The notes beneath the pieces were generated by a model. The model searched no databases, was not told the DNA's origin, and saw only the letters and a program-made list of their open reading frames with translations. From Gaiellaceae bacterium (GTDB lineage Bacteria; Actinomycetota; Thermoleophilia; Gaiellales; Gaiellaceae): a stretch of 64,000 nt of DNA. Where the stretch lies: positions 17,142 through 81,141 of the forward strand of contig DASWEE010000144.1 in NCBI GenBank assembly GCA_036394915.1. Reading direction: 5' to 3'. Shown piece by piece: positions 1 to 64,000 of the stretch. The position numbers and the translations under genes were made by a program. Numbering within the stretch: position 1 is the first letter of the stretch; every line of letters begins with the position of its first letter.

Positions 1-1415
1 GTGGTCTCGGAGCGATCGTGCTCGTGCCCGAGATCGGGCTCACGCCGCAGGCCGTCGGCCGTTTCCGGGTGCGCTTCGGCGACCGGATCGCGATCCTGCA
101 CTCGGCCTTGAGCGACGCCGAGCGCCGGGATGAGCGCGAGCGGATCGTCGGGGGCGAGGCCCGCGTCGTGATCGGCGCCCGCTCCGCCGTCTTCGCCCCG
201 GTCCGCGGGCTCGGCCTCATCTGCGTCGACGAGGAGCACGATGCCTCCTACAAGCAGGAGTCCGACCCACGCTACGACGCCCGGACGGTGGCCGCCAAGC
301 GCGCCTCGCTCGAGGGCGCCGTCGCGGTTTACGGAAGCGCGACGCCGCGGCCCGAGAGCTGGGAGCGGCTCGAGCGGCTCGAGCTCGGCGGCCGGCTGGC
401 GGGGCCGTTGCCGCCCGTCCGCGTCGTCGATCTCCGCTACGAACGCGGCTATCCGCTGTCGGCGCCGCTGCTGGCCGAGTTGGGGGCGATCGCCGAGTCG
501 GGCGGGAAGGCGATCCTGCTCCTGAACCGGCGCGGGGTCGCACCTGCGCTGCACTGCCGCGCGTGCGGCAAGACGATCCGGTGCCCGAACTGCGACGTCT
601 CACTGGTGCTCCACAGCGACGGTGTGCTCCGTTGCCATCACTGCGCGTGGGAGGAGCCCGCGCCGGAGACCTGTCCTGCGTGCGGCTCGGCCGAGCTCGC
701 GCGGCTCGGCGCGGGAACGCAGCGGCTCGAGCGGGAGCTGGAGGCGCAAATCCCCGAGCTGGAGCGGATCCGGTTGGACGCGGACACCGTCTCCAAGCCG
801 GGAGCGGCCGCCGAGGCGCTCGGCCGCTTCGCCGCCGGCGACCGCGTGGTGCTCGTCGGAACGCAGATGGTCGCGAAGGGACATCACTTCGCCGGGGTCG
901 CGCTGGCGGCGGTGGTGGACGCGGACACCGGGCTCGGCCTGCCGGACTTCCGTGCCGAGGAGCGGACGTTCCAGCTCCTGACCCAGCTCGCCGGCCGGAG
1001 CGGGCGCGACGCACCCGGGCGCGTCCTCGTCCAGACCTTCCAGCCCGATGCGCGCGCGATCCAGCTCGCCGCCCGCCACGACGTGCCCGAGTTTCTCGCC
1101 GGCGAGCTCGAGCGCCGCCGCGAGCTCGGCTATCCGCCCTTCCGCCATCTTGTCCGCATCGTCGCCTCGGGGCCAAATGCGGAGGGCCCGGCGCGGCTGT
1201 TGAGCGAGCTCAAGGCGGGCCTCGGCAACGGGGATCTGCTCGGCCCGGCCCCCCTGCTGCGGCTGCGCGGCCGCCATCGGGCGCAGCTCGTGGCGAAGAC
1301 CGAGCACCCGAGGCGGATCGCCGCGCGCGCGGCCGAGCTGCTCGTGGAAGCGGCGACAGCGATGCGAAAGGCGGGGCTCACCGCCGTCGTTGACGTCGAT
1401 CCGCAAAGCTTGTAG
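1..1415 (+). CDS. priA: Primosomal protein N' (PriA replication-restart helicase), C-terminal ~470 aa; 5' end outside window
   Basis: Frame is open to the window edge. Motifs: 'VDEEHD' (DEAH-type), zinc cluster 'CRACGKTIRCPNCDVSLVLH..LRCHHCAWEEPAPETCPACGS', 'GTQMVAKGHHF'. Confidence 0.9.
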   Translation, partial: GLGAIVLVPEIGLTPQAVGRFRVRFGDRIAILHSALSDAERRDERERIVGGEARVVIGARSAVFAPVRGLGLICVDEEHDASYKQESDPRYDARTVAAKRASLEGAVAVYGSATPRPESWERLERLELGGRLAGPLPPVRVVDLRYERGYPLSAPLLAELGAIAESGGKAILLLNRRGVAPALHCRACGKTIRCPNCDVSLVLHSDGVLRCHHCAWEEPAPETCPACGSAELARLGAGTQRLERELEAQIPELERIRLDADTVSKPGAAAEALGRFAAGDRVVLVGTQMVAKGHHFAGVALAAVVDADTGLGLPDFRAEERTFQLLTQLAGRSGRDAPGRVLVQTFQPDARAIQLAARHDVPEFLAGELERRRELGYPPFRHLVRIVASGPNAEGPARLLSELKAGLGNGDLLGPAPLLRLRGRHRAQLVAKTEHPRRIAARAAELLVEAATAMRKAGLTAVVDVDPQSL

Positions 1416-1417
1416 CG

Positions 1418-2170
1418 ATGCGCTACGGACTCGTCGTCTCGAACATCGGGACGCATTCGGACGTGCGGGCTGTCGTCGAGCTCGCCAAGGCGGCGGAGGA
1501 GGCAGGCTGGGAGGGCCTGTTCGCCTGGGACCACCTCGGCTTCGTCTGGGGCGTTCCCTCGGCCGACCCGTGGGTGCTGCTGACCGCCTGCGCAATGGAG
1601 ACGTCCCGCATCCTGCTGGGGACGGCGGTGACGCCGGTGCCGCGGCGCCGCGTCCAGAACCTCGCACACACGGTCGCGACGCTCGATCGGCTCAGCGGCG
1701 GCCGCGTCGTCTTCGGCGCAGGTCTGGGCGGGAACCGGAGCGAGTTCGAGCGCTTCGGCGAGGATTACTCGCGCAGGCGGCGGATCGCGCTTTTGGACGA
1801 GGGTCTCGACGCGCTCCGGAAGCTGTGGGACGGTGAGACGGTGAACGGCGTCACCCTTCAGCCGCCTCCGGTCGGCCGGGTGCCGATCTGGGTCGGGGGC
1901 AAGCGGCGTGACGCGCTCGAGCGAGCGGCCCGCTACGACGGCTGGCTCGCCGACAGCTCGGAGCCGGACCGGATGTCGCTCAGCCCTGGCGAGATCGCCG
2001 AGAAGGCGCGCGGGATCCGCGGCGACGTGGTCGTCACCGGCTACTCGTCGCTTGCAAACCCTCGCGACTACGAAGTGGCCGGCGCGACCTGGTGGCTCGA
2101 GAGTCTGCACGACCGCCGCGGCTCCCCGGAGGAGATGCTCGCCGTCGTCCGGGCCGGTCCGCCTGCCTAG
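1418..2170 (+). CDS. Luciferase-like (LLM class) flavin/F420-dependent oxidoreductase
   Basis: 250-aa ORF with ATG 3 nt after the priA stop. N-terminus 'MRYGLVVSNIG...ELAKAAEEAGWEGLFAWDHL' and 'GRVVFGAGLG' are typical of the LLM family. High GC3. Confidence 0.7.
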   Translation: MRYGLVVSNIGTHSDVRAVVELAKAAEEAGWEGLFAWDHLGFVWGVPSADPWVLLTACAMETSRILLGTAVTPVPRRRVQNLAHTVATLDRLSGGRVVFGAGLGGNRSEFERFGEDYSRRRRIALLDEGLDALRKLWDGETVNGVTLQPPPVGRVPIWVGGKRRDALERAARYDGWLADSSEPDRMSLSPGEIAEKARGIRGDVVVTGYSSLANPRDYEVAGATWWLESLHDRRGSPEEMLAVVRAGPPA

Positions 2171-2179
2171 ACTTCAGGC

Positions 2180-2749
2180 ATGGCCGACGCCGGACAGGTT
2201 CTCGAGGAAGAGCGCGATCCCCGCGAGGAGGCGCTGCGCGTCGCCGCGCTCTCGCAGGTCCGCCAGTACCCCGATCCCGTGCTCAAGATGCAGGCGCGCG
2301 AGGTGGAGAGCTTCGACGACGACCTCCAGCGCCTCGTCGAGCGGATGAAGCGGCTGATGAAGGACGCCTACGGGCTCGGCCTGGCCGGCAACCAGGTCGG
2401 CATCCTGCGCCGGGTCTTCGTCTTCCAGCCGGGAGAAGGCGACTCCCTGGCGCTCGTCAACCCGCGGATCCTGGAGCGCTCGGACGAATCCGAGACCGAC
2501 CAGGAGGGGTGCTTGTCGATGCAGGGCGTCCGCGTCCCGGTCGAGCGGGCGCTCTCGGTCACGGTCGAGGCGAACGATCCCGACGGCGGCGAGTTGCGGC
2601 TGGAGCTGACCGGGCTGACGGCCCGGGTCGCCCAGCACGAGATCGACCATCTCGACGGCGTCCTGATTCTCGACCGCACGGATGCAGACAGCCGCCGCGA
2701 GGCGCTGGCCGTCCTGCGCCCCCAGCCCGTTCTCGGCGCTTCTCGCTAG
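2180..2749 (+). CDS. def: Peptide deformylase
   Basis: All three deformylase motifs are present: 'GLAGNQVG', 'EGCLSM', 'HEIDHLDG'. Confidence 0.95.
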   Translation: MADAGQVLEEERDPREEALRVAALSQVRQYPDPVLKMQAREVESFDDDLQRLVERMKRLMKDAYGLGLAGNQVGILRRVFVFQPGEGDSLALVNPRILERSDESETDQEGCLSMQGVRVPVERALSVTVEANDPDGGELRLELTGLTARVAQHEIDHLDGVLILDRTDADSRREALAVLRPQPVLGASR

Positions 2750-2771
2750 TCCTAGACATAGGAGGTGGGCA

Positions 2772-3197
2772 ATGGCCCGCGTACGGAACCGCTGGATCGT
2801 CGCCGTCGCCGGCGGCATAACTGCCGCGCTCATCGCGGCATTTGCCTTCACAGGATCGGGAACGGCAAATCCCCCTCCGCCCAGCATTGGTCTTACTGGC
2901 CGAACTCTTGCGGAGGTCGATGCTCTCCAAAGATCAGAGCAGCTGTATTTCTTTCAGAACCACCGTCATTACACGGGACGACTTGGAGATCTGTTCGAGC
3001 AAGGTTACGGCGCAGACATCGCGATCAATCTGACCATGCCGCTAGATGTCCACCTCGACGTCAGCTCGAGTCGAAAGAGCGTGCTCATCCGAGTTACGGG
3101 GCCGACGGTGAGCCTCATGCGAGCTCTGCAGCGAGGCAACGAAGTCGGCCGAGGATGCCAGGTCATCGCGGACGCCGGTGGCTGTCCCGAAAGGTAG
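2772..3197 (+). CDS. Hypothetical membrane-anchored/secreted protein (141 aa), lower GC than its neighbours
   Basis: ATG at 2772 is preceded by AGGAGGTG. N-terminal basic stretch plus hydrophobic helix 'RWIVAVAGGITAALIAAFAF'. C-terminal Cys pair 'GCQVIADAGGC'. No family recognised. Confidence 0.6.
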   Translation: MARVRNRWIVAVAGGITAALIAAFAFTGSGTANPPPPSIGLTGRTLAEVDALQRSEQLYFFQNHRHYTGRLGDLFEQGYGADIAINLTMPLDVHLDVSSSRKSVLIRVTGPTVSLMRALQRGNEVGRGCQVIADAGGCPER

Positions 3198-3996
3198 TTC
3201 CTCAGGAACGCTGGCAATCGCTGCGACGGCTCCGTTCGGCGCCGACGTCCTCGAGCGCCTGGCCGGCCGGCACGAGCTCGCCTATCTGCTCACGCGGCCC
3301 GATCGGCCGCGCGGGAGGGGTCGACGACCCGGCCCGCCGCCGGCGAAGATCGTCGCGGAGCGGCTCGGGATCCCCGTCCGGCAGCCGGAACGGCTTGACA
3401 CCTCGTTCGACCCGGAGGCGGATGCGGTCATGGTCGTCGCCTACGGAGCGCTGATCCCGGACGAGCTGCTCGACCGGGCGCTGTGGCTTAACGTCCACCC
3501 GTCGCTCCTCCCCCGCTGGCGCGGGGCGGCGCCGGTCGAGCGGGCGATCATGGCCGGCGACCGCGAGACGGGGGTGACGATCCACCGGACGACGCCCGAG
3601 CTCGACGCCGGGCCGATCGCTGCGCAGCGAGCCTTTCCGATCGAGCCGGAGGACGATGCCGGTGCCGTCTACGCGAAGGCGGCTCCGATCGCCGCGGAGC
3701 TGCTCGACGGCGTGCTGGCGGACCCGAGCTTCGTCCCGCAGCCCGACGAAGGAGCGACCTACGCGGAGAAGATCACGGCCGACGACCGCCTGATCGACTG
3801 GGAGCGGCCGGGACAGGAGATCGTGGACCGGGTGCGGGCGCTCTCGCCGCACATCGGCGCGCGAGCGGAGCTGCACGGGCGGCCGGTGATCGTCTGGCGG
3901 GCGCGCGTCGAGGACGACCGCGTGGTGCCGGTCGAGGTCCAGCCGGAGGGCCGCAAGCGCATGTCCTACGACGAGTTCCTGCGAGGTCTGCGGTGA
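3178..3996 (+). CDS. fmt: Methionyl-tRNA formyltransferase
   Basis: 'LNVHPSLLPRWRGAAPVERAIMAGDRETGVTIH' is the formyltransferase core. The start is uncertain: ATG 3178 overlaps the previous ORF by 20 nt. Confidence 0.9.
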   Translation: MAVPKGSSSGTLAIAATAPFGADVLERLAGRHELAYLLTRPDRPRGRGRRPGPPPAKIVAERLGIPVRQPERLDTSFDPEADAVMVVAYGALIPDELLDRALWLNVHPSLLPRWRGAAPVERAIMAGDRETGVTIHRTTPELDAGPIAAQRAFPIEPEDDAGAVYAKAAPIAAELLDGVLADPSFVPQPDEGATYAEKITADDRLIDWERPGQEIVDRVRALSPHIGARAELHGRPVIVWRARVEDDRVVPVEVQPEGRKRMSYDEFLRGLR

Positions 3997-4619
3997 GCGA
4001 GGACTGGCGCCGGTACTACGAGGCAGCGGGCGACACGCCGCGCGAGACGCTCCTGTTTGCGCTCGCGCGCTTCGAATCGGAGGGCGTGGGCGACGGCCGG
4101 ATGCTGTTCGCTGTCGACCTCGGCTGTGGGACGGGGCGCGACACCATTGAGCTCCTTCGGCACGGATGGCGCGTGCTCGCCGTGGACGCCGAAGCCGAGG
4201 CGATCGAGCAGCTGCTCGCCCGGCTTGAAGGGCTCGAGGGCGCGAGCGAGCACTTGGCCACTCTCGTGTCGACATTCGAGCAGGCGACGTGGCCTCGCGC
4301 TGAGCTCGTAAACGCGAGCTTCTCGCTTCCGTTCACGTCCCCGGAGGCCTTCCCGGCCGTCTGGGACCGGATCCGCCGCTCGCTCGTCAGCGGTGGGCGC
4401 TTCTGCGGTCAGCTGTTCGGCGATCGAGACGATTGGGCTGCCGGGAAAGGCACCTCTTCGCACAAGGGCGAGATCACGTTCCAGACGAAGAACGAAGTGG
4501 AGGCGCTGCTCGAGCCCTTCACGGTCGAAAAGCTCGAGGAGATCGACGAGGACGGAAAGACGGCCGTCGGCGACCCGAAGCACTGGCATCTGTTCAACGT
4601 CGTCGCGAAGAAACCATGA
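3993..4619 (+). CDS. Class I SAM-dependent methyltransferase (TehB/TPMT-like)
   Basis: SAM motif I 'VDLGCGTGRDTIELL'. GTG start overlaps the fmt stop (GTGA). Confidence 0.8.
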   Translation: MSEDWRRYYEAAGDTPRETLLFALARFESEGVGDGRMLFAVDLGCGTGRDTIELLRHGWRVLAVDAEAEAIEQLLARLEGLEGASEHLATLVSTFEQATWPRAELVNASFSLPFTSPEAFPAVWDRIRRSLVSGGRFCGQLFGDRDDWAAGKGTSSHKGEITFQTKNEVEALLEPFTVEKLEEIDEDGKTAVGDPKHWHLFNVVAKKP

Positions 4620-4629
4620 TCGCAGTGTC

Positions 4630-5871
4630 GTGCCGGTAGCCCCAGCACGCCGAGCGGCCTACCAGGTCGTTCTGCGGGTGTTCGAGGACGGCGCCTATGC
4701 CGACCGCGCGCTCGTGCCCGCGGCGGCCGGTCTCGACGCCCGGGACCGCGCGCTCGCCCAGCGGATCGCCTACGGCACCGTCCAGCGCATCCGCACGCTC
4801 GACCACGGGATCGAAGCGCTGGGGCGGCGCCCCGTCCACAAGCTCGATGCACCCGTGCGCGCGGCACTCCGGATCGGGGCCTACCAGCTCGGCTATCTCG
4901 ACTCCGTCCCTGCCCACGCGGCGGTCGGCGAGTCGGTGGAGCTGGTGCGCGAGGCCGGGCTCGAGCGGGGGGTCGCGTTCACGAACGCCGTGCTCCGGCG
5001 CCTATCCGAGGGCCTGCGCGGCCTGCTCGCGAGCCTGCCCGAAGGAACCGCCGAGGAAGCCGCCCTCAAGCACTCCTACCCGGACTGGGTCGCCGAGACG
5101 TGGTGGCGCGAGCTCGGCGCCGACGACGCGCTCGCGCTGATGCAAGCCCAGAACGAGGCGCCGGAGACGGTCGTGCGCCTGAACCGGCGCAAGGAGGGGC
5201 ACGTCGACGGAAGGCCGGACCCGGATCTCCCCGACGCCCTCCACGTGGACCGCGTGGACGAGCGGGCGCTGGCCGAGGGCCTGATCTGGCCCCAGAGCCG
5301 GGGCTCCCAGCTCGCGGGGCTCGCCGTCGGCTCGGTCGAGGGCGAACGGGTGCTTGACCTCTGCGCCGCCCCCGGAGGAAAGGCGACGCAGCTCGCCGGC
5401 GAGGTGGTCGCGGTCGAGAAGCATCCCGGCCGCGCGCGCGAGCTCGAGGAGAACTGCCGCCGGTTGGGTGCGGACAACGTGACGGTCGTCTGCGCGGACG
5501 CGCTCGAGCTTCCACCCGGTCTGACGGGATTCGACCGTGTGCTCGTCGATGCGCCCTGCTCGGGCCTCGGCGTCCTCGCCTCGCGTCCTGACCTGCGCTG
5601 GCGCTCGCAGCCTCTGCCGGAGTTGCAGCTCGCCCTACTGCGCGCCGCCGCCGAGCGCGTCCGGCCGGGAGGGACGGTCACCTACTCGGTCTGCACGATC
5701 AACGCGGCCGAGAACGAGGAGGTCGTCGACACGTCCGGGCTCGAGCCCGAGCCGGTGGGCGACGAGTGGCCGCAGTTCCGCCATCCTGGCCGGCCGGAGT
5801 TCCTCCTCACGCTCCCGCACGTCCATAGGACGTCGGGCTTCTTCATCGCCCGCCTAAGATCCTCGGCGTGA
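4630..5871 (+). CDS. rsmB: 16S rRNA (cytosine967-C5)-methyltransferase RsmB/Sun
   Basis: NusB-like N-terminus, then 'DLCAAPGGK', 'DRVLVDAPCSGLGV', 'TYSVCT'. I chose the in-frame GTG at 4630 as start, because the tracked ORF's upstream part from 4393 overlaps the previous gene. Confidence 0.85.
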   Translation: MPVAPARRAAYQVVLRVFEDGAYADRALVPAAAGLDARDRALAQRIAYGTVQRIRTLDHGIEALGRRPVHKLDAPVRAALRIGAYQLGYLDSVPAHAAVGESVELVREAGLERGVAFTNAVLRRLSEGLRGLLASLPEGTAEEAALKHSYPDWVAETWWRELGADDALALMQAQNEAPETVVRLNRRKEGHVDGRPDPDLPDALHVDRVDERALAEGLIWPQSRGSQLAGLAVGSVEGERVLDLCAAPGGKATQLAGEVVAVEKHPGRARELEENCRRLGADNVTVVCADALELPPGLTGFDRVLVDAPCSGLGVLASRPDLRWRSQPLPELQLALLRAAAERVRPGGTVTYSVCTINAAENEEVVDTSGLEPEPVGDEWPQFRHPGRPEFLLTLPHVHRTSGFFIARLRSSA

Positions 5872-6545
5872 GCTGGGACGACTGGGTTCGCGGCGCCGAG
5901 ATCGAGCCGTCGCTCTACGCGGCCGATTTCGCGCGCCTTGGCGAGCAGATCGAGCAGATGCTCGACGCCGGCGTCCGTGTCTTCCACTTCGACACCGGGG
6001 ATGGGCACTTCGTCCCGCCGGTCACCATCGGGCCGATCGTGCTCGAGTCGATCTCGAAGCTCGTCCACGACGGCGGCGCGATCGTCGACTGCCACCTGAT
6101 GGTCGAGTTCCCGGAGCGTCACTTCGAGGCGTTCGCGAAGGCGGGCGGCGACAGCGTCACCGTCCACTACGAGGCCTGCGACGACCTACCCGCGGTCTAC
6201 GCCCAGGCGCGAGCCCAAGGTCTCGCCGTCGGGCTCGCGTTCAACCCGGAGACGAGCCCGGAGGACGCGGCGGCGGCGTCGGAGGCCGCGGACATCGTCA
6301 ACTGCATGAGCATCCACCCCGGATACTCGGGACAGGCGTTCATGCCCGAGGCGATCCCGCGGATCCGCAGGCTGCGCGAGCTGATCCCGCCGGAGCGCCA
6401 CGTCCAGGTGGACGGCGGCGTCGGCGTGGAGAACGCGCGCGAGCTGCGAGAGGCCGGCGTCAACCTGTTCGTGGCCGGCTCGAGCGTGTTCGGCGCCGAC
6501 GATCCGGTTGCGGCATACGAAGCGCTCGTCGCCGAGATCCAGTGA
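5868..6545 (+). CDS. rpe: Ribulose-phosphate 3-epimerase
   Basis: 'FHFDTGDGHFVP', 'MSIHPGYSGQAF', 'VDGGV'. GTGA overlap with rsmB. Confidence 0.9.
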   Translation: MSWDDWVRGAEIEPSLYAADFARLGEQIEQMLDAGVRVFHFDTGDGHFVPPVTIGPIVLESISKLVHDGGAIVDCHLMVEFPERHFEAFAKAGGDSVTVHYEACDDLPAVYAQARAQGLAVGLAFNPETSPEDAAAASEAADIVNCMSIHPGYSGQAFMPEAIPRIRRLRELIPPERHVQVDGGVGVENARELREAGVNLFVAGSSVFGADDPVAAYEALVAEIQ

Positions 6546-7480
6546 GCCTGGAACGAGCGCTGGAGCTGGCCGAACGCGGCCGCGGCACGACGCACCCGAA
6601 CCCGGTCGTCGGGGCCGTGCTCGTCCGCGACGGGGAGGTGGTCGGCGAGGGCTGGCACGAGCGCGCCGGCGGGCCACACGCGGAGGTGAACGCGATCGCC
6701 GCCGCCGGCGAGCGGGCGCGAGGAGCAACGCTGTACGTGACGCAGGAGCCGTGCTCCCATTACGGCAGCACGCCGCCGTGCGTCGACGCTCTGCTCGAGG
6801 CCGGGATCGCGCGCGTCGTCGCCGGCTCGCTCGACCCGCATCCGGAGCACGGAGGCGGCCTCGAGAAGCTGCGCGCCGCAGGTGTCGAGACAGAGCTCGT
6901 CGACTCGTTCGAGGCGCGGCAGCAGAACGAGGCGTGGCGCACCGCGGTCTCGAAGGGGCGGCCGTTCGTGACGTACAAGGTCGCGGTCACGCTCGACGGC
7001 CGCGTGACGGTGCCGGGCTCGCGCTGGATCTCCGGCGAGGAGAGCAGACGCCTGGTCCACGAGTTGCGGGCGTCCTCCGACGCGGTCGCGGTCGGGATGG
7101 GGACGGTTCGCGCCGACGATCCTTCGCTGACGGCGCGCGACGTGGAAGTGCGGAGCCAGCCGCGCCGACTGGCGTTCGGCAGTGGCCCGCTTCCCGAAGG
7201 GTCCGAGCTCGAGCTTCGCCCGGGGCCGCTCGGAGAGGAGCTCGCGCGGCTCGGGGAGGAGGGCGTCCAGTCGCTGCTGCTCGAGGGCGGGCCGACGCTC
7301 GCGACCGCCTTCCTCAGGGAGGACCTCGTCGACAAGTTGCTTGTCTTCGTTGCCCCCGTCGTGGGCGGAAGCGGCCCTCGCTTCCTCGGCGACCTGCCCG
7401 AGCCGGTGAGACTCTTCCGCTTGACGACGGACCCCGTCGGCGAAGACCTGCTCCTGACCGCGTACGTCCATGAACCCTGA
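6542..7480 (+). CDS. ribD: Bifunctional riboflavin biosynthesis protein RibD (deaminase/reductase)
   Basis: CMP/dCMP-type deaminase motifs 'HAEVNAI' and 'TQEPCSHYGSTPPC'. C-terminal reductase domain 'YKVAVTLDGR'. Confidence 0.9.
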   Translation: MSLERALELAERGRGTTHPNPVVGAVLVRDGEVVGEGWHERAGGPHAEVNAIAAAGERARGATLYVTQEPCSHYGSTPPCVDALLEAGIARVVAGSLDPHPEHGGGLEKLRAAGVETELVDSFEARQQNEAWRTAVSKGRPFVTYKVAVTLDGRVTVPGSRWISGEESRRLVHELRASSDAVAVGMGTVRADDPSLTARDVEVRSQPRRLAFGSGPLPEGSELELRPGPLGEELARLGEEGVQSLLLEGGPTLATAFLREDLVDKLLVFVAPVVGGSGPRFLGDLPEPVRLFRLTTDPVGEDLLLTAYVHEP

Positions 7481-7697
7481 GCACGAGCTCGTCACGCAGC
7501 TCTCGCGCTGGCTGTCCGGCCACCTCGGCGACGCCGAGCTGCTGAAGCTGATCGCGAGCGTGGGCAAGGAGGGCCTGTCTCTCGAGCAAGCGCAGGCCCT
7601 CGACGAGCTGGTGGAGGAGCTCAACCGGCCGCAGCGGCACTCGGCGCAGCTCCAGATGGTCGGGCGCGAGACTCTGGAGACGCTGGCGCTCGGCTAG
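7470..7697 (+). CDS. Hypothetical 75-aa protein embedded in the rib operon
   Basis: Very high GC3. Overlaps the ribD end by 11 nt and stops 10 nt before ribE. No family recognised. Confidence 0.5.
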   Translation: MNPEHELVTQLSRWLSGHLGDAELLKLIASVGKEGLSLEQAQALDELVEELNRPQRHSAQLQMVGRETLETLALG

Positions 7698-7706
7698 GTT
7701 TTCCAC

Positions 7707-8258
7707 GTGTTCACGGGGATCGTTCGGGAGCGGGGCCGCGTCGTCTCGTACGACGACGGCGAGCTGGTCGTCGAGACGTCCGTCGAGGGCGACATCGGCG
7801 ACTCGATCTCGATCGACGGCATCTGCCTGACCGTGGTCGCCCGCGAGAACGGACGCCTCGCCTTCAACGTCATCCCCGAAAGCCGGGAGCGCGGAAAGCC
7901 GTTCCGGGACGAGGTCAACGTCGAGGCGGCCGTCCGAGTCGGTGACCCGCTCGGCGGCCACATCGTCCAGGGACACGTCGACGGGGTGGGCCGCATCCGC
8001 AGCGTCGATCGGGACGGCGACGACGTGCGGATGTCGATCGAGGCGCCGCCCGAGGTCCTCCGCTACTGCATCGAGAAGGGCTCCGTCACCGTCGAGGGCG
8101 TCGCGCTCACGATCACCGAGGTCACGGACGACAGCTTCTCGGTCGCGCTCGTCCCGCACACGCTCTCCGTGACCACGCTCGGCGCCCTCGAGCCCGGCGA
8201 CGAGGTCAACCTCGAGGCCGACGTGCTCGCGAAGTATGTCGAGCGCTTGCTGCCGTAG
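7707..8258 (+). CDS. ribE: Riboflavin synthase (alpha chain)
   Basis: 'MFTGIV' N-terminus and duplicated lumazine-binding repeats 'GDSISIDGICLTV' / 'GSVTVEGVALTI'. Confidence 0.9.
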   Translation: MFTGIVRERGRVVSYDDGELVVETSVEGDIGDSISIDGICLTVVARENGRLAFNVIPESRERGKPFRDEVNVEAAVRVGDPLGGHIVQGHVDGVGRIRSVDRDGDDVRMSIEAPPEVLRYCIEKGSVTVEGVALTITEVTDDSFSVALVPHTLSVTTLGALEPGDEVNLEADVLAKYVERLLP

Positions 8259-8274
8259 GACTACCATTGCTCCG

Positions 8275-9534
8275 ATGGCTCAGCAGCTGACCGCCACACC
8301 CTTCGCCACGATCGAGGAGGCAATCGAGGACGTCCGCCAGGGCAAGCTCGTGGTGGTCGTGGACGCGGCCGACCGCGAGAACGAGGGTGACCTGACGATC
8401 GCGGCCCAGTTCGCGACGCCGGAGGCGATCAACTTCATGGCCACCCACGCGCGCGGCCTGATCTGCCTCTGCCTGTCGCCCGAGCGCTGCTCCGAGCTCG
8501 ACCTGAAGCCGATGACCGACCGGAACGAGACGCCGTTCGGCACCGCGTTCACGGTCTCCGTCGAGGCGCGCGAGGGGATCTCCACCGGCATCTCCGCCGC
8601 CGACCGGTCGCGGACGATCCAGGTTGCGATCGATGCCAGCAAGGGCCCGGAGGATCTCGTCCAGCCCGGGCACATCTTCCCGCTACGCGCGCGCCCAGGA
8701 GGCGTGCTCGAGCGCGCGGGGCAGACCGAGGCGGCGGTCGATCTCGCGCGCCTCGCCGGCCTGATCCCGGCCGGCGTCGTCTGCGAGGTGATGAACGAGG
8801 ACGGGACGATGGCGCGCGTCCCCGACCTGGTGCCGTACTGCGAGCGCCACGGGCTGAAGATGATCACGGTCGCCGACCTGATCGAGTACCGGCGGCGGAC
8901 GGAGAAGCTCGTCGAGCGCACGACTTCGGTCCGGCTGCCGACCTCCTACGGCGAGTTCACCGCCGTCGCCTTCCGCGAGCGGCTGTCCGGCAAGCACCAC
9001 CTCGCGCTCGTCAGGGGCGAGGTCGATCGCAAGGAGAACGTGCTCGTCCGGGTCCACTCCGAGTGCCTGACCGGCGACGTCTTCCACTCGCTTCGCTGCG
9101 ACTGCGGCGAGCAGCTCGAGCAGGCGCTTGCGCGGATCGGCTCCGAGGAGCGGGGGGTGCTGCTGTACATGGCCCAGGAGGGCCGCGGAATCGGGCTCCT
9201 GAACAAGTTCCGGGCCTACGAGCTACAGGAAAGCGGGATGGACACCGTCGAGGCCAATCTCGAGCTCGGGTTCCCGCCGGATGCGCGCGACTACGGGATC
9301 GGCAACCAGATCCTGGCCGATCTCGGCCTGTCGACGATCCGGATCCTCACGAACAACCCGAAGAAGATCATCGGCATCGAGGGCTTCGGCCTGACCGTCG
9401 TCGAGCAGGTGCCGATCGAGGTGTCGCCCAACGCCGAGAATCTCCGCTACCTCGAGACCAAGAAGTCCAAGCTCGGCCATCGCCTCCATCACCAGGACCT
9501 CCGATACGAAGTAGAGAATGCAGACGATGAATGA
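8275..9534 (+). CDS. ribBA: Bifunctional 3,4-dihydroxy-2-butanone-4-phosphate synthase / GTP cyclohydrolase II
   Basis: 'DRENEGDL' (DHBP synthase) and 'VRVHSECLTGDVFHSLRCDCGEQL' (GCH II zinc site). ATG 8275 chosen as start; the track ORF starts at 8236, overlapping ribE. Confidence 0.9.
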   Translation: MAQQLTATPFATIEEAIEDVRQGKLVVVVDAADRENEGDLTIAAQFATPEAINFMATHARGLICLCLSPERCSELDLKPMTDRNETPFGTAFTVSVEAREGISTGISAADRSRTIQVAIDASKGPEDLVQPGHIFPLRARPGGVLERAGQTEAAVDLARLAGLIPAGVVCEVMNEDGTMARVPDLVPYCERHGLKMITVADLIEYRRRTEKLVERTTSVRLPTSYGEFTAVAFRERLSGKHHLALVRGEVDRKENVLVRVHSECLTGDVFHSLRCDCGEQLEQALARIGSEERGVLLYMAQEGRGIGLLNKFRAYELQESGMDTVEANLELGFPPDARDYGIGNQILADLGLSTIRILTNNPKKIIGIEGFGLTVVEQVPIEVSPNAENLRYLETKKSKLGHRLHHQDLRYEVENADDE

Positions 9535-10384
9535 GCGCTACGACTATGACGAGCGGCGCCCCTTCGATCTCGATTCGGCATCGGAGCCGGAGATGGAGGA
9601 AAAGAATCCCTTCATCGAGGACAGCCCCCTCGTCGAGCCCGAGCGTCCGCCGTGGGAGGAGCCTGCGTCACCGCCGCCGGCGGCCTACGAGCCCTCTCCG
9701 GCCTACGCGGCCGAGGACGTGGTCGACGACGAGGAGCCGCTGAAAGAGGAGCCTTTCGCGGAGGAACCGCCTGCGTTCGAGCCCGAGGCCGAGGCCGAAC
9801 CCGAGCCTGAGCCTGAGCCGGAGCCCGAGCCCGAGCCGGAGCCCGAACCGGAGGAACCCGAGCACGAGCTCGCGCTTCCGCTCGAGCACACTCCTTCCGG
9901 TCTCGACATCCCCGACGGCTACCGCACGCTCGAAGGCGAGGCGACGGGAGCACAGCGCTCGGTCGCGGTCGTCGTCAGCCGCTTCAACGGGGAGATCACG
10001 AACCAGCTGCTCACCCGCGCTCTCGACGAGCTGGAGCTGGCCGGCGTGATGAGAAGCGCGATCACGATCCTCACCGTGCCCGGGGCGTTCGAGCTCCCGC
10101 TCGCGGCGATGGCTCTCGGCAAGACGCGCCGGTACGCCTGCGTGGTCGCCCTCGGCTGCGTGATCCGCGGCGAGACGCCGCACTTCGACTACATCTCCTC
10201 GGAAGCCGCAAGCGGCCTCCAGCTGGCCGCCCTCGAGACGGGAACGCCTGTCTCGTTCGGCGTGCTCACCTGCGAGACGCGTGCGCAGGCCGAGGCCCGG
10301 CTCGACCGCGGGGCCGATGCCGCCCGCAGCGCGCTCGAGATGGCGGACGTCTTCTCGAAGCTCCGCGCTGCCGCAGCAGGCTAG
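9518..10384 (+). CDS. ribH: 6,7-dimethyl-8-ribityllumazine synthase with ~130-aa acidic N-terminal extension
   Basis: C-terminal ~155 aa 'VAVVVSRFNGEIT...GAFELP...IRGETPHFDYI' matches lumazine synthase. No in-frame ATG or GTG lies between 9527 and the catalytic domain, so the extension appears to be translated. Confidence 0.85.
   Translation: MQTMNERYDYDERRPFDLDSASEPEMEEKNPFIEDSPLVEPERPPWEEPASPPPAAYEPSPAYAAEDVVDDEEPLKEEPFAEEPPAFEPEAEAEPEPEPEPEPEPEPEPEPEEPEHELALPLEHTPSGLDIPDGYRTLEGEATGAQRSVAVVVSRFNGEITNQLLTRALDELELAGVMRSAITILTVPGAFELPLAAMALGKTRRYACVVALGCVIRGETPHFDYISSEAASGLQLAALETGTPVSFGVLTCETRAQAEARLDRGADAARSALEMADVFSKLRAAAAG
9782..9860 (+). repeat. Tandem hexanucleotide (GAR-CCN)n repeat encoding (EP)n/(EA)n inside ribH
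   Basis: 'gaggccgaggccgaacccgagcctgagcctgagccggagcccgagcccgagccggagcccgaaccggaggaacccgag'. Confidence 0.9.
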
Positions 10385-11334
10385 TGCGCTACCGCTCGCT
10401 CGGCTCGTCCGGGCTGATGGTTTCCGTCGTTGGGCTCGGCAGCAACAACTTCGGCACCCGCTGCGATCGTAGGGAGACCCGCGCGGTCGTCGACGCAGCG
10501 ATCGAGTCGGGGATCTCCCTGATCGACACGGCCGACATCTACGGCGGAGGCGGCGACAGCGAGGCGTTCATCGGCGACGCGCTCAAGGGCCGCCGGGAAG
10601 AGGTCGTGCTCGCGACAAAGTTCGGCATGGACATGAGCGGCAAGAACGGGCCGGACTGGGGGGCACGCGGCTCCCGTCGCTACCTCCGGATCGCCGTCGA
10701 AGCGTCGCTTCGGCGCCTCCAGACCGACTGGATCGACCTGTACCAGTACCACCGTCCCGACGGCGTCACCCCGATCGAGGAGACGCTCGCCGCCCTCGAC
10801 GAGCTCGTGCGCGAGGGCAAGGTGCGCTACGTCGGCTCCTCCAACTTCAAGGCGTGGCAGGTGGCCGAGGCCGAGTACGTCGCGCGCCGCGACGGACGGT
10901 CGCGGTTCGTGAGCGCGCAGAACCACTACTCGCTGCTCGAGCGCGGCGTCGAGGCGGAGCTGGCGCCGGCGTGCCAGCACCTCGGGATCGGGATCCTGCC
11001 CTTCTTCCCGCTCGCCCATGGGTTGCTGACGGGGAAGTACCGGCGCGGGCATCCACCGCCAGAGGGGTCGCGGCTGGAAGGCCGCTCGGAACGGCTGACG
11101 GAAGAGGTCTTCGACCAGCTCGAGGCGCTCGAGCGGTTTGGAGAGGAACGGGGACGCTCGCTGCTCGAGGTCGGGATCGCGTGCCTCGCCGCCCAGCCCG
11201 CCGTCGCGTCGGTGATCGCCGGCGCGACGGAGCCCGAGCAGGCGCGTGAGAACGCGAAGGCGGGCGACTGGGTGCCGACGGAGGAGGATCTGGCCGCCCT
11301 CGACGAGATCATCCCGTCTCCCCGAGCCGAATAG
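10384..11334 (+). CDS. Aldo/keto reductase
   Basis: 'IDTADIYG', '[15 protein letters not shown]', '[11 protein letters not shown]' are typical of the AKR family. Confidence 0.85.
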
Positions 11335-11347
11335 CTACACTCGCGCC

Positions 11348-11545
11348 ATGTCCAAGGTTTGCGCCGTCTGCGGCAAGAAACCCTCGTTCGGCAACAGCCG
11401 AAGCCACTCGATGGTGGCCACGAGGCGCCGGTTCGAGCCGAATCTGCAGCGGGTCCGCATCCTGGTGAACGGCGCGGCGAAGCGCGCCTACGTCTGCACC
11501 CGCTGCCTCAAGGGCGGCAAGGTCCAGAAGGCAGCTTCGACCTAG
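11348..11545 (+). CDS. rpmB: 50S ribosomal protein L28
   Basis: '[37 protein letters not shown]'. The tracked ORF from 11246 includes a non-coding upstream extension. Confidence 0.9.
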
Positions 11546-11596
11546 GGCCTCCGGACCCGCTCCTATACTCGTTCGATCCCCGCTCGACCGGGAACC

Positions 11597-13657
11597 TTGA
11601 CGCTCCCGGCCGGCTTTGCCGGTCTGGACCCGCCTGCGGAATGGCCTCCGACGCGCGGGGCGGCGCGGCCTGAGCAGCTCGAGCGGCCGCTCGACTCGCT
11701 CGCGGGCGTCGGTCCCGCGCTGAAGCGGAAGCTCGGCAAGCTCGGCCTCCGGACGATCGGCGATCTCCTGCGCCATCGCCCGCGGCGCTACGAAGCCGCC
11801 GCTCCGGAGCGGCGCATCGCCGACCTGTTCGGGACGGAGGAGGTCGCGATCGCCGGCGAAGTCCGGCGAACGAGCGTCCGGCGCCCGTCGCGGCGGCTGG
11901 CGATCGTCAAGGCGCGCGTGGCCGACGAGAGCGGCGAGATCGACGCCGTCTGGTTCAACCAGGTCTGGCTCGCCGACCGGCTGCAGCCCGGTACGCGCGT
12001 CCGGTTGCGCGGGCAGCTGCGCCGCAACGAGTTCAACGTCCGCTCCTACGACCTGAACGGCGTCACGGCTACCGCCGACTTCGCCCCGGTCTATCCGGCG
12101 AGCGAGGAGGTGCTGCCGAAGAAGCTGCGCGAGCTGGTCGCGGCCGCCCTGCCGCACGCGCGCGACCACCCCGACCCGCTTCCCGCAGGGCTCAAGCAGC
12201 GCGAGCAGCTGCCGTTGCGCTCCGACGCGCTCTGGGCGCTGCATCGCCCGCGGTCCGCCGAGGAAGCGGAGCGCGGCCGCCGCCGGCTCGCGTTCGAGGA
12301 GCTGCTAGTCCTCCAGCTCGGCCTGCTGCGCCGCGGCCGCGGGCGGGAGGAGGCCGTGGCGCCGGCGCTCGGCGGGCCGGGCGCGCTGATCGAGCGCTAC
12401 CGCGCGGTGCTGCCGTTCCGGCTCACGCCGGACCAGGAACGGGCGATCGCGGAGATCGACGCCGACCTCGACCGGACGGTGCCGATGCAGAGGCTGCTGC
12501 AGGGGGACGTCGGCTCGGGCAAGACGGTCGTCGCGCTGTACGCGCTCCTGCGCGCGGTCGAATCCGGGCGCCAGGGTGCGTTGATGGCGCCTACGGAGAC
12601 CCTGGCCGAGCAGCATTTCTTCACGCTCGACGAGATCTGCGGGAAGATCGGCGTCAGCACCGGGCTGCTGACGAGCTCGCTCCCGAAGGCTCAGCGCGAC
12701 ACGGGTGCGAGCGTGCTCGTCGGCACTCACGCGCTGATCCAGGAGGGAGTCGACCTCGGCAACGTCGCAGTCGCCGTCGTCGACGAGCAGCACCGGTTCG
12801 GGGTCGAGCAGCGCGCGGCGCTTGCCGTCGGCCGGTCGCCGCACGTCCTCCACATGACCGCGACGCCGATCCCGCGCACGCTCGCGCTGACGGTCTACGG
12901 CGACCTGCAGGTGAGCGAGATCGCACACCCGCCGGCGGGGCGGAAGCCCGTGATCACGAGTTGGGTGGCCGAAGACCGCAGCGCAGAGGCTTACCGACGG
13001 TTGCGCGGGCACCTCGAGGCGGGCCGCCAGGCTTACGTGATTTGTCCTTTGATTTCGGAGTCGGAGACGATCGAGGCCCGCGCCGCCGAGCAGGAGGCAG
13101 AACGGCTGCGCAGGGCGGAGCTGCGCGGCCTGCGCGTCGGCTGCCTGCACGGGAAGCTGCCCCCGCGCGAGCGCCGCGAGCTGATGCGTGCGTTCAAGGC
13201 TCGCGAGCTGGACGTGCTCGTGGCGACGACCGTGATCGAGGTCGGCGTGGACGTCCCGAACGCGACGATCATGATCGTCCAGGAGGCGGACCGGTTCGGG
13301 CTCGCGCAGCTGCACCAGCTCCGGGGCCGTGTGGGGAGGGGCTCGGAGCAGTCGTACTGCCTGCTCGTCTCCCGCGCCAAGGAGGAGCTGACCGACTCGG
13401 CACTGGCCCGCCTCGAGGCGCTCGTCGCGACGGGCGACGGCTTCGAGCTTGCGGAGACGGATCTCGAGATTCGCGGAGAGGGGCAGCTGCTCGGGACGAG
13501 GCAGTCAGGACTCTCGGATCTCGCGTTCACGCGCCTGCGCGCCGACCGCGCCCTGCTCGAGCGCGCCCGCGAGGCCGCGGGCGAGCTGCTCGACTACGAG
13601 GGCCCGCTCGATGACGAGGTCGAGCGGATGTTCGGCGAGGCGGATGTGAGTGCGTGA
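11597..13657 (+). CDS. recG: ATP-dependent DNA helicase RecG
   Basis: Wedge/OB-containing N-terminus, 'GDVGSGKTVVA', 'DEQHRFGV', 'TATPIPRTL', 'HQLRGRVGRG'. The TTG start is uncertain. Confidence 0.9.
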   Translation: MTLPAGFAGLDPPAEWPPTRGAARPEQLERPLDSLAGVGPALKRKLGKLGLRTIGDLLRHRPRRYEAAAPERRIADLFGTEEVAIAGEVRRTSVRRPSRRLAIVKARVADESGEIDAVWFNQVWLADRLQPGTRVRLRGQLRRNEFNVRSYDLNGVTATADFAPVYPASEEVLPKKLRELVAAALPHARDHPDPLPAGLKQREQLPLRSDALWALHRPRSAEEAERGRRRLAFEELLVLQLGLLRRGRGREEAVAPALGGPGALIERYRAVLPFRLTPDQERAIAEIDADLDRTVPMQRLLQGDVGSGKTVVALYALLRAVESGRQGALMAPTETLAEQHFFTLDEICGKIGVSTGLLTSSLPKAQRDTGASVLVGTHALIQEGVDLGNVAVAVVDEQHRFGVEQRAALAVGRSPHVLHMTATPIPRTLALTVYGDLQVSEIAHPPAGRKPVITSWVAEDRSAEAYRRLRGHLEAGRQAYVICPLISESETIEARAAEQEAERLRRAELRGLRVGCLHGKLPPRERRELMRAFKARELDVLVATTVIEVGVDVPNATIMIVQEADRFGLAQLHQLRGRVGRGSEQSYCLLVSRAKEELTDSALARLEALVATGDGFELAETDLEIRGEGQLLGTRQSGLSDLAFTRLRADRALLERAREAAGELLDYEGPLDDEVERMFGEADVSA

Positions 13658-14090
13658 CCAGCTCCAGATCGTCACCGCGATAGTCCGCCGCGCAGACGAC
13701 CTCCTGATGGTGCTGCAGGCCGGACCGGACGAGAAGCCGGGCTGGACCGTCCCGGGCGGCCGCGTCGAACCGGGCGAGTTCGTCACCGACGCGCTCGTAC
13801 GCGAGGTGAAGGAGGAGACCGGCCTGACGGTGCTCGACCTGGGCCGGCTTGCCTTCACTGCGCAGGTGGACAAGCGGCGCGACGGCTGGTTCGCGACCGT
13901 CTGGGACCGGGCCAGAGCCCAAGAGCATCCCCGGAAATTTAGGGTCAACGTTCTTCCGCGCCGCTGCGCGGATCCCACAAGCGGCATTGGTTCAGCGTGC
14001 GCTAAGCGCGAATTCAGCGGTTTGCAAGCGGTGGCGAGTATCAGCGAGGCAGAAGACGCGCCCACAGCTGGGGGGCAAAGTAACAGGTGA
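13650..14090 (+). CDS. NUDIX hydrolase, apparently disrupted: native sequence to ~13915, then a low-GC3 read-through tail
   Basis: Nudix box 'GGRVEPGEFVTDALVREVKEETGL'. After 'GWFATVWD' the codon composition changes (GC3 about 60% against >85% before it) and the translation looks non-native. Confidence 0.6.
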   Translation: MRDQLQIVTAIVRRADDLLMVLQAGPDEKPGWTVPGGRVEPGEFVTDALVREVKEETGLTVLDLGRLAFTAQVDKRRDGWFATVWDRARAQEHPRKFRVNVLPRRCADPTSGIGSACAKREFSGLQAVASISEAEDAPTAGGQSNR

Positions 14091-14104
14091 AAGGAGCTAC
14101 AACC

Positions 14105-14431
14105 ATGCGCCCACTCCTCAGGCTCGCCCTCCTCGTTGCAGTAGTAATCGTCAGCGGATCGTTTGGCGCAAGCGAAGCGATGTCAGCCGTTCCCGTGCCG
14201 CGAGGCACGGCTCCGATCTACCAGACGGATCTAGTCGATCCGGGCTGGCCGCCGTGCGTCGCGACACATGAAGGAGCGACCTGGATCGACCGGTACGGGA
14301 ACATGTGGGAATGTAGGTTCGTCTTCGACCCTTACGTCGGCTACATCTACACGTGGAGGAAAGTGAAATGCACAATCGGTCCGGCTTCCGTTCAGGATCC
14401 CGCTCCTCCCAATCACCGGCGATGGAATTGA
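14105..14431 (+). CDS. Hypothetical small secreted protein (108 aa)
   Basis: AAGGAG lies 7 nt upstream of ATG 14105. Signal peptide 'MRPLLRLALLVAVVIVSGSFGASEA'. Three Cys and Trp/Tyr-rich mature part. Lower GC. Confidence 0.55.
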   Translation: MRPLLRLALLVAVVIVSGSFGASEAMSAVPVPRGTAPIYQTDLVDPGWPPCVATHEGATWIDRYGNMWECRFVFDPYVGYIYTWRKVKCTIGPASVQDPAPPNHRRWN

Positions 14432-14769
14432 CGCCTCGAGCTGGTCAAATCGTCGCCCTCGCCGGCCAACGCGCGAAGGATCTCGGCCATGAACGCGTTG
14501 GCGCTGAGCACCTTCTGCTTGCACTCTCGGAGGAGAAGGAGAGCGTTGCGGCCCTCGTGCTGCGGGAGCTGAACGTGGCCGAGGCGCTTCGGCAGCGGCT
14601 CCTGGAGATCTTTGCAGAGCCCGGCTACAACACGCCGACCAGACGGTTGACCGATTCCGAAGGTCGATTCCTCGGCAACGTAGAAACCGATGAGGAGGGC
14701 AACGACATCTTGGTTGACTCCGAAGGCAACGAGCGTCCCTGGCCTGGAGGTGGACATCAGTCTGACTAG
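14422..14769 (+). CDS. Clp N-terminal (Clp R) repeat domain protein (115 aa)
   Basis: 'LTPRAGQIVALAGQRAKDLGHERVGAEHLLLALSEE' matches the Clp_N repeat. Followed by an acidic tail. Confidence 0.65.
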   Translation: MELTPRAGQIVALAGQRAKDLGHERVGAEHLLLALSEEKESVAALVLRELNVAEALRQRLLEIFAEPGYNTPTRRLTDSEGRFLGNVETDEEGNDILVDSEGNERPWPGGGHQSD

Positions 14770-14770
14770 T

Positions 14771-14869
14771 TGGTGGCAGGAAGCGCCACGGGGCCGAAGC
14801 GCGGAGCTCGACCCGCGCCCAGTCTGGCTGCGCCGCGTGCACGAGGACGGCCGCGAGGAGTGGCTCTAA
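14771..14869 (+). pseudogene. Possible orphaned 3' remnant of the disrupted NUDIX gene
   Basis: High-GC open frame 'WWQEAPRGRSAELDPRPVWLRRVHEDGREEWL*' with no start codon, directly after the low-GC cassette. This is inference only. Confidence 0.3.
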
Positions 14870-14878
14870 GGTGTCGCC

Positions 14879-15274
14879 ATGACACTCGAGCTGATCAATC
14901 CAGAGGGGCTGGGGGAACCGCCCTCCTACAGCCACCTCGCCATCGCACGTGGCAGCACGCTGGTGTTCCTCTCCGGCCAGGTCGCGTTCGACCCGGAGAG
15001 GAACCTCGTCGGCGAAGGGGATGTGGTGGCGCAGGCCGAGCAGGCGTACCGGAATGTCGCGACGGCGCTCGACGGCGCCGGCGCGTCCGTCCGCGACGTC
15101 GCGAAGCTGACGACATTCGTCGTCGGCCATCGGCCGGAGCTGATCGAGCCGATCATGGCTGCGCGAGAGGCCGTCTTCGGCGACCACAAGCCGGCGAGCA
15201 CATTCCTCGGCGTCGAGGCGCTCGCGCGGCCGGGGCTGCTCGTCGAAGTGGAGGCCATCGCCGTTCTGGACTGA
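14879..15274 (+). CDS. ridA: RidA/YjgF family reactive-intermediate deaminase
   Basis: 'PPSYSHLAIARGSTLVFLSGQVA', 'KLTTFV', 'VEVEAIAV'. Confidence 0.9.
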   Translation: MTLELINPEGLGEPPSYSHLAIARGSTLVFLSGQVAFDPERNLVGEGDVVAQAEQAYRNVATALDGAGASVRDVAKLTTFVVGHRPELIEPIMAAREAVFGDHKPASTFLGVEALARPGLLVEVEAIAVLD

Positions 15275-15281
15275 GCGATCG

Positions 15282-15521
15282 CTAGTGCGGCGAAAACGCG
15301 ACGGTGAGCAGGAACGCGAATCCGGACGCGAGGACGAAAGCGCAAATCGCGAGGGCTGCACGGAGCCAGAGCCGACTCGGGCCCGTGGCCCCGAACGAGC
15401 CGGCGCCCACGACCACGCCGGTCACGAGCACCAGCGCCAGACGCGCGGCGTCCGGCCTTCCGCGCTGCCTGCGGCCGCGCTTCCGACGATCCCGCCGACC
15501 ACGGCCAAGACGGTCGCGCAT
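15282..15521 (-). CDS. Possible small two-helix membrane protein
   Basis: High GC3 and two hydrophobic segments ('LALVLVTGVVVGAGSF', 'ALAICAFVLASGFAFLLTVAF'). Start unclear, no homology recognised. Confidence 0.35.
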   Translation of the reverse strand: MRDRLGRGRRDRRKRGRRQRGRPDAARLALVLVTGVVVGAGSFGATGPSRLWLRAALAICAFVLASGFAFLLTVAFSPH

Positions 15522-15606
15522 CCGAGCGCCGCGCGTCCGACCTCAGATCCCGCGTTTCGTGGGCTCATCCCGCCATGATCCCAACGATCCCGTCAAGCTC
15601 TGAGGG

Positions 15607-16284
15607 GTGAGGATTATCGCGGGCACCCGCAAGGGCCATACGATCTACGCCCCAAAGGGAATGGAAACGCGCCCCACCGGCGACCGTGTCCGCGAGGCGG
15701 CGTTCAACCTGATTGGGCCCGTCGACGGCGCCTCGGTTCTCGATCTGTACGCCGGCTCCGGTGCGATGGGGCTGGAGGCGCTCTCGCGTGGGGCCGACCG
15801 CGCCGTCTTCGTCGAAAGCGACCGCGACGCGTCCCGCGGGATCGAGCGCAATCTCGAAAAGCTGGGGCTGACCGGCGCCCGTGTCGTCTGCGACGACGTC
15901 CTGCGCTTCCTCGCCTCAGAGCGGGGCAGCTACGACCTCATCCTGGTCGATCCGCCCTACGAGATGGTTGAATCCCTGCAAATGCGGCTTTCGCATTACT
16001 TGCCGGCGCTGCTGGCCGAGAACGGGCTCGTCGTCTTCGAGACCTCGGCGCGCGACGAACCGGAGCTGCCGCTGGCCCAGCGGACGAGCCGGCGCTACGG
16101 CTCCGCCCGCCTGACGCTGTTCGAGCACTTCTCGCGTTCCTCGGGCCCCACTGGCGGTTCGGGGCCGGAGGGGATAGTGCTCGGCACAGCCCCGGAGAGC
16201 ACCGGGCCGCCAGTGGGGTCAGGCGGCTCCGGAGGCCGGCTTCGCCGGCCGGGAGGAGCTGCCGGCGAGGGACGTGAGGAATGA
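15607..16284 (+). CDS. rsmD: 16S rRNA (guanine966-N2)-methyltransferase RsmD; the last ~45 codons read through a repeat element
   Basis: 'RPTGDRVREAAFN', 'LDLYAGSGAMGLEALSRGA', 'LVDPPY'. The ORF has no stop until the TGA overlapping the coaD ATG. Confidence 0.85.
   Translation: MRIIAGTRKGHTIYAPKGMETRPTGDRVREAAFNLIGPVDGASVLDLYAGSGAMGLEALSRGADRAVFVESDRDASRGIERNLEKLGLTGARVVCDDVLRFLASERGSYDLILVDPPYEMVESLQMRLSHYLPALLAENGLVVFETSARDEPELPLAQRTSRRYGSARLTLFEHFSRSSGPTGGSGPEGIVLGTAPESTGPPVGSGGSGGRLRRPGGAAGEGREE
16130..16279 (+). repeat. 150-nt structured palindromic repeat, copy A
   Basis: Aligns with 52397..52546 and 57478..57627. Core 'ggggccggaggggatagtgctcggcacagccccggagagcacc'. Helices CTCGCGTTCC/GGGACGTGAG, CCCCACTGGCGG/CCGCCAGTGGGG, GGCCGGC-ttc-GCCGGCC. 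Confidence 0.9.
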
Positions 16285-16796
16285 ATACGGCCATCGTCCC
16301 TGGGAGCTACGACCCGGTCACATTCGGCCACTTGGACGTGATCACGCGCGCGGCGGCGATCTTCGACCGCGTCGTCGTCGGAGTCGTCCGCGACCCTCAT
16401 CACAAGGGGACGATGTTCTCGGTCGAGGAGCGCGTCCAGTTCCTGCGCGACGCACTTGCGGAGAACGGCAACGTCGAGGTGGATGTGTTTTCAGAGCTCG
16501 TGGTCGACTTTGCGCGCCGTTGGGGCGCGAACACGATGGTCAAGGGCTTGCGCGTGATCTCCGACTTCGAGTGGGAGTTCCAGATGAACCATCTGAACCG
16601 GACGCTGGCGCCAGACGTCGAGACCGTCTACGTGATGGCGAGCCCGCAGTACAGCTTCGTCTCCTCGAGCGGCGTGAAGGAGATCGCCTCCTTCGGGGGA
16701 AAGGTGGACGAGTTCGTTCCCCCCAACGTCGCAGCCCGGTTCGCCGAGCTGTTCCCCGGCGGTCGTCCCGGTGCGCCCGTCAACCCGCAGGAGTAG
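16281..16796 (+). CDS. coaD: Phosphopantetheine adenylyltransferase
   Basis: 'AIVPGSYDPVTFGHLDVITRAA', 'SSSGVKEI'. Confidence 0.95.
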   Translation: MNTAIVPGSYDPVTFGHLDVITRAAAIFDRVVVGVVRDPHHKGTMFSVEERVQFLRDALAENGNVEVDVFSELVVDFARRWGANTMVKGLRVISDFEWEFQMNHLNRTLAPDVETVYVMASPQYSFVSSSGVKEIASFGGKVDEFVPPNVAARFAELFPGGRPGAPVNPQE

Positions 16797-16823
16797 CCGG
16801 TCAGGCCAGTAGACTCTTTTCCA

Positions 16824-17324
16824 ATGGACGTTCTCGTACTCATCGACAAGCTGGACGATCTCGTCCACAACGCGAAGGCCGTTCCCCTTACGGATCAGGT
16901 GCGAATCGACCGCGAGGAGATCTACGACATCCTCGACCAGATGCGCGCCACCATCCCCGAGGAGATCAAGCAGGCGCGCTGGATCGTCAAGGAGCGGCAG
17001 GAGATGCTGGCCGAGGCGAAGCGCGAGTGCGACCGCATCCTCGGCGAGGCCCGCGAGCAGGCGGCGCGTGAGGCGTCGCAGACCGAGATCGTCAAGCTCG
17101 CCGAGCGCCAGGCGCAGGAGATCGTCGACGATGCCCGCCGCGAGGCCCGCGAGCAGAAGCTGGAAACCGAGGACTGGATCGACCAGATGCTCTCGACGCT
17201 CGAGACGAATCTGGACAAGTTCCTCGGCGCGGTCAGGCGCGGTCGAGAGCGGCTCCACGAGCGCTCGCAGGAGTCCGTCATGGTTGGGGTCGGCGCTCCG
17301 GAAGACGAAGAACCGCCGTACTAG
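16824..17324 (+). CDS. Coiled-coil protein (DivIVA / F-ATPase b-like charged helix), function unknown
   Basis: 166 aa, E/R/K/A-rich heptad-like sequence, high GC3. Lies between coaD and yceD. Confidence 0.6.
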   Translation: MDVLVLIDKLDDLVHNAKAVPLTDQVRIDREEIYDILDQMRATIPEEIKQARWIVKERQEMLAEAKRECDRILGEAREQAAREASQTEIVKLAERQAQEIVDDARREAREQKLETEDWIDQMLSTLETNLDKFLGAVRRGRERLHERSQESVMVGVGAPEDEEPPY

Positions 17325-17356
17325 CCCGGCCATCGGCGTCGCTACCCTGGGTAGTA

Positions 17357-17866
17357 GTGACCGTCTTCAACCTGCGTACGATCAAGCTCCGCTCCGGTGA
17401 GGAGTACCGCGACGAGCAGGAGATCGAGCTCGAGCCGCTTCGCCTCGCGGGGCAGCGCTATCTCCCGGTGCCCGACAAGATCCCGGCTGAGCTCGCGATC
17501 ACCCGCGCAAGCACGGGAACCGTCTTCGAGCTGAGCTTCCTCGGCCGGCTGCACGGCCCCTGCTTCCGCTGCCTGAACGAGACGGCGATCGAGGAGCGAA
17601 TCGCCGCCCGCGAGTACCAGGCGAACAGCCCGGGCGAGTCGGAGGAGCTCCGTTCTCCCTACTTCGAGGACGACCGGCTCGACCTCTCCGCCTGGGCGCG
17701 GGACGCCCTCGTCCTCGCTCTCCCGGCGAAGATCCTGTGCCGGCCGGACTGCGCCGGGCTGTGTCCCGTCTGCGGCAAGGACTTGAACGTCGAGCCGCAC
17801 ACGCACGAGGAGACCGAGCCGGACTCCCGCTGGGCCGCGCTGGCCGAGCTCCGCGACCGGCTGTAG
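17357..17866 (+). CDS. yceD: YceD/DUF177 family protein (large-subunit rRNA accumulation protein)
   Basis: C-terminal 'CRPDCAGLCPVCGKDLN...H' motif. In the conserved position upstream of rpmF. Confidence 0.85.
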   Translation: MTVFNLRTIKLRSGEEYRDEQEIELEPLRLAGQRYLPVPDKIPAELAITRASTGTVFELSFLGRLHGPCFRCLNETAIEERIAAREYQANSPGESEELRSPYFEDDRLDLSAWARDALVLALPAKILCRPDCAGLCPVCGKDLNVEPHTHEETEPDSRWAALAELRDRL

Positions 17867-17969
17867 GATTTGACGCGGCGCTCCGGCGCCAACCTATGCG
17901 TGACTGATTGAGCCCATCCCTCGTTCGCGCGCCTTACGCGCGCCCTCAGCTCTCAGTCAAGGAGTCCCA

Positions 17970-19559
17970 TTGCTCACGCTCGACCAGGTCACCACGCACC
18001 ACGGCGCCAACCCGATCCTCGTGGACGTCACGTTCGCTGTCGGCCCCGGCGCCCGGATCGGCGTCATCGGCCCGAACGGTGTGGGCAAGTCGACGCTGCT
18101 GCGGATCGCCGCCGGCCTCGACCAGCCCGATTCGGGCACGGTCGCGCGCGCCCCTGCGTCGCTGACGGCCGGCTACGTCCCGCAGGAGCCGGATGCGCGA
18201 CCGGGCGAGACGCTGCTCGCGTACCTGTCCCGAAGGACGGGGGTCGCAGAGGCCGGCGCGGAGCTGGATGCCCTCTCCGCAGGCCTCGCCGACGACCTGA
18301 CTCTTGTCCACGCCCATTCGGAGGCGCTCGAGCGCTTTCTCGCGCTCGGGGGCGACGACCTCGTCGCGCGGGCGCGAACGGCCTGCGCAGAGGTCGGCCT
18401 TCCGGCCGAGCGGCTCGAGCTACCGATGACCGCCCTCTCGGGGGGAGAGGCGGCCCGCGCGGCACTGGCGGCGATCCTGCTCTCGCGCTTCGACGTGCTG
18501 CTGCTGGACGAGCCGACGAACAACCTCGACTTCGAGGGCCTCGACCGCCTCGAGCGCTTCGTGAGCTCGACTCGCGCCGGGGTCGTCGTCGTCTCCCACG
18601 ACCGCGCGTTCCTCGATCGCACCGTCAAGCGCGTGGTCGAGCTGGACGAGCGCACACACCGCGCCCGTGAGTACGCCGGCGGGTGGAGCGACTACGAGAT
18701 CGTGCGCGCGCGCGAGCGAGAGGCCCACTACCGCCGGTACGAGGATGCGGCGAAGCGTCGGGACGAGATCGAGCAGCTCCTCCGGGGCCGCCGCAACGAG
18801 GCGCGGCGGGCCGGCGCGCGCGTCCTCGCGCGGGAGACGGGCGGCTCCGACCGGCGCGCGACCCACGCTCTGAGCGGGAAGGTGCGCCAGGCCGAGCGTG
18901 CGCTCGAGCGTCTGGAGGAGGTCGAGAAGCCGTACGAGCCCTGGGAGCTCCGCCTCTCGCTCGCACCGGACCGGCGCAGCGGCAAGGTCGTCGCCCGCTT
19001 GGAGGGCGCCGTGATCGAGCGTGGCTCGTTCCGCCTCGGTCCGCTCGATCTCGAGGTGGGATGGCGCGAGCGCGTCGCCGTCCTCGGGCCGAACGGAAGC
19101 GGGAAGACGACGCTGCTCGAGGCCCTGCTGGGAAAGCTTCCGCTCGCCGCCGGCCGCCGTTATGTCGGGCCCGGCGTGGCAATGGGCGAGCTCGACCAGG
19201 AACGGGAGCGGTTCGGCGGGGAGGAGCCGCTGCTCAGGGTCTTCTGCCGCGATGCGTCCGTCCCGGAGTCCGAGGCGCGCTCAATGCTCGCGAAGTTCGC
19301 GCTGGGGGCCGAGGACGTCCTTCGTCCGGCGTCCTCGCTCTCGCCCGGCGAGCGCACGCGCGCCTCGCTCGCACTGCTCGTGCTCCGAGGCGTGAACTGC
19401 CTCGTGCTCGACGAGCCGACGAACCATCTCGATCTGCCGGCGATCGAGGAGCTGGAGGGGGCGCTGGAGCGCTACGACGGAACGGTGCTGCTCGTCACCC
19501 ACGATCGGCGTTTCCTCGAGCGGTTTGCGGCAACCAGGACGATCGAGCTCCTTCGCTAG
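17970..19559 (+). CDS. ABC-F family ATPase (two ABC domains, no transmembrane domain)
   Basis: Two Walker A motifs ('GPNGVGKST', 'GPNGSGKTT'), two signatures ('LSGGEAARAALA', 'LSPGERTRASLA'), ~80-aa charged interdomain linker. TTG start. Confidence 0.9.
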   Translation: MLTLDQVTTHHGANPILVDVTFAVGPGARIGVIGPNGVGKSTLLRIAAGLDQPDSGTVARAPASLTAGYVPQEPDARPGETLLAYLSRRTGVAEAGAELDALSAGLADDLTLVHAHSEALERFLALGGDDLVARARTACAEVGLPAERLELPMTALSGGEAARAALAAILLSRFDVLLLDEPTNNLDFEGLDRLERFVSSTRAGVVVVSHDRAFLDRTVKRVVELDERTHRAREYAGGWSDYEIVRAREREAHYRRYEDAAKRRDEIEQLLRGRRNEARRAGARVLARETGGSDRRATHALSGKVRQAERALERLEEVEKPYEPWELRLSLAPDRRSGKVVARLEGAVIERGSFRLGPLDLEVGWRERVAVLGPNGSGKTTLLEALLGKLPLAAGRRYVGPGVAMGELDQERERFGGEEPLLRVFCRDASVPESEARSMLAKFALGAEDVLRPASSLSPGERTRASLALLVLRGVNCLVLDEPTNHLDLPAIEELEGALERYDGTVLLVTHDRRFLERFAATRTIELLR

Positions 19560-19571
19560 ACTGGCGCAGCT

Positions 19572-19760
19572 GTGGCAGTCCCCAAGAAAAAGACCTCCAA
19601 ATCCCGCCGCGACAAGCGGCGCGCGCAGCATCGGATCGAGGCGCCGCGGGTGAACGAGTGCCCGCATTGCCACCGTCCCAAGCGGCCGCATCACGTCTGC
19701 CCGAACTGCGGTACCTATCGCGGTCGCGAGGTCGAACCTTTCCGCGGACCGACCCCGTAG
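19572..19760 (+). CDS. rpmF: 50S ribosomal protein L32
   Basis: 'MAVPKKKTSKSRRDKRRA...CPHCHRPKRPHHVCPNCG'. Confidence 0.95.
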   Translation: MAVPKKKTSKSRRDKRRAQHRIEAPRVNECPHCHRPKRPHHVCPNCGTYRGREVEPFRGPTP

Positions 19761-19764
19761 GCTC

Positions 19765-20745
19765 ATGAGCGTCCGGGTGGCGGTAGACGCTCTAGGCGGC
19801 GACCGCGGCCCAGAAGACATCGTCGCCGGCGCGCTAGAGGCTGCCTCCGACGGGATCGTCCCGATCCTGTTCGGGCCCCCCGACCTGGACACGAAGGGGC
19901 TCGGGCACGTCACGGCGTCCCAGGTGATCGGGATGGACGAGAAGCCGGCCGAGGCCGTGCGCTCCAAGCCGGACAGCTCGCTCGTCGCCGCCTGCCGCGC
20001 GGTCGGCGCCGGAGAGGCCGATGCAGTCGTCTCGGCGGGGAACACGGGCGCCATGCTCGCGGCCTGCCTGATGCAGCTTCGCCGGCTCCCGGGCGTGCTC
20101 CGGCCGGCGATCGCGGTTCCGATCCCCGCCCGGCAGGGCCCGTCCGTCCTGATCGACTCGGGGGCGAACGCGGATGCGCGCGCCGAGCACCTGCTCCAGT
20201 TCGCCCACATGGGAGCGCTCTTCGCCGAGGAGATCCTCGGGATCGAGCGGCCGGAGGTGCGGCTGCTCTCGATCGGGGAAGAGCCGGAGAAGGGCAACCA
20301 GCTCACGCTCGAGGCGCACGACCTGCTGGCGGGAAGCGAGCTGCGGTTCGGGGGCAACGTCGAGAGCCGGGAGCTGCTCGAGGGAGCAGCCGACGTGATC
20401 GTCTGCGACGGCTTCACCGGCAACGTCTGCCTCAAGCTGATGGAAGGGACGATCAGGACCGTCCTCGACGCGCTGCGGGCGGAGATCGCGCGCACGCGCA
20501 AAGGACGCGTCGGAGGGCTGCTGATCCGGGGAGCCGCCCGCGGCCTGCGCGACCGGCTCGATCCCGATACGTACGGCGGCGCCTACCTGCTCGGGCTGCG
20601 AGGCATCGCCGTGATTGCTCATGGCAATTCCTCGCCGCGGGCGATCGCGAACGCGATCGAGCTCGCCGCGCGCGGCGTCGATCACGGCGTCGTCCAACGC
20701 CTCGGTGAACGTTTCCCCGAGCGCCGCGCAGTCCGGGCCGGGTAG
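19765..20745 (+). CDS. plsX: Phosphate acyltransferase PlsX
   Basis: 'VDALGGDRGP', 'VSAGNTGA', 'DGFTGNVCLK'. Confidence 0.9.
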   Translation: MSVRVAVDALGGDRGPEDIVAGALEAASDGIVPILFGPPDLDTKGLGHVTASQVIGMDEKPAEAVRSKPDSSLVAACRAVGAGEADAVVSAGNTGAMLAACLMQLRRLPGVLRPAIAVPIPARQGPSVLIDSGANADARAEHLLQFAHMGALFAEEILGIERPEVRLLSIGEEPEKGNQLTLEAHDLLAGSELRFGGNVESRELLEGAADVIVCDGFTGNVCLKLMEGTIRTVLDALRAEIARTRKGRVGGLLIRGAARGLRDRLDPDTYGGAYLLGLRGIAVIAHGNSSPRAIANAIELAARGVDHGVVQRLGERFPERRAVRAG

Positions 20746-20797
20746 CGCGTGTTAGCATCCGCGCGCTTTAGACCCCCCGACCGTCAAGAGAGGTGAA

Positions 20798-21043
20798 ATG
20801 GCAGCTTCGCGCGAGGAAGTCTCCGAGCGGGTCAAAGAGGTCCTGACCGAGCAGCTCGGGATCGACGAGAGCGAGATCACGGAGGAAGCCTCGTTCCAGG
20901 AGGACCTGGACGCTGACTCGCTCGATCTCGTCGAGCTGATCATGGAGCTCGAGGACCAGTTCGGGATCAAGATCTCCGACGAGGACGCCCAACAGATCCA
21001 AACGGTCGGGCAAGCGGTCGACTACGTCACGTCGCACCAGTAA
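20798..21043 (+). CDS. acpP: Acyl carrier protein
   Basis: Phosphopantetheine site '[17 protein letters not shown]'. Confidence 0.95.
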
Positions 21044-21068
21044 CGACAACCGCGGCGAGCTCGAGCGG

Positions 21069-21722
21069 CTGATCGACGAGCTCCCGCCGGAGCGGCTCGC
21101 GCAGGTCTTCACGCATCCCTCCTGGGCGGCGGAGCGGAGCGAGTCCTACGAGCGGCTGGAGTTCCTGGGGGACAGCGTCCTCGAGCTTGCGATCGCGCGG
21201 GCGCTGTTCGAGGAGTACCCGGACTTCTCGGAGGGGCAGCTGGCTCGGCTGCGCGCGCACATCGTCTCCAGGCAGAGCTGTGCCGTCGTCGGGCGCGAGC
21301 TCGGGCTGGGGCGGCGGCTCAGCCGGCACGCCGGCGAGACGAGCGAGGAGGAGCTCGCCAAGCTCGCACGGAACCCGAACGTCCTCGGCGCGCTGCTGGA
21401 GGCCGCGCTGGCGGCGCTCTTCCTCGAGCACGGCTTCCCGGCCATCGAGCCGGCGATCGTCGAGGCGTTTCGCGGCCGGATCGAGTATGCGACCACGAGC
21501 TACGTCGATCACAAGACGGAGCTCCAGGAAGAGCTCGCACGTCGGGGCCGTCAGGTCACCTACGGCGTGCTCGAGGTCGAGGGGCCGCCCCACGAGCGAA
21601 CGTTCACGGTGGCGGCGGTCGTCGAGGGAAAGCAACTGGGGGTCGGCCGGGGCCGGTCGAAGAAGGACGCCGAGCAGAGCGCTGCGGAAGAAGCCCTGAC
21701 CGCGCTCTCGGCCGAGCGGTGA
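21069..21722 (+). CDS. rnc: Ribonuclease III; missing from the ORF track because it has no ATG/GTG/TTG start
   Basis: Frame 3 is open from 20940 to TGA 21720-21722. Signature '[15 protein letters not shown]' and dsRBD '[36 protein letters not shown]'. The only plausible starts upstream of the signature are CTG 21069 and ATC 21072. Confidence 0.8.
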
Positions 21723-22261
21723 CCGTCGTCCAGCGCTCTTCCCGCCGTTTCTCCTCGAAACGGATCGAGGAGACGGCACGAGGCCTCCTCGAGGCATCGG
21801 CGCTTTGTGCGCTTGCGACCGTGTCGAGGGAGGGGCGGGCGTACGTGAACACCATGTACTTCGCGTGGGATCGCGAGCTCCGCGTCGTCTGGATCTCTGC
21901 GCCTGAGGCGCAGCATTCGCGGAACCTCCGCCAGAACCGCTCTGCTGCGATCACGGTCTTCGACTCGGGGCAGAAGTGGGGGGGCAAGGATCGTGGGATC
22001 CAGCTCTTCGGGTCTGCGAGCGAGCTGGGCCAGGGACGAGATCGAGCCGCACAGGAGACGTACTCGGCGCGCTTCCCGGCGTACGACCCGGCCGAGCTCG
22101 GCGTCTATGGCTTCTATCGCTTCCGTCCCAGCCGGATCAAGCTCTTCGACGAAGAGGCGCTGGGTCCGGGCGTGTTCGTGACCGCGAGCGTGAAAGGCCG
22201 CGGCCGCCTCGAATGGACGCGGACCGAGGTCTACCGCTCAGGTTCAAGGCGCCCTGGATGA
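21719..22261 (+). CDS. Pyridoxamine 5'-phosphate oxidase-like FMN-binding (split-barrel) protein
   Basis: '[22 protein letters not shown]', '[15 protein letters not shown]'. GTGA overlap with rnc. Confidence 0.7.
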
Positions 22262-22301
22262 GGAGAGCTGCCATCCGCACTGGTAAGTAGCGTTCGGGCG
22301 C

Positions 22302-25019
22302 GTGCATCTGCGCTCGATCAGCCTGCGCGGCTTCAAGTCGTTTCCCGATCCGGTCGAGATCCGCCTCGAGCCGGGAGTCGCGGTCGTCGTCGGCCCCAAC
22401 GGCTCCGGGAAGTCGAACATCGCCGACGCGATCGTCTGGGCGGCCGGGAGCCTCAGCCCCAGCGAGCTCCGCGCGGAGCGGGCGGACGACGTCCTGTTCG
22501 CGGGCTCGAATGGGAAGCCCGCGGCCGAGTGGTGCGAGGTCGAGCTCCTGTTCGACAACGCGGACGGCGGGCTCGCCGAGCTGGACTTCTCCGAAGTCTC
22601 GGTCGTGCGCCGCCTCCATCGGGGCGGCGAGGGCCAGTACCTCGTGAACCGGGCCTCCGTGCGGCGCACCGATCTCGTCGAGCTCCTCTCCGACGTCGGT
22701 CTCGGGTCGGGGATGCACTCGGTCGTCGGGCAGGGAAAGGTCGAGGCGATCCTCGCCAGCAGCCCCACCGAACGCCGAGCGCTCGTCGAGGAAGCTGCGG
22801 GGCTCGGCCGGTTCAAGCGCCGCCGGCACCGGGCCGAGCTGAAGCTCGCCCGCGTCGCCCGTGAGGTCGAGCGTGCTCGCGACGTCGAGGGCGAAGCCCG
22901 AAAGCGGCTGCGTCCGCTGGCACTGCAGGCCACCGCCGCCGAGCGCGCCGAGAAGATCTCGGTGCAGGTGGCGGCGGCCGAGGCGCGGATCGCCGAGCTC
23001 GATCTCGCGTCGCTGACCGAGCGCCAGACGGCTGCACAGGAGCGCAAGGCGGCCTCGGGGCTCGAGCGGAAGCGGGTCGACGGAAAGCTGGAGACGCTGC
23101 TGCTCGAACGGCAGCGGGCCGAGGAGGAGCTCGCCGACGCGGCCGGCGGCCGCGAGGCCGCGACGGCGGCTCTCTACCGCCTCCGGAGCGCCGCCGAGCG
23201 GGTCGGGCTCAGGCGCGAGAGCGCCGAAGACCTGCACGGCAGGCTCCGGCAGGAGCTCGACGAGGCCCGGCAGTGCAGCCTGGCGGATGCGGCCCCGTCG
23301 GTGGCCAGGGCAGAAGAGACGATCATCGCGGCCAGGGACGCCGCGCAGGAGCGCGACCGGCTGGCCGAGCAGGCCTCGGCCACCCGGGAGCGGTTGCGAG
23401 CGCTTGAGCACTCGCTGGCGGAGCGGGAGGGGATACCACCGGCGGCGCGGGCCCTCTCCGAGCAAGGCGAGCAGCTCGCACTGGCGGGCCTTGAGGCGGA
23501 TCCGGGCTGCGAGCGCGCCGTCGCCGCCGCCCTCGCCTGGCGGGCATCCGCCGTCTCCGCATCGAGCACGGCAGAAGGCTTCAGCCTGCTGGAACGTGCC
23601 CGGGAGGGCGGCCTCGGCAGCCTGCTCGTGCTCGTGCCTCCGGTGCGCTCGATGGCGCGGGGCGAGCCGCCGACGCCCGGAGCGACTGCGCTCACCGACC
23701 ACGTCCGGACACGGGCGGGAGGCGAGCGCGCGCTCGCGCTGCTCGAGGACACCTGGCTGGTCGCGGACGAGGAGCTGTTGCAGGCACGGCGCGGGCTCGT
23801 CGTGACGAGGACCGGCCACGGTTTCGCGCCCGAGCAGGGCGAGCTGTGGTTTACGGGGGAGACCGCCGAGAGTGTGCTGCTCGAGCTCGAAGGCAGGCGC
23901 CGCAGCCTCGAGCGGGAAGTGGCCGAGCTCGAACGAGCGGCCGAGGAGGCCGTCAAGCGCGCCGAGGAGGCGGCTCGCCGGATGGAGAAGGCACGGGCTG
24001 CGCTCCCGGCCTCGCCACGGGTCGCGCCGGCGATGCTCGAACGGCTGGTGGCCGGAACGGAGCGCGCCGTGACGGTTCTCGTTCGGGCGGCCGAGTCGGG
24101 CACACGCCTCGAGACGCCGTTGCGGGCGCGCGCGGACGCCGGCGGGATGCGAACCGGCGAGCTCGCGGCCGAGCTGCGGCGGCTCGGCGCGTCCGAGGCA
24201 GAGCTTCGCCGCGAGTCCGGAGAGGCGCGGGAGCGGGCGACCGAGATCGACGTCGAGCTCGCTCGGATCGACGCCGAAGCGAAGGAGGCGCGGGCCCGGC
24301 TCGAAACGGCAGGGACGGCGCCTGCCGAGGGCGACGACCGTGAAGAGCTCGAGACGGCGCTCGAGCGGCTCCGCCGCCGCCGCGAGTCGCTCGGGCAGGT
24401 CAACCCGCTCGCGAAGGAGGAGCACGAGCGGGAGAAGGAGCGGCTGCACGAGCTCGTGGAGCAGCGAAAGGATCTCGAGGAGAGCCTGAGCCGGCTGGAG
24501 GAGTTGCGGACCGAGCTCACCGAGACCGTCGAGCGCCGCTTCGCCGATACGTTCGACCGCGTGCGGGCGCACTTCGAGGAAGTGGCCGCAACCCTGTTCC
24601 CGGGCGGCGAGGGCCGGCTGCGGCTGACGGCGCCGGATGAGGAGGACGAGGAGGCCGAGTCGGGCATCGAGGTCGAGCTCCGTCCCGCCGGGAAGCGCGT
24701 CACGCGGCTCTCGCTCCTCTCGGGCGGCGAGCGTGCGCTCGGCGCGATCGCGTTCCTGTTCTCGCTCTTCCTGGCCCGCCCGTGCCCCTTCTACCTCCTG
24801 GACGAGGTCGAGGCCGCGCTGGATGATCCCAACATCGGCCGCTTCGTCTCGCTGCTGAGGGCGTATGCGGACCGCGCTCAGTTCATCGTCGTCACGCACC
24901 AGAAGCGGACGATGGAGGCCGCCGACGTGCTCTACGGCGTCACGATGGGATCGGACGGCATTTCGCAAGTCGTCTCGCGCCGGATGCCGCGCGAAGAGTC
25001 GCTCGCCGCGACGGCCTAG
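22302..25019 (+). CDS. smc: Chromosome segregation protein SMC (short, 905 aa)
   Basis: 'GPNGSGKSNIADAI', long coiled coils, reduced hinge region, 'LSGGERALGAIAFLFSLF', 'YLLDEVEAALD'. Confidence 0.9.
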   Translation: MHLRSISLRGFKSFPDPVEIRLEPGVAVVVGPNGSGKSNIADAIVWAAGSLSPSELRAERADDVLFAGSNGKPAAEWCEVELLFDNADGGLAELDFSEVSVVRRLHRGGEGQYLVNRASVRRTDLVELLSDVGLGSGMHSVVGQGKVEAILASSPTERRALVEEAAGLGRFKRRRHRAELKLARVAREVERARDVEGEARKRLRPLALQATAAERAEKISVQVAAAEARIAELDLASLTERQTAAQERKAASGLERKRVDGKLETLLLERQRAEEELADAAGGREAATAALYRLRSAAERVGLRRESAEDLHGRLRQELDEARQCSLADAAPSVARAEETIIAARDAAQERDRLAEQASATRERLRALEHSLAEREGIPPAARALSEQGEQLALAGLEADPGCERAVAAALAWRASAVSASSTAEGFSLLERAREGGLGSLLVLVPPVRSMARGEPPTPGATALTDHVRTRAGGERALALLEDTWLVADEELLQARRGLVVTRTGHGFAPEQGELWFTGETAESVLLELEGRRRSLEREVAELERAAEEAVKRAEEAARRMEKARAALPASPRVAPAMLERLVAGTERAVTVLVRAAESGTRLETPLRARADAGGMRTGELAAELRRLGASEAELRRESGEARERATEIDVELARIDAEAKEARARLETAGTAPAEGDDREELETALERLRRRRESLGQVNPLAKEEHEREKERLHELVEQRKDLEESLSRLEELRTELTETVERRFADTFDRVRAHFEEVAATLFPGGEGRLRLTAPDEEDEEAESGIEVELRPAGKRVTRLSLLSGGERALGAIAFLFSLFLARPCPFYLLDEVEAALDDPNIGRFVSLLRAYADRAQFIVVTHQKRTMEAADVLYGVTMGSDGISQVVSRRMPREESLAATA

Positions 25020-25072
25020 GCTTCGGCGCCGTGAGCGCCCACGTGGCCACGGTTGCAGGCTAGCGTTCGCCG

Positions 25073-26026
25073 ATGGCCAGAAGCTGGGCAGAGCTGCTCG
25101 GGGACGAGGGCGGTCCCGAGGAAGCGGAGGAGGAGCAGTCGGGGTTCTTCTCGCGGCTGCGGGACTCGCTCGGACGAAGCCGCCGGGCCCTCACGGGCCA
25201 GCTCGCCGCGGCCGCCTTCGACCCCGACGACGACGAGGCCTGGGAACGGCTCGAGGAGGCGCTGATCGCGGCCGACGTCGGCGTCCCGACCACGGCCGAG
25301 CTCGTGCGGCGGCTGGAGGCCAGAGACGATCTCGTCGACGGCCTCGAGCACGCGCTCGTGGAGGAGATCGCCGCACTCCTCGGGGATCCTCCGCGCCTCG
25401 ACGTCCACGCGAAGCCGAGCGTCCTGCTGTTCGTCGGCGTGAACGGAACGGGCAAGACGACGACGATCGGCAAGCTGGCGCAGGCGCTGCGGGAGCGCGA
25501 CCGCGACGTGATCGTGGCGGCCGCGGACACGTTCAGGGCCGCTGCCGACGAGCAGCTCGAGGTCTGGGCGAAGCGGGCGGAGGCGGACTTCGTCGGGGCC
25601 GCCCGCGGGGGAGATCCCGCCGCCGTCGCCTTCGACGCGATCGAGGCGGCGCAGTCACGGGGCCGTGACGTCGTGCTCGTCGACACGGCGGGGCGGCTGC
25701 ACACGCACACGAACCTGATGGCCGAGCTGGCCAAGATCGGGCGAGTCGTCGCGGGAAGACTGGAGGGTGCGCCGCACGAGACGCTGCTCGTGATCGACGC
25801 GACCACGGGTCAGAACGGCGTCCAGCAGGCGCGTCTCTTCGGGGAGGCGGTCGAGGTGACCGGCGTCGTGCTGACGAAGCTGGACGGCTCGGCCAAGGGC
25901 GGGATCGCGGTCGCGATCGCGCACGAGCTCGAGCTGCCGGTGAAGCTGATCGGCGTCGGCGAGCGCCTGGACGACCTGCGGCCGTTCGACCCGGACGACT
26001 TCGCGCGCGCGCTGGTGTCCGGCTAG
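25073..26026 (+). CDS. ftsY: Signal recognition particle receptor FtsY
   Basis: Acidic N-terminus, 'GVNGTGKTTTIGKLA', 'DTAGRLH', 'TKLDGSAKGG'. Confidence 0.9.
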   Translation: MARSWAELLGDEGGPEEAEEEQSGFFSRLRDSLGRSRRALTGQLAAAAFDPDDDEAWERLEEALIAADVGVPTTAELVRRLEARDDLVDGLEHALVEEIAALLGDPPRLDVHAKPSVLLFVGVNGTGKTTTIGKLAQALRERDRDVIVAAADTFRAAADEQLEVWAKRAEADFVGAARGGDPAAVAFDAIEAAQSRGRDVVLVDTAGRLHTHTNLMAELAKIGRVVAGRLEGAPHETLLVIDATTGQNGVQQARLFGEAVEVTGVVLTKLDGSAKGGIAVAIAHELELPVKLIGVGERLDDLRPFDPDDFARALVSG

Positions 26027-26232
26027 CTCCGCTCGACTCCAAATGCGATGTTGACGGTCGTGCGGTACTGGGTGATGCGGTCGTTCTCGACCACGGCGCT
26101 CATCGAGACCACGTGGGCGCCGTTGATCCCGCGCAGCGTCTTCGCCGCCTCCTGGACCGCTGCGTCGGCCGCCTTCGCAAAGCTCTCCGGGGACGAGCCG
26201 ATCAGCGTGACCACTTTTGCGACGTCGGACAT
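26023..26232 (-). CDS. Dodecin family flavin-binding protein
   Basis: 69 aa, 'KVVTLIGSSPESFAKAADAAVQEAAKTLRGI...V' is typical dodecin. Confidence 0.8.
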   Translation of the reverse strand: MSDVAKVVTLIGSSPESFAKAADAAVQEAAKTLRGINGAHVVSMSAVVENDRITQYRTTVNIAFGVERS

Positions 26233-26436
26233 TTCCGCTCCCTTCCCTCGTTGGTCGAGGGAGGATAAGCGCTAGGAGGGATTGGCGGAACCTCGCTCGT
26301 CGCCGGGGTGCGATGGCCGTTCCGAGGCAAGGACGCAGGGAGCGTTCGTAGCCGGAGGCTACGGGCGCGACTGAGGACGCCGCCTCGGGGCGGACAGCGC
26401 GGCCCGGCGGCACAGACTAGGTTTCGTCAAGCCCTC

Positions 26437-27344
26437 CTAAGAAAGACTGAGGCCGAGAGACGACGTCAAGCTGGGCAGCGGCTTGTAGCTCTCGGGGGGC
26501 GTGATCGTGACGGTCTCGCCCCATTTGCCGAGGTCGATCCCGAGCGAGACGTGCAGCGCGTTCAGCCCGCTCAGCTGGGAGCCCGTCGTCTGCAGCTTCT
26601 GCAGGTCGTCCGAATTGAGGTCGATGCTGACATTCGCTCTGCGCAGCAGGTGGTCGTCCTTGCCGACGTCGGCCGTGACGTTGGTGGCGTTCTGCAGGGC
26701 CTGGAGCGCGTTCCGCTGCTGCGCCGTCAGCGTCTGCCCGCTCTGCTCCGAGAGCTTCGCGATCCCGTCGGCGTCGAGCGTGCCCTTGAACTCCCACGTG
26801 TCGGCGTCGTCGAGCGTCGGGCCGTCCGCGATCGTGCCGTCGAAGATCTCGTCCGCGTGCTGCCGCGGCTGCTGCGCGCTGCTTTGCTGGGCCCCGGGCA
26901 CCGTGTTCAGACGGGATTGCCCCAGCTGCTTCAGCGTCCCCAGCCCGGAGTGCTTCGTCCCGTACCAGGTTCCGAGCAGCTCTGCATAGAGCTCGTTCGG
27001 GCCGGCCAGGAGCTTGCCCGAGAACTCCCGGCCCGTCACCGAGATGCTGCCGTCAGCCGTGAAAGCCTTCGAGGAGGCGTCTCCCTCGAGGTGGAGCTTG
27101 ATCGAATGGCCGCAAACGCCTGCACGAGTGCGTTCTTGAGCGCGCCGTTCGTCTCGATCGAGACGGTGAGGTCGAGCGCGTAGTGCGCGCTGTGCTTGGC
27201 GCTCGTCGCGCTCGAAGCCTTGACGAACAATGTCTGGAGCGACGGCGCGGGCTGTGATGGGGCCGAGCTTCCGCCGCCCCCGCAACCGGCGAGAGCAAAG
27301 AGGAAGAGGAGGCCCGCACTACACTTTTTGACGATGTTCGACAC
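26437..27344 (-). pseudogene. Lipoprotein gene interrupted by a frameshift near 27113
   Basis: GTG 27344 gives '[27 protein letters not shown]' (lipobox LAGC) and continues to '..LKNALVQAFAA'. The sensible continuation 'HSIKLHLEGDASSKAFTADGSISVTG...' is in another frame (ORF 26437..27285). Confidence 0.55.
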
Positions 27345-28644
27345 CCTGTCCGACAAACTACAGGCCGCCCTCGGCGACATGCGCAAGCGCGGGAGCCTCG
27401 ACGAGGAGGCGGTTTCGCGCGCGATGCGCGAGATCCGGCTCGCGCTGCTCGAGGCGGACGTCAACTTCAAGGTCGTGAAGGAGTTCGTCGAGCGCGTCCG
27501 GGAGCGGGCGCTCGGCCAGGACGTGCTCAAGAGCCTCACCCCGGCGCAGCAGGTGGTGAAGATCGTCCACGAGGAGCTGACCGAGCTGATGGGCAGCGGC
27601 AGCTCGAAGCTGGCCTACGCGGGCAAGCCGCCGACCGTGATCCTGCTCGCGGGCCTGCAGGGCTCGGGGAAGACGACGGCCGCGGCCAAGCTCGCGCTGC
27701 TCCTTCGCAAAGAGGGCAAGGCGCCGGCGCTCGTCGCCGCCGATCTGCAGCGCCCGGCCGCGATCGACCAGCTCGAACAACTGGGGCGCCAGGTCCAGCT
27801 GCCGGTTTACACGGGAAACGGCGACGCAGTCGCCGTTTCCCTAGCAGGAGTCGAGCGGGCGGAGGCCGAGGGTAAGGACGTCGTGATCATCGACACTGCC
27901 GGACGTCACCAGGTCGACGAGGAGCTTATGAGTGAGCTAGTGCGGATTCACCGCGAGGTGAAGCCGCACAACGTCCTGCTCGTGCTCGACTCGATGACCG
28001 GCCAGGAAGCGGTCTCGGTCGCCGAGGCGTTCCAGCAGCGAGTGGCATTCGACGGCGTCGTTCTGACGAAGCTCGACGGCGACGCGCGCGGCGGTGCGGC
28101 GCTCTCCGTCAAGGCCGTCACCGGCAAGCCGATCAAGCTCGCCTCCGTGGGCGAGAAGCTCGACCAGCTCGAGTACTTCCATCCCGACCGGATGGCGTCC
28201 CGGATCCTCGGCATGGGCGACGTCCTCAGCCTGGTCGAGAAGGCGGAGGCCGTGGTCGAGGAGGACGAGCAGGCGCAGTTGGAGCAGCGGCTGCGCGCGG
28301 GCGAGTTCAGCTTCGACGATTTCCTCGCCAGCTACCGGATGCTGCGGCGGATGGGGCCGCTCAAGGGCGTGCTCTCGATGATCCCCGGGATGGGGAAGCA
28401 GCTGCAAGGATTGGACATCGACGAGCGCGAGCTGGCGCGAGTCGAGGCGATCATTCTCTCGATGACCCCGGGAGAGCGGTCGCGGCCCCACATGATCAAC
28501 GGCTCGCGCCGGCTGCGGATCGCAAAAGGAAGCGGCGTCACCGTCCAGCAGGTCAACCAGCTGCTGACGGCACGCAAGCAGATGGAGAAGATGATGAAGC
28601 AGTTGGGAAAAGGCAAGATTCCGGCTCTACCCGGACTAGGCTAG
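27334..28644 (+). CDS. ffh: Signal recognition particle protein Ffh
   Basis: 'MFDTLSDKL', '[15 protein letters not shown]', 'DTAGRH', Met-rich M domain. The track ORF from 27196 includes upstream junk. Confidence 0.95.
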
Positions 28645-28651
28645 GAGGCAG

Positions 28652-28894
28652 ATGGCAGTTCACATGAGATTGACCCGCGTCGGCTCGAAGAAGAATCCGA
28701 TCTACCGCGTCGTGGTGGCCGACTCGCGCTCGCCGCGCGACGGCAGGTTCCTCGAGATCGTCGGGCGCTACAACCCGCAGACGGAACCGTCGACGATCGA
28801 GCTCGACGAGGCGAAGGTGAAGGACTGGCTCGGGAAAGGCGCCCAGCCGTCGGCTGCTGTGTCGAAGCTGCTGAAAATCAAGAACATTGGCTGA
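28652..28894 (+). CDS. rpsP: 30S ribosomal protein S16
   Basis: '[35 protein letters not shown]'. Confidence 0.95.
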
Positions 28895-29120
28895 ACTGCT
28901 CGAGTACCTCGCGCGCCAGCTCGTCGACGACCCCGACTCCGTCCAGGTGGAGAGGGTGGAGGACGAGGACGGCGCCGTCGTCCTCCGGCTCCAGGTCGCC
29001 GACGACGACGTCGGCAAGGTGATCGGACGCCAGGGCAGGATCGCCCGGTCGCTGCGCACGATCATCAGGGCGTGCGCCGCCGGCGAGGGCCGGCGAGTGC
29101 AGCTGGAAATCGCCGGTTGA
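28887..29120 (+). CDS. KH domain RNA-binding protein (YlqC/UPF0109)
   Basis: '[18 protein letters not shown]'. Conserved position after rpsP. Confidence 0.85.
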
Positions 29121-29794
29121 GAGTCGCGGCGCTCTTCGACATCCACGGCAACCTGCCCGCGCTCGAGGCCGTTCTCGAGGAGGCGGAGGCCGACCTGCTG
29201 GTGGCCGGCGGCGACGTGACCGGAGGGGCCTTTCCCGCCGACACCGTCGAGCGGCTGCGGGCGCTCGGCGACGGCGTCCGCTGGCTGCGCGGAAACCTCG
29301 AGCGGGAGCTGGTCGAGCTGCCTCCGCCCAGAGAGGCGGGACCGCCGCCTGGGGAGCTCGAGCGCATTCGCAAGTCGCTGACCGAGGAGCAGCTCGCGTT
29401 CCTGTACGGCCTGCCCCAGCAGGTCGAGCTGGACGTCGACGGCCTCGGACGGGTGCTGTTCTGCCACGCCACACCGCGGAATGACGTGGAGATCGTCACT
29501 CAGCTGACGCCCGACGAGCGGTTGGGGCGAATCCTCGAAGGCGTGGCCGCGGACGTCGTCGTCGCCGGCCACACGCACATGCAGGACGATCGACGTGTAG
29601 CCGGGATCCGCTGGATCAACGCCGGCAGCGTCGGGATGCCGTACGAGGACTCGGCCGGTGCCTACTGGGCACTGCTGGGCCCGGAGGTGGAGCTGCGGCG
29701 ATCCGGCTATGACGCGGCCGCTCTGGGCGGGTACGAGTATCCGCACGCTTCGAGGCAGGAAGCGGCTGAGTATTTCGAGAGCCTGACCCGGTGA
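29117..29794 (+). CDS. Metallophosphoesterase family protein
   Basis: '[11 protein letters not shown]', 'GGD', 'CHATP', 'VVVAGHTH'. TTG 29117 overlaps the KH stop; the track ORF starts at 29072. Confidence 0.8.
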   Translation: MRVAALFDIHGNLPALEAVLEEAEADLLVAGGDVTGGAFPADTVERLRALGDGVRWLRGNLERELVELPPPREAGPPPGELERIRKSLTEEQLAFLYGLPQQVELDVDGLGRVLFCHATPRNDVEIVTQLTPDERLGRILEGVAADVVVAGHTHMQDDRRVAGIRWINAGSVGMPYEDSAGAYWALLGPEVELRRSGYDAAALGGYEYPHASRQEAAEYFESLTR

Positions 29795-30258
29795 GCGACG
29801 AGCGAGTCATGGTCGGTCGCGTGGGCCGCCCACACGGGCTTACGGGCGCGTTCGTCGTCGAACACGCGAGTGAGGCGCCCGAGCGGTTCGCGGTCGGAGC
29901 GGAGCTGCTCGCCGGCGGTGAGCCGGCCCGCGTGGTCGAGTCGAAGCGGGCGGGAGGGCGGCTCGTCGTCCGCCTCGACCATCCCGTTGAGCGCGGCGCG
30001 GCACTCGAGATCCCTCGCGCCGAGCTCCCGCCGCCAGACGCAGACTCCTACTACGTCTCCGACCTCGCCGGGCTCGATGTGGTCGAGGAAGGGGGACAGT
30101 CCCTCGGGCGTGTGACCGATGTGGCGCCGGGGATTGCGAACGACGTGATCGAGCTGGATTCCGGCCTCCTGCTTCCCTTCGTCGAGGCGTGCGTGCGCGA
30201 GGTCGATCTCGAACGGCGCCGGATCGTTGTCGCTCCTGGCTTCGCAGACCACGGGTAA
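29791..30258 (+). CDS. rimM: Ribosome maturation factor RimM
   Basis: '[14 protein letters not shown]', PRC-barrel C-terminus. Confidence 0.85.
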
Positions 30259-30269
30259 CCTCAGGTTCC

Positions 30270-30929
30270 TTGCAGCTCGACGTGTTCACCCTCATCCCGC
30301 AGGCCTTCGGCTGGCTGACGGAGCAGCGGCCCGTCGCTGCGGTGCTCGGCCGCAGCCTGGACCTGCGCCTGTTCAACTACCGCGACGCAACTCCACTTCG
30401 CGCGGCTCAGGTCGACGACGAGCCCTACGGAGGCGGGCCGGGGATGGTGCTCCGCGTGGACGTCGTCGCTGCCGCCCTCGACGCCGTCTACGGCGGCGTC
30501 CCCGACCATCGCGTCGTCGCGCTGACGCCTCAGGGACGCCAGCTCGACCAGCAGGTCGTCGAGGAGCTCGCGTCCGAGGAGCGGCTCACGCTGCTGTCGG
30601 CGCGGTTCGAGGGCTTCGACGAGCGGATCGTGACGCACCTCGCCTCTGACGCGATCTCGATCGGGCCGTACGTCCTCTCGGGCGGTGAGCTGCCGGCGAT
30701 GGTGATCTTGGATGCGGTCGCGCGACGGCTGCCGGGTGCCCTCGGGAGCGAGGAGTCCGGCCTGGTGGAGAGCTTCTCGGCCGAGCTGGGAGGAGGGCTC
30801 GAGTATCCGCACTACACCCGCCCGGCCGAGTTCCGCGGTTGGTCCGTTCCAGAGGTTCTCCTCTCCGGAGATCATGCGCGGATCGAGGAGTGGCGCCGCG
30901 AGCAGAGCCGTAGCAGGAGTCTCGCGTGA
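30270..30929 (+). CDS. trmD: tRNA (guanine37-N1)-methyltransferase TrmD
   Basis: '[13 protein letters not shown]', '[13 protein letters not shown]', '[11 protein letters not shown]', '[11 protein letters not shown]'. TTG 30270 chosen as start. Confidence 0.9.
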
Positions 30930-31906
30930 AGGACCCATACGCGGTTCTCGGCGTCCCGCGCGACGCCTCTGACGCGCAGATCCGGTTCGCCTACCGGCAG
31001 GCCGTCCGCAACTCCGGGGCCGACGACTCCTCGTCGGTGGACGTTAAGGAGCGGCTGCACGAGCTGGAGGAGGCCTACAAGGTGCTCACCGACCCGCGCA
31101 AGCGGCGGGCGTACGGCGGGATCTCCGTGCCCGAGACCCGGCACGCGCTCAAGCCCACGACCGTCCCGCCCGTCCTCAAGGAGGCGGAGAAGCTCCCGCG
31201 CAACCCGGTCGCCCGACTGACGCACAAGCTGCCGCGGCCCTACCGGATCGCGCTCGACTGGGTCCTCACGATCGCCGGCGCCGTTGCGATCGTGCTCGCG
31301 ATCAAGGCCTGGGTCGTCAACCCGTACCGCATCCCGTCCTCCTCGATGGAGCCGACGCTGCACTGCGCGCGGGGGAGCAGCCAGTCCAACAACGGCTGCG
31401 AGGCCCACTTCTCAGACCGCGTGCTCGCCAACCGGTTCATCTATCATTTCCGCGATCCGCATCGGGGCGAGATCGTGGTCTTCAACACGCCGCCGAGAGC
31501 CAAGATCGAGTGTGGGGCCGGCGGGACGTTCGTCAAGCGGCTGATCGGGCTGCCGGGTGAACGGGTCCAGGAGAAGAACGGGTTCTTCTACATCAACGGG
31601 AAGAAGATCGACGACACGGGCTACATCAAACCGGGTCGGCGGGACGACCGGACGGACGGCGGCCGGACGATTCCCAAGAACTCCTACTTCTTCGTCGGCG
31701 ATAACCGGACGCAGTCGTGCGATTCCCGCCGCTGGGGCTCGGTCCCGCGCGGAAATCTGATCGGGCCGGTGTTTGCGATCTACTGGCCCCCGACCCGGCT
31801 CCACGTCGATACGCCCGGTCCGGTCGGCGCCGTCATCCTCGCGATCATCGGCGGTGTCGTGATCGTCCTGATCGGCTTGGCCGTTCGGCGAAGGCGGGTT
31901 CGCTAG
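30926..31906 (+). CDS. lepB: Signal peptidase I with N-terminal J-like domain and extra C-terminal TM helix
   Basis: SPase I boxes '[10 protein letters not shown]', 'GEIVVF', '[10 protein letters not shown]', '[14 protein letters not shown]'. N-terminus '[23 protein letters not shown]...[19 protein letters not shown]'. Confidence 0.85.
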
Positions 31907-31939
31907 CATTCGACGACGGCCTGCGGGCCGTTCTTTCCG

Positions 31940-32521
31940 ATGAGTCGCGTGATCGAGTCAATCGAGCGGCGCCAGCTGCGCAGCGACCTGCCTCAGTTCA
32001 AGGCGGGCGACACCGTGCGCGTCCACTTCCAGGTGATCGAGGGCCAGCGGCGCCGGCTGCAGGTGTTCGAGGGGATCGTGATCAAGCGGCAGGGCGCCGG
32101 TGTGCACGAGACGTTCACGGTTCGCAAGCAGTCGTTCGGGGTCGGGGTCGAGCGGACGTTCCCACTCCATTCGCCGAAGATCGAGAAGATCGAGGTGATG
32201 GCGATCGGCGACGTCAGCCGCGCCAAGCTCTACTACCTGCGCGAGAAGGTCGGAAAGCGTGCGCGCGTGCGGACGAAGGCTGGTGCGGTGATCGCCCCGC
32301 CGCCGGCCGCAGCCGCCGGGGAGCCCGCTGAGGCCTCCGAAAGCGGCGAGGAAGAGCTCGAGGGCGAGGCGCAGGCGGAGGAGCTCGAGGGCGAGGCAGA
32401 GGAGCTCGAGGCCGAGCCCGAGGCGGAAGCCAAAGCAAAGGCGGAAGCCGAGCCAACCGCCGCGGGAACGCGATTCCGCCGAGTCAGAGCGCGAATAGAG
32501 CAGAAGCCTCCCGAGCTCTAG
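31940..32521 (+). CDS. rplS: 50S ribosomal protein L19 with ~75-aa acidic C-terminal extension
   Basis: '[50 protein letters not shown]', then E/A/P-rich extra sequence. Confidence 0.9.
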
Positions 32522-32708
32522 TCCCGAACGCGGTTTTACGCAAGGAAACCCCACCCAGGGTGGGGAGTCGTCCACCCGCCACCCGCGGCTGATCGTACCT
32601 GCCAAGTCCGTACATGTCTGTGCCGGAAGCGTGCCGAATGACGCACGTTGCGAACTCGGCACGAAGCGGACTCACAGCCGCGGCCGTGATCGGGCTATCC
32701 TCGCGGAC

Positions 32709-33377
32709 GTGCCCGTGCGCACCGGCCAGAAGCTCCTCCGGTTCGACCGCAAGCTCGGCGTCCGCTATGTCGCCGGCGCGGACGAGGCGGGCCGCGGCTC
32801 TCTCGCCGGTCCGCTCGTCGTCGCCGGCGTGCTGCTCGACTACGCCTGTCTCCGCAACCACCGCGTCCGCCCGCTCGGGTTTCTGAACGACTCCAAGCAG
32901 GTCTCTCCGGTCGAACGCGAGGAGCTCTTCCGCGCCGTCGTCGGTTGTGCGGAGCGCGTCGTCGTGCGCGTGATCTCGTCCGACCAGATCGACCGCCACG
33001 GGCTGCACCGCATGAACCTCGCGGGGCTCCGGTCGGCACTCCATGCTCTCTCGCCGCCGGCCGAGGTCTGCCTCGTCGACGGCTTCCGCCTCGGCCCGCA
33101 GGCCCCAGAGCACAAGGCCGTCGTCGACGGGGACGAGCGAAGCGCGGCGATCGCGGCCGCCTCGATCGTGGCCAAGGTCGTCCGTGACCGCGCCATGCGC
33201 CGGATGGACGCGCTCTATCCGCACTACGGCTTCGCCTCGCACGTCGGCTACATCACGCCCGGCCACTCCGCCAAGGTGCGCGAGCGCGGCCCCTCCGACA
33301 TCCATCGCCGCTCGTTCCAGGCGCTGTGCTACCTGTCCGAGGAAGAGGCTCGGGCCCGCGTCGAGCAAGCCACGTAG
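32709..33377 (+). CDS. rnhB: Ribonuclease HII
   Basis: 'GADEAGRGSLAGPLV', 'DSKQ', 'ASIVAKV'. GTG 32709 chosen as start. Confidence 0.9.
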   Translation: MPVRTGQKLLRFDRKLGVRYVAGADEAGRGSLAGPLVVAGVLLDYACLRNHRVRPLGFLNDSKQVSPVEREELFRAVVGCAERVVVRVISSDQIDRHGLHRMNLAGLRSALHALSPPAEVCLVDGFRLGPQAPEHKAVVDGDERSAAIAAASIVAKVVRDRAMRRMDALYPHYGFASHVGYITPGHSAKVRERGPSDIHRRSFQALCYLSEEEARARVEQAT

Positions 33378-33706
33378 CGGCCGGGCGAGCGGCCGAGCGC
33401 CGCGCCCGCCGCTACTACCGGCTGCGCGGCTACCGGATCCTCGCGGCCAACGTGCGGGCCGGGCGGAACGAGCTCGACCTCGTCGTCCGGCGAGGCTCTC
33501 AGCTGGTCTTCTGCGAGGTGAAGATGAAATCCGGGGACGGGTACGGCGACCCCGCCGCCATGGTCGGCCCGGAGAAAGAGCGCCGGCTCCGCCGCGTGGC
33601 ACAGGCGTGGCTCGCTGGACGGCCGGAGCTCGCGGCGCTCGAGATCTCCTTCGACGTAGTTGCCGTCCACGCCGGCCGGATCGAGCGGCTGCGGAACGTC
33701 TTCTAG
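33326..33706 (+). CDS. yraN: YraN family (UPF0102) PD-(D/E)XK endonuclease-like protein
   Basis: 'AERRARRYYRLRGYRILAANVRAGRNELDLVVRRGSQLVFCEVK'. Start uncertain. Confidence 0.8.
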   Translation: MLPVRGRGSGPRRASHVAAGRAAERRARRYYRLRGYRILAANVRAGRNELDLVVRRGSQLVFCEVKMKSGDGYGDPAAMVGPEKERRLRRVAQAWLAGRPELAALEISFDVVAVHAGRIERLRNVF

Positions 33707-33740
33707 GGGGACTCTCGCCCGCGCCGTAGAACTCGCCTGC

Positions 33741-34856
33741 GTGGCCCCGACGCAGGAAGCGCTCTACCGCGACATCGACCTCGAGCTCTCTTGGTCGGAG
33801 AGCGAGCTCCCCGAGCGAGAGCGGACAAAGCACGTCCACCGCCTGCATCCCTACCTCGGAAAGTTCATCCCTCAGCTCGTCGAAGTACTGCTCGCTCGCC
33901 ACTTTCGCCCGGGCCGGCACGTGCTCGACCCATTTGCAGGCTCGGGGACGACTCTCGTGCAGGCGCTCGAGAGCGGCATGGCCGCCACCGGAATCGACGT
34001 CGCCGCCTTCAACTGCCTGCTGATGAGCGTGAAGACCCGGCGCTACAACCTGTTCGTCCTCGAGCGGGAGCTGCGAGACGTCGTCCGGCGGCTGGACCGC
34101 CTCCCCGCGCGCTCGGCGCGGCCGAACAGGTACGTGCGCGACTGGTTCGCACCGGCCGCAGCGGCAGAGCTGCTCGCTTTCCGCTCCCTGATCCCCGAGT
34201 ACGAGCACGAGGACGTCCTGCGCGTGGTGCTCGCCCGCGCGGCCCGGTCCGCCCGGCGCACCACGCACTTCGACCTCGACTTCCCCCGGGAGCCCCAGAC
34301 CGAGCCGTACTGGTGCTACAAGCACAAGCGCATCTGCCGTCCGGTCGAGGCGGCCCTCCCGTTCCTTCGCCGCTACGCGCTCGACACGCTTGCCCGGATC
34401 AAGGAGTTCGCCCGTGCCCGCGCGCGCGTCTGCGAGGCGGAGGTTCTTCACGGGGATTCGCGCGAGCTTGCCTTCGAGTGCCGCTTCGACGGGATCGTGA
34501 CGTCGCCGCCGTATCCCGGCCTGATCGACTACCACGAGCAGCACCGCTACGCCTACGAGCTGCTCGGGCTCGACGACCGCCGCAGGCTCGAAGTCGGGCC
34601 GGCCGCCGGCGGGACGAGCCGTGCCGCCGTCGCTGCCTACGCGGACGGAGTCGTGGCCGTGCTCGCAAACCTGCTCCCGTCGCTTCGCCGCGGCGCACCG
34701 GTGCTGATCGTGGTCAACGACCGCCGAGATCTCTATCCGGAGATCCTCGACCGCGCCGGGCTACGGGTGGAGGAGCGGTTGCGCCGCCATGTCAACCGGC
34801 GCACGGGGCGGCGGGCAGGCGAGTATTTCGAGGACGTTCTCGTCGCGCGACTTTAG
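33741..34856 (+). CDS. Amino-methyltransferase of the N6A/N4C DNA-methylase type (motif I then motif IV), no cognate nuclease seen
   Basis: 'HRLHPYLGKFIPQLV', motif I 'VLDPFAGSGTT', motif IV 'IVTSPPYPG' ~190 aa downstream. GTG 33741 chosen as start; the ORF is open from 33660. Confidence 0.7.
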   Translation: MAPTQEALYRDIDLELSWSESELPERERTKHVHRLHPYLGKFIPQLVEVLLARHFRPGRHVLDPFAGSGTTLVQALESGMAATGIDVAAFNCLLMSVKTRRYNLFVLERELRDVVRRLDRLPARSARPNRYVRDWFAPAAAAELLAFRSLIPEYEHEDVLRVVLARAARSARRTTHFDLDFPREPQTEPYWCYKHKRICRPVEAALPFLRRYALDTLARIKEFARARARVCEAEVLHGDSRELAFECRFDGIVTSPPYPGLIDYHEQHRYAYELLGLDDRRRLEVGPAAGGTSRAAVAAYADGVVAVLANLLPSLRRGAPVLIVVNDRRDLYPEILDRAGLRVEERLRRHVNRRTGRRAGEYFEDVLVARL

Positions 34857-34905
34857 ACACGAAGGAGTCTCCCAGACGTACGAATTTCCCGACTAGGTTC
34901 GGTGT

Positions 34906-36363
34906 GTGCTTGCACGCGCGACCACCCATGCCCTGGTCGGACTCGAGCCCCGCCGCGTCGAGGTGGAAGCCCACCTGCCCGGCGGCCTGCCGGGGTTCAC
35001 CATCGTCGGGCTTGCCGACCGGGCCTGCCAGGAGGCGAAGGAACGGGTCCGCAGCGGAATAGCCTCGGCCGAGCTTTCCTGGCCAAAGGGGCGGGTGATC
35101 GTCAACCTCGCTCCGGCCGGCCTGCGCAAGGAGGGTTCCGCGTTCGATCTCTCGATCGCGCTTGCGATCCTCGCCGCCTCCGGACAGGTCGACCCCACAG
35201 TCCTCGCAGAGCACGCCGTCTTTGGAGAAGTCGCTCTGGACGGCCGCATCCGGCCGGTCGGGGGCGTGCTCGCCGTCGCCGAGGGGGCGCGCAAGCTGGG
35301 GCTCGAGCGGCTGCTCTGTCCGGCGGCGGTCTCGCCGGAGGCGGCACTCGCGGGCATCGAGGCGATCCCGCTCCGCCATTTGGCCGAAGCAGTCTGTTAC
35401 CTCCGCGGAGACGGCCGCCCGCCGCCTTACATTCCTCCGAACGGCCACCGGCCGGTCTCCCCGGCTCCCGATCTCGCCGACGTGCGCGGCCAGGAGCGGG
35501 CCCGGCGTGCGCTCGAGCTCGCCGCTGCCGGCAGGCACAACCTGCTGCTCGCGGGCCCGCCCGGGACGGGCAAGACGATGCTCGGCCGCAGGCTGCCCGG
35601 CATCCTGCCGAAGCTCGGACGGGAGGAGGCGCTGGAGGTAACGCGCATCCATTCCGTGGCCGGCGTGCTTCCGCGCGACCATGTCCTGATCGAGGCGCCG
35701 CCTTTCCGTGCCCCGCACCACAGCGCCTCTGCGGCTGCGATCGTCGGCGGCGGGCCCGGCCCTCGTCCCGGCGAGGCGAGCCTGGCCCACCGCGGCGTCC
35801 TCCTGCTGGACGAGTTCCCGGAGTTCCAGCGCCCCGTGCTCGAAGCCCTCCGCCAGCCGCTCGAGGACGGAACGATCTGTATTGCCCGGGCGACGGGCCA
35901 GGCCGTCTTCCCGGCCCGCTTCCAGCTCGTCGCGACCATGAACCTGTGCCCGTGCGGGGGCCGGGCCGACCCGGCCGCCGAGTGCTCGTGCTCGGCGCAG
36001 CAACTCGCCCGCTTCCGGGCCAAGCTCTCGCACGCGCTGCTCGATCGCTTCGACCTCGTCGTGACCGTGCCGCGGCCGCGGGCCGAGGAGCTCTCGGCCG
36101 GCCCGTCCGAGGGCTCGAGCGAGGTTCGCGCCCGCGTGGACAGCGCAAGGATCCGGCTCGATGCGGGGCCGCTTCCGCGGACCGGCGAAGCGGACGCGCT
36201 CCTCGATCGCGCGGTCGAGCGTCTGCCGCTTTCCGCGCGTGGCCGAGCGCGGGTCGCCCGCGTGGCCGCGACGGCGGCGGCGCTCGCCGGAGGCGAACAG
36301 GTGAGCGGCGAGCACGTAGCGGAAGCGCTCGCGTATCGCTCGCCGAGGGAGCTGACCTCATGA
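34906..36363 (+). CDS. comM: YifB/ComM Mg-chelatase-like AAA+ protein
   Basis: Lon-like N-domain 'LPGFTIVGL', 'GPPGTGKTML', 'HRGVLLLDEFPEF', 'LDRFDL'. Confidence 0.9.
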   Translation: MLARATTHALVGLEPRRVEVEAHLPGGLPGFTIVGLADRACQEAKERVRSGIASAELSWPKGRVIVNLAPAGLRKEGSAFDLSIALAILAASGQVDPTVLAEHAVFGEVALDGRIRPVGGVLAVAEGARKLGLERLLCPAAVSPEAALAGIEAIPLRHLAEAVCYLRGDGRPPPYIPPNGHRPVSPAPDLADVRGQERARRALELAAAGRHNLLLAGPPGTGKTMLGRRLPGILPKLGREEALEVTRIHSVAGVLPRDHVLIEAPPFRAPHHSASAAAIVGGGPGPRPGEASLAHRGVLLLDEFPEFQRPVLEALRQPLEDGTICIARATGQAVFPARFQLVATMNLCPCGGRADPAAECSCSAQQLARFRAKLSHALLDRFDLVVTVPRPRAEELSAGPSEGSSEVRARVDSARIRLDAGPLPRTGEADALLDRAVERLPLSARGRARVARVAATAAALAGGEQVSGEHVAEALAYRSPRELTS

Positions 36364-37358
36364 GCGAGCTCGCGCTTGCAGCCTTCGCGGCGGAGACGGG
36401 ATCGCATCTGGTCTCAGCACCACGCAACGCCCGCTTTGCGCGGTTCTCGCGCAACTTCGACGCAGCGGCCTACACGTCGAGCCTTGCCGAGCGCGGCTTC
36501 CGGTTCATCGGTCGGTCGGACAAGGGCTTCCCGCCGCTCCTTGACGCGATCCATGATCCGCCGCCGGGCCTGTTCCTCCGCGGAGGCGGCGACGCAGAGT
36601 TGCTCGCCCGGCCGTTGGTCGCCGTGGTCGGAGCCCGAGCCTGCTCGGCCTACGGATCCCACGTTGCCCGACTGCTCGGCCGCGAGCTCGCCCAGGCCGG
36701 CCTGGTTGTCGTGAGCGGGATGGCCCGAGGGATCGACGGCGAGGCCCACCGAGGCGCGCTCGAGGCCGGCGGGATTACCGTCGCCGTCCTTGGCTGTGGG
36801 GTCGACCGCGACTACCCGGCCGCGCACGCCTCGCTCGCGCGCGGCATCGAGGAGGCAAGCCTCGTCGTCTCCGAGTACGCGCCTGGGGTCGAGCCGGCGC
36901 CGTGGCGGTTCCCGGCCCGCAACCGGATCATCGCGGGCCTGGCTCAGGCGACCGTCGTCGTCGAGGCACGTGAGCGAAGCGGGGCGCTCATCACCGCCGA
37001 CCTCGCGCTCGAGGAAGGAAGGGAGGTCTTCGCCGTGCCGGGCGAGATCACCTCCGGACTGTCGGCGGGTACGAACGGGCTGCTCCGCCTAGGTGCGACA
37101 CCGGTCACTTCGACTCTCGACGTCCTCGAGCGCTTCGGGCTCGAGCCGGCGCCGCCGGTCCAGGCCGAGCCGACGCTCGATCCGAGATCGAAGCAGGTGT
37201 ACGAGCGGCTTCGGGACGGGCCGGCGAGCGCCGACGAGCTCACGCGGGCGACGGGGCTTCCCGCACCTGCGCTCTCGATGGTGCTCACCTTCCTGGAGAT
37301 GGCGGGGCTAGTCGTGGAGGGCGAGGGCGCCTATCGGGTGGTGATGTCGCCGGGATAG
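36360..37358 (+). CDS. dprA: DNA processing protein DprA
   Basis: 'VAVVGARACSAYG', 'VVSGMARGIDGEAHRGAL', 'RNRIIAGL', C-terminal winged helix. ATGA overlap with comM. In the track it is hidden inside an 818-aa read-through ORF. Confidence 0.9.
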   Translation: MSELALAAFAAETGSHLVSAPRNARFARFSRNFDAAAYTSSLAERGFRFIGRSDKGFPPLLDAIHDPPPGLFLRGGGDAELLARPLVAVVGARACSAYGSHVARLLGRELAQAGLVVVSGMARGIDGEAHRGALEAGGITVAVLGCGVDRDYPAAHASLARGIEEASLVVSEYAPGVEPAPWRFPARNRIIAGLAQATVVVEARERSGALITADLALEEGREVFAVPGEITSGLSAGTNGLLRLGATPVTSTLDVLERFGLEPAPPVQAEPTLDPRSKQVYERLRDGPASADELTRATGLPAPALSMVLTFLEMAGLVVEGEGAYRVVMSPG

Positions 37359-37367
37359 CATCACGCC

Positions 37368-38501
37368 GTGGCCGACTCATACTGGCTGGAAGAGCCGGGA
37401 CCTAAGCTTGTCAGCAAGCCGCTCTCGGGCCGGGCTGACGTCGAGATCGTCGGGGCGGGCACGACCGGGTGCTCGGCGGCGCGCACGCTCGCGGAAGCCG
37501 GATTGCGAGTGCGCGTGCACGACGCTCGGACGGTCGCCGGCGGCGCGAGCGGACGGAACGGCGGCTTCGCCCTCCGGGGCGGCGCCATGGCCTACGACCG
37601 GGCGCGTGAATGGCTCGGCGCCGAGGAGGCTCGGGGCTACTGGGCCCTGACCGAGCGGTACCTCGAGCGGCTTGCCGGCGCCGTGGGCGACGCCCTCCGA
37701 CCGGTTGGCAGCCTTCGGCTGGCAGCCGACGAGGAGGAGCGCGACGAGCTCCGTCGTGAGTACGAGGCGCTGCGCGAGGACGGTTTCGACGCCGAGTGGC
37801 GCGAGCCGCTCCAGGCCCCTCTGGGCCGGCGCTTCCCGGCCGCGATGTTCCATCCGCCGGACGCGTCCGTCCAGCCCGCCCGGATGACCCGGAGGCTGGC
37901 CGCGCGCGCGATCGAGGCGGGAGTCGAGATCGTCGAGCGCCACCGGGTCGAGTCGCTCGATGAGCTCGAGGCCGAGCGCGTCCTCGTCGCGACGGACGGC
38001 TATCCGAGCGGCTTGCTCGGGCAGCTCGAGGGGCTGATCATCCCTACGCGCGGTCAGATGATCGCGACGGAACCCGTTCCCGAGCCGCTCTTTCCATATC
38101 CCCACTACGGCCGCCACGGCTTCGATTACTGGCAGCAGGTGAAGGACGGGCGGATCCTGGCGGGAGGCTTCCGCGACGCTGACATGACGACGGAATTCAC
38201 GGCGGAGGAGCAAACGACGCCGACGATCCAGCGAGCGCTCGAGGACTTCCTCGTCGAGCTCGTGGGGCGTCCTCTCGAGGTGACGCAGCGCTGGGCCGGA
38301 ATCTTCGGGCTCGTGCTCGACTTTCTTCCCGTCGTCGGCGCTGTGCCCGGCGACGGCCGCCTGTGGGTGTCGGGCGGCTATTCGGGGCACGGCAACGTGC
38401 TCGCCTTCATGTGCGGCGACATGGTCGCCAAGGCGATGCTGGGCAAGCAGGTGCCTGAGCTCCAGCTGTTCGACCCCGCCCGGTTGCTGACGCCGGCCTA
38501 G
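37368..38501 (+). CDS. FAD-dependent oxidoreductase (DAO/glycine oxidase-like)
   Basis: Dinucleotide fold 'VEIVGAGTTGCSAARTLAEAG', 'SGRNGG', C-terminal 'GGYSGHG'. Confidence 0.8.
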   Translation: MADSYWLEEPGPKLVSKPLSGRADVEIVGAGTTGCSAARTLAEAGLRVRVHDARTVAGGASGRNGGFALRGGAMAYDRAREWLGAEEARGYWALTERYLERLAGAVGDALRPVGSLRLAADEEERDELRREYEALREDGFDAEWREPLQAPLGRRFPAAMFHPPDASVQPARMTRRLAARAIEAGVEIVERHRVESLDELEAERVLVATDGYPSGLLGQLEGLIIPTRGQMIATEPVPEPLFPYPHYGRHGFDYWQQVKDGRILAGGFRDADMTTEFTAEEQTTPTIQRALEDFLVELVGRPLEVTQRWAGIFGLVLDFLPVVGAVPGDGRLWVSGGYSGHGNVLAFMCGDMVAKAMLGKQVPELQLFDPARLLTPA

Positions 38502-39301
38502 GAGTCGTGCGGCGGCGGTGCGGGCGACGGCTTGCTCGGCGCCCCGCCGATCAGGTTCGTAAACCGCCTGTTGAAGCGAGATCCCCAGGTCTGCCCGTTG
38601 TCGTAGCGGGCATGCGAACGCTGGAGCTTCCGCGGGCTTCGCTTGTAGAACCACTTCGCCCACGGCGAATGCGGCCTGGCCAGGCGGATCGCTCCGACGA
38701 AGCCGAGCAGCGGGATGAAGATGCTGAGCATCCCGAGCATCAGCTTTCCTTTCAGGAAGGTGACGGTGGCCAGGCCGATATTGAGCGCGAGCACCCCGAT
38801 CCCGGCCCAGCGCCCCCCGACCGTCTCGTCGTGAATCCCGAACGGCGACACGCCGACGAGCAGCAGCGCGGCGAGCATGACGCCCATTACGGTCGCGTCG
38901 ACGGAGCTGCGACCCTCGGGCGACCAGTAGACGTCCTTCAGGTACAGGGAAAGGGCGAACTCGTCGAGCGTCAGCGCCGCGCCGGAGCCGAAGAAGATGG
39001 CCAGGATCTCACGCCCGATGCCGGTCGGCCACGCGGCGAACGCGATCAGGCCGGACGTGAGCACGATCAGGATCCCGATCACCATGTGGTGCAGGTGGAC
39101 GCCGTGCACGCTGCCGCTGCCCCAGCCGCGCACGCGCGCGAGCCGCGTGTACAGGCGCGTGATCCCAAAGGTGATCATGAACGCGAGGATCAGGAGGAGG
39201 AGAGGCTCTTTCCCTGCGGCGACGATGTCCGTGTCGTAGCCGGGGATGAAGTGGAAGACGTCGAGGGTGTGCTCGAGGCTGTTGACGCTTGCGAGCATCA
39301 T
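38498..39301 (-). CDS. Integral membrane protein, unknown function
   Basis: Start taken at 'MMLASV'. About 6 hydrophobic helices. The upstream part of the tracked ORF (to 39514) is Arg/Ser-rich junk overlapping the next gene. Confidence 0.6.
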   Translation of the reverse strand: MMLASVNSLEHTLDVFHFIPGYDTDIVAAGKEPLLLLILAFMITFGITRLYTRLARVRGWGSGSVHGVHLHHMVIGILIVLTSGLIAFAAWPTGIGREILAIFFGSGAALTLDEFALSLYLKDVYWSPEGRSSVDATVMGVMLAALLLVGVSPFGIHDETVGGRWAGIGVLALNIGLATVTFLKGKLMLGMLSIFIPLLGFVGAIRLARPHSPWAKWFYKRSPRKLQRSHARYDNGQTWGSRFNRRFTNLIGGAPSKPSPAPPPHDS

Positions 39302-39311
39302 CGCGGCAAGG

Positions 39312-40253
39312 CTATAGCTCGACGGACTGAAGCTCAGGCAGCGCGTCGATCCGGTCGAGCGCGGCGAGCGCGATCGCGAGATCCTGGATCGCCAGGCCGG
39401 TCGAGTCGAAGACGGTCGCCTCCTCAGAGGTGCTCCGCCCCGGCGCCGCCCCGGCAAGCACGGCCCCGAGCTCGGTGACGTCCTCCCGGCCGAGGATGCC
39501 CGCCTCGACCGCATGGACGAGGTCGCCGTTGTGACTCGCCTGCGTCCAGTCGTCGCAGAAGACGCGAACCCGTGCGAGCTCCTCGACCGCGATCTCGGCC
39601 TTGCCCGGTCCGTCGGCGCCCATCAGGCTCGCGTGCTGCCCCGGCTGCAGCGATCTCGGGCCGAGCACGATCTCGTGCCCCGGGGTGACGGTCACGACGA
39701 GATCGGCGGCGAGCGCCTGCTCGCGGCTCGAGGCCAGGCCTGCGCCGATCTCCTCGGCAGCCGTCTGTGCCCGGGTCTCGTCGAGATCCCACAGCAGCGG
39801 CTTGCGCCCGCGAGCGACGAAGCTGCGCGCCGCCGCCTTCCCGTTCACGCCGGCGCCGATGACGGCAGCGGTCTCGGCATCCTCGCGCCCAAGCGTCTCG
39901 GCCGCGAGCACCGCCGCAGCTCCGGTTCGAAGCGCCGTGATCGCCCCCGCGTCGAATGCGGCCTCGAGCAGGCCGTTCGAAGCGTTCGAGAGCAGCGCCA
40001 GGCCCATCACCGTTGGTAGCCCCTGCGCGGGATTGCCGGGAAAGGAGGTCACCCACTTGAGCAGCGCGTGTCCGCCGCCGAGCGCGGGCATGGCGCGAAA
40101 GTCACCTGCCGGATAGGCCGGGACGTAGACCTTGGGCGGCATCGACCACTCGCCTCGTGCGTAGGCCACGAATGCGTCGCGAACCGCCTCGACGGCTCGC
40201 TCCGAGCTAACCGCCGCCTCCACGTCGGCGGCGGAGAAGAAGGGAACCTTCAC
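39312..40253 (-). CDS. Ornithine cyclodeaminase / mu-crystallin family protein
   Basis: GTG 40253 gives 'VKVPFFSAADVEAAV'. 'ITALRTGAA', 'VIGAGVNGKAAA'. The upstream part of the tracked 517-aa ORF is antisense to the ABC ATPase. Confidence 0.8.
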   Translation of the reverse strand: MKVPFFSAADVEAAVSSERAVEAVRDAFVAYARGEWSMPPKVYVPAYPAGDFRAMPALGGGHALLKWVTSFPGNPAQGLPTVMGLALLSNASNGLLEAAFDAGAITALRTGAAAVLAAETLGREDAETAAVIGAGVNGKAAARSFVARGRKPLLWDLDETRAQTAAEEIGAGLASSREQALAADLVVTVTPGHEIVLGPRSLQPGQHASLMGADGPGKAEIAVEELARVRVFCDDWTQASHNGDLVHAVEAGILGREDVTELGAVLAGAAPGRSTSEEATVFDSTGLAIQDLAIALAALDRIDALPELQSVEL

Positions 40254-40271
40254 GGCTTGTAGCGTAAGCGT

Positions 40272-40994
40272 GTGATGGCCGCCCGGGCAGCTCCGATCGC
40301 CGTCGAGCACCTCCACGTTGTCCGGGGCGGCAATACCGTGCTCCCCGATCTCTCGCTCGCGGTCGGAAGCGGCCGCGTGACCGGACTGCTCGGCCCGAGC
40401 GGTGCGGGCAAGACGACGTTGATCCGCGCGATCGTCGGCGTTCAGCGGATCCAGAGCGGCGAGGTCCGGGTGCTGGGCGAGCCGGCGGGGTCGGAGTCGC
40501 TCCGCTCCCGGGTGGGCTACGTGACGCAGGCGCCGTCCGTGTACGGAGACCTGAGCGTATGGGAGAACCTCCGCTACTTCGGCCGGGTTTTGGACGTCCC
40601 GGCCGCGAGGATTGACGAGGTGATCGAGACGGTTGGGCTTCCGCAATTCGCAGGACGGGTCGTCAACAGCCTCTCTGGAGGTGAGCGCGCCCGCGTCTCG
40701 CTTGCGACGGCACTCCTCAACCGCCCACCGGTTTTCGTGCTCGACGAGCCGACGGTTGGGCTCGATCCAGTGCTCCGCCGAGCTCTTTGGGCGACGTTCC
40801 ACGCCCTTGCCGGCGAAGGGTCGACGCTGCTCATCTCTAGCCATGTCATGGACGAGGCGGAGCACTGCGACCAGCTCGTACTGCTGCGGGAGGGTCGGGT
40901 GCTGGCGGCCGAGAGCCCTGATGAGCTTCTGCGCCGGACGGGCGCGAGCTCGCTCGGGGACGCCTTCCTGCGCCTGATCGAGGGCGAGAGATGA
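40272..40994 (+). CDS. ABC transporter ATP-binding protein (ABC-2/DrrA-like)
   Basis: 'GPSGAGKTT', 'LSGGERARVSLA', 'FVLDEPTVGLD'. Confidence 0.9.
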   Translation: MMAARAAPIAVEHLHVVRGGNTVLPDLSLAVGSGRVTGLLGPSGAGKTTLIRAIVGVQRIQSGEVRVLGEPAGSESLRSRVGYVTQAPSVYGDLSVWENLRYFGRVLDVPAARIDEVIETVGLPQFAGRVVNSLSGGERARVSLATALLNRPPVFVLDEPTVGLDPVLRRALWATFHALAGEGSTLLISSHVMDEAEHCDQLVLLREGRVLAAESPDELLRRTGASSLGDAFLRLIEGER

Positions 40995-41725
40995 GCCTGC
41001 GCGTCACGACCGCGACTGCGCTTCGCGTTCTCGCTCAGCTTCGCCGGGATCCGCGCACGATCGCGCTCCTGCTCGTCGTCCCGTCGGCGCTCGTGACGCT
41101 GCTGAAGTACGTCCTCGAAGGACAGCCGGGGAGCTTCGACCGGATCGGAGGCCCGCTGCTCGGCCTGTTCCCCTTCATCACCATGTTCCTAGTCACCTCG
41201 ATCACGATGCTGCGCGAGCGGACGACCGGGACGCTCGAGCGGCTGATGACGATGCCGCTGGCCAAGCTCGATCTGCTGCTCGGGTACGGCGCGGCGTTCG
41301 CGCTCGTGGCTGCTGTGCAGGCCGCCGTCACCTCGGCGATCGCTCTCGGCGCGCTCGACCTCCACGTCGGCGGGTCGAGCTGGGCCGTGGTCGGGCTCGC
41401 GATCGGAAACGCGGTGCTCGGGATGTCGCTCGGCCTGTTCGTCAGCGCGTTCGCGGCCACGGAGTTCCAGGCCGTGCAGTTCCTGCCCGCCTTCGTCTTT
41501 CCGCAGCTCCTGCTGTGCGGGCTGTTCGTGCCCCGCGACCAGATGGCACGTGCGTTCGAGATCGCCTCGTACTGTCTGCCGCTGACCTACGCCTACGACG
41601 CCCTCGAGCGGGTCACCAGAGGCAGCGGCGGCTCGAGGATCGGGCTCGACGTGGGTGTCGTTGTCGGGGTGACGCTGCTCGCGCTCGCCTTGGGGGCGCT
41701 GACGCTGCGCCGGCGGACGGCCTAG
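40991..41725 (+). CDS. ABC-2 type transporter permease
   Basis: Six hydrophobic segments. ATGA coupling to the ATPase gene. Confidence 0.85.
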   Translation: MSLRVTTATALRVLAQLRRDPRTIALLLVVPSALVTLLKYVLEGQPGSFDRIGGPLLGLFPFITMFLVTSITMLRERTTGTLERLMTMPLAKLDLLLGYGAAFALVAAVQAAVTSAIALGALDLHVGGSSWAVVGLAIGNAVLGMSLGLFVSAFAATEFQAVQFLPAFVFPQLLLCGLFVPRDQMARAFEIASYCLPLTYAYDALERVTRGSGGSRIGLDVGVVVGVTLLALALGALTLRRRTA

Positions 41726-41739
41726 CCGCAGAAGTCACT

Positions 41740-41815
41740 CTCTCGGCTCAATCTCGTTTCGCATGCGTGCGGGATTTCCGCTTATGCTCGCAGTGGGGAG
41801 GAGGATGGTGACCCC
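41740..41815 (-). repeat. 76-nt conserved element, copy 1 (minus orientation), directly 3' of the methyltransferase stop
   Basis: The reverse complement aligns without gaps to 60871..60946, about 56/76 identical by hand count. Invariant 'CCTCCTCCCCACTGCGA'. Confidence 0.7.
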
Positions 41816-41821
41816 GGGGTT

Positions 41822-42565
41822 TCAGGAGGCGAGGCGGGCGCGGATGAGCGCCCGGCCCGAACCGAGGCTGAGTGGCTCCTCGCTCCCCGCATCCAGGCCC
41901 TCGACGTCCGCGAACCCAGCTTCCTCGAGCTGGGTTCGCAGTTCTCTGGCCGTATAGACGCGGATCGAGCTCCGGTTCTTCGAGACGATGTCTCCCTCGC
42001 GGATGAACGTCCATTCTGTGCCGACCCGTCCGGAGACCTCGTCCCAGTCGCGTTCCTGCAGGACTACGACATCGCCGATCCGCTCCCACCCGCGTGGCTG
42101 GAACTTCGGAAACAGCGTCTCCGCGAGATGCGTGTCGACGAGGAACCACGACCCCGGCCTGAGCACCCGGGCGGCCGCGGCGAGAAAGGCCGCGTTGCCC
42201 TCGTCGTCGAAGTAGCCAAAGCTGCCACCGAAACAGAATGCGCCGTCGAACTCGCGTGTCCACGGCAGGTCGCGCATGTCGCCCTCGACCCAGTCGATCT
42301 CGACGCCGGTCTCCGACGCGCGCCGGCGGGCGTCCTCTAGGTACTCCGGCGTGACGTCGACGCCGGTCATCGTGTAGCCGCGCTCGGCGAGCGGGATCGT
42401 CAGACGGCCGACGCCGCAGGGCACGTCGAGCATCCGCGCGCTCGGCTCGGGCTCGAGCATGCGCTCGATCCGGTCGACTTGCGCAGCGGTTCGCTCCGGA
42501 TCGATGGCGTCGCCGACGACCTCGGCCCAGCCTTCAGGGAAGAACGAGCGCCACCAGTCGTCCAT
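41822..42565 (-). CDS. Class I SAM-dependent methyltransferase
   Basis: 'MLDVPCGVGRLTIPLAERG', 'FDGAFCFGGSFGYF'. The tracked 641-aa ORF extends spuriously across pntB. Confidence 0.8.
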   Translation of the reverse strand: MDDWWRSFFPEGWAEVVGDAIDPERTAAQVDRIERMLEPEPSARMLDVPCGVGRLTIPLAERGYTMTGVDVTPEYLEDARRRASETGVEIDWVEGDMRDLPWTREFDGAFCFGGSFGYFDDEGNAAFLAAAARVLRPGSWFLVDTHLAETLFPKFQPRGWERIGDVVVLQERDWDEVSGRVGTEWTFIREGDIVSKNRSSIRVYTARELRTQLEEAGFADVEGLDAGSEEPLSLGSGRALIRARLAS

Positions 42566-42567
42566 GC

Positions 42568-43962
42568 CTAGAGAGCCTTGACATCTTCGACGAGCGCGGA
42601 CACCGCGTCCTTCGCGTCGGCGAACAGCATCACGGTCTTCGGATCGCGATAGAGCGGGTTGTCGATCCCGGCGAAGCCGGGGTTCATGCTCCGCTTGATC
42701 ACGACGACGTTCTTCGCGTGATCCACGTCCAGGATCGGCATCCCGTAGATGGGGCTCCCCGGCTGGTTGCGCGCGGCCGGATTGGTGACGTCGTTGGCGC
42801 CGATCACGAGCGCGACGTCGGTCTCCGGGAAGTCGGAGTTGATCTGATCCATCTCGTACAGCTGGTCGTAGGGCACGTTCGCCTCCGCGAGGAGGACGTT
42901 CATGTGTCCCGGCATCCGCCCCGCCACCGGATGGATCGCGTAGCGCACGTCGACGCCCCGCCGCTCGAGCTCGTCCGCGAGCTTGCGGACGTCGTGCTGG
43001 GCCTGTGCGACAGCGAGCCCGTAGCCGGGGATGATGATCACGCGGCGCGCGTACGCGAGCATGACGGCAACGTCGTCGGCGGTGGCGGAGCGAACTGCCC
43101 CGTCCCCGGCGGCCGCCGCAGCCTCCGGCGCGACGGCGAGCTGGCCGAAGGCGCCGAAGATCACGTTCGCCACCGAGCGCCCCATCGCGCGGGCCATCTT
43201 CAGCGTCAGCAGCGTCCCCGATGCGCCGACGAGCATCCCGCTCACGATCAGGACGTTCTCGTGCAGCACGAAGCCGGTCGCTGAGGCGGCGACCCCCGTC
43301 GCAGCGTTCAGCAGAGAGATCACGACCGGCATGTCGGCGCCGCCGATCGGCAGCACGAACAGGATCCCGAAGAGGAGAGCCCCGCAGATCAGCGCGATGA
43401 AGAGCCCCTGCTTCTGCGGGCCCGCGACGATCACGATCCCGAGTGCGATCAGTCCCACGAAGAGGGCCATGTTCCCGACCTTCTGGCCCGGATAGACGAT
43501 CGGGCGGCCGCTGATCAAGTCCTGGAGCTTCCCGAACGCGACCATGCTGCCCGCAAACGAGATGCTCCCGATCAGAGCCGACAGGACCGTGGAGATCGAG
43601 CTCTCCGCAGACAGGCGCCCCGGATCGGGCGCGTGGGCGTGGAACTCCGCCAGCGCCACCAGTGCGGCCGCCCCGCCGCCGACGCCGTTGAACAGCGCCA
43701 CCATCTGCGGCATCGCCGTCATCTTCACCGCGCGCGCCGCGTACCATCCGACCGGGGTGAAGATCGCCATCACGACGAGGATGGAGACGTAGTTGTGCAG
43801 GCCGGCGCGTGCGAACGTGGCCCCGATCGCGATCGCCATCCCGCCCGCCCCGAACCAGGTTCCGAGCCGCGCATGGGCGGGTGAGGACAGGAACCGCAGG
43901 GCCAGGATGAAGGTCACGATTGTGACCAGGTAGGCGAGGTTAATCGCGTCGTTCCGGCTCAC
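42568..43962 (-). CDS. pntB: NAD(P) transhydrogenase subunit beta
   Basis: Multi-TM N-terminal part and dIII domain 'IIPGYGLAVAQAQH', 'GANDVTNPAA'. Confidence 0.9.
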   Translation of the reverse strand: MSRNDAINLAYLVTIVTFILALRFLSSPAHARLGTWFGAGGMAIAIGATFARAGLHNYVSILVVMAIFTPVGWYAARAVKMTAMPQMVALFNGVGGGAAALVALAEFHAHAPDPGRLSAESSISTVLSALIGSISFAGSMVAFGKLQDLISGRPIVYPGQKVGNMALFVGLIALGIVIVAGPQKQGLFIALICGALLFGILFVLPIGGADMPVVISLLNAATGVAASATGFVLHENVLIVSGMLVGASGTLLTLKMARAMGRSVANVIFGAFGQLAVAPEAAAAAGDGAVRSATADDVAVMLAYARRVIIIPGYGLAVAQAQHDVRKLADELERRGVDVRYAIHPVAGRMPGHMNVLLAEANVPYDQLYEMDQINSDFPETDVALVIGANDVTNPAARNQPGSPIYGMPILDVDHAKNVVVIKRSMNPGFAGIDNPLYRDPKTVMLFADAKDAVSALVEDVKAL

Positions 43963-44257
43963 TGCCCTCCTCGGGCTTGCGCTTGAACATCTCCAGCATG
44001 CGGTCGGTGACGACGAACCCGCCGACGACGTTCATCGTCCCGAGCGCGACCGCGGTAAGCGAGACGACCCTGATCCACGTGTCCTGGTCCGGCAGGCCGG
44101 CGACGATGATCGCCCCGACGAGCACGATCCCGTGGATCGCGTTCGTGCCCGACATCAGGGGTGTGTGCAGGAGCGTCGGCACCTTCGAGATCACCTCGAA
44201 GCCGACGAAGACCGCGAGCACGAGCACCGTCAGCTCGATGATGAACTGGCTCGGCAC
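43940..44257 (-). CDS. pntAB: NAD(P) transhydrogenase subunit alpha part 2 (membrane)
   Basis: 105 aa, three TM helices, 'TPLMSGTNAIHGIV'. Confidence 0.85.
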   Translation of the reverse strand: MPSQFIIELTVLVLAVFVGFEVISKVPTLLHTPLMSGTNAIHGIVLVGAIIVAGLPDQDTWIRVVSLTAVALGTMNVVGGFVVTDRMLEMFKRKPEEGSEPERRD

Positions 44258-45357
44258 TACGCACGCACCTCTTCGCGCCTGGTCACGCAGGCGCCCGCGG
44301 TGATCTCGTCCTCGAAGTCGAGCTGCAGCTCGCCGTCCACGACGAGATGGTTGAGCAGGGCGCCCACGTTCTTCGAGTACAGCTGGCTCGCGTGTGCGGG
44401 CATCGTGCTCGGCAGGTTGGTGAGGCCCACGATCGTGACGCCTTCGCGCACGACCTCCTCGCCGGGCTCGGTCAGCTCGCAGTTCCCGCCCGCCTCCGCC
44501 GCGAGATCGACGATCACCGAGCCAGGGCGCATTCCTTCGACGGCCGAGGCAGGGATCAGCTTCGGCGCCGGCCGCCCCGGAATCAGCGCCGTCGTGATCA
44601 CCACGTCGAACTCGGGGATCCGCCGCGCGAGCTCGTCCTGCTGGCGGCGCTGCTCCTCCTCGGTCAGCTCCCGCGCGTAGCCGCCCTCGGTCTCCTCGCC
44701 CACGACGCCGAGTTCGAGGAAGGTCGCGCCGAGCGACTCGACCTGCTCCTTCACGACCGGCCGGATGTCGAAGCCCGAGACGACGCCTCCCAGCCGGCGC
44801 GCCGTCGCGATCGCCTGCAGGCCGGCGACGCCGGCGCCGAGGACGAGCACCTTCGCCGGCGCAACCGTCCCCGCAGCCGTCATCAGCATCGGGAAGAACT
44901 TCGGCAGCCGGTCGGCAGCGATCAGGACGGCCTTGTAGCCGCCGACCGTGCTCTGCGACGAGAGCGCGTCCATCGCCTGTGCGCGCGTGATCCGGGGAAT
45001 CGACTCCATCGCAAAGGCCGTGATTCCGCCCTTCGACAGTTGCTCGATTCCCTTGGGGTCGGTGAGCGGCTCGAGGAAGGCGATCAGGACGGCCCCCTCG
45101 GGCACGGCGGCAATCTCCTCTTCGGACGGCTTCCGCACCCGGACGACGGCGTCGGCATCCCGGTAGAGCTCGTCCGGGCCGGTAGCGATCGTCGCACCGG
45201 CCTCGCGATAGGCGTCGTCCGGAAACGAGGCCGGCTCCCCGGCCCCCGCCTGGACGGCGACGTCGAGCCCGGCGGCGGTCAGGCGCGAGACCGTCTCGGG
45301 CACGAGCGCGACGCGGCGTTCTCCTGCTTCCGTCTCCTTGGGAACCGCGATCTTCAC
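44257..45357 (-). CDS. pntAA: NAD(P) transhydrogenase subunit alpha part 1 (AlaDH-like dI)
   Basis: 'MKIAVPKETEAGERRVA', 'VLGAGVAGLQAIATARRLG'. Confidence 0.9.
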   Translation of the reverse strand: MKIAVPKETEAGERRVALVPETVSRLTAAGLDVAVQAGAGEPASFPDDAYREAGATIATGPDELYRDADAVVRVRKPSEEEIAAVPEGAVLIAFLEPLTDPKGIEQLSKGGITAFAMESIPRITRAQAMDALSSQSTVGGYKAVLIAADRLPKFFPMLMTAAGTVAPAKVLVLGAGVAGLQAIATARRLGGVVSGFDIRPVVKEQVESLGATFLELGVVGEETEGGYARELTEEEQRRQQDELARRIPEFDVVITTALIPGRPAPKLIPASAVEGMRPGSVIVDLAAEAGGNCELTEPGEEVVREGVTIVGLTNLPSTMPAHASQLYSKNVGALLNHLVVDGELQLDFEDEITAGACVTRREEVRA

Positions 45358-45391
45358 GGCCGCAACTCTATTCGCGGGGTACGGTCCCCGT

Positions 45392-45982
45392 GTGACTCAT
45401 CTGGTCGAGAACTACGGCCTGATCATCCTTTTCCTGCTGGTCGGAATGGAGTCGGCGGGAGTCCCCTTGCCGGGGGAGACGGCGCTCGTGACGGCGGGCG
45501 TGCTCGCGTCCCGCGGGAATCTCGACATCGTCGAGGTGATCGTCGTTGCGGCGTCGGCGGCGATTCTCGGCGACAACGCCGGCTACTGGATCGGGCGAGA
45601 GGGAGGGCTGCGGCTGCTCGACCGCTGGGAATTCACGCGACGGCTGCGCGATCGGCTCTTACCCCCGGCGAAGCGCTTCTTCGACGCCCACGGAGGGAAG
45701 ACGATCTTCATCGCCCGCTTCGTCGCCGTCCTGCGCGTGACCGCCGCGTGGATCGCCGGAATGACCCACATGCCCTGGTGGCGGTTCCTGGTCTGGAACG
45801 CGGCGGGCGGCATCTGCTGGGCGATCCTCGTCGGCCTCGTCGCGTACTACCTCGGCCATGCCGCGGCCGATGCGATCCAGCGCTACGGCTTGATCGGAGG
45901 CGGAGTTGCGGTGGTGCTCGGGATCCTCGTCTTCGTCGGCATGCACTACCTCAGCAAGCGCGTGGTCAAGGAAGAGGACTAG
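45392..45982 (+). CDS. DedA family membrane protein
   Basis: 'ESAGVPLPGETAL', 'FIARFVAVLRV'. Start is either GTG 45392 or ATG 45338. Confidence 0.8.
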   Translation: MTHLVENYGLIILFLLVGMESAGVPLPGETALVTAGVLASRGNLDIVEVIVVAASAAILGDNAGYWIGREGGLRLLDRWEFTRRLRDRLLPPAKRFFDAHGGKTIFIARFVAVLRVTAAWIAGMTHMPWWRFLVWNAAGGICWAILVGLVAYYLGHAAADAIQRYGLIGGGVAVVLGILVFVGMHYLSKRVVKEED

Positions 45983-47040
45983 GCCTCGAGCTTCGTCCGG
46001 ACCCGGCCGATCACCTCGTCCGTGAACTCGGTCGTCGTCGCGTGTCCCCCGAGGTCTGCCGTGCGGATCCCCTGGGAGACCGCCTCGAAGCAGGCCTCGC
46101 GGATCGCGCGTGCGACATCTCTGGCCTCGTCCTCGTCCATGTGCCCGAGCAGCGCCGCTCCCGCGAGGATCATCGCCATCGGGTTCGCGATGTTCTTCCC
46201 CTCCAGCGAAGGCGCCGTGCCGTGCGCCGCCTCGGCCATCAGCGCATTCGGCTCGAAGTGGTCGTCGAAGGCGACGAGCAGCGACTCCGAGCCGGCGATC
46301 GAGCCGAACAGCGGCAGGACGAGATCGGACAGGATGTCCCCGTCCCGGTTCAGGGTCGGGATCACGAGTGGGTCGCCCGCCGACGCGACCAGGAGTGCGA
46401 ACGTCGCGTCGATCAGCTGCGGCTCGTACGGCGTCTCCGGGTGGCGCGCGGCCGCCGCGTCCATCTCCTCCTTCAGCATCCCCTCGTAGATCGGGCTGAC
46501 GGTGTACTTCGGCCCGCCGAACACCTTTGCGCCGGTGCGCTCGGCCTGCCGGAAAGCGAACTCGGCAACCGCGTGGCAGATCCGCCGCTCGATCCGCTCG
46601 GTGCGGTAGGCGACCTCGTCGTTCCCCTCGCCCTCGCGCCACTCCTTCGCCCCGTAGGCGTCGCCGACCGCCATCCGGACGATCGAGATCGGCGCGTGGA
46701 CCCCGCCGAGCGGAACGACGCCCGGAATTCGCCTCCCGGTCCGCACGATCACCCGCCCGCCGATCTCCTCGCGGAGGATTCGGTTGGGAGAGCCGACGTC
46801 GTCTGCTCCCTCCGGTGTGATCGTGGCCGCCTTCAAGCCGTAGCCGGTCTCGCGGATCGCGGCGGCCGCCTCGTACACGACCCGGTTTTGCGTGGCTCGA
46901 CGCGAGTCGAGCGAGAGATCGAACCGCGGGAATTCGAACGCGATTTCGATCACATCGGGCGCGAGGGCGCGCAACGCTTCCTCGAGCAGCTCCTGCCCGG
47001 TCTGGTCGCCTTCGAGGACAACGATCGTTCGCTCGTTCAC
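45979..47040 (-). CDS. Isocitrate/isopropylmalate dehydrogenase family protein
   Basis: 'LKAATITPEG', 'NRDGDILSDLV', 'AEAAHGTAP'. Confidence 0.85.
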   Translation of the reverse strand: MNERTIVVLEGDQTGQELLEEALRALAPDVIEIAFEFPRFDLSLDSRRATQNRVVYEAAAAIRETGYGLKAATITPEGADDVGSPNRILREEIGGRVIVRTGRRIPGVVPLGGVHAPISIVRMAVGDAYGAKEWREGEGNDEVAYRTERIERRICHAVAEFAFRQAERTGAKVFGGPKYTVSPIYEGMLKEEMDAAAARHPETPYEPQLIDATFALLVASAGDPLVIPTLNRDGDILSDLVLPLFGSIAGSESLLVAFDDHFEPNALMAEAAHGTAPSLEGKNIANPMAMILAGAALLGHMDEDEARDVARAIREACFEAVSQGIRTADLGGHATTTEFTDEVIGRVRTKLEA

Positions 47041-47094
47041 GACACGATCTTACTGCGGAGATTACGCGCGATCCGATCCGGAAACACGGCGCTC

Positions 47095-48064
47095 GTGGCT
47101 CGAAGAGGGGGATGGAGAAGGCTGGGGCGGAGAAGGCCGTTCCGGTACGCGGACGCCTATGGTAAGCGGATCACCGATCCCGCAAAGCTGGAGCGGATCG
47201 GATCGCTTGCGATTCCGCCGGCCCTGGAAAGAGGTCTGGATCTCGCCGCGCCCCGGGGCCAAGCTGCAGGCAACCGGGCTCGACTCCGCCGGGCGGCGGC
47301 AGTACCTGTACCACCCCGATTTCCGTGCCCGGCGCGAGCAGGAGAAATTCGACAAGCTCATTCGGTTTGCCGACCACCTTCCGCAGTTGCGCGCGCCGAT
47401 GGCGGAGCACATGGAGCTCGATTCCCTCGACCCGGACCGCATCTGCGCGCTTGCCGTCAGACTGATCAACCTGGGCTGGTTTCGCGTCGGCTCCGAGCAC
47501 TCTGCGCGCACATCGAGGACGTACGGCATCACCACGCTCACGAAGAGCCACGTCAGGGTCCGCGGCAGCCGCGTCTCGTTCAGCTTCCGCGGCAAGGGAA
47601 ACGCCCGCGTGCGCAGCGCGGTCGTCGATCCCGAGCTCGCAACCGCCGTGCGTGAGCTGGTCGACCTGGACGGGGGAAGGAGGCTCTTTCGGTACCGGCG
47701 CAACGGCGACCTGTTTTCCCTCTCGGCGGCGCTCCTCAACGACTACATCCGCACGTATCTCGGCGAGGAATTCACGGCCAAGGACTTCCGTACCTGGGGG
47801 GGCACGCTGCTTGCAGCCGTGGGCCTGGCCGAGCGCGGCGTTACCGACAGCGAGAGCAAGGCAAAGCGGGTGGTCGCCGCGGTCATGCGCCGCGTCGGTG
47901 AGCAGCTCGGCAACACCCCCGCGGTCGCGCGTGCGTCCTATGTGAGCCCGGCGGTGGTCGAGCAGTACCTGGAAGGACGCACGATCGAGGACTTTCGCCC
48001 CAGACACCTCCGCGTGGTCGGCGCACGTGAATTAGGGCTGAATCCAGAGGAAAGTCTTTGCTGA
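47095..48064 (+). pseudogene. Type IB DNA topoisomerase interrupted by a +1 frameshift at ~47222-47224
   Basis: Frame 1 gives 'FRYADAYGKRITDPAKLERIGSLAIPPA', then frame 2 gives 'WKEVWISPRPGAKLQATGLDSAGRRQYLYHPDF...'. The conserved 'IPPAW.EVWI' block is split by one extra C in 'ccggccctgg'. Confidence 0.7.
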
Positions 48065-48169
48065 GCCTGTTGCGATCGTCGCGTATTCGGCGTGCGCGCG
48101 CTGCAGCCTGATTACCTCCGAGATTTCCGCTAGGCTAATGCGCGTCCAGCTCGAACTAGGAGGAGCATC

Positions 48170-48367
48170 TTGGCTCGTAAGACCGTTCTCATCTGCGACA
48201 GCTGTGGGCGAGAGGTAGGCGAAGGAAAGGGAGGCACGCTGCGGCTCACGTATGCGGATGCCCGCAAGGGTGCCAAGCAGGCCGATCTCTGCGACAACTG
48301 CTCAGACGGCATGCCCGGCCACAAGGCGGCCAGACGAGGCCGTCGGCCCAGGTCGGCGACGGTGTAA
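48170..48367 (+). CDS. Small zinc-ribbon protein with basic tail (65 aa)
   Basis: AGGAGG lies 7 nt upstream of TTG. 'CDSCG..(27)..CDNC' followed by 'KAARRGRRPRS'. Confidence 0.5.
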   Translation: MARKTVLICDSCGREVGEGKGGTLRLTYADARKGAKQADLCDNCSDGMPGHKAARRGRRPRSATV

Positions 48368-48410
48368 AGCCGCCGCCCAATTTTCCCGCTCTTTCCACGT
48401 TTTTGTCCCA

Positions 48411-48447
48411 TCCTGGACCGAGGAGCCGTCAGGCTCCCGGACTAGGA
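48411..48447 (+). other. Imperfect GC-rich hairpin between the small zinc-ribbon gene and addB
   Basis: 'tcctggaCCGaGGAGCCgtcaGGCTCCCGGactagga'. No downstream U-tract, so it is not a canonical intrinsic terminator. Confidence 0.25.
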
Positions 48448-48454
48448 TGGCCTA

Positions 48455-51388
48455 GTGCCACTGACGCTTCTCGCCGGCCCGGCGAACTCGGGCAAGGTGG
48501 CGTCCCTGCTCGAGCGCTACCTGGCCGCGCTCGACCAGGATCCGGTTCTGATCGTGCCGAACCGGCCGGACGTCGACCGCATCGAGCGCGACCTCCTTCG
48601 TCGCTCTCCTGCGCTCGTGGGCGGCTCGATCGGGACGTTCGCCGACCTGTTCGAGCGGCTCGCGCGAGCTGACGGCGGCTCCCGGCCGGTTGCAACGGCC
48701 GCCCAGCGCGCGCTCGTCGTCCGCAACGCGCTCGCGCGCACGCATCTGAACGGCCTCGGGCCGTCGTCTCGCTTCCAGGGCTTTTCCGAGGCGCTCGTCC
48801 AGGCGCTCGGCGAGCTCGAGTCGGGCCTGCTCGAGCCGGACGACCTCGAGGACGAGAGCCTCGCCGGCCTGTACCGCGCCTACCGGGGCGAGCTCGACCG
48901 GCTCGGCCTCTGGGACCGCGACCTCGAGCGGCGCTACGCGGCCGACCGGGTCGCCGGCGAGCTCTCCGCCTGGGACGGCCGTCCCGTCTTCGCGTACGGC
49001 TTCGAGGACCTGACCGGAGCGGAGTGGGCGCTCTTGGAAGCTCTCTCCGCCCGTGCCGACGTCACCGTCTCGCTTCCGTACGAGCCGGGGCGCCCGGCTT
49101 TCTCCTCGCTGGAACGGACGGCCGCCGACCTCGCGTCGCTGGCACGCGGGCAGATCGAGGAGCTCCCGCCCGGCTCGACGGAGTGGACGCGGCCCGCGCT
49201 CGCCCATCTCGAGCGCGCGCTGTTCTCCGACGCCGCTCCCGCCGCGCCGCCGCTCACCGGGGAGCTCCGCCTGCTCGAAGGCGCAGGCACCCGAGCGACC
49301 CTCGAGCTCGTCGGCGAGGAGCTGCTCGAGCTGCTACGGAACGGCACCCCGGCGGACGAGATCGCGATCGTCTGCCCTGCGCTCGACCGCATCCGCGCGC
49401 CGCTCGAGACCGCCTTCTCGACGCTCGGGATCCCGTTTGCGGTCGAGGCTCGCCTGCGTCTGCCGCAGACGCCGTTCGGCCGCGCGCTCCTGTCGCTGCT
49501 CCGCTTCGTCTGGCTCGAGGGGGATCGTCCCGACCTCTACGGCTATCTGCGCTCCCCGTACTCCGGCCTGACCCGCAGCCACGTCGACTACCTCGAAGGG
49601 CGCCTGCGCGGCCGTGCCGTCCAGACCCACGAGCGGACAGAGGAGGAGACGCTGCGTCTGCGCGGGAAGCCGCTGCCGGTGCTCGCGGAGGTGCGCGGCG
49701 CGCCGCCGCTCGACGCCGTCCGCAACCTCGCCACCGCGATGCTCCGGGCAGCCTACGGGCTCGAGGCGCCGCCGGTCGGCGAGGGCGCCCGGCTCGACCT
49801 GCGCGCGCACGAATCGGTCACGCGGCTCCTGGACGAGCTCGAAGGCTGGGAGCAGCTCGGCGAGCACCTCTCGCGGGAGGACGTGGTCGGCGCGCTCGAG
49901 CGGACGACGGTGCGGACGGCGGCGGCGCACGAGCCCGGCCGCGTCCACGTCCTCGACCTGATGCGCGTGCGCACCCGCCGCTACCGCGTCGTCTTCGTAC
50001 TCGGGCTCGAGCAGGGCGGCCTGCCGCGGAGAGGCCGAGCCTCTCCGTTCCTCGACGACGAGGCCCGCACCGAGCTCGACCGCCTCAAGCGCGGCGCGCG
50101 CCTGTCCAGGCCCGACCCTGTCTCGCGGGAGCGCTACCTCTTCTACACCGCCTGCACTCGCGCGAGCGAGCGCCTGTTCCTCGTCCGGGAGGCAGCGAAC
50201 GACGACGGTTCGCCGCGGGAGCCGGGCCCGTTCTGGGACGAGGTCCGCTTCCTCTTCGATCCGGACGAGATCGAGCGCTGGACGACGCGGCGGCGGCTGT
50301 CGTCGCTGACCGGGCCGCTCGAACGGGCGCCGACTGAACGGGAGCGGCTTCGCGCTCTCGCCGCGGTGGCCGCGCAGGAACGCGAGACCGCAGCCGCGAT
50401 CGCGCGCGCGAACGGCTGGGAGCGGAAGCTGGATCGGGCTCGTACGGCCTTCGAGCGCCCGACGGAGCTCCGTCATCCGGCGGTGCTCGAGGAGCTGCGG
50501 TCGAAGCAGACGTTCGGCGTAACCGAGCTGGAGGTGTTCGCCGACTGCTCGTCGATCTGGCTGATCGACCGCCTCGTCGGCCCGCGCACGATCGACCCTC
50601 AGGTCGACGCCCGCCTGCGCGGGACGATCGCCCACCAGGCGCTGTACAAGTTCTTCTCCGGCCTGCCCAAGCGCCTGGGCGCCGACCGCGTCGAGCCGGA
50701 GCGGCTCGAGGAGGCGCTCGCGTTCCTCGGCGAGTGCCTGCAGGAGGCGCTCGAGGGCGGCCTCTGGCTCGAGCTGACCGACCTCGAGCGCAGCGAGCTC
50801 GAGCAGGGTCTCCGCCGCGACCTCGAGCACTTCGTCCGCGCCGAGGCCGAGAGCGGGCTTTCGCTCGTCCCGCGCCGGTTCGAGGTCCTGTTCGGCTCGG
50901 AGCGCTCCGCCCCCGAGCTGCAGTCCGGCCTCGATCTTGGCGGGTTCGCGCTGTCCGGGAAGATCGACCGGATCGACGTCGACCCGTTCTCGGCCCGCGG
51001 GATCGTCCAGGACTACAAGTCGGGAAAGACCGCGTTCTCGGCGGCGAAGATCGAGTCCGAGCTCAAGCTGCAGATCCCGCTGTACATGCTCGTCCTGCGC
51101 GACCTCGTCGGGATCGAGCCGCTCGGCGGCCTCTACCGCGCCCTCGCCGGCGAGCGTCCGGCCCGCGGCCTGCTGCGCAAGGAGGCGAAGGCCGATCTGC
51201 CCGGCTTCAGCTCGAAGGACTATCTCGACGAGGAGGAGTTCTGGGGGCAGGTCGAGACCGCGCGCGAGCGCGGTGCGGCGCTGGTCGGGCGGATCCGAGA
51301 GGGGGACATCGCCCACGATCCGAAGGGCGGCTTCCCCTGTCCCTCCTGGTGCGAGCTGTGGCCGATGTGCCGGGTGTCCAGAGCATGA
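48455..51388 (+). CDS. addB: AddB-type helicase-nuclease subunit (PD-(D/E)XK nuclease with Fe-S cluster)
   Basis: N-terminal degenerate Walker A 'LLAGPANSGK', nuclease 'GKIDRIDV...IVQDYKSGK', Cys cluster 'FADCSS'...'CPSWCELWPMC'. Confidence 0.85.
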   Translation: MPLTLLAGPANSGKVASLLERYLAALDQDPVLIVPNRPDVDRIERDLLRRSPALVGGSIGTFADLFERLARADGGSRPVATAAQRALVVRNALARTHLNGLGPSSRFQGFSEALVQALGELESGLLEPDDLEDESLAGLYRAYRGELDRLGLWDRDLERRYAADRVAGELSAWDGRPVFAYGFEDLTGAEWALLEALSARADVTVSLPYEPGRPAFSSLERTAADLASLARGQIEELPPGSTEWTRPALAHLERALFSDAAPAAPPLTGELRLLEGAGTRATLELVGEELLELLRNGTPADEIAIVCPALDRIRAPLETAFSTLGIPFAVEARLRLPQTPFGRALLSLLRFVWLEGDRPDLYGYLRSPYSGLTRSHVDYLEGRLRGRAVQTHERTEEETLRLRGKPLPVLAEVRGAPPLDAVRNLATAMLRAAYGLEAPPVGEGARLDLRAHESVTRLLDELEGWEQLGEHLSREDVVGALERTTVRTAAAHEPGRVHVLDLMRVRTRRYRVVFVLGLEQGGLPRRGRASPFLDDEARTELDRLKRGARLSRPDPVSRERYLFYTACTRASERLFLVREAANDDGSPREPGPFWDEVRFLFDPDEIERWTTRRRLSSLTGPLERAPTERERLRALAAVAAQERETAAAIARANGWERKLDRARTAFERPTELRHPAVLEELRSKQTFGVTELEVFADCSSIWLIDRLVGPRTIDPQVDARLRGTIAHQALYKFFSGLPKRLGADRVEPERLEEALAFLGECLQEALEGGLWLELTDLERSELEQGLRRDLEHFVRAEAESGLSLVPRRFEVLFGSERSAPELQSGLDLGGFALSGKIDRIDVDPFSARGIVQDYKSGKTAFSAAKIESELKLQIPLYMLVLRDLVGIEPLGGLYRALAGERPARGLLRKEAKADLPGFSSKDYLDEEEFWGQVETARERGAALVGRIREGDIAHDPKGGFPCPSWCELWPMCRVSRA

Positions 51389-54300
51389 GCGCCGCCGCCC
51401 CGAACAGGGAACAGCTCGCGGCGATCGAGGCGCCCGGCGTCGTCTTCGTCTCCGCGGGCGCAGGCACCGGGAAGACAACCGTGCTCGTCGAGCGCTACGT
51501 GCGCGCGGTCTGCGAGCGCGGCCTCGACATCGAGTCGATCCTCGTCATCACGTACACGGAGCGCGCCGCGGGCGAGCTCTGGAGCCGGATCCGCGCGCGC
51601 CTCGTTGAGCTCGGTCGCCACGACCTCGCGCGCGAGCTGGACGGCGCCTGGATCTCGACGATTCACGGTTTCTGTCACCGGCTCCTGAAGGCCCATCCCT
51701 TTGCGGCCGGGATCGACCCGCGCTACCGCGTGCTCGACGAGAGCCAGGCTCGCGTCGTCCAGAGCGAGGCGCTGCAGGAGGCGCTGACGGCGTTTTGTGC
51801 CGGCGCCGATCCCGAGCGGTTGCGGCTGCTCGCGACCTACGGCGCGCGCGGCCTGCGGCGGATGGTGACCGGCGCCTACGAGACGCTGCGCTCGGCCGGC
51901 CGTCCGCTCGAGCTCGAGCTCGGCGGCGACTCCGGGCTCGGGGAGCGGGTCGCCGAGCTCCGCGAGGCCGCTCGCTGCCTGCTGGACGAAGGCCCAGACG
52001 AGACGGTTGAGCGCCTCGTCGAGCTGCTGGACGGCTCGCCCACCTCCGAGGAGCTGCTCGACCTGTCCGGCTACGCCGCCAAGGGCCGTGAGCGCGTCGC
52101 GACCTACGAGGAGGCGCGGCGCGGGGTCGAGCAGGCAGCGCTCGACGAGCTGGCGCGCCGCGACCGCGACCTGCTGCAGGAGCTGCTCGCCGGCTTTGCA
52201 GTCGCCTACCGCGCCGCCAAGGACCGCGAGTCGGCGCTCGACTTCGAGGATCTGCAGCTGTACGCGCGCGATCTCCTGCTGAACGACGAGGAGGTCCGCG
52301 ACCGCGAGCGGTGGCGGTTGCGCTCGATCATGGTCGACGAGTTCCAGGACACGAATCGGCTCCAGTGCGAGCTAATAGACCTGCTCGCCGGAGACACCAC
52401 GCGTTCCCGGGGCGCCGCTGGCGGTGCGGGGCCGGAGGGGATAGTGCTTGGCACAGACCCGGAGAGCACCGTGCCGTCAGCGGCGTCAGGCGGCGGCGGA
52501 GCCGGGCTCCGCCCGGCGGGAGCCGACGCCGGCCGGGGGCGCGTGGAAGAACTGTTCTTCGTAGGCGATGAGTTCCAGTCGATCTACCGCTTCCGCCACG
52601 CCGACGTCGAGGTCTTCCGCGAGCGGCGCGAGCAGACGGGGGGCGTCTTGGCGCTGACGGAGAACTACCGCTCCCGCCCCGAGGTGCTCGAGGTGATCAA
52701 CCACCTCTTCTCGGGCGACTTCGGCGAGTCGTTTCAGCCGCTCTCCGCCGCCGGCCGCTTCCCCGACCCGGCCTTCGGCCCCGCGGTCGAGCTGCTCGTC
52801 ACCGACAAGTCGACCTACACCGGCACCGGCATCCACTGGAGGAAGGCGGAGGCCAAGCACGTCGCGCGCCGGCTGCGCGAGCTCGTCGACGCGGGTGAGG
52901 CGACCCCGGGGGAGATCGTGCTCCTGTTCGCCGCCGGCACCGACGCGAGGCTGTACGAGGACGAGCTGCGCGCCGTTGAGCTGCCGACGTTCCGCGCGAC
53001 CGGGCGCGACTACTACAGCCGCCAGCAGGTCGTCGACCTGCTCGCGTACCTCCGGCTCCTGCACAACCGCTACGACGACGAGGCGCTCGTGACCGTGCTC
53101 GCGTCGCCGTTCGTCGGCGTCTCGAACGACGCGCTCGTCCTCCTGCGCCGAGCCGCCGGCCGCCGGCCGCTGTACGCGGGGATCGAGCGCGGGCTGCCGG
53201 AGGAGATCGAAGACCGCGACAGCCGGCTGTTCCGGGCCTTCCGGCAGCGCTACGAGCGGCTCGCCGAGCAGGCCGGGACGCTCTCGCTCGAGCGCCTGTG
53301 CGAGCAGATCGTGATCGAGCACGATTACGACCTCGCCGTGCTCGCCCAGCGGGACGGCCGCAGGCGTTACGCGAACATGCGCAAGCTCGCGCGGCTCGCC
53401 CGCTCGTACGAGGAGCTGCGCGGGCGCGAGATCGAGGGGTTCGTCCGCTTCGTCCGCGAGCAGGACACCGTCGGCGCCTCCGAGCTCGAGGCGGTGGCCG
53501 AGGAGGAGGACACCGACGTCATCCGCCTGCTCACGATCCACTCCGCCAAGGGGCTCGAGTTCAAGGTCGTCGTCGTCGCGGACGCGGGGCGTGACCGCTC
53601 GCCGTCGTGGGGGGACGAGGTGCTGGCGCTGCCCGACGGGCGCCTCGGGTTCAAGGTCGCGCACCCCGCCACCGGCAAGCGGATGGCGACGAGCGACTAC
53701 GAGGAGGTCAAGGAGGCCGAGGAGGAGGCCGAGAAGGCGGAGCGCCGCCGCCTCTACTACGTGGCAATGACGCGGGCCGTCGACCGGCTGATCGTGTCGG
53801 GCTCGATCGACCCCTCGAAGGCGACCGCGGCCGAGACCCCGATCGGCTGGGTGCTCGAGCGGCTCGGGCCGGAGGAGCTCGACCAGGCCGGCGACGGGCC
53901 GCTGGAGGTCGAGCGGGGCAATGCCCGGCTCGTCCTCCGCGTCGACCGCCACGCGGTCGAGACCGGCGAGGCCGTCGAGGCGGTGGAAGAGGAAGCGCAG
54001 CTGTCGCTGTTCGCCGCCGGCGAGCCCGTGCCGCCGCGGGTCGAGGTTCCGGCGCTCCCCGAGCTCGTGCCCCTTCCGGCGCCGCCCGATTTCCGGATCC
54101 GGCGGCTCTCCTACAGCGCGCTCGCCCTGTTCGAGCGCTGCTCCTACCGCTTCTACGCCGAACGGGTCGTGGGGCTGCGGCCGGGACCCGCGGCCGGCGA
54201 GGTCTCGGGAGAGGGCGGACTGGCCGCGACCGAGATCGGCGACGCCGTCCACGCGCTGCTCGAGCGGATCGACCTGGCCGCGCCGCGTGTTCCGGACGAT

Positions 54301-54882
54301 CTCGAGGCGGTCGTGCATGCCCGCTATCCGCAGGCGACGGCGGAGGAGGTCGCCCGCATCCGCGCGCTCGTCGCCGCCTACTGCGGCTCGGAGCTGGCTG
54401 CGCGTGTCGCCGCGCTCTCGAGCGCTGCGGCCGAGCGGCCGTTCGCGTTCGAGCACGACGACGTCCTCTTCCACGGGCGGCTGGACGTGCTCTACCAAGC
54501 GGAGGGGCGCGCGCTGGTCGTCGACTACAAGACGAACGTGCTCGGCGAGCGGTCGCCGGAGGAGGTAGTCGAAGGCGAGTACCGGGTCCAGCGGCTCGTC
54601 TACGCGATCGCGTGCCTGCGGGCGGGTGCGGACGAGGTCGAGGTCGTCCACCAGTTCCTGGAGCGGCCGGATGTGCTTGTGTCGGCGACGTTCGAGCGCG
54701 CCGATCTCCCCGGCCTCGGGGCCGAGCTCTCGGAGGCGATCGCGCACATCCAGGCGGGCGAGTTCCGCCCGACGCCGAGCGACTTCGTTTGCCCGGATTG
54801 CCCCGTCCTCGGCGTCGTCTGTGCCGGGCCGGCGCTGCGGGAGCACCATATGGAGTCGGCCGCAGCGTTCTCAGCGAGCTAA
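51385..54882 (+). CDS. addA: AddA-type UvrD-family helicase-nuclease, with a 50-codon repeat insertion
   Basis: 'SAGAGTGKTTVL', 'VDEFQDTN', 'VGDEFQSIYRFRHA', 'TIHSAKGLEF', 'YVAMTRA', C-terminal nuclease 'GRLDVLY...VVDYKT'. ATGA overlap with addB. Confidence 0.9.
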   Translation: MSAAAPNREQLAAIEAPGVVFVSAGAGTGKTTVLVERYVRAVCERGLDIESILVITYTERAAGELWSRIRARLVELGRHDLARELDGAWISTIHGFCHRLLKAHPFAAGIDPRYRVLDESQARVVQSEALQEALTAFCAGADPERLRLLATYGARGLRRMVTGAYETLRSAGRPLELELGGDSGLGERVAELREAARCLLDEGPDETVERLVELLDGSPTSEELLDLSGYAAKGRERVATYEEARRGVEQAALDELARRDRDLLQELLAGFAVAYRAAKDRESALDFEDLQLYARDLLLNDEEVRDRERWRLRSIMVDEFQDTNRLQCELIDLLAGDTTRSRGAAGGAGPEGIVLGTDPESTVPSAASGGGGAGLRPAGADAGRGRVEELFFVGDEFQSIYRFRHADVEVFRERREQTGGVLALTENYRSRPEVLEVINHLFSGDFGESFQPLSAAGRFPDPAFGPAVELLVTDKSTYTGTGIHWRKAEAKHVARRLRELVDAGEATPGEIVLLFAAGTDARLYEDELRAVELPTFRATGRDYYSRQQVVDLLAYLRLLHNRYDDEALVTVLASPFVGVSNDALVLLRRAAGRRPLYAGIERGLPEEIEDRDSRLFRAFRQRYERLAEQAGTLSLERLCEQIVIEHDYDLAVLAQRDGRRRYANMRKLARLARSYEELRGREIEGFVRFVREQDTVGASELEAVAEEEDTDVIRLLTIHSAKGLEFKVVVVADAGRDRSPSWGDEVLALPDGRLGFKVAHPATGKRMATSDYEEVKEAEEEAEKAERRRLYYVAMTRAVDRLIVSGSIDPSKATAAETPIGWVLERLGPEELDQAGDGPLEVERGNARLVLRVDRHAVETGEAVEAVEEEAQLSLFAAGEPVPPRVEVPALPELVPLPAPPDFRIRRLSYSALALFERCSYRFYAERVVGLRPGPAAGEVSGEGGLAATEIGDAVHALLERIDLAAPRVPDDLEAVVHARYPQATAEEVARIRALVAAYCGSELAARVAALSSAAAERPFAFEHDDVLFHGRLDVLYQAEGRALVVDYKTNVLGERSPEEVVEGEYRVQRLVYAIACLRAGADEVEVVHQFLERPDVLVSATFERADLPGLGAELSEAIAHIQAGEFRPTPSDFVCPDCPVLGVVCAGPALREHHMESAAAFSAS
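52397..52546 (+). repeat. 150-nt structured palindromic repeat, copy B (in-frame inside addA)
   Basis: Helices CCACGCGTTCC/GGGGCGCGTGG, CGCCGCTGGCGG/CCGTCAGCGGCG, GCCGGGC-tcc-GCCCGGC. The core matches copies A and C. Confidence 0.9.
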
Positions 54883-54932
54883 GTTCGGGGTCGATCGGCG
54901 TATCATCCGCCGTGCCGCCAGAGGGGAGGGGC

Positions 54933-55178
54933 ATGAAGGTCTTCGTCGTCCACGACGCCAACGGCACCATCAGCTCTTACGCGATCCCTGCCGCCGACAT
55001 GCAGGGGCAACTCGGGCTCGAGCCCCCGCGCGGGCAGTCGGTCAGCGAGATCGACGTGCCCGAGCTCGACGGGATCGGCGATCTCCGCGAACGGCTCCGG
55101 CACCTGGACGAAGCGCTGGAGGACAGACGCGTTCAGGGCGGCCAACTCGTTCCCGGTCGATCCGGCAACCGGTCCTGA
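54933..55178 (+). CDS. Hypothetical protein (81 aa)
   Basis: GAGGGGAGGG precedes the ATG. High GC3. 'MKVFVVHDANGTISSYAIP'. No family recognised. Confidence 0.5.
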   Translation: MKVFVVHDANGTISSYAIPAADMQGQLGLEPPRGQSVSEIDVPELDGIGDLRERLRHLDEALEDRRVQGGQLVPGRSGNRS

Positions 55179-55480
55179 TGGTCGAGCTCACGTTTCATCA
55201 CCTCGGACAAGGGTCGATCAATGGGGGGCAGACCATCCATTTCTGGTGGAACAACGCCCCCCGGCAACGGGTCTGGGCTTTCAGCGTCGACGCCGAGGTC
55301 CCTCTGATGTTTGCTTTCGCGGGTGCGACGGCGGAGCTCGAGATCACCCGAGTCGAATATCGGCAGAACTTCAACGGCCCGTCGTCGAGCGATACCGAGC
55401 AGGAGATTCATTTCTGGCTCAAGAACAACGGGGCGACCAAGGCGAACTACTACCTCCACATGGCGACGATCCGCGAGTAG
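55178..55480 (+). CDS. Hypothetical protein (100 aa) with internal 'IHFW(W/L)xNN' duplication
   Basis: The ATG overlaps the upstream stop (TGATG). 'QTIHFWWNNAP' and 'QEIHFWLKNNGA'. Beta-rich composition. Confidence 0.5.
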   Translation: MVELTFHHLGQGSINGGQTIHFWWNNAPRQRVWAFSVDAEVPLMFAFAGATAELEITRVEYRQNFNGPSSSDTEQEIHFWLKNNGATKANYYLHMATIRE

Positions 55481-55630
55481 TCGCGGCTCTGGAACGCCGG
55501 CGGCCTCCCGCGCCACGCCTCCCACCCGGTTGGGGGACCCACCTCCTGGTACACGTGGGTAACTAAGTAGCGGAACCCGTCGCTCGGAGCTGAGCCAATT
55601 CTGTGCCGATCCTCGACTAGCGTTCGGCGC

Positions 55631-56299
55631 ATGGCCCGGAGCTACGTGTCGGAGGCGCGCAAGCGCGTCGGGCCGAAGCGCGCGCGCATCGGCCCGATCA
55701 TCGAGCGGCTGAGGACCGCCCACGCCGACGCCGCGATCGCGCTCCGCTTCCGCGCTCCGCTCGAGCTGCTCGTCTCGGTGATGCTGTCGGCGCAGACGAC
55801 CGACGTGAACGTCAACCGCGTCACCGAGCGGCTGTTTCGGAAGTACCGCCGGCCCGAGGACTACCTCGCCGTCCCTCCCGAGGAGCTCGAGCGCGACATC
55901 TACCAGACCGGCTTCTTTCGCCAGAAGGCGAAGGCGATCCGCGGAACGATGAAGATGCTGCTCGAGGAGTTCGACGGCCAGGTGCCGCGGCGGCTGGAAG
56001 ACCTGCTCCGCCTCCCCGGCGTCGCGCGCAAGACGGCCAACGTCGTCGCGGCCGAGCTCGGGAACCCGCAGGGGATCGTCGTCGACACGCACGTTCGCCG
56101 CCTATCGCAGCGGCTCGGTCTCACCCGCCACGACGACCCGGTCAAGATCGAGCGCGACCTGCAGAGGATCGTCCCACGCGAGCACTGGGGGCTCTTCCCG
56201 CACCTGTTGATCTGGCACGGCCGGCGCGTCTGTCTCGCGCGCGTCCCCCGCTGCGAGGACTGCGTCCTCACCGACCTCTGTCCCTCGTCACGGGTCTGA
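55631..56299 (+). CDS. nth: Endonuclease III
   Basis: HhH 'LPGVARKTANVV', catalytic 'VDTHV', Fe-S 'CLARVPRCEDCVLTDLC'. Confidence 0.9.
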   Translation: MARSYVSEARKRVGPKRARIGPIIERLRTAHADAAIALRFRAPLELLVSVMLSAQTTDVNVNRVTERLFRKYRRPEDYLAVPPEELERDIYQTGFFRQKAKAIRGTMKMLLEEFDGQVPRRLEDLLRLPGVARKTANVVAAELGNPQGIVVDTHVRRLSQRLGLTRHDDPVKIERDLQRIVPREHWGLFPHLLIWHGRRVCLARVPRCEDCVLTDLCPSSRV

Positions 56300-56336
56300 C
56301 ACAAAGCGGTGCGAATTCGCCGCCTACGCTGAGTGC

Positions 56337-56648
56337 GTGCGCGCAGTCGACCTCGCGATCTACGCCGACACGCTCGCGGGCGAGCACTCGGCGCTAGCCG
56401 CCCGCGCCGAGCAGGCGCGATCCCGCCTGCGCGAAGCCGCGATCGAACGCGACGCCCGCGCCCACCTCGACCCGGGAGTCGTCAAGGAGCTCGATGCTCT
56501 GGGCATCCTCGGCGGCATCGACGAGCGGACGGCCCGGAACGAGCTGCGCCGGCTCGAGCGAGCTCTCGCCGCGGTCGAAGAGCTGCAGTCGTGGGTCGAA
56601 GGGCGGCTCGGTGCGCAGACGCTTACGATCCACGAGTGCGCGAGCTGA
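56337..56648 (+). CDS. Hypothetical helical protein (103 aa)
   Basis: High GC3, GTG start, overlaps the yjbQ start by 13 nt. No family recognised. Confidence 0.45.
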   Translation: MRAVDLAIYADTLAGEHSALAARAEQARSRLREAAIERDARAHLDPGVVKELDALGILGGIDERTARNELRRLERALAAVEELQSWVEGRLGAQTLTIHECAS

Positions 56649-57031
56649 AGCTGGAGACGCACCGGAAGACCGAGCTCGTCGACATCACGCCGCTCGTGGC
56701 CGAGGCGGTCACCGGACAGGAAGGGAAGGCCGCGGCGCTGTTCGTCCCGCACACCACCGCCGGGATCGTCGTGCAGGCGAACGGCGGCCTTGCCGTGACG
56801 CACGACGTCGAGAGCGCGCTCGAGCGGATCGTCGACGAGGACTGGCCGTGGAAACACACCGAGGAGGAAGGAGATCGGAACCCGTGGTCGCACGTGCGCT
56901 CAGTCCTCACCGCCAGCTCACTGATCATCCCGCTTCGGGGCGGCGAGCTCGCGCTGGGATCGCTGCAGTCGATCTTCTTCTGCGAGTTCGACGGCCCGCG
57001 CGAGCGCAGCGTCTACGTCAGCGTGCTGTGA
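56636..57031 (+). CDS. yjbQ: YjbQ/UPF0047 family (secondary thiamine-phosphate synthase) protein
   Basis: 'ELVDITPLV', 'VPHTTAGIVVQAN', 'HVRSVLTASSLIIPL..GELALGSLQSIFFCEFDGPR'. Confidence 0.85.
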   Translation: MRELKLETHRKTELVDITPLVAEAVTGQEGKAAALFVPHTTAGIVVQANGGLAVTHDVESALERIVDEDWPWKHTEEEGDRNPWSHVRSVLTASSLIIPLRGGELALGSLQSIFFCEFDGPRERSVYVSVL

Positions 57032-57464
57032 GCGCCACGAGCAGCCCGCCGTCGGCATCGTAGGCGGGGAAGAAGTCCGCCTTCACGGCTTTCTCGTGCC
57101 CGGAGCTGGTCCGGATCCGGAGCTGCTCGCCGAGCCGCCGCACTCCCCATTCCAGCGACAGCTCGACCGGATTCTTGCCGTCGTTCCAGCCGCTCAGACC
57201 GAACGCGTCGATCACGTTGCGGCCGATCAGGTCCGGCTCCTTGAGCCCCGTCAGCTCGAACACGCCGCGGCCCGACGCCAGGATCCGCCCCTGGCCGTCG
57301 CAGGTGACGAACCCTGTGCTCGGCGCGGGGTAGTAGTCGTCCATCAGCTCGAACAGGAAGCCGAAGCCGCAGCGGTGGCAGGCGACGGCCTGGTCGCTCA
57401 ACCCCTCCACGCGGTCGATGTCGATCGACCGCTCCTTGCAGTTCGGGCAGATGAAGTACGGCAT
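57018..57464 (-). CDS. Zinc-ribbon plus PAS-like domain protein (148 aa)
   Basis: 'CPNC..(21)..CHRC', then 'GFVTCDGQGRILASGRGVFELTGLKEPDLIGRNVIDAF'. Confidence 0.65.
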   Translation of the reverse strand: MPYFICPNCKERSIDIDRVEGLSDQAVACHRCGFGFLFELMDDYYPAPSTGFVTCDGQGRILASGRGVFELTGLKEPDLIGRNVIDAFGLSGWNDGKNPVELSLEWGVRRLGEQLRIRTSSGHEKAVKADFFPAYDADGGLLVALTAR

Positions 57465-57477
57465 GCCTCGATCGTAC

Positions 57478-57627
57478 CCTCGCGTTCCTGAGACCCCGCT
57501 GCCGGTGCGGGGCCGGAGGGGATAGTGCTTTGCACAGACCCGGAGAGCACCGTGCCGGCAGCGGGGTCAGGCGGCGGCGGAGCCGGGCTTCGCCCGGCGG
57601 TAGCCGTCGCCGATCAGGGGCGTGAGG
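57478..57627 (+). repeat. 150-nt structured palindromic repeat, copy C (intergenic, abuts the corA stop)
   Basis: Helices CCTCGCGTTCC (57478-88)/GGGGCGTGAGG (57617-27), CCCCGCTGCCGG (57494-505)/CCGGCAGCGGGG (57555-66), GCCGGGC (57582-88)-ttc-GCCCGGC (57592-98). Confidence 0.9.
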
Positions 57628-58542
57628 CTAGATCCAGCGCTTGCGGCGGAAGTACCACAGCTGGAAAGCGGTCGTGACGATGATCAGGAACCAGGACCAC
57701 GGATAGCCCCAGACGCCGAAGCGGGTGATCTCGGGGATGTGGCGGAAGTTCTGGCCGTAGAGCCCGACGATGAAGGTCGGGACGAGCAGCAGCGACGCCA
57801 CTACGGTGAGCCGCTTCATCACCTCGTTCTGGTCGTTGGCGACCTTCGCCAGGTAGTAATCGCGGACGCTGCCGAGCAGGTCGCGTGAGTAGTCCATCCC
57901 TTCGCTTGCCCGTAGCGCCTTGTCGTAGGCGTTCCCGAACGCGATCTCGACGTTCTTCGTGAAGAGCGTGCCCGTGTCGACGTCGACACGGTCGTCGACG
58001 ACCTCGCGGATCGCGTCCCGCGTCGGGGAGAGCGTTCGCCGGATGTGGAGCATGTCGTGCCGGAGATCGGCAATCCGCCGCCGGATCTGCTGCGGCTTCC
58101 AGTCCTCGATGTGGTCGTCGAGCTCCTCGATCTCGTCGTTGAAAGCGTCGATCAAGTCAAGGTAGTCCTCGACGACCCAGTCGACGAGCCGGTAGACGAC
58201 CATGCCGGAATCGTCCGTGTCGCGAATCGACGCCTTGCAGCGCTCGATCTCGAACGGCTCTCCCTTCTCAGGTGTCTTCCGCACCGTGACCACCGCGTCC
58301 TTGGTCACGACAAGGTCGATCTCCTGGTAGTAGACGCGGTCCTCCTCTTCGACCGCGACCGCGACGAGCAGGATCCCGAAGACGTACTCGCCCTGCCCCT
58401 CGAGCCGCGGGCGCGGCTCGTCCTCGTGCCTCGCCGGCTGCATCAGCAGCTTGAGCGCGCCCTCGTGAATCGACTCGGGCAGAGCGTCGTGGAGCTCCTT
58501 CTCGCTCGGATCGAGAAGGTCGATCCAGTTCACTCCCGGCAT
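57628..58542 (-). CDS. corA: CorA family divalent-cation transporter with GQN in place of GMN
   Basis: Cytoplasmic funnel domain, two C-terminal TM helices, 'LYGQNF'. Confidence 0.9.
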   Translation of the reverse strand: MPGVNWIDLLDPSEKELHDALPESIHEGALKLLMQPARHEDEPRPRLEGQGEYVFGILLVAVAVEEEDRVYYQEIDLVVTKDAVVTVRKTPEKGEPFEIERCKASIRDTDDSGMVVYRLVDWVVEDYLDLIDAFNDEIEELDDHIEDWKPQQIRRRIADLRHDMLHIRRTLSPTRDAIREVVDDRVDVDTGTLFTKNVEIAFGNAYDKALRASEGMDYSRDLLGSVRDYYLAKVANDQNEVMKRLTVVASLLLVPTFIVGLYGQNFRHIPEITRFGVWGYPWSWFLIIVTTAFQLWYFRRKRWI

Positions 58543-58602
58543 GGGGCGAGACTAGCGTTGGCCTCGGCTGGCGCTAGCCGTCGCCGGTCAGGGACGGCTG
58601 GG

Positions 58603-59574
58603 CTAGACCGAGCGGGGGGCGGCGAGGGCCGTGTGCTCGTGGCCCTCGAGCGCGGCGAGGTACCGCTCCGCGTCGAGTGCGGCCATACAGCCCGACCCGG
58701 CTGCCGTCACAGCCTGCCGGTACTTGTGATCCTGGACGTCTCCGGCGGCGAACACACCGGGGACGTTCGTCTCGGTCGAGCCGGGCTTCGCGACCAGATA
58801 GCCCGCCTCGTCGTGGGCGAGCTGGTCGAGGAAGAGCTTCGTGTTCGGGTCGTGGCCGATCGCGACGAACACGGCGTCGGCCTCCACGTTCCAGTTCTTG
58901 TCCGAGACGGTCGAGTCGAGCCGCACGCCGCTCATCTTCTCCTCGCCGAGCACCTCGCCGACGACAGCATTCGTGACGAACTCGATCTTCTCGTTCCCGC
59001 GCGCGCGGTCGAGCATGATCGGCGAGGCGCGGAACTCGTCGCGGCGGTGGACGATCGTCACCTTGTCGGCGAACTTCGCCAGGAAGATCGCCTCCTCCAT
59101 CGCCGAGTCGCCGCCGCCGACGACGATCACGTCGCTCTCCCGCCAGAAGGCCGCGTCGCAGACCGCACAGTACGACACCCCCTTGCCCTGCAGCCGCAGC
59201 TCGGACTTGAGCCCGATCTGCCTGGCCGTCGCTCCGGTCGCGACGATCACGGTCTCGGCGCGGTGCTCGTCGTCGCCGACGAAGACGGAGAACGGGCGCT
59301 CGGAGAAGTCGACCCGCGTGACGTCGTCGGTGATGAACTCGGCGCCGAAGCGCTCGGACTGGCGGCGGAACTCGGCCATCATCTCGGGCCCGAGCACGCC
59401 GTCGGGATAGCCGGGGTAGTTCTCGACGTCGCTCGTGATCATCAGCTGCCCGCCCCAGGCGAACCCCTCGATCACGAGCGGATCCAGGTTGGCGCGCGCG
59501 CTGTAGAGCGCAGCCGTATAGCCGGCGGGTCCACCGCCGATCACGATCAGTTTGCGGACGTCGTTTCCGTTCAT
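58603..59574 (-). CDS. trxB: Thioredoxin-disulfide reductase
   Basis: 'VIGGGPAGYTAALY', redox 'CAVCDAAF', 'VVGGGDSAMEEA'. ATG 59574 chosen as start; the track ORF extends to 59838. Confidence 0.95.
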   Translation of the reverse strand: MNGNDVRKLIVIGGGPAGYTAALYSARANLDPLVIEGFAWGGQLMITSDVENYPGYPDGVLGPEMMAEFRRQSERFGAEFITDDVTRVDFSERPFSVFVGDDEHRAETVIVATGATARQIGLKSELRLQGKGVSYCAVCDAAFWRESDVIVVGGGDSAMEEAIFLAKFADKVTIVHRRDEFRASPIMLDRARGNEKIEFVTNAVVGEVLGEEKMSGVRLDSTVSDKNWNVEADAVFVAIGHDPNTKLFLDQLAHDEAGYLVAKPGSTETNVPGVFAAGDVQDHKYRQAVTAAGSGCMAALDAERYLAALEGHEHTALAAPRSV

Positions 59575-59712
59575 AGCTCCTACGCTAATAAACGAGCCGG
59601 ATGGGTGCTGTGTTCCCACGGTACTAGCCGGTGCGCGACCGTGAAGAAGTCGTACCGCACGTATGCATAAAATCGAACATTCTGTGGTAGAGGGATTGCG
59701 CGAAAGGGGCGA

Positions 59713-60846
59713 ATGGCGGGAACCGTAAGCTGGGACAGCCTGCGAGAGCTGGCGAGCTTCCAAGCCGAACACGGCTGCGCAATCACCCTGTACGTCGATC
59801 TCGATCCGAGCATCGTTCCCACCGCGGGCGACGCGCACACGCGCGTCAACTCACTGCTCGACTCGGTCAAGGCCAACGGCCCGCGCTCGCTGACCCACGC
59901 GCAGCGCGAGGCGCTCAAGGCCGACATCGGGCGCATTCGCGGCTACTTCGACCAGGAGTTCAACCGCGACGGGGCGCATGGGCTGGCGCTCTTCTGCGCG
60001 GGCCTCGACAACTTCTGGAATCCGCTCGCGCTGACGGACTCGGTGCCGGACGAGGTCAAGATCGGAAGGGCGTTCTACCTGGCGCCGCTCGTCCCGCTGG
60101 TCGGCCGCGGGGAGGGCGCGGTCGTCGCCTTCGTCGGCCGTGAGCAGGGGAAGGTCTATCGGCTGCAGGCCGGCCGCCTGCACGAGCTGGCTGACCTGTC
60201 GGAAAGACTGCCGGGACGACACGACCAGGGCGGGTGGTCTCAGGCGAACTACCAGCGGCACATCGAGTCGCTCCTGCTCGAGCATCTCCGCCGCGTGGCC
60301 GACGAGCTCGACCGGCAGGTGCGCAGGCTGCGCGGGCCGAGTGTCGTGATCGTCTCCTCGGACGAGACCCGCGGCGAGCTGTCCGACATGCTGACGCCCG
60401 CGGTTCAGAAGGCCGTTGTCGGCTGGACGCAGGCGGAGGCCCACGCCTCGCCGAGCGAGCTGCTCGGGGTCGCGCGCCCCGTGCTGGAACGCTGGCGCGA
60501 GCAGGAGGAGCAAGCGGCGGTCGAGCGCTGGCGCGAGGAGGCCGGCCGTAACGGCCGCGCCGCCGCCGGCTGGGAGGAGACGCTGGAGGCCGCCTCCGAT
60601 GCCCGCGTCGAGGTGCTGCTGTACGAGCTCGGCGCCGACCGCCCGGCCTGGGAGTGCCCCAAGTGCGGGCGCGCCTCGGTCAGCGCCGGCAACTGCCCGC
60701 TCGACGGAACCCGGATGGAGGAGCAGGAGCACGGCCTCGACGTCGCCGTCCACCAGACGCTCGGCCACGGGGGAACGGTGTGGGCGCTGCGCCACCGGCA
60801 GGATCTCGAGCCGGTCGAGGGGATCGGCGCCCTCTTGCGTTTCTGA
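59713..60846 (+). CDS. eRF1-like (bacterial/archaeal eRF1 'baeRF'-type) protein with GGWSQ loop and zinc-ribbon insert
   Basis: 'PGRHDQGGWSQANYQRHIE' parallels the eRF1 GGQ loop. Three-domain length (377 aa). 'WECPKCGR...CPLDG'. Confidence 0.75.
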   Translation: MAGTVSWDSLRELASFQAEHGCAITLYVDLDPSIVPTAGDAHTRVNSLLDSVKANGPRSLTHAQREALKADIGRIRGYFDQEFNRDGAHGLALFCAGLDNFWNPLALTDSVPDEVKIGRAFYLAPLVPLVGRGEGAVVAFVGREQGKVYRLQAGRLHELADLSERLPGRHDQGGWSQANYQRHIESLLLEHLRRVADELDRQVRRLRGPSVVIVSSDETRGELSDMLTPAVQKAVVGWTQAEAHASPSELLGVARPVLERWREQEEQAAVERWREEAGRNGRAAAGWEETLEAASDARVEVLLYELGADRPAWECPKCGRASVSAGNCPLDGTRMEEQEHGLDVAVHQTLGHGGTVWALRHRQDLEPVEGIGALLRF

Positions 60847-60870
60847 GCGCTCGAGCGACCGCCCGCCTGC

Positions 60871-60946
60871 GGGGCCACCAGCCTCCTCCCCACTGCGATC
60901 GTAATGCGAAAACTCGTACGGATGTGAGACGGGACCGTGCGGAAAG
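60871..60946 (+). repeat. 76-nt conserved element, copy 2 (plus orientation), 3' of the eRF1-like gene and 5' of aconitase
   Basis: See 41740..41815. Hairpin GGGG(60871-74)-ccaccagcctcct-CCCC(60888-91). Confidence 0.7.
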
Positions 60947-60998
60947 CGCGCCGGTGCGGGTGAGGCGTCGCCGGCGCGCGAGCCGTTAGGCTCTAGAC

Positions 60999-62948
60999 AT
61001 GGCCTCGTTGGCGCGCACGATCCTGGAAGAGCACCTCGTCCGAGGCGAGCTGACGCCCGGCACGGAGATCGGGATCGAAGTCGATCAGACCTTGACCCAG
61101 GACACCACCGGGACGATGGCGATGATGCAGTTCGAGGAGTTCGGGGTCGATCGGGTCCAGGTCGAGACCGCCGTCCAGTACGTGGACCACAACCTGCTCC
61201 AGATCGACTTCAAGAATCCGGACGACCACCGCTTTCTGCAGGCGATGGCCGCGCACTACGGCCTCTGGTTCTCGCGCCCGGGGAACGGCATCTGCCACTA
61301 CGTGCACTGCGAGCGCTTCGCCAAGCCCGGGCAGACGCTGGTCGGCGCCGACAGCCACACCACTCAGTCGGGCTCCTGCGCGATGATCGCGATCGGCGCC
61401 GGGGGCCTCGATGCCGCCGTCTGCATGGCAGGCCATCCCTTCGAGCTGCCCTGCCCGATGATCGTCGGCGTCTTCCTCGACAACGAGCTCGAACGCCCCT
61501 GGATCCAGTCCAAGGACATCATCCTCGAGTTGCTGCGCCGCCGCGGAGTGCGGGGCGGCCGGGGGGCGATCTTCGAGTTCACCGGACCCGGCACCGCTTC
61601 GCTCTCGTATACGGAGCGGGGGACGATCGCCAACATGATCGCCGAGCTCGGGGCGACCGGGGCGATCTTCCCCTCGGATGAGCGGACGCGCGAGTGGCTC
61701 GAGGAGCAGCAGCGCGAGGACGACTTCGTCGAGCTGCCAACCGGCGACACCGGCGACTTCGACGAGGAGGAGCACATCGACCTCGCACAGCTCGTTCCGC
61801 TCGTCGCCAAGCCGTCGAGCCCCGAGAACGTCGTCTCCGTCGAGGAGGTCGTCGGGACGCCGCTCGCCCAGGTCTGCATCGGCTCCTCGGTCAACTCCTC
61901 GTACGAGGATCTCGCCGTGGTCGGCTCCGTGCTTCGGGGGCAACGAATCTCCGAGCAGCTGATCTCCGCGACGGCGACGCCAGGCTCCCGGCAGATCCTC
62001 GACCAGATCACTCGCTCGGGCACCTACGTCGACCTGCTGATGGCCGGCGTGCGCATGCTCGAGCCCGCGTGCGGCCCCTGCGTCGGCATGGGGCAGGCGC
62101 CTCCGTCCGGGACGAACTCGCTCCGCACCTTCAATCGCAACTTCAAGGGGCGGACGGGCACGGCCGACGACAGCGTCTATCTCTGCTCGCCCGCGATCGC
62201 TGCCGCGTCGATGCTGAACGGTGAGATCTCCGACCCGCGCGGGCTTCCGGACGTGGAGCTACCGGAACGGCCGCGGGCGCGGCCCGAGGTCGTCCAGCTG
62301 CACATTCTCGCGCCCCCGCCGGAGGAGGAGGCGCGCTCGATCGAGATTCCGCGCAACCTCCCGAACATCCATCCCCCGCCCGATCAGAAGCCTTTGCCGG
62401 ACGCGCTTGAGCTGCGCGTCCTGATCGTCGCCCCCGACGACATCACGACCGGCGACCTCTCGCCCGACGGCGCAACGGTGATGGCGTACCGCTCCAACGT
62501 GCCCGCGATCGCCGAGTTCACCTTCCAGCATCGCGACAAGGAGTTCCCGCGACGCGCGAGGGAGTGGGGCGGAGGCTTCATCGTCGCCGGCCACAACTAC
62601 GGTCAGGGATCGAGCCGCGAGCACGCGGCGCTCGCGCCGGCTCAGCTGGGCGTGCGCGCGGTGATCGCGAAGAGCTTCGCCCGCATCCACCGCCGCAACC
62701 TGATCGCGCAGGGGATCGTGCCGCTCCTGTTCAAGGACGAGTCCGACTACGACAAGGCCAAGCTGGGAAAGACCTGGCGGATCTCGGAGCTGCACTCGAT
62801 CGCCGACGGCAACGACGAGATCCCGTGCGAGATCGAGGGTGGGGAGCAGATCACGCTCACGCACGACTTCCTTCCGCGCGAGCGCGAGATCGTCGTCGCC
62901 GGCGGGCTGATCCGCTACCTGAAAGCGCAGGCCGCCGCCACGGCCTAG
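60999..62948 (+). CDS. acn: Aconitate hydratase (short bacterial aconitase-family enzyme, 649 aa)
   Basis: 'GADSHT', 'CGPCVGMG', 'NRNFKGR', swivel domain 'GHNYGQGSSREHAA'. Confidence 0.9.
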   Translation: MASLARTILEEHLVRGELTPGTEIGIEVDQTLTQDTTGTMAMMQFEEFGVDRVQVETAVQYVDHNLLQIDFKNPDDHRFLQAMAAHYGLWFSRPGNGICHYVHCERFAKPGQTLVGADSHTTQSGSCAMIAIGAGGLDAAVCMAGHPFELPCPMIVGVFLDNELERPWIQSKDIILELLRRRGVRGGRGAIFEFTGPGTASLSYTERGTIANMIAELGATGAIFPSDERTREWLEEQQREDDFVELPTGDTGDFDEEEHIDLAQLVPLVAKPSSPENVVSVEEVVGTPLAQVCIGSSVNSSYEDLAVVGSVLRGQRISEQLISATATPGSRQILDQITRSGTYVDLLMAGVRMLEPACGPCVGMGQAPPSGTNSLRTFNRNFKGRTGTADDSVYLCSPAIAAASMLNGEISDPRGLPDVELPERPRARPEVVQLHILAPPPEEEARSIEIPRNLPNIHPPPDQKPLPDALELRVLIVAPDDITTGDLSPDGATVMAYRSNVPAIAEFTFQHRDKEFPRRAREWGGGFIVAGHNYGQGSSREHAALAPAQLGVRAVIAKSFARIHRRNLIAQGIVPLLFKDESDYDKAKLGKTWRISELHSIADGNDEIPCEIEGGEQITLTHDFLPREREIVVAGGLIRYLKAQAAATA

Positions 62949-63982
62949 GCCGCGTCGAGCGCGCGCGGAAGCTCGCTCACCGTCTCGCCGGCCTCCAGCT
63001 CCTGCGAGTCGGTCGCCTGCTCGAGCTTCGTCTCGAAGCGGGTCAACCGCTTCTCGGCGTCGTCGAACCGGTCACGCGCGTTCCCGAGGTGCTTGCCGAC
63101 GAGGTCGAAGTCCTCGCGGAAGCGCCCGAAGTCCTTCTGCAGCTGGGCGCAGTACGCCATCACCTCGTGCGCGTGCTGCTCGATCTGGAGCCCCTTCAGC
63201 CCGAGCACGATCATCTGCAGGTAGGCCGTGAAGGTCGTCGGCGACACCGGCACCACCCGCCGCTCGTGCGCGTACTGGAGCAGCGCGCCGGTCTTGCCGC
63301 AGGCGAGCTCGTAGTAGATCGCCTCCGAGGGCAGGTACATGAACGCGAAGTCGAACGTGCCCTCGTCGGGGCGGATGTACTTGGACGAGATCGCGTCGAT
63401 GTGAATCTTGACGTCGCGCGCGAACGCCTTCTCGGCCAGCTCGCGCGCGGCTGCGTCCTCGGCGTCGACGAGCCGCTCGAAGTTGTCGAGCGGGAACTTG
63501 GCGTCGATCGGCGCGAGCTGCTTGTCGACGTGGATGACCGCGTCGACGCGCTCCCCGGTTCGGAACCCGTACTGGAGCGAGTACGCCTGCGGCGGCAGCC
63601 GGTCCGCGAGCAGGTTGCCGAGCAGCAACTCGCCGAAGCCGCCCCGGGCCTTCGGCGGCCGCAGCAGCTGCTGGAGCTGCCCGAGACCCTTGGCCTGCTC
63701 GGCCAGCTGCTCGGTCGCTCGCCCGACGTCGCCGAGCTGCTTGTGGATCGCGTTCGTCTGCTTCGACGCGTTCTCGAGCCGGCGGTCGACCTTCGTGTCG
63801 AGCTCGCCGAGCCGGCGATCCATCGTCTCGATCACGCCCTGGAGCCGCCGCTCGACCGTGGCATTCCTGCTCTCGAACTGTGCAGAGCTGTCCGAGCGGA
63901 GGGAGGCGAACGAGCGTGCGAGCCAGGCCGCGAGCGCCGCGAGCGCAAGGAACAAGAGGACGATGAGTACGGCCACGAGCAT
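62945..63982 (-). CDS. rmuC: DNA recombination protein RmuC
   Basis: N-terminal TM helix, coiled coil, nuclease-like C-terminal part 'VDAVIHV...PIDAKFPL', 'AFMYLPSEAIYYE'. Confidence 0.85.
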   Translation of the reverse strand: MLVAVLIVLLFLALAALAAWLARSFASLRSDSSAQFESRNATVERRLQGVIETMDRRLGELDTKVDRRLENASKQTNAIHKQLGDVGRATEQLAEQAKGLGQLQQLLRPPKARGGFGELLLGNLLADRLPPQAYSLQYGFRTGERVDAVIHVDKQLAPIDAKFPLDNFERLVDAEDAAARELAEKAFARDVKIHIDAISSKYIRPDEGTFDFAFMYLPSEAIYYELACGKTGALLQYAHERRVVPVSPTTFTAYLQMIVLGLKGLQIEQHAHEVMAYCAQLQKDFGRFREDFDLVGKHLGNARDRFDDAEKRLTRFETKLEQATDSQELEAGETVSELPRALDAA

Positions 63983-64000
63983 GGCCGCGGAACGCTAGCG

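Follow-up and report, generated by a model that had tools for sequence, protein, structure and literature searches.

The window analyzed here is the whole of a 64,000-nt stretch of a contig from a Gaiellaceae bacterium. It contained three complete copies of a 150-nt element, all on the + strand and 36 kb and 5 kb apart: copy A (16130-16279), copy B (52397-52546) and copy C (57478-57627), which scored 143.7, 138.2 and 153.9 bits, respectively, with covariance model R1, built from 20 copies. A preliminary description of the sequence had reported three copies of this length in the same orientation, and their coordinates were confirmed. Aligned together with their flanks, the three copies had 84% column identity, and a 21-mer from the core occurred three times in the window, compared with no occurrence in 100 shuffles. 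An unfiltered covariance model search of the 64 kb found exactly these three copies, at 138-154 bits, with 20-28 bits on the reverse strand, and no additional or degenerate copies.

Each copy had a different relation to its neighboring genes. The last 50 codons of the rsmD ORF (15607-16284, + strand, 225 aa) were made up of copy A, and the TGA stop codon overlapped the ATG of coaD (16281-16796, + strand) in the sequence ATGA, so that coaD lay directly downstream of copy A and the native overlap of the two genes was retained. Copy B was located within an ORF (50734-54882, + strand) encoding an AddA-like UvrD-family helicase-nuclease (Pfam UvrD-helicase, UvrD_C and PDDEXK_1). The true start of this ORF is probably downstream of 50734, because gene callers give a protein of 1123-1174 aa. 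Copy C was intergenic and antisense to both flanking genes: a gene for a 148-aa protein without a Pfam match (57018-57464, - strand), which starts 13 nt past the 5' end of the copy, and a CorA-family gene (57628-58542, - strand), whose TAG stop codon abuts the 3' end of the copy and reads CTA on the + strand. The in-frame position of copy B in the helicase, the translation of copy A as the C-terminal 50 aa of RsmD, and the antisense position of copy C had been overlooked in the preliminary description.

Copies A and C were present in approximately 20 independent metagenome assemblies of the same species. They are therefore not assembly artefacts, which the preliminary description had named as a refuting outcome, and since all of these assemblies carried both copies, the element is fixed within the species.

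Homologous elements were collected in two scans. One genome per species was scanned for an exact pattern, which yielded 25 loci, all from Gaiellaceae, Gaiella, or unclassified Actinomycetota or Actinomycetes metagenome-assembled genomes (MAGs), and a metagenome scan yielded 52 further loci from soil, peat and fen. All copies thus came from MAGs of the Gaiellaceae type or from metagenomes of soil or peat. A covariance model had been proposed earlier as a means of finding more copies, and the model built from 20 copies did recover further copies elsewhere as well as the three in the window; over all loci there were 84 copies, 75 of them distinct, at 61 sites. Truncated copies were found at three loci (L021, L089 and L068). 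Two units, 29 nt apart, were present at a single site, L012, and the remaining copies were dispersed singles. In peat lineages, at a minority of sites, copies occurred in arrays with 27-29-nt fragments of tRNA 3' ends (T arm and acceptor). The idea that elements such as those at L012 split tRNA genes was rejected, since no tRNA resulted when the element was removed, even if its limits were moved by as much as 6 nt at either end.

The element matched nothing in the databases searched for RNA families. No match in the window reached the gathering thresholds of Rfam, and a search of the element region in a permissive E-value mode gave only noise (21 bits or less, to miRNA-type hairpin models), in agreement with the earlier remark that no named RNA family was recognizable. 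A literature search on Gaiella repeats found nothing relevant. A search of 1.84 billion representative proteins with the element peptide gave 21 matches, mostly to short ORFs of 52-142 aa, which shows how rare the element is and says little about host proteins.

Secondary structure and strand asymmetry

Each copy folded into the same three-way junction, made up of a closing helix (P1) and two arms (P2 and P3). P1 is a 14-bp helix between the two ends of the element, and in copy C it pairs 57478-57491 with 57614-57627, the latter strand ending in GGGGCGTGAGG, as supported by both folding and covariation. Compensatory changes were observed at all 14 of its 14 pairs, so it is the pairing of the ends that is conserved and not their sequence. 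The preliminary description had called the element MITE- or REP-like on account of an imperfect terminal inverted repeat, and this pairing of the ends over 14 bp bears out that character.

Folding and alignment agreed on the P2 arm (57492-57568 in copy C), which is a long covarying stem with a conserved tandem U·G/G·U, followed by an internal loop (CGGA/GGAGA), a GGG/CCC helix and a GUGC-nnn-GCAC apex. It includes the conserved core GGGGCCGGAGGGGATAGTGCTTTGCACAGACCCGGAGAGCACC (57509-57551), the invariance of which in the wider sample comes partly from the collection method: both scans used the apex pattern, so the sample is biased toward one apex sequence and the constancy of the apex is partly by construction. 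Copies with a diverged apex were reached by other routes (L046, P0165 and P0192). The P3 arm (57570-57611) has a covarying outer stem, an internal loop that is GGA/GGGA in most copies and GGA/GGUA in copy C, and a 7-bp GC hairpin, closed in copy C by a UYC loop. In some lineages P3 was swapped for other hairpins. The helix sequences previously quoted for the window copies (the closing helix, the 12-bp helix 2 and helix 3) were all correct, as were the apical GTGC-nnn-GCAC stem and its loops TTT, TCG and TTG. The internal loops of P2 and P3 are alike, both being purine-rich and lying next to a GC hairpin, and because of this resemblance they may be two binding modules for a single trans-acting protein.

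Covariation supported this fold strongly. For a set of 20 copies taken from different genomes, the paired fraction of pair cells was 94.5%, compared with 34-43% in slid controls, and double changes were found at 40 of the 57 pairs with a covariation score of 0.485 (controls 0.115 or less). When extended to the 75 distinct copies, 95.4% of pair cells were paired (slid controls 35-42%), there were compensatory double changes at 49 of 57 pairs, and the covariation score was again 0.485 (controls 0.078 or less). The 75-copy alignment was fitted to the model and thus leans toward the structure, but its distance from the controls is still very large. The central proposal of the preliminary description, a repeat family in which several helices are kept by compensatory change, thus holds in this much larger sample.

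The fold was strongly strand-specific. Predicted RNA folding energies were -115 to -118 kcal/mol for the + strand (z -7.8 to -10.9) and -92 to -96 kcal/mol for the - strand, and those for single-stranded DNA were -60 to -63 and -46 to -51 kcal/mol, respectively. G·U accounted for approximately 9% of paired cells on the + strand, compared with less than 1% for A·C, which is what a G·U pair on the other strand would appear as. The energies and these pair frequencies uphold the earlier suggestion that G·T pairs restrict the fold to one strand. Both frequencies were the same in copies that are sense and copies that are antisense to host genes, so the asymmetry belongs to the element itself, and this equality argues against selection on host transcripts. 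Copy C is an example: it lies between two minus-strand genes, and host transcripts would therefore carry its weaker strand. These data point to a single-stranded form of the element, either DNA or an RNA of its own, as the thing under selection. Six contigs had multiple copies, and in five of these the copies were concordant in orientation; the GC skew of the window was near zero, too weak for a test of replication-strand bias.

Insertion sites and mobility

Two classes of site dominated the 61 sites, those in which the element is in the sense direction at operon junctions and those in which it is antisense at the stop codon of a gene on the minus strand. The operon junctions numbered eight, all independent, and in each the stop codon of the upstream gene was contained in an RTGA exactly 4 nt ahead of the element, and the downstream gene started at a GTG within the 3' end of the element (CGTGAG). 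In all eight, a reading frame was open from the old RTG start codon, the one overlapping the upstream stop codon in RTGA, through the element to the TGA in the GTGA of its 3' end. This relay ORF was 51 codons long at seven junctions and 52 at one. In place of the original 4-nt overlap there are therefore two, with the relay ORF linking them. Translation of the relay ORF would open P1 and bring ribosomes to the downstream start codon, which lies in P1 behind a purine-rich stretch.

The antisense class comprised 18 sites at which the stop codon of the minus-strand gene was located 0-7 nt inside the 3' end of the element. P1 varied among these sites (CGTGAG, CGCTAG or CGTCAG), always with the complementary change in its 5' strand. 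Genes for tRNAs were also found at the 3' end of the element: the 3' ends of tRNA-Cys and tRNA-His meet it, and tRNA-Lys starts 3 nt after it. As these sites show, new copies appear at the edges of genes and only on rare occasions within them, and the surviving copies leave their neighbors intact. Frame +0, the one read in copies A and B, was open in 66% of copies and frame -2 in 84%, compared with 46% of shuffles, and frame +1 was closed by a TAG in the core. Read-through is thus often possible but not strongly designed, and across all copies the signal of selection for an open frame is weak. The three copies inside genes all had an open frame, which is what plain translation would predict.

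The clearest view of an insertion came from copy B, which was in frame between motif II (VDEFQDTN) and motif III (VGDEFQSIY) of the UvrD/AddA-type helicase, and which is translated as TRSRGAAGGAGPEGIVLGTDPESTVPSAASGGGGAGLRPAGADAGRGRV. Helicase orthologs with 90-95% identity lacked these 51 aa and read DLLAG directly followed by EELFFVGDEF. At the nucleotide level, the empty orthologous site at locus L045 read GCC GGC followed by GAA GAG, and the window had 153 extra bases (51 codons; 52393-52545, with a 2-nt ambiguity, GA, at the junction). The same loop was occupied in two other orthologs: one with 72% identity had the element in the same orientation, and another had a diverged copy in the reverse orientation that was also in frame. 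E. coli UvrD (3LFU) could be aligned on both sides of the insert, with a single residue in its place. Copy B was rejected as an intein, an intron or a ribozyme: it is too small, no intein splice-junction residues were seen in the translated insert, and the ribozyme and intron models of Rfam did not match.

Copy A was read in the same frame as copy B and adds 50 aa to RsmD before the native TGA that overlaps the coaD ATG. Most RsmD orthologs were element-free, with 173-180 aa (175 aa in the case cited), and ended in FEHS at an ATGA or GTGA overlap. A few had 225 aa and the full element, and two of 231 aa had a variant apex. Two further loci at this site carried in-frame internal deletions of the element: in L102 (+30 nt) only the two strands of P1 remained, and in L103 (+75 nt) the apex of P2 was missing. 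The junction of pstP and rodA was also polymorphic. Five contigs were empty there, with a single RTGAGC, and L018 and L098 were filled; the filled locus reads GTGAGC-tt-[GCTCAC...GACGTGAGC]-gcgcgc.

A comparison of orthologous loci had been proposed in the preliminary description as a way to look for presence/absence polymorphism, and such polymorphism was found at each of the helicase, rsmD-coaD and pstP-rodA sites: at all three of the three sites tested there were close relatives free of the element. The element family is mobile, with clean empty sites in close orthologs of two host genes. The empty sites, and the presence of neighboring start and stop codons in the terminal helix, had not been noticed in the earlier description.

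Alternative explanations and the mode of movement

We consider it likely that these copies represent a previously undescribed family of non-autonomous, structure-dependent mobile elements of approximately 150 nt that is confined to the Gaiellaceae (Thermoleophilia, Actinomycetota). Its presence/absence polymorphism, together with internal deletions and truncated copies, speaks for selfish DNA. There are also signs of selection at individual sites. Copy A was compared with its ortholog L088, in which the flanks have diverged by approximately 19%. The 19 element positions that differ included four double compensatory changes, five changes that keep a pair, five in unpaired positions and one that breaks a pair. 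Very recent differences between near-identical orthologs mostly broke pairs, but older differences were compensated. This suggests that the fold is also selected in place at this sense site, which a purely selfish element would not need; it is plausible that an unfolded or frame-shifted insert would harm rsmD-coaD expression. In addition, in three deeper relatives a copy lay between the same two convergent genes (L015, L017 and L048; 64-77% protein identity), with P1 sequences that were very different yet fully paired. This shared occupancy fits either persistence or a function, and an alternative is repeated insertion at hot spots, as in the helicase loop.

Some of these observations favor a second explanation, namely that the element is a functional structured RNA (a cis element or a small RNA) that is used by the host, for instance in 3'-end stability, termination or translational coupling, and whose spread is secondary. 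The very strong covariation, the compensatory changes between orthologous copies, the contrast between pair-breaking recent polymorphisms and compensated older ones, the retention of the same convergent gene pair as neighbors, and the position after stop codons and tRNA 3' ends, where terminators and stabilizers are usually found, would all be accounted for. However, the fold forms on one strand only, and approximately 18 copies lie antisense to the adjoining gene. Several copies, including copy C, are located between co-directional minus-strand genes, whose transcripts carry the weaker strand, and sense and antisense copies show the same excess of G·U. Nor would a host function be expected from an element that is absent from close relatives at every site tested and decays by internal deletion, and that has neither a promoter common to its flanks nor a match in Rfam. 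We therefore regard a host RNA as an unlikely explanation of the family.

Movement through an RNA intermediate of the + strand, copied by a reverse transcriptase acting in trans in the manner of a SINE, would also explain the strand specificity of the fold and its use of G·U pairs. Flank repeats of variable length (0-9 nt) and the tRNA fragments in the arrays of the peat lineages are in line with such a retroelement, but those fragments occur at a minority of sites only. No reverse transcriptase was found near any copy in gene tables or flanking ORFs, the copies had no A-rich or other tail, and they had internal deletions rather than a series of 5' truncations. Antisense copies would moreover require a promoter of their own. 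On this evidence a retroelement is very improbable.

Target sequences that resemble stop codons (TGA, CTAG and TTA) recall the preferences of IS5 and IS481, and together with the 14-bp inverted repeat of the ends and direct repeats at some sites (GAGTTC at L011, TCAACG at L076, GTTAC at L005 and CCGCCGG at L017) they could suggest a classical double-stranded MITE, in which a DDE transposase reads the terminal inverted repeats and makes a fixed target duplication, but there is hardly any likelihood of this, given that the covariation of all P1 pairs leaves no conserved end sequence for a transposase to read, the repeats are inconstant in length and missing where the insertion is best defined, the near lack of A·C beside frequent G·T pairs reflects selection on one strand only, the internal arms covary with no need for this in a double-stranded mechanism, and no parent insertion sequence with the same ends was present in approximately 700 kb of flanks.

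The junctions themselves were examined for a target duplication, and no constant one was found: the ambiguity at the helicase site is 2 nt, and flank repeats elsewhere ranged from 0 to 9 nt. A fixed duplication was rejected because the longest word shared by the left flank and the right junction averaged 4.56 nt, compared with 4.13 nt in mismatched pairs, and with neither a 3-bp nor a 9-bp duplication could the helicase and junction sites be given consistent element boundaries. At copies A, B and C, flank repeats did not exceed 2 nt. A single flank-repeat geometry was common to only a subset of sites. In the operon junction class and at L072 and L062, a native hexamer was separated by 2-4 nt from its inverted copy, which is the 5' end of the element, and the element closed with the same hexamer. 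In the junction group, the native RTGAGC thus equals the 3' end of the element and the complement of its 5' end. The matching hexamer feature was absent at the right junction. This geometry fits a 5-6-bp duplication combined with a matching 5' end. It would also fit insertion 3' of a target equal to the element's own 3' cleavage sequence, with the target paired to a guide, much as in IS608 (PMC3201880, PMC5027513). Guide-type insertion of this kind would explain the strand-specific fold, the clean empty sites and the same orientation of copies in five of six contigs. The rule that relates guide and target fails at many sites, including those of the three window copies. Junction copies tended to be mutual nearest relatives even when P1 was left out, which is consistent with a sub-family that has its own target preference.

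No recurrent transposase, integrase or reverse transcriptase was found among 424 clustered flanking ORFs and in the annotated neighborhoods, and no transposase was located within 3 kb of copies A or C; the earlier statement that there is no transposase nearby thus agrees with the gene tables around copies A and C and with the clustering. The recurrent flanking families, as judged by sequence, were all of the housekeeping type: ABC ATPases, histidine kinases, NlpC/P60 proteins, acyl-CoA synthetases, HypD and FO synthase.

The element probably moves as a single strand. The strand-specific fold would be needed for movement as single-stranded DNA by an HUH/Y1-type enzyme, like IS200/IS605 or REP/RAYT, or, less likely, as RNA, and the terminal helix may help to choose or match the target. 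A more far-reaching version, which we hold to be rather doubtful, is that the outer closing helix is a programmable address, with a 5' end that complements the insertion hexamer and a 3' end that repeats it. One sub-family would then home to RTGAG start/stop overlaps, rebuild both signals and install a 51-codon relay ORF, as a natural miniature guide-directed single-strand transposon at sites of translational coupling. The arrays of the peat lineages, in which copies are joined to T-arm and acceptor fragments of tRNAs, might represent a related use of tRNA-like ends.

Relation to known repeats and significance

The Gaiellaceae element combines traits of several known systems. The Rickettsia palindromic element (RPE) is a non-autonomous repeat of approximately 150 bp that is found in frame within unrelated protein-coding genes, whose products acquire a peptide as a result (PMC10969869). 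The additions of 51 aa to the helicase and 50 aa to RsmD, and the in-frame copy in the reverse orientation, are similar; this likeness is one of description, and the hosts belong to another phylum. Unlike the RPE, the Gaiellaceae copies are mostly at gene boundaries and not inside genes, they form a three-way junction with a strong strand asymmetry, and their translated frame is open in 66% of copies compared with 46% of shuffles, so that a coding-friendly design is weak.

Mycobacterial interspersed repetitive units (MIRUs) are 46-101 bp long, and their use in locus typing implies that they are arranged in tandem arrays. These actinobacterial repeats insert at operon start codons and contain an internal ORF coupled by a 4-nt overlap, which minimizes harm (PMC12548453). 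The same arrangement is seen in the relay ORF of 51-52 codons, which runs from RTGA to GTGA at all eight junctions, and in the ATGA kept by copy A. The Gaiellaceae elements are not MIRUs, because they are dispersed 150-nt singles, and they also have a complex fold. Moreover, they are found antisense to genes, next to tRNA genes and inside ORFs, and relay coupling does not apply at the antisense and tRNA sites.

REP sequences and REPINs, which are hairpin-forming non-autonomous repeats of short extragenic spaces, persist vertically, and their movement has been attributed to a single-copy transposase that works on single strands in folded form (PMC3116915, PMC3333891). The Gaiellaceae element likewise has a low copy number, is restricted to one lineage and persists at orthologous sites. 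It is not a REPIN, since alignments revealed no GTAG or CGTC tag and the P2 and P3 arms differ from one another and so do not form a REP doublet; its copies also overlap coding sequence.

The ends of IS200/IS605 elements fold on one strand only, and these elements have no obligatory target duplication, insert on the 3' side of a short target, which an internal guide recognizes through base pairing, and excise precisely (PMC3201880, PMC5027513). The transposase of IS608 binds hairpins, base pairing serves to recognize both the cleavage site and the target site, and the element leaves a seamless junction on excision (PMC3201880, PMC5027513). The Gaiellaceae element is similar in its one-strand structure and selection (G·T 9% versus A·C less than 1%; approximately 140-150 versus 20-28 bits), in the RTGAGC of the junction group, which is the 3' end and complements the 5' end, and in its seamless empty sites. 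It differs in that its ends pair with each other, rather than forming only separate subterminal hairpins, and in that no tnpA or tnpB with such ends was seen at the element loci. The target rule fits the eight junctions and L072 and L062 but fails at copies A to C and at most other sites.

Correia, ERIC and BOX elements are small repeats that are co-transcribed with their neighbors and fold as long RNA hairpins. The Gaiellaceae element is likewise small and folded, but those repeats have conserved inverted-repeat sequences, with a TA duplication in the case of Correia, and none has a three-way junction or a relay ORF. Intergenic repeats of this type are covered in a review (PMC10969869). At 150 nt, non-coding and with no transposase gene of its own, the Gaiellaceae element resembles a MITE in these respects; it is not a classical MITE, because it has no fixed duplication and no conserved inverted-repeat sequence. 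By the features tested, it is a blend of RPE, MIRU, REPIN and IS200/IS605 traits and a member of none of these groups. Small selfish repeats are a kind of element already known. What is new is the combination of a three-way junction under one-strand selection, start and stop codons in the closing helix, and a relay ORF.

This would be the first interspersed repeat family described for the Gaiellaceae, a little-studied but abundant soil lineage. Gene callers now report the element as extensions or insertions of approximately 50 aa in RsmD or the AddA-like helicase, or as spurious small ORFs, and the covariance model can be used to mask or annotate it. Three known routes by which insertions avoid harm, in-frame read-through, retained 4-nt overlaps and a relay ORF, come together in this one element, and it thus offers a small, naturally occurring system in which translational coupling across a very stable RNA structure can be studied. 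Should the ends match the target because of guide-based targeting, the programmable single-strand insertion of the IS608 type would extend to a non-autonomous element in the Actinomycetota.

Copies in helicase genes and the AddAB-type locus

The copy at 52397-52546 of the window and the copy at L047:3549-3701 in a relative, both of which were found in the same orientation in helicase genes, had a rare variant of the closing helix P1 in common (CCACG/CGTGG). Despite this shared variant, helicase orthologues much nearer to the window (90-95% identity) were empty of the element. This pattern could be due either to separate insertion events in which the site determines the element's end, or to the closer lineages having lost the element. 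The upstream partner of the helicase gene in the window was an AddB-like PDDEXK_1 protein, and the window copy was therefore located within an AddAB-type helicase-nuclease locus (48455-54882).

Approximately 2 kb from the copy at 57478-57627, at about 58.6-60.5 kb, was a gene matching bacterial eRF1-like Pfam families (baeRF_family10, baeRF_family2, and acVLRF1); this region corresponds to loci L035-L038, positions 1-752. Elsewhere, the copy at L054:359-508 was found between convergent genes, both of whose stop codons lay within the element ends, 5 nt at each end.

Deletion derivatives and atypical copies

Two derivatives formed by in-frame internal deletion were found at the rsmD-coaD junction of relatives: a 30-nt remnant consisting of the two P1 strands only (L102:900-958) and a 75-nt form without the apex of the long arm, P2 (L103:900-1003). 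The 4-nt overlap with coaD was preserved in both. Atypical copies were also present at L061:7775-8001, L023/L066, L021, L089, and L068. One of these was 227 nt long and carried a 77-nt internal insertion, others were shortened to 103-129 nt, and in some the 3' strand of P2 was substituted.

Arrays with tRNA-like fragments

Arrays of copies in which the shorter arm, P3, was of a variant form occurred in lineages from peat and fen (on the minus strand at L012:600-1000, and further at L025/L056, L082, and L078). Every copy in these arrays was preceded by a 27-29-nt fragment resembling the 3' part of a tRNA (the T arm, the acceptor 3' strand, and in some cases CCA), the sequence of which differed from one unit to the next. 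ARAGORN predicted no tRNA genes at these fragments, either with the elements in place or with them removed.

Gene calls and assembly breaks

Among the protein database hits P0121-P0141 and P0145-P0147 were many short ORFs (52-142 aa) called inside the element, as well as some RsmD entries, on very short contigs, that ended part-way through it. These entries suggest that the repeat disrupts assemblies and misleads gene callers.
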